Shown here one piece after another: positions 1 through 13,087 of a DNA stretch of 13,087 nt. A model generated the notes under the pieces. It saw nothing but the letters and a program-made list of their open reading frames with translations. It was not told where the DNA came from and ran no database searches. The stretch is from Gemmatimonadota bacterium (GTDB lineage Bacteria > Gemmatimonadota > Gemmatimonadetes > Gemmatimonadales > GWC2-71-9): positions 1-13,087 of the forward strand of contig JAZDCZ010000275.1 of assembly GCA_036679605.1 (NCBI GenBank), in the 5' to 3' direction. Position numbers and translations under genes: made by a program. Each line of letters opens with the position of its first letter. The stretch's first letter is position 1.

Positions 1-1
1 C

Positions 2-385
2 TGTGTTTTGCATGCCAATCTGCAGGCGGCTAGCGTGCCACGGTTGAAGGCTACGTCGGCTCAGCAGTTTCTAAACGTGACCAACCAGGTCGACGTAGTT
101 CAGCAACTGACTACCTATTTCACCGACATCACCGACTGGACTAATGCCCTGCGAGCCGCTTACTGTGCCAACCAGGGTCTGCCCGGTATCCGCTACTTCA
201 TGCCGGCGGTAGCGACTTCGATTCATGGCATTCTCGCGACCAATCAGTTCTCCACGCTTACTAGTACAGGAGTAACACCCATGGACTGGCTTGCGGGGTC
301 CTCCAACGCGGTGGTTGACGCGGTTGAGGAAGGGACACTAGTAACTGATCTCGGGGTTGACCCGTTCTCCTGCCCAGTCAACTGA
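2..385 (+). CDS. C-terminal part of a protein that starts upstream of the window; tentatively a pectinacetylesterase/Notum-like alpha/beta hydrolase
   Basis: The frame is open from the window edge to TGA at 383-385. The pattern 'NQVDVVQ...RYFMPAVATSIHGIL...F...GVTPMDWL' resembles the Asp/His-bearing C-terminus of bacterial pectinacetylesterase-family proteins. The catalytic Ser region is not in the window. Confidence 0.4.
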   Translation, partial: CVLHANLQAASVPRLKATSAQQFLNVTNQVDVVQQLTTYFTDITDWTNALRAAYCANQGLPGIRYFMPAVATSIHGILATNQFSTLTSTGVTPMDWLAGSSNAVVDAVEEGTLVTDLGVDPFSCPVN

Positions 386-938
386 TCCGTACCAAGCGCG
401 CCGGCAGTAACCCTACCGGTGTGCGCTGTCTCAAAGTCATTGACGGTCGGCGGGGAGAGGACGGTAGCCGGGCGGAGCACGGTTGGGATCCGACGGTGCA
501 CCGATATCGATCTGCCCGGCTCCGACCGAGAGAAGGGAAGCTCGACGTAGCGCTGGTCTATGTTGACCGAGTGCGTTACCGCCGACGGCCTTATGAATAC
601 TGCCGAAGCGATTGCGGCCGCCTCCGCGGTTGTGACCGAGAACGTAGCGCTTGCGATTCATGGCTCGTGCGAGCGTGTAAGCGAAGCAAAGCTGTGCGGC
701 GCGCACACGACTGCGCCGAATAGGCGTTGGTTAGATCAGTGCTCGGGGAAAAACGGGCGGAGACGTGCTGTCTGGTGGCGCTCTGGTTCTACCCAGGTAG
801 ATCGAGAGCCGTGCGTCCCAGAATCCGGGTCTGGCACAATCTTGTCCCGCCACGCTGCGGCCGGCGCCAGTATGCCGTGATAGCCCTGACTCGTGTCAGC
901 GAGCACGGATAGGCCGAGTAGCCGGCACACGGATCGCG

Positions 939-1703
939 CTAGCCGAGATCCGATACGGCCCTGCTTTCCGCCTCCAGTTCATCGACGATACGTCGAAGCT
1001 CGTCCACGTCGGAACCCGTCGGAGTGTATCCCGAGCCCAGCCACTCTTCCAGGCGCTCCTCCGTATGCCCTGCTACTTCCCCAAGACGGGGAAACCCGCA
1101 AAGTGCGCCGGCGCCATGAATCTGATGGAGGTTGTTGCGCAGGGCTTCCAAAGCGCTGCGTTGCAGCTCTTCGTGCGTGGCTTTGTCCAGAACAGCACGC
1201 ATTTCTTCGAGCTTGGGCGTCAAGCGCGAGACGAACTTCTGCGCCACTTCCGGGGGCAGCTTTCGCTTATGTGCGACCTCAGGTCGGGAGACGCGTGCGT
1301 CGCTATCCGTCGGACCTCCCACGCCACTCAGATCTCTGACGATGGCGACTAGTTCGTCAGGTTCCGGCGGCTTTTGAAGACGCGCACTCCAGGGGCCGGG
1401 CGCTTCCTGGGAGAGCAGCTTGAGTGATCCCGTGAGCAGGACCATACGCGCGTGTCTTGTGCGCTCATCGGCGACAATAGTCTCCGCGATCTGACGTCCG
1501 TCTGTAGGCGGTATCATGTAATCGAGAACAATAACTTGCGGACGTATCTCTCGGGCCAAGGACACTGCTTGATCACCGTCGGCGGCCACGGTCACCTCGA
1601 ATCCGGCTTCCTCCAGATATCCCTTCAGTATCGACCTGGTACATACTTCGTCGTCTGCTACGAGGACTCGCACCTTGGATGACGCTTCTACCCTATGTGA
1701 CAT
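939..1703 (-). CDS. Response regulator with N-terminal receiver (REC) and C-terminal Hpt domain
   Basis: REC: VLVADD, VIVLD61, LLT91G, K111P. A linker is followed by an Hpt-like helical region 'LRNNLH193QIHGAGALCGFPRLGEVAGHTEERL'. AGGA RBS about 7 nt upstream of the ATG. Last gene of the che operon. Confidence 0.85.
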   Translation of the reverse strand: MSHRVEASSKVRVLVADDEVCTRSILKGYLEEAGFEVTVAADGDQAVSLAREIRPQVIVLDYMIPPTDGRQIAETIVADERTRHARMVLLTGSLKLLSQEAPGPWSARLQKPPEPDELVAIVRDLSGVGGPTDSDARVSRPEVAHKRKLPPEVAQKFVSRLTPKLEEMRAVLDKATHEELQRSALEALRNNLHQIHGAGALCGFPRLGEVAGHTEERLEEWLGSGYTPTGSDVDELRRIVDELEAESRAVSDLG

Positions 1704-1727
1704 AGTTCGTTCCTACCTTCCCCCGCT

Positions 1728-2798
1728 CTAGTTGGCTTCGGATAGTTCGGCGAGGGTCGCTGCAATATCGTCAATCGACAAAACTGCGTCGCTCAGCCCC
1801 GCTTCGATTACGACACGCGGCATCCCGAAGACCACCGACGTCTCTTCGTCCTGAGCAATGATGGTTCCATTCCCCGCGTGTATCGCACGTGCACCGTCCA
1901 AGCCGTCGCTGCCCATGCCTGTGAGCACCACGGCCAATACGGCGGGGCCGTACACCTCGGCCGCAGACCGAAAGAGCACATCCGCGGAAGGGCGAAACCC
2001 GCCGACGGGCGGCGAATCGCAAACACTCATCCGGCCCCTCTCGCGCAAGCGAATGTGTGCTTGCGCGGGCGCCATATAGACGACGCCGGCCTCTAGCGCA
2101 TCGCCTTCACTGGCCGACTTGACAGGGAGAAGGCTCACGTCGTTGAGCCAAGACGCGAAGCCCTCGGTAAAATCGGCGGTCATGTGTTGTACGGCGACGA
2201 TTGGAAACGGAAACTCTCTCGGCAAGGCAGAGAGAAGCCGTCGGAGCATTTTCGGTCCACCTAGTGAGGCGGCGATAGCGACCACCTGGTAGGGATTGTG
2301 TCCTCGCAGGGCAGCTACACGCACGGGTCGACTCGACCCAGCCACTGGAGTCGCCGCATCAGCCGCTACTGGCATGTCGTCCAATTGCACTTCTACGACG
2401 GCCTTGAGGGTGGTCAACAGATGCCGTCGTGCGTCCTCGAATTCCGTCGTACCGAGATGATCGGGCTTCTTGACCGCGGCGAGCGCACCGGCTGCCATCA
2501 CGCGCATCGAAAGCTCTGCATCGCCGTCATTGATGAGCGCCGAAACGGCCACGATACGAGTCGGGCATTCTCGCATGATGCGCTTGGTTGCTTCGATGCT
2601 ATCGATATCCGGCATCGCCACGTCCATTGAAATGACCTGGGGTCGAAGCTCGCTTGCTTTGCGTATCGCCTCCGATCCGTCTTGCGCGACACCGATTACT
2701 TCGAATGCCGGGTCGGCATTCACAACGTGAGATAGTAGCCCCCGATAGGTCGAGGAATCATCTACTATCAATACGCGGATTGGCCTCTTTGAACTCAT
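1728..2798 (-). CDS. cheB: Chemotaxis methylesterase response regulator CheB (WspF-like)
   Basis: N-terminal REC (VLIVDDS, ISMDVAMP, KKP). Methylesterase triad motifs AASLGGP (Ser), VQHM (His), LTGMGSDG (Asp), plus RPSADVLF and AQDEETSVVFGMP. ATGA overlap with cheA at 2795-2798. Confidence 0.96.
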   Translation of the reverse strand: MSSKRPIRVLIVDDSSTYRGLLSHVVNADPAFEVIGVAQDGSEAIRKASELRPQVISMDVAMPDIDSIEATKRIMRECPTRIVAVSALINDGDAELSMRVMAAGALAAVKKPDHLGTTEFEDARRHLLTTLKAVVEVQLDDMPVAADAATPVAGSSRPVRVAALRGHNPYQVVAIAASLGGPKMLRRLLSALPREFPFPIVAVQHMTADFTEGFASWLNDVSLLPVKSASEGDALEAGVVYMAPAQAHIRLRERGRMSVCDSPPVGGFRPSADVLFRSAAEVYGPAVLAVVLTGMGSDGLDGARAIHAGNGTIIAQDEETSVVFGMPRVVIEAGLSDAVLSIDDIAATLAELSEAN

Positions 2799-5032
2799 AC
2801 CAGTTGACTTATGGTTTCAAGAAATGCTCCGAGTTCGAATGTGCTCTTGACAATATAGGCGTTTGCGCCGGCTTCGAGGCCGCGAGCTTTGTCTGCATCG
2901 CTGTCGCAGGAGGTGACCAGGACTACCGGCAGATGGCAAAGCGCCTGCGACCTGCGGATCTCTTCTGTCAAAGCGATGCCGTCCATCGAAGGCATCGCTA
3001 CATCGGAGACCACCATGTCGATAGGCTGCTTGGCAAGGATCTCCCAAGCACTGGCGCCGTCAACGGCCGTGACTACGTCGTAGCCGGCGGAAGTCAAGGC
3101 ATTCCTTTCGAGAGCCCGGGCGGTAGCGTCATCGTCGACTACCAAAACTCGTTTCGGTCCGACATCCTCCTGCGTCGCTGCCCGCGGTGCGAATACACTC
3201 GCGTTCGCCGCCGGGCGTTGAAGTGCAGTGCGTACCAACTCGGGCACATTGAGGATGAGAGCTATCTTTCCACCACTGAGAACCGTGGCTCCGGAAATAT
3301 TGGGCACCTGTTGTAGACGTACCCCGAGGTTCTTTACCACCACACGCTCAGTTGCCAAGCATTCGTCGACGGCGAAAGCCACACGTTTGTCACCGCTGGC
3401 CAGTACGGCAACCGTGACCTCGCGATGGCAGTCGCTGTCTTCGGACGAACCGACACCGAGCTCGTCGGCCAGCGAAACCAGACGGACGAGTTGTCCGGCA
3501 ACCAAGATCGCCTCGTGGCCATCGACTAGACGGATGTCTTCGGGTCGGGTGCGTAGAATGTGAGATACGCTCGCCGACAATCCAGCGTAGACACCTCCTC
3601 CTGCTCTCAAAAGCAGAACATGCGCCGTGGTGAGCGTCAGAGGAACAGCCAAGACGAATGTCGTGCCCCGACCCGGCTCCGAGCTGAAATGCAGGGTCCC
3701 GTTCAACGATTCGATGATCGCTTTTACGACGTCGAGACCGACACCGCGTCCAGAGATTTCGGTCACAGTCGATGCAGTCGAGAAACCGGGTTCAAATATC
3801 AAATCCGACGCATCTCCGGCGCTCGCCGCGGCAACGATGCCGTGGCGGAGAGCATGTTCACGAACTGCCTCGGTGTTGATGCCCCGACCGTCGTCACTGA
3901 CGGTTACCTCTACGTAGGGTCCGCTCAACGAAGCACGCACGGTGATGCAACCACGCCTGTCCTTGCCGCCGGCCTCCCTATCGACAGGCCCTTCGAGCCC
4001 GTGGTCGACCGCGTTACGCACAAGGTGGATGAGCGGACTCTTCAGAGCTTCGAGCGTCGAGCGATCCAATTCTACGTCGCCACCTTCGATGACGAGGTCA
4101 GCCTCTTTCCCCGTAACCCTGGCAACGTCCCGAACGGCTCGCTCCAGTCCGTAGCAAGCCTCGGCGAACGGAAACAGTCGAATATCGCGTGCGTCCTCTT
4201 CGAGCGTGGCTACAGCCCTATTCAACGAGCGCCGGTCTGCGGCCAAATCGACCCGAAGCCGTTCCAGTTCCGTCGCCAAGCGTGCGAGCATTGCCCGAGC
4301 CTTGTGCGGGACCGAGTCGACGGCGGGTTGAGCTGAAGCAACACGCGAGGAACGCCGCCCACCCACATCAAGAACAGCGCGACAGTCGGAAAGCACACGT
4401 TTGACGAGCACCATTTGCTCGCTACGAAGGCCGTTCCTTCCTTGTATGAGGAGCATCTCGTTGGTGCCGACGAGTAGTCTGTCGAGCTTCTCCGGCCGAA
4501 CTCGCAATGTGGCTGTGGAATCCGCCGTCGATACGCTCGGTGGAGCTTTGGGTGCCGGCGACGGCTCCTCCTTTCCATGCGGTTCACTGCCTTCTTCGTT
4601 GTGACACATCTCCGAGTGGTCAACGTCCATGAGCGCGAGAGCAAAGCGAGGAATGAGGTCTTCCATGGAGGCCTGCTTCACTTCGCGGCACTCGAATAGC
4701 ATGAGTCGAATTTCGTCAATCGCGTCGGCTGTGTTGAAAAAAAGCTGGAGAAGCTCGGGGGTCAACTTCAAGGTGTTGTCTCGCAACGCGCCGAGGACAT
4801 CTTCTAGGCCGTGGCACCCTTCTTCGAGTAGGTGGGCGTTCATCATCGCGGATGCACCCTTGATCGTATGCGCGGTCCGGAACAGGCGTCGAAACACCTC
4901 GGCGCGTTCGGCATCGGCACAGGGACGGTCCAAAGCCAGGAGGTCCTCATTGAGAAGACGTGAGTGCTCCTCGAGTTCATCCAGAAACGTAGGCAGCAAC
5001 TCTTCGACTAGGTCAGATAGGTCTTGTGCCAT
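2795..5032 (-). CDS. cheA: Hybrid CheA histidine kinase with C-terminal REC (WspE/FrzE-like), no recognisable P2 domain
   Basis: P1 'FRTAH55TIKGAS'; dimerisation 'LRVRPEKLDRL'; HATPase boxes HLVRNAVDHG, DDGRG, IFEPGFST, GRGVGLDVV; CheW-like P5 'VPLTLT...ISGATVLSGGKIALIL'; C-terminal REC 'VLVVDDD...VVSDVAMP...LVTS...YIVK'. Confidence 0.97.
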   Translation of the reverse strand: MAQDLSDLVEELLPTFLDELEEHSRLLNEDLLALDRPCADAERAEVFRRLFRTAHTIKGASAMMNAHLLEEGCHGLEDVLGALRDNTLKLTPELLQLFFNTADAIDEIRLMLFECREVKQASMEDLIPRFALALMDVDHSEMCHNEEGSEPHGKEEPSPAPKAPPSVSTADSTATLRVRPEKLDRLLVGTNEMLLIQGRNGLRSEQMVLVKRVLSDCRAVLDVGGRRSSRVASAQPAVDSVPHKARAMLARLATELERLRVDLAADRRSLNRAVATLEEDARDIRLFPFAEACYGLERAVRDVARVTGKEADLVIEGGDVELDRSTLEALKSPLIHLVRNAVDHGLEGPVDREAGGKDRRGCITVRASLSGPYVEVTVSDDGRGINTEAVREHALRHGIVAAASAGDASDLIFEPGFSTASTVTEISGRGVGLDVVKAIIESLNGTLHFSSEPGRGTTFVLAVPLTLTTAHVLLLRAGGGVYAGLSASVSHILRTRPEDIRLVDGHEAILVAGQLVRLVSLADELGVGSSEDSDCHREVTVAVLASGDKRVAFAVDECLATERVVVKNLGVRLQQVPNISGATVLSGGKIALILNVPELVRTALQRPAANASVFAPRAATQEDVGPKRVLVVDDDATARALERNALTSAGYDVVTAVDGASAWEILAKQPIDMVVSDVAMPSMDGIALTEEIRRSQALCHLPVVLVTSCDSDADKARGLEAGANAYIVKSTFELGAFLETISQLV

Positions 5033-5047
5033 CTAAGTACCCTGTGA

Positions 5048-5665
5048 CTACTCCGACGCGGCCACGCCGATGTGGAGTGCTTCATCGTGGAGCAGCCTGT
5101 CGCCGTCCAAAATGATGAGACCGTCGGACGCCACTCCGAGCGTGTAGCCGCCGGTTGTTTCGATGCGATCGGCATGGCCACTGATGCTGTCTCGGTCGAG
5201 GACTACCGCCCTGTAGATTTCGCCGACCGACACAGCGAACTCCGGGGCACTGTCGCCGAAAACGAGCAGGTAGCCGTCATCGCCGGCTGATGAAGACGAC
5301 GGCAGGCCCAGTAGAATCGCTAAGTCGAACACGGCAAGTGCGCTGCCGCGGTACAGTGTCAGGCCTCGGACGAACTCGGGTGTACCCGGCACCGTAGTAA
5401 TATCGGTTCTGCGGATGACCTCGGTTAAATGTCGTTCGTCTATCGCATAGTTTTGCCCGCCAAGACGGAAGCCGACCGCCGTAAGCGAGGAATCGGAGTC
5501 CGCGTCACACCCAGTCGTTTTAGCCAGACGTTGTGCGCGCCGGTCCATGAGGCCGTCGGTCGACGCCTGCATGCGCCTTTCGGCAGCCGTCAGGGGTTCA
5601 GGCAAGGCGTCGTTCACATCGTCCCGACCTTGCTCTAACTCTCCGTGTCGCGAGCATTCGCTCAT
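5048..5665 (-). CDS. cheW: CheW adaptor with N-terminal extension (WspD-like), 205 aa
   Basis: CheW motifs 'FRLGGQNYAI...ITTVPGTPEFVRGLTLYRGSALAVFDLAILLG'. Start moved from 5785 to ATG 5665, which has an AGGAG RBS and an ATGA overlap with the cheR stop (5662-5665). Confidence 0.9.
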   Translation of the reverse strand: MSECSRHGELEQGRDDVNDALPEPLTAAERRMQASTDGLMDRRAQRLAKTTGCDADSDSSLTAVGFRLGGQNYAIDERHLTEVIRRTDITTVPGTPEFVRGLTLYRGSALAVFDLAILLGLPSSSSAGDDGYLLVFGDSAPEFAVSVGEIYRAVVLDRDSISGHADRIETTGGYTLGVASDGLIILDGDRLLHDEALHIGVAASE

Positions 5666-7071
5666 GCTGTTGCTCCTGATTCGCCGTCGAGTAGAGCGAG
5701 ACTCGTCTGGACAGCCTCGGCGAATTGGCCAACGGTCTCTTCCGGCGCAAGGGCCAACGGAGCCGACGATTCGAGCCCCGCACACAGCGATTGCGCCGTG
5801 AGGAAACTACGTCGCGCACTCTCGATGTCTTCTCGTCCGCGGGAGATAGTCCCGAGCAGAAAGTGCACAACTGCCAGCGACCGGTCGAGATAGAGTAGAC
5901 GGTTCAGGACTGCTTCGGCCTTGCGATCATCGCCCATATCGAGGAGAAAGACTGCGCGCAGAAAATGAAGTTCGATAGACAGAGGGTGACGATCCGTTGC
6001 TTCGCGGCAGTCGCGCTCCCCCGCGCTCGCTCCATCCAGGCAGGCAACCGCACGCGCGTGCAACGCACATGCAGCCGGGTCTTTTTTCAAAGGCGCCGAC
6101 AGCATCACCGCTCTTTCATAATCGCCCTGCGCACAACACTTCTCGGCCTCCTCGAGACAATCCACCGAGATCTGTTGCTCGGCCACAATGATCGGAGCGA
6201 CAGCGGGAGCTACAGGGGCATCTTCGCGAGGATCTGTAAGGAAGACCGCCGCCGTAGTGGTTTCTTCGCAGCGGCGGTAAACCAGGCCCGCAGGAGTTGA
6301 TAGCGCAACCAGACCCGCAGCATCGTCGAGCCGTGGATCGGTAGGGGACGTAATCAGCCAGCCGTCATCGGTGAGCAACGAACGGAACATTTCTGCGATT
6401 CGTCCTATCGTCGCGCCGTCGAAATACACCAAGACGTTGCGGCACAGAATAAGATCGAAACGCCCGCCGTCCCGCGCGAAGCTGGGGGGTAGGCACTCGG
6501 CGAGATTCAGCTGCTCGAACTCGACGGCACGACGTATCGAGGAGTCGAGTACCAGCCGCTCACCCGTACGCTCGAACCAGCGGCAGCGGGGGGCCTCGTC
6601 AATCCCACGTAGTGACCAAGCCCCATAGGTAGCGGTGCGCGCCTGGTCCAGAGCAAGCCTGGACAGATCGCTAGCGTAGATATTGACCCTATCGGCGACT
6701 CCCTGTTCGGCCGCCAAAATTGCAATTGAATAGGGTTCCTCTCCTGAGGCGCAGCCAGCGCTCCATACACGGACCGGCACACGACCGGGTCGGCTGCTCA
6801 TAAGCGCCTGCAGTATTGTCTTTCGTATCATCTCGAACTGAGCCGGATGACGAAAGAAGTAGGTTTCACCGATCCGGAGTTTCTCGATCAGGCGTTGGAA
6901 CTCGATTCGATCGGAACGGAGTAATGAGATGTAGTCCCTTGTACCGGACGCACCGGCTCCTCGTGCTGCGCTCTCCACAAGCTTGAGGACTTCACTCCGT
7001 CTGCTTCCCGTGAATGTGATTCCGGTTGAACGTGTGACAATATCGAGGATGGTTTCGGCCTCCGATTTCAT
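5662..7071 (-). CDS. cheR: CheR methyltransferase with C-terminal TPR region (WspC/FrzF-like), 469 aa
   Basis: Motifs IGETYFFRH, VRVWSAGCASGEEPYSIA, ASDLS, FDLILCRNVLVYFD. TPR-like C-terminus 'LHFLRAVFLLDMGDDRKAEAVLNRLLYLDRSLAVVHFLLG'. Start moved from 7203 to ATG 7071 (ATGA overlap with the cheW stop at 7068-7071). Confidence 0.93.
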   Translation of the reverse strand: MKSEAETILDIVTRSTGITFTGSRRSEVLKLVESAARGAGASGTRDYISLLRSDRIEFQRLIEKLRIGETYFFRHPAQFEMIRKTILQALMSSRPGRVPVRVWSAGCASGEEPYSIAILAAEQGVADRVNIYASDLSRLALDQARTATYGAWSLRGIDEAPRCRWFERTGERLVLDSSIRRAVEFEQLNLAECLPPSFARDGGRFDLILCRNVLVYFDGATIGRIAEMFRSLLTDDGWLITSPTDPRLDDAAGLVALSTPAGLVYRRCEETTTAAVFLTDPREDAPVAPAVAPIIVAEQQISVDCLEEAEKCCAQGDYERAVMLSAPLKKDPAACALHARAVACLDGASAGERDCREATDRHPLSIELHFLRAVFLLDMGDDRKAEAVLNRLLYLDRSLAVVHFLLGTISRGREDIESARRSFLTAQSLCAGLESSAPLALAPEETVGQFAEAVQTSLALLDGESGATA

Positions 7072-7523
7072 CGCTCGCACGCCGGATGCCGGCGATCGTC
7101 GGATTCGCCGACTTCGATATCGGACACCAACGCCCGGAGGTCCTGGATAAGGACGATGCCATCGTCGAATTCGGCAATACCCGAGACAAGTCGGGTATAA
7201 CAAGCCAGGTTGTTGGTAGATTGAGCGTCGGAATCATCAATGTCGGCTATGCCCAGGGCGCGATCAACGCGGAACGCCAGCAATCGTGCCCCTGTCCGCG
7301 CTACGACCAACTGGTCTGTGTACGAGATCGGCTTGTGCGGCAGTGACAGGCGTTGGCGAATGTCGAAAACAGGGATTACGCACCCGCGCATATTGAGGAT
7401 ACCTTCGATGGCCGCGGATGCGCCTGGAAGGGGCGCAAGCGTCACGGCTGCAACAACCTCTTGGACGTCCGCAAGGTCCAGACCATAGCGCTGCCCGGAA
7501 ATCTCGAACAGAAACAAATGCAT
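7068..7523 (-). CDS. cheW: CheW adaptor (WspB-like)
   Basis: 'LFEISGQRYGLDLADVQEVV...LAPLPGASAAIEGILNMRGCVIPVFDIRQRL...LAFRVD' is a canonical CheW pattern. It lies directly after the MCP. Confidence 0.95.
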   Translation of the reverse strand: MHLFLFEISGQRYGLDLADVQEVVAAVTLAPLPGASAAIEGILNMRGCVIPVFDIRQRLSLPHKPISYTDQLVVARTGARLLAFRVDRALGIADIDDSDAQSTNNLACYTRLVSGIAEFDDGIVLIQDLRALVSDIEVGESDDRRHPACER

Positions 7524-7544
7524 CTGAGATCCGTTTGACCCTCA

Positions 7545-9071
7545 CTAAGGGGTTGTCGGCGAAGGATCGATCTTCGATCCGCCCAACCTGAACTTTCCGA
7601 TCAACGTCGTCAGCTTGCTCGTTGTGGTAGTAAGCGATTCGGCCGTCTGCTGCGCATCGCGCGACCCTGCCAAGGCACGTGAGCATTCCTGCTCGATGTC
7701 GTTCATCGCCTGTCTGATCTGGTCGATACCGACCTCTTGCTGCTCCACCCCGGATGCAACCTGCTGCAGAGACTGATGGGTGCCCCCTACCACGTGGGCC
7801 AGTTCATCGATGATTTCGCCGGCTTGGCCCACCCGCGAGACACAGGTCTCCACCCCAATTGCTCCGGCCTCTGTCGCCATGACCGCGACGCTCATCGAGC
7901 CTTCGACATCGTCGAGGATGACTCTTACCTTGTTGGCAGCTTGTCGCGACTGCTCGGCCAGCTGACGTACTTGCTCGGCGACGACGGCAAAACCGCGTCC
8001 GGCATCGCCAGCTCTTGTTGCCTCTATCGCAGCGTTCAAGGCCAAAATGTTCGATTCGTTGGCAATCTCGCCCACCGTCACGATTATCTCTCGTATGGCG
8101 TCGCTTTGTCCGGACAAGTGCGTGATGGTCTGCGCTATCGCGCCTACCTTGTCACGGGTCTCCTCCATCGAGGCAATCGCCGCCATCACCGCGTCGCGCC
8201 CTCCCGTTGCCTTTTCCGCCGCCTTCTTCGACAAGGTGGCTATCTCGGAGGTCTGCTTGGAGGATTCCACCGCCGCCGCACGCAACTCGGCTACGGCGGC
8301 ATTGGTCTCTACAACAGCGGAAGAATAGCGGCCAGCACTCGCGACTTGCTCACCGGCCGTAGCCACGAGTTCGGTCGCCGCACTCGCGAGATATCCGCTG
8401 GTATCGGACACCTCTTCTATTACGCTACGGACGGTGGTCTTGAGTAGCGCGTAGCAATCCGACAGGTCGTGTTCGGCGGAATCGACATCGACCTGTTGAA
8501 GGTCCAGGCCGACCGACTGCAAATAGTCGTAGAAGAATCCGTCGACGACCGCCTGTATATCGTAATTGAAAACCAAGAAGATGGCACGCTCGGCTCTGTT
8601 CCGCATACGAAAACGTAGCGGGAAGCTCCTGCGTAGGCGCTTCCGAACTATGTCTTGGTACAATGCGTAACTACCTATATACCACTTCAGCGGAAGCGCT
8701 ATGACGCTGTGAAGTTGCCCGACCTTGAGCCGTTTGTCGAAGTATCCTGCTCCATAACTGCCACCGGACTCGGCCTCTTTGAATATCTCGAGAAAGTACC
8801 CGGCTTGGGCACGCTCCACGTGTGTACGCAGTTCATCAAGCGAAATGCCTCCTTTACGCGCATGCGCTTCGAAGAACGCACGCGTCGGCCCGAAGTTCAT
8901 CTGGTAGTGATAGAACTCGCGCGCGATCGAGGCCGAATTGCGTTCGGCCCACCGGGTCAATTTGCCCAGAACCTTTGCGTCTGACGACGTAAAGTTCATG
9001 AACTGCTTTCTCAGATTCAGATTGGTATCGTTGATACCGTAGACCGTCGTAGATCTGCCGTCCGACTTCAT
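7545..9071 (-). CDS. Soluble globin-coupled sensor methyl-accepting chemotaxis protein (protoglobin-type sensor plus about 40-heptad signalling domain)
   Basis: N-terminal globin: 'AREFY' (putative B10 Tyr) and '[23 protein letters not shown]' (proximal His and the HemAT-like xKWY motif). C-terminal MCP hairpin '[35 protein letters not shown]'. No transmembrane segment is evident. ATG 9071 is preferred over GTG 9083 because a GAGGTG RBS lies just upstream. Confidence 0.92.
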
Positions 9072-9318
9072 TCCACACCTCACCGTCGACTAACGCGTTG
9101 TTACTTTGTAAGAACTCGTGGTCCCGGTTGTTGCCGACCGGGCTCGACTCTCACCAGCTTCAGATTATCATGGGGCACAGCCACCTTCCGCAAATTCTGT
9201 TACTGGGATTGCGACAGCACTATATACAGCGTCTGCGTGGCGACTGTTACGCTCGCCGGGATATAGCGCAGTTGTCAGGGAAACCGAGATACAAGACAGT
9301 CCGTTGGCACCGGAGCAG

Positions 9319-9347
9319 TTGAAATGTACACCGCATAGGTGTACATT
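9319..9347 (+). promoter_or_regulatory. Sigma70-type promoter of the TA locus with an overlapping palindromic operator
   Basis: -35 TTGAAA (9319-9324), 17-bp spacer, -10 TACATT (9342-9347). A perfect 10-bp inverted repeat AATGTACACC-gcata-GGTGTACATT (9323-9347) covers the spacer and the -10. The toxin ATG begins 8 nt after the -10. Confidence 0.8.
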
Positions 9348-9355
9348 GGTCTTGC

Positions 9356-9638
9356 ATGATCCAAGGAAGTCGTCCTCAGTCGTCGAGCCCAGAAGAACCT
9401 GAGGTTGGCTCCCTCGCACGTTGCAACGAAGCTGCTCTATTGGGTCGGACTGGTCGAGACGAGTGGGTTGGAGACGACAAGAAAACAACCAGGCTTTCAC
9501 GACGAACCACTGAAGGGCCAGAGAAAAGGTCAACGGTCTATTCGGCTCAGTCGTACCTACCGAGCCATCTATGTCGTCAGGCGCGACGGGGCATTCGAAT
9601 TCGTAAGCGTCGAGGAGGTAAACAAGCATGAGTACTAG
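9356..9638 (+). pseudogene. higB: HigB/RelE-family mRNA interferase toxin, frameshifted at codon 2-3 (or a sequencing error)
   Basis: ATG ATC C AAG GAA GTC: removing one base gives about 93 aa 'MIKEVVLSRRAQKNLRLAPSHVATKLLYW...PGFHDEPLKGQRKGQRSIRLSRTYRAIYVV...VSVEEVNKHEY', which is RelE/HigB-like. As written, the toxin frame has TGA at 9357-9359 and no ATG/GTG/TTG start before TTG 9405. Confidence 0.75.
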
Positions 9639-10038
9639 ATCCAACACGAGGATCAGGGACTCCAAACGGTTCCTAGAAAAGCTATCCGGAGGACCGCTCA
9701 CGTTCGGCGGACTGCTCGCCGCGATCCGCGAGGCGGAGGGGGCGACCCAGGTGGATTTCGCCGCAACGCTCGGAGTCTCTCGATCGCACATGTGCGACAT
9801 TGAGAAGGGCCGTAAGGTCGTTGGTGCCGCACGCGCTGCACGCTTCGCAAAGATTCTCGGCTATTCGCCCGAGAGCTTCGTGGCGCTCGCTCTGCAGGGA
9901 CAGGTCATTGAGGCGGGCCTCAAGCTCAACGTGAGCGTGGAGGCCGTTCGAGTACTCGGTGGCGGTTTTGTCGGGCTTACGAAGCGATTCCACGGCGTTG
10001 TTCTGCCTAATCATTGCCTTGGTGCACAACTCCGGTAG
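9628..10038 (+). CDS. higA: XRE-family HTH antitoxin (HigA-like), probably with a 29-aa read-through extension
   Basis: HTH_XRE 'LLAAIREAEGATQVDFAATLGVSRSHMCDIEKGRK'. GAGGAGG RBS at 9612-9618. It overlaps the toxin 3' end by 11 bp in toxin-first order. Confidence 0.85.
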   Translation: MSTRSNTRIRDSKRFLEKLSGGPLTFGGLLAAIREAEGATQVDFAATLGVSRSHMCDIEKGRKVVGAARAARFAKILGYSPESFVALALQGQVIEAGLKLNVSVEAVRVLGGGFVGLTKRFHGVVLPNHCLGAQLR

Positions 10039-10415
10039 AGACCGAGGGTTCGCTTGGGCTCTACTTTCCTCATCCGATCATCTCGCCATCGGGCATCCCG
10101 AGCGCCGCCATGGTGTTCAGAATTTTACACCCGATCTTTGCCTCGACTCTCTGCGCCGCCAGCCCTCTCGCCTTCATCGCTGAGCCCACCCACGATGCCC
10201 TTGTAGCGATGGAACGTCGTCTCGACTTTGCTCCGTTTGCTATAGCCCGATTCGATGTGCCACGCGCGCTTCCCGACGCGAGCTCGCGCTCGAATGTTGC
10301 GGTTGCGCTGTCGCGTAGTCGCTGACTCCGACGCAAGCTGCGCGCCCTTTCGCGGCGGTATCAGTACCCTCGGCGAGCAATGAGTACGGTGATTCTCGAT
10401 CGCTTCATAGACGCC
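10016..10415 (-). mobile_element. IS5-family (IS903-like) element remnant, 3' portion only
   Basis: It contains the transposase C-terminus on the minus strand. An IS903-like terminus (GCCTTGGTGCACAA, from 10016) follows the transposase stop. The remnant is cut at 10415 by the IS21 element. The terminal position is approximate. Confidence 0.7.
10070..10415 (-). pseudogene. IS5-family DDE transposase C-terminal fragment, frameshifted
   Basis: Manual translation from 10415: GVYEAIENHRTHCSPRVLIPPRKGAQ...QRNRNIRARARVGKRAWHIESGYSKRSKVETTFHRYKGIVG, then a frameshift at a CCAC duplication (10186-10193), then SAMKARGLAAQRVEAKIGCKILNTMAALGMPDGEMIG*. IPPRK, W-x-x-x-SGY-x-x-RS-x-VET and N-x-M-x-x-LGMP are IS903-like signatures. 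Confidence 0.85.
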
Positions 10416-10470
10416 TGTTTACAGCGCTAGAAAAGTGACCCATTCACCGCTGAATAATTGACCCACCCCC
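10416..10470 (+). repeat. IS21 left inverted repeat (IRL)
   Basis: TGTTTACAGCGCTAGAAAAGTGACCCATTCACCGCTGAATAATTGACCCACCCCC matches the reverse complement of 12875-12929 at 45/55 positions. It has two internal AA(G/T)TGACCC motifs. Confidence 0.93.
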
Positions 10471-10527
10471 CGCCCTGTGACCCGTAGTCTAGAATGGTAA
10501 AAAACCAGGCGACGGGAGGTAACGGAG

Positions 10528-12006
10528 GTGTTGAGAGTGAGTCAGGTCCAGGTAATCAGACACAAGTTCTTTGTCGAGGGCGTAGGTATCCGACGGATCG
10601 CCCAGGATATGGGTATGAGTCGCAACACGGTGCGCAAATATCTCGAGGAGGCGGAGCCCGTGCGCAAGGCCCGCAAGCAAAAAAGCCGGCCGGTTTTTGA
10701 GAAGGTTGCACCACGGCTTGCCGCTCTGGTTGAAGAGTGGACCTCGCGTACGACGCGCAAGCAGCGGATCACTGCGGCGCGGCTTCACGACCAGCTCATC
10801 GAAGAGCACTACGAGGTAGGCATCACCTTGGTGCAGGACTGGATGCGTGAGCGGCGCCGACGCAAGGCCGAGGTCTACATACCGTTGGTGCACCACCGTG
10901 GTGACGATGCTCAGGTCGACTTCTTCGAAGTCAGTGTTGATATCGGGGGCCAGCGGCGCAAGCTCTGGATGTTCCTTATGCGGCTGATGTACTCGGGGCG
11001 CGATTTCGCCTGGCTCTATGAGTGGGCCGACCAGGTGTCATTCCTGGACGGCCACGTTCGAGCCTTCGAGCACTTTGGTGCCGTCTCGCACCGGCTGATC
11101 TACGACAATTTGAAGGCGGCCGTAGCGCGCCTGGTGCTCCCTGAGCGTGAGCTGACGCTGCGCTTTCAGGCTCTGGCGAGCCACTACCTCTTCGAGCCTT
11201 GCTTTGCGCGGCCAGGTACTGGTCACGACAAGGGCGGTGTGGAGGCACGTGGCAAGGGGATACGCTTGCAGCACCTGACACCGATCCCGCAGGGAGACTC
11301 ACTGCGCGAGACTTGTGAGCATCTCATGAGTCGTATTGAGCGTGTGGCGGCCCAGCGTCGCGATCGCGACGGCAAGACCATACAGGAGCGCTTCGAGGAG
11401 GAGCGACCCAGCATGCTGCCACTCCTAAGTGGCAGCTTCGATCCGGCAAAAATCGTCTCATGCTCGGTCAGCCAAAGCGCACTGGTGCGAGCCGGTGGAG
11501 CCAGATACTCGGTGCCATCGCATTGGAAGAGTCTCGATGCGCTGGCCTATGTTGGTGCCGACCAGGTACGGATCGTGTGCCGCGGCCACAGCGTGACCCA
11601 TGAGCGGCAAGCCTCTGGCCGCAAGCTGGTACGCTACCGGCATTATCTCCCCGAGCTGGCGCGCAAGCCGCAGGCGCTGCGCCAAGTCGCTGCTGAGCTG
11701 CTTGCCGAGCTTGGAGAGCCGTTTGGGGAGTTCTGGAGGCTGCTCGTTGACACCCACGGGCCACGCGAGGCGGCCCGTATCTTCGCACGGGTACTCGAGG
11801 CTATCTGCGATCACGGCGAGCACCGTGTGGGCGCAGCCGTGGCGGCAGCTTTGGCTTCAGGCCGCACCGACCTGCTCGAGCTTGCCAAGCAGCTTGGCCA
11901 GCCTCAAGTGCCCATGGTCACCGTAGCGCAGGCACTTGCTGACTATCAGATCGAGTCGGCCTCGGCGGCCGACTACGACGTACTGCTTGGCGGAGATCAG
12001 CCGTGA
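10528..12006 (+). CDS. istA: IS21-family DDE transposase IstA
   Basis: N-terminal HTH '[20 protein letters not shown]'; DDE motifs AQVDF, LIYDN, DKGGVE; C-terminal 'RYSVP'. Confidence 0.96.
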
Positions 12007-12755
12007 ATGCTGCTGCTCGCCAAGCCGTAATCACCGAGTACTGCCGCGAGCTCAAGGCCCCGGCGATCCTGCGTGAGCACGCAGAGGTTGCCCGTCAGGC
12101 GCGCGATGGTGGCTGGGCCTACGAGGACTTTCTCCTGCAGCTGCTTGAGGCCGAGATCCACTCACGCCGCAATCACACGGTGGAGCACCGAGTGCATGAA
12201 GCGCGTTTCCCCGAAATCAAAACCCTGGATCAGCTCGACTGGCAAGCCATCAAAGGCATTAGCAAGCCAAAGCTCGCGGAGCTTTCCAGCTGTGAATACA
12301 TCAAGGCTGGCGAAGACGTCGTGTTGGCCGGCCCGATCGGCACGGGCAAGACCCACATCGCCATCGCTCTGGGCGTTGAGGCCGCCCGGCGTCGCCACCG
12401 TGTGGTGTTCATCCGTGCCGCCGACCTTGTCCGTGAACTGCTCGAGGCACGAGACGAGCGTACTCTTACGCGGCTGCACAAGCGCTACGGCCGCGTAGCT
12501 CTGTTGATCTGTGACGAGCTGGGATTCGTCCCGTTCGACCGCGCCGGCGGCGAGTTGCTCTTTAACTTGCTTAGCGATCGCTATGAGCGCCGCTCCACGA
12601 TCGTCTCTACCAACCTCGCCTTCGGGGAATGGGTGCAAGTCTTTGGTGACGAGAAGCTCACCACCGCACTGCTCGACCGTCTCGGACATCACGCCCACGT
12701 GCTTACAACCCGAGGGCAATCGTACAGGACAATGAAACTCAAGGAGCGAAAATGA
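12003..12755 (+). CDS. istB: IS21-family AAA+ helper ATPase IstB
   Basis: ARFP..KTL, Walker A GPIGTGKT, Walker [27 protein letters not shown]. Confidence 0.97.
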
Positions 12756-12874
12756 GGCTGCCCCATACCCCGTCTCGACCCGAGATCGTGGCTCAGAGGC
12801 CGTCTGTGGAGTCCAAATTTCCGACTGTAGCGGACGAAACCGCCATCGGCCGGGAAAGACCAAAAAACCCGGCA

Positions 12875-12929
12875 GGGGGTGGGTCAATTTTACAGCGGTG
12901 AAAGGGTCAATTTCTGAGCGTTGACAACA
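12875..12929 (-). repeat. IS21 right inverted repeat (IRR)
   Basis: The reverse complement is TGTTGTCAACGCTCAGAAATTGACCCTTTCACCGCTGTAAAATTGACCCACCCCC. The plus strand carries an outward-facing TTGACA at 12921-12926. Confidence 0.93.
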
Positions 12930-13000
12930 GCCGGAGCACCGGTCAACTGAAGAAATGCGATCGGGCCTGCCTCCGTTTTCTTTGCCGGCGTCATCATCAC
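12930..13000 (-). pseudogene. Possible 5' start of a gene truncated by the IS21 element
   Basis: GGGGGAG RBS (13003-13009, minus strand) is followed by GTG ATG ATG and then TPAKKTEAGPIAFLQLTGAP, which runs into IRR and stops there shortly after. Confidence 0.35.
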
Positions 13001-13087
13001 GACTCCCCCAGAGCTTACCTCACCATCTTATCCACCGCCTCCGCTCACATACGCCTGTGGCCCAGTTGTTTCAATGCCGGGGGCCCG

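Follow-up and report, generated by a model that had tools for sequence, protein, structure and literature searches.

Described chemosensory systems closest to the locus

Aerotaxis is the role of characterised globin-coupled receptors such as HemAT, which act in flagellar systems with CheY. HemAT-type receptors consist of an N-terminal globin, with a proximal His and a distal Tyr, and an MCP hairpin; they are soluble and encoded first in their che operon, and the first gene of the flagellar che1 operon of Sinorhizobium meliloti bears the annotation 'globin-coupled sensor protein'. In the Wsp system (wspABCDEFR) of Pseudomonas and other Beta- and Gammaproteobacteria, a membrane receptor of the 4HB/HAMP kind feeds WspR, a REC-GGDEF protein, or WspH, a hybrid kinase. 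The excerpted text of PMC8552884 places Wsp only in Beta- and Gammaproteobacteria and shows that variant outputs such as WspH are already known. According to the portion of PMC8429497 consulted, S. meliloti che1 belongs to class F7 and S. meliloti che2 to class ACF (alternative cellular function), with a 40H receptor. The CheR-TPR genes treated in extracts of PMC3447774 lie mostly in clusters of the ACF kind with multidomain regulators, and CheA-REC proteins without a P2 domain are described in part of PMC10782961 as widespread across several classes, at about 35% of CheAs.

Several Che cascades with non-motility outputs are also known. In the Che3 systems of Rhodospirillum centenum (CheA3, CheS3, and CheY3) and Myxococcus xanthus (CrdS/CrdA), and in Burkholderia WspH, the CheA-REC feeds a further two-component layer and not a motor-binding CheY, as stated in PMC3868531, PMC3147164, and PMC8552884, respectively. 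There, a hybrid kinase or an NtrC-type regulator forms this layer, whereas in the locus described here it would be a bare REC-Hpt protein without a kinase domain.

Gene organization and comparison with Wsp and related clusters

The window (the whole stretch of DNA analysed, 13,087 nt) contained seven tightly packed co-oriented ORFs on the minus strand between 939 and 9071. These were assigned by Pfam to Protoglobin-MCP, CheW, CheR-TPR, CheW, CheA-REC, CheB, and REC-Hpt, in agreement with the initial annotation. The features are as follows.

7545..9071, minus strand: soluble globin-coupled chemoreceptor, 508 aa (Pfam Protoglobin and MCPsignal)
8514..9014, minus strand: predicted sensor globin domain, residues 20-186, with distal Tyr54 and proximal His121 (20-sequence alignment, fold matches)
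7581..8432, minus strand: receptor signalling hairpin, residues 214-497, differing in ancestry from the globin (sequence comparison)
7068..7523, minus strand: CheW coupler 1, WspB position (Pfam CheW, 94.9 bits)
5662..7071, minus strand: CheR methyltransferase with TPR at residues 355-397, WspC position (Pfam CheR, 137.6 bits)
5048..5665, minus strand: CheW coupler 2, 205 aa, with a 60-residue N-terminal extension, WspD position (Pfam CheW, residues 64-195)
2795..5032, minus strand: CheA-REC hybrid kinase, Hpt-HATPase-CheW-REC (Pfam; NCBIfam CheA models over residues 246-603)
1728..2798, minus strand: CheB methylesterase, REC Asp59 and Ser178 (Pfam; NCBIfam CheB subfamily)
939..1703, minus strand: REC-Hpt protein, REC at 1338-1667 and Hpt at 969-1247 (Pfam, alignment, residue check)
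10412..12933, plus strand: IS21-family element, with istA at 10528-12006 and istB at 12003-12755 (Pfam rve/Mu-transposase, IstB)

The spacers between consecutive operon genes, from the MCP gene to the REC-Hpt gene, were 21, -4, -4, 15, -4, and 24 bases, and the minus-strand ATGA stop/start overlaps reported earlier were present exactly at 7068-7071, 5662-5665, and 2795-2798. All seven frames were open and every catalytic residue checked was kept; in CheA, the Hpt His55, the N, G1, and G2 boxes, the CheW domain, and the REC Asp677 were located, and Pfam gave no match for a P2 domain. CheB scored 349.5 bits with its NCBIfam subfamily (cut-off 293). The six-frame ORFs of the window included no stand-alone CheY, CheC, or CheD, since the seeds, which were proteins of the other che system of the same genome, matched only the REC domains of CheA, CheB, and REC-Hpt. 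Neither CheZ nor CheX was matched in Pfam scans of 17 window ORFs, and the earlier statement that cheY, cheC, cheD, cheZ, and cheX are missing thus holds within these searches. Downstream of REC-Hpt, the remaining 938 bases of the window hold no recognisable gene, and no terminal receiver gene was linked to the operon.

Misassembly does not account for the cluster: a 9153-base contig of run X1 covers 386-9538 with 0 differences and a 1926-base contig from run X2 of a second study, covering 6625-8550 with 8 differences, crosses the junction between the globin and signalling domains. In a strain of about 96% identity, a 3785-base contig preserves the succession of REC-Hpt, CheB, and CheA, with a single one-base gap in the CheB/REC-Hpt spacer.

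Gene order and fusions were shared with the Wsp cluster of the Ralstonia syzygii megaplasmid (L109), which comprises MCP(4HB-HAMP), CheW, CheR-TPR, CheW (234 aa), CheA-REC, CheB, and REC-GGDEF. This gene-for-gene match bears out both the Wsp order and the fusions (CheR-TPR and CheA-REC) proposed by the initial annotation; the first and last genes differ, as had also been proposed, with a soluble globin receptor in place of the membrane receptor and REC-Hpt in place of WspR or WspH. The identities between the two clusters were 33.6% for CheA (residues 10-745), 35.6% for CheB, 38.7% for CheR, and 33.1% for the first CheW, but only 25.6% for the signalling domain. The second CheW gave no match, and its N-terminal extension has the same shape in both clusters. 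Both CheAs are of the Hpt-HATPase-CheW-REC type without P2.

The only syntenic relative found was in a Binatia MAG (G421), where MCP-CheW-CheR-TPR and CheW-CheA-REC-CheB-REC-Hpt lie over two contig ends (L025 and L013). Its identities to the window were 47% for CheA, 53% for CheB, 49% for REC-Hpt, 41% for CheR, 39% for CheW, and 54% for the signalling domain; the second CheW, truncated at the two contig ends, was 37-49% identical over the parts seen. The gene after its REC-Hpt encodes a PFOR-like oxidoreductase. The receptor differs in that it lacks a globin and carries two membrane segments together with HAMP and a PilJ-type outer domain.

The layout of the window recurred in none of the 79 loci whose globin domains were closest. 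Four of them, metagenome clusters of the L036 type, resemble it in that a Protoglobin-MCP stands directly beside CheA-REC, with CheW, CheB, and CheR and no CheY-type output. They differ in a CheR without TPR, a CheA with extra CheW domains, the gene order, CheAs that form a separate clade, and an output of REC-PP2C, RsbW-like, and STAS proteins (partner switching) in place of REC-Hpt. The novelty suggested by the initial annotation is supported for the combination, of which full-text literature searches gave no description, but not for globin receptors in non-CheY clusters, which these four loci already exemplify. Multidomain regulators are catalogued in the extracts of PMC3447774 as typical of CheR-TPR/ACF clusters, and the present combination of receptor and output appears to be a rare variant.

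Ancestry of the receptor and of CheA

The longest frame of the receptor starts with GTG at 9083; the 508 aa are counted from the ATG at 9071. The receptor scored 77.9 bits for Protoglobin (cut-off 25) and 111 bits for MCPsignal, and no hydrophobic 19-mer exceeded 1.31, indicating that it lacks a membrane segment. Its AlphaFold model (mean pLDDT 84.3) matched the globin folds of GsGCS 2w31 and AfGcHK 5ohf (TM 0.83 for both) and HemAT 1or6 (TM 0.76), and Tyr54 and His121 were invariant in all 20 aligned sequences. The globin domain is thus predicted to fold as a sensor globin with its haem ligand kept. The soluble receptor with a protoglobin N-terminus, first recognized from the sequence, was confirmed by these searches in domain content and hydrophobicity.

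The signalling half has another origin. Its closest kin, 54% identical without gaps, was the PilJ-HAMP receptor of the Binatia MAG, Protoglobin was present in none of the 119 nearest signalling-domain matches, and the nearest kin were membrane HAMP receptors. Globin-MCPs matched the domain with a median of 88 bits vs 180 bits for HAMP receptors. Globin-coupled receptors such as that of S. meliloti che1 serve flagellar systems with CheY, whereas the signalling half in the window belongs to another receptor lineage and aligns without gaps to S. meliloti McpS over 271 residues. Judged from these comparisons, the receptor is of mixed ancestry, a globin joined to a signalling domain from the HAMP-receptor lineage. 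The junction falls exactly at the domain border, where the model predicts a continuous helix, and the hairpin carries EQ and E-T pairs at known methylation positions of the Thermotoga maritima receptor.

The best full-length plasmid match of CheA was that of che2 on S. meliloti pSymA (35% identity over 99% of the length). This cluster resembles the window in its CheA-REC, CheR-TPR, CheB, and ungapped-aligning 40H receptor, and differs in its order (cheR-cheW-mcp-cheA-cheB), its one CheW, and the lack of a globin and of a response regulator gene after cheB. In a 16-row tree of the CheA core, a split with support of 98/96 grouped the CheAs of the window, the Binatia MAG, S. meliloti che2, and an Azospirillum CheA-REC. 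On its opposite side were two flagellar references (S. meliloti che1 and the R. solanacearum cheA beside motAB), the CheC/CheD-linked CheAs, and the Wsp-type CheA of Ralstonia on a long branch. The initial annotation had expected an ACF-class and not a flagellar CheA; in this tree, the CheA of the window stood apart from the two flagellar references. With an ACF-class protein as nearest named relative, there are indications of an ACF-like CheA, by tree position rather than by class HMM assignment.

The REC-Hpt protein and its possible output

The phospho-sites of REC-Hpt were all kept (Asp17, Asp18, Asp61, Thr91, Lys111, and His193). The protein is rare, with no orthologue at E <= 1e-20 in 60 relatives, 400 genomes of the bin phylum, or 300 other genomes of the phylum of the Binatia MAG. 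Of ten relatives scanned, five were REC-Hpt-REC(n)-GGDEF fusions. Among ten scanned loci with distant REC-Hpt genes, eight of them from Gammaproteobacteria or Steroidobacteraceae MAGs, the Gammaproteobacterial genes stood among several REC genes, and two loci had a REC-GGDEF. The REC-Hpt-REC-REC-GGDEF protein of the Binatia MAG is encoded in a locus of exopolysaccharide type, together with YaiO-TPR, HEAT, and a GT2 glycosyltransferase. The bin (G000) contained no orthologue of this fused protein; it had GGDEF matches adjoining REC matches (e.g. C357). The GGDEF-fused relatives hint at a c-di-GMP end point.

We regard it as moderately probable that the locus is an intact seven-gene operon in Wsp order, in which a gas-sensing globin-MCP controls CheA and REC-Hpt relays the phosphoryl group to a receiver outside the locus, perhaps a cyclase of the REC-GGDEF kind. 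The receptor probably uses haem to sense O2, NO, or CO. Binding at the haem would change the receptor hairpin, which via the two CheW proteins would set the autophosphorylation of CheA at His55. The phosphoryl group would pass to Asp61 of REC-Hpt, by analogy with the feeding of WspR by WspE, as well as to CheB and to the REC of CheA itself, acting as a sink or gate. His193 of the Hpt domain would receive it next and hand it on to an unlinked receiver. CheR-TPR and CheB would reset the receptor by methylation, and the pathway would therefore report changes in gas level, not absolute levels. We infer that the output is most likely not motility; control of c-di-GMP and exopolysaccharide is our best guess, because relatives fuse REC-Hpt to REC-REC-GGDEF.

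Other readings were weighed against this one. REC-Hpt could serve within the pathway as a phosphate sink or shuttle that exchanges phosphoryl groups with CheA-REC and CheB and so adjusts kinase output and adaptation, with CheA-REC or an unlinked single-domain regulator as the output; sections of PMC10782961 describe CheA-fused receivers as sinks or gates in several systems, and PMC3868531 a non-canonical phosphate flow between two hybrid proteins in R. centenum Che3. No receiver gene follows REC-Hpt in the window or in the Binatia MAG, and a stand-alone relative (P0135) lacks the Hpt histidine. However, a plain sink needs no Hpt domain, REC-Hpt of the window keeps His193 and the full REC active site, and in the fused relatives REC-Hpt precedes additional REC domains and a GGDEF output, as is usual in a relay, which makes this reading unlikely. 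It is similarly improbable that the system directs surface motility (aerotaxis by type IV pili or gliding), with REC-Hpt passing phosphate to a motility regulator. The CheR-TPR with a multidomain regulator is a mark of non-motility ACF clusters in the extracts of PMC3447774; GGDEF outputs occur in the relatives of REC-Hpt; genes for CheY, CheC, CheD, and pili are missing from the window; and FlhA was not found in the bin, which is 96.5% complete. This has to be set against the aerotaxis role of HemAT, the globin-annotated gene opening S. meliloti che1, the MglA/MglB-like and DUF4388-TPR genes that adjoin the other che system of the bin, and the Tad pilus genes adjoining S. meliloti che2.

The bin is twice as large as its relatives, and the window makes up one entire 13-kb contig of it, whose repeats are common only to other small contigs. 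The host assignment is uncertain, and therefore the argument from the missing flagellum is also uncertain. A very improbable reading is that recent shuffling made the cluster a mobile passenger, not or no longer working in its present host, with the globin-receptor fusion an evolutionary accident that lacks a dedicated target. The IS21 element, an antitoxin-type HTH gene, and the small-contig repeat flank the cluster, other samples contain the cluster but little or nothing of its flanks, and the scarcity of REC-Hpt orthologues fits as well; but the seven frames are open and tightly coupled with all checked catalytic residues, the strain of about 96% identity keeps its three genes in line, and the chimera junction lies at a domain border within a modelled continuous helix.

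The IS21 element is bounded by 63-base inverted repeats at 10412-10474 and 12871-12933. Its region was uncovered in runs X2 and X5, with only traces in X3 (mean depth up to 1.43). The cluster itself is nearly a singleton, with mobile DNA beside it.

Operon layout and integrity of the DNA

The window is one entire contig (C196, 13,087 bases) of a metagenome bin, in which seven minus-strand genes identified by Pfam fill positions 939-9071. These genes and the elements beside them are as follows.

7545-9071, minus strand, receptor of 508 residues with Protoglobin (residues 20-186, 77.9 bits) and MCPsignal domains
7068-7523, minus strand, first CheW
5662-7071, minus strand, CheR with a C-terminal TPR
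5048-5665, minus strand, second CheW (205 residues, N-terminal extension)
2795-5032, minus strand, CheA with Hpt, HATPase, CheW, and C-terminal receiver domains
1728-2798, minus strand, CheB
939-1703, minus strand, REC-Hpt protein of 254 residues
9356-10038, plus strand, two overlapping ORFs (91 amino acids without a family match, then a 136-amino-acid Xre-type HTH protein)
10412-12933, apparently complete IS21-family element (istA 10528-12006, istB 12003-12755)

The three ATGA overlaps reported in the initial annotation were found at exactly the positions given there (7068-7071, 5662-5665, and 2795-2798), and the remaining neighbors are separated by 21, 15, and 24 bases. Its statement that the cluster has no stand-alone CheY or CheD and no CheC also held, as the CheY, CheC, and CheD seeds from the other che system of the bin matched nothing except the receivers of CheA, CheB, and REC-Hpt. 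Pfam scans of 17 window ORFs gave no match for CheZ, CheX, or CheV; no Pfam match to a P2 domain was detected in CheA, and no GGDEF or kinase domain was found in the window except that of CheA. The key residues of CheA (His55, the N, G1, and G2 boxes, and Asp677) and of CheB (Asp59 and Ser178) are intact. Between 500 and 9500, predicted promoters and terminators were no more numerous than in shuffled sequence, and the 938 bases downstream of the REC-Hpt gene (1-938) contain no recognizable gene and no Pfam or NCBIfam match.

An independently built contig of 9153 bases (sequencing run X1) spans 386-9538 with zero differences, and a 1926-base contig of a second study spans 6625-8550, crossing the junction of the two halves of the receptor. 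In a strain approximately 96% identical, the genes for REC-Hpt, CheB, and most of CheA lie on a single 3785-base contig. Runs X2, X3, and X5 all contain the che cluster, but the IS21 element is uncovered in X2 and X5 and leaves mere traces in X3, and the stretch 1-874 is only thinly covered in X2 and X3, indicating that the che genes are the conserved unit.

Mosaic receptor with a globin input

The initial annotation had staked its reading of the input on a match of the N-terminal domain to the protoglobin HMM, and the Protoglobin model PF11563 scored 77.9 bits, above its cut-off of 25. Tyr54 and His121, the distal tyrosine (helix position B10) and the proximal histidine (F8), were invariant in all 20 aligned globin-coupled receptors. 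The AlphaFold model of the receptor had a mean pLDDT of 84.3 (about 95 within the globin), and its predicted sensor-globin fold gave TM values of 0.83-0.87 to 2w31, 5ohf, and 8h17. The model resembles the sensor globins of G. sulfurreducens GCS, AfGcHK, a Thermosynechococcus globin, and HemAT (TM 0.76-0.87 on target), and its long hairpin fits solved receptor cytoplasmic domains. Both the profile match and the predicted fold identify the N-terminal domain as a sensor globin. A membrane-like segment is absent, in agreement with the earlier description of the array as fully cytoplasmic.

The two halves of the receptor have different relatives. The globin part shows up to 63% identity to other globin-coupled receptors, whereas none of the 119 non-self matches to residues 205-508 contained a Protoglobin domain, the best being HAMP receptors; the median score of this signaling half was 88 bits for globin-coupled receptors against 180 bits for the HAMP set. 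Its top match was the receptor of a syntenic cluster in a Binatia MAG (G421), with 54% identity over residues 214-497 and no gap. This alignment begins directly after the HAMP domain of the Binatia receptor, indicating that the globin and linker occupy the place of its two membrane helices, PilJ-type domain, and HAMP domain. Alignments were also free of gaps over 283 residues of the Pseudomonas receptor of PDB 6s18 and over 271 residues of S. meliloti McpS, which is classed as 40H in PMC8429497. In these comparisons the receptor is a mosaic of two ancestries. It represents a clean natural domain swap, in which one hairpin and its kinase cluster work with a membrane-bound receptor in one organism and with a soluble, haem-type receptor in a second, and a sensor globin with an intact haem ligand makes the signal side unusually readable.

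A metagenome search with the globin alignment gave 79 loci, whose globin domains are the nearest to that of the window (47-63% identity), and these loci were sorted by their surroundings.

Surroundings of the 79 loci encoding the closest globin domains
CheA-REC adjoining the globin receptor: 4 loci
CheA without a receiver, with CheC and CheD: 5 loci
Some che genes, CheA not in view: 8 loci
No che gene, both flanks 5 kb or longer: 16 loci
No che gene, short flanks: 46 loci

The initial annotation had proposed a search for neighborhoods that combine a globin receptor with CheR-TPR, CheA-REC, and REC-Hpt; among these 79 loci none had a REC-Hpt and none a CheR-TPR match, in a survey whose seeds were single sequences, so that divergent TPR or Hpt domains may have escaped, and in which 46 of the loci had short flanks. 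The four loci with CheA-REC (L036, L043, L048, and L051) carry a hybrid kinase, REC, REC-PP2C, an RsbW-like protein, STAS, CheA-REC, a Protoglobin-MCP-CZB receptor, a second receptor, CheW, CheB, and a plain CheR. On gene content they are a different system from that of the window, and they indicate that globin receptors feed non-CheY pathways elsewhere, though not of the window's type. A tie of the globin receptor family as a whole to Wsp-like clusters was ruled out, the nearest members being orphans or in other cluster types. Full-text literature searches found no paper in which a globin-coupled receptor is joined with a Wsp-like or CheR-TPR cluster.

Two settings of globin receptors are described here in their own right. 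At L036 (1010-15935), CheA-REC has extra CheW domains, a PAS hybrid kinase with Hpt lies upstream, and the output is of the partner-switching kind (REC-PP2C, RsbW-like kinase, and STAS); the cluster looks like an oxygen-sensing Che-to-sigma-factor pathway. In S. meliloti (L110:497-2098, a record named pSymB), the first gene of the flagellar che1 operon is annotated 'globin-coupled sensor protein', and STAS, CheY, CheA, CheW, CheR, CheB, CheY, and CheD come after it; a globin receptor opening a che operon thus has precedent in a motility system.

Relation to ACF pathways and to Wsp

In a maximum-likelihood tree of the CheA core with 16 rows, the CheAs of the window and of the Binatia MAG were sisters (support 89/86). 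A split supported at 98/96 placed these two on one side together with S. meliloti che2 and a CheA-REC of Azospirillum. On the opposite side stood two flagellar references (one of class F7), the CheAs linked to CheC/CheD, those of the L036 type, and also the Wsp-type CheA of Ralstonia, which has a long branch. The closest named CheA is that of S. meliloti che2, described as class ACF with a 40H receptor in PMC8429497. According to PMC3447774, CheR-TPR genes occur mostly in clusters with multidomain regulators and are tied to ACF pathways, and the window cluster contains both a CheR-TPR and a multidomain response regulator (REC-Hpt). None of CheY, CheZ, CheC/X, CheD, and CheV, whose absence is expected of an ACF cluster, was found in the window cluster. 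Within Table S2 of PMC3447774, 'HPT' stands in three rows, namely two hybrid-kinase-type regulators and one HPT-HATPase-REC row, the last of which looks like CheA-REC. The operon has a Wsp-like layout, and gene content and tree position together indicate that it is probably of class ACF.

PMC8552884 defines Wsp by wspA-F synteny, at least 30% identity, and WspR or WspH as output. With a Ralstonia syzygii megaplasmid cluster (L109) as the stand-in reference, rather than the Pf0-1 or HI2424 queries of that paper, the identities were 33.6% for CheA, 35.6% for CheB, 38.7% for the catalytic part of CheR, 33.1% for the first CheW, and 25.6% for the receptor, and the second CheW gave nothing at 55 bits or more. 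We infer that the Ralstonia locus is Wsp from its layout and this definition. The order receptor-CheW-CheR-CheW-CheA-CheB is present in one operon in both clusters. The Ralstonia locus shows the classic Wsp arrangement, with a 4HB-HAMP receptor, CheW, CheR-TPR, a 234-residue CheW, CheA-REC, CheB, and REC-GGDEF, so that the window equals it at positions two to six and differs at the first and last. A tblastn search of plasmids with the window CheA returned 583 records, in which most of the full-length matches were to S. meliloti pSymA che2 (35%) and to a second CheA of Ralstonia (33.5%).

The Wsp architecture first proposed for the operon is therefore retained for the gene order and the CheR-TPR and CheA-REC fusions, but not for its ends, and the accompanying claim that both input and output modules depart from Wsp was borne out. 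WspA is membrane-bound with an outer sensory domain, whereas the window receptor has an N-terminal globin and no membrane segment; the Wsp output is WspR (REC-GGDEF) or WspH (a hybrid kinase/regulator), whereas the last gene here encodes REC-Hpt. By the definition of PMC8552884, the operon falls outside the Wsp family.

REC-Hpt as candidate output and proposed signaling route

In the REC-Hpt protein (PF00072 and PF01627), Asp17, Asp18, Asp61, Thr91, and Lys111 are invariant in the alignment of its relatives, and the Hpt His193 lies within the motif H-x-x-H-G. A word-based search returned a sole close homologue (P0122, 49%), from the Binatia MAG, and 21 matches at E <= 1e-30 came from an exhaustive search across 1.84 billion representatives, few of these matches covering both domains in one stretch. 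At E <= 1e-20, no orthologue turned up among 60 bin relatives, 400 genomes from the bin's phylum, or 300 other genomes from the phylum of the Binatia MAG; two weak full-length matches (G020:C64 and G037:C3) had 26-30% identity. On these searches the protein is rare. Among ten scanned relatives, three are stand-alone REC-Hpt proteins (one without the histidine), five continue from REC-Hpt into more receivers and GGDEF, and the other two are three receivers with Hpt (P0174) and a kinase ATPase domain with receivers and Hpt (P0250). Against genome contigs, the REC-Hpt alignment found 11 loci, with che genes only at the Binatia locus. A stand-alone REC-Hpt as chemosensory output was not found in the full-text literature searches, and none of the 'REC-Hpt' papers retrieved appeared, from titles and the beginnings of abstracts, to concern a stand-alone protein.

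The Binatia cluster is the only syntenic one found and lies on two contig ends, one with receptor-CheW-CheR-TPR and the other with CheW-CheA-REC-CheB-REC-Hpt, followed by a PFOR-like gene. The same MAG encodes an 852-residue REC-Hpt-REC-REC-GGDEF protein (L028:4115-6673, contig C55) in an exopolysaccharide-type locus, next to a YaiO barrel with TPR, a HEAT-repeat protein, and a GT2 glycosyltransferase. The protein may be a degenerate cyclase, as its match to GGDEF reaches only a weak 48 bits. It is the sole pointer to the end of the relay, and an indirect one. In the bin of the window, GGDEF matches adjoin REC matches (C357 and C217), and no orthologue of the fused protein was found.

Taken together, these features favor a reading, which we consider probable, in which a haem-based gas sensor drives a Wsp-type array with methylation adaptation. 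Gas at the haem globin would alter the output of the array, methylation would adapt it, and REC-Hpt would pass the phosphoryl group to a receiver encoded elsewhere. Within this reading a GGDEF end point is a reasonable though minority expectation. A more specific version, in which the globin was grafted on a Wsp-type receptor, REC-Hpt corresponds, as a separate protein, to the front half of the REC-Hpt-REC-REC-GGDEF cyclases, and an adapting, fully cytoplasmic O2 sensor sets c-di-GMP and matrix via a multi-step His-Asp-His-Asp relay, is tentative and rather doubtful as a whole; if true, oxygen change rather than oxygen level would be coupled to biofilm decisions, a coupling that is not known to have been described. 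Chemotaxis-like pathways not serving swimming are common in genomes, but very few of them have both their signal and their output identified. REC-Hpt and its fused relatives offer a concrete path, open to testing, by which a CheA-type kinase could act on c-di-GMP. Should the route be true, biofilm control gains an adapting oxygen input, and should it be false, the operon is still a compact model of input and output module exchange in alternative chemosensory pathways.

Other readings bear on the destination of the signal. REC-Hpt may be an internal sink or shuttle: no terminal receiver gene adjoins it in the window or in the Binatia MAG, while half of its scanned relatives lead on into receivers and GGDEF, and we regard this as unlikely. 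Control of surface motility is given the same low standing. No FlhA was found in the bin, and its second che system contains CheY, CheC, CheD, and MglA/B-like genes. These two observations are weak context because the bin measures 6.7 Mb with 6.3% contamination (relatives 2-5.5 Mb, mostly 3-4 Mb), the repeats of C196 are common only to other small contigs, and the nearest relatives of the window genes are in the Binatia MAG and not in the bin's own phylum. The tetranucleotide and GC composition of C196 is within the range of the bin and is not decisive for membership.

That the cluster is a non-working mobile passenger is very improbable in our judgment. The flanks do carry mobile-type DNA: the IS21 element is bounded by imperfect 63-base inverted repeats (81%, at 10412-10474 and 12871-12933), and the ORFs at 9356-10038, of which the 136-amino-acid protein has weak HigA/Y4mF antitoxin matches, look like a toxin-antitoxin pair. 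Over 439 bases (9506-9944) the window shares 97% identity with another contig of the bin (C337), and a 47-base repeat at 644-690 recurs on its small contigs C375 (91%) and C134 (87%). The che genes themselves keep their key residues and behave as a conserved unit.

Several further loci were noted. The second che system of the bin (L001/L002, contig C91, 86000-116000) includes the sets CheW-CheY-CheA(P2)-CheC and CheR-CheD-CheB-CheW-CheW, scattered among MglA-like and Roadblock/MglB-like proteins, two DUF4388-TPR proteins, a DnaA-like AAA protein, and large TPR proteins. In one stand-alone REC-Hpt protein (P0135), glutamine replaces the phospho-accepting histidine and the next basic residue, and part of the family may thus work without phosphotransfer. 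Distant REC-Hpt genes (24-32%) of Steroidobacteraceae and other gammaproteobacterial MAGs (L014-L021) lie in clusters without che genes, among three to six receiver genes with kinases, and the clusters at L018 and L020 include a REC-GGDEF.
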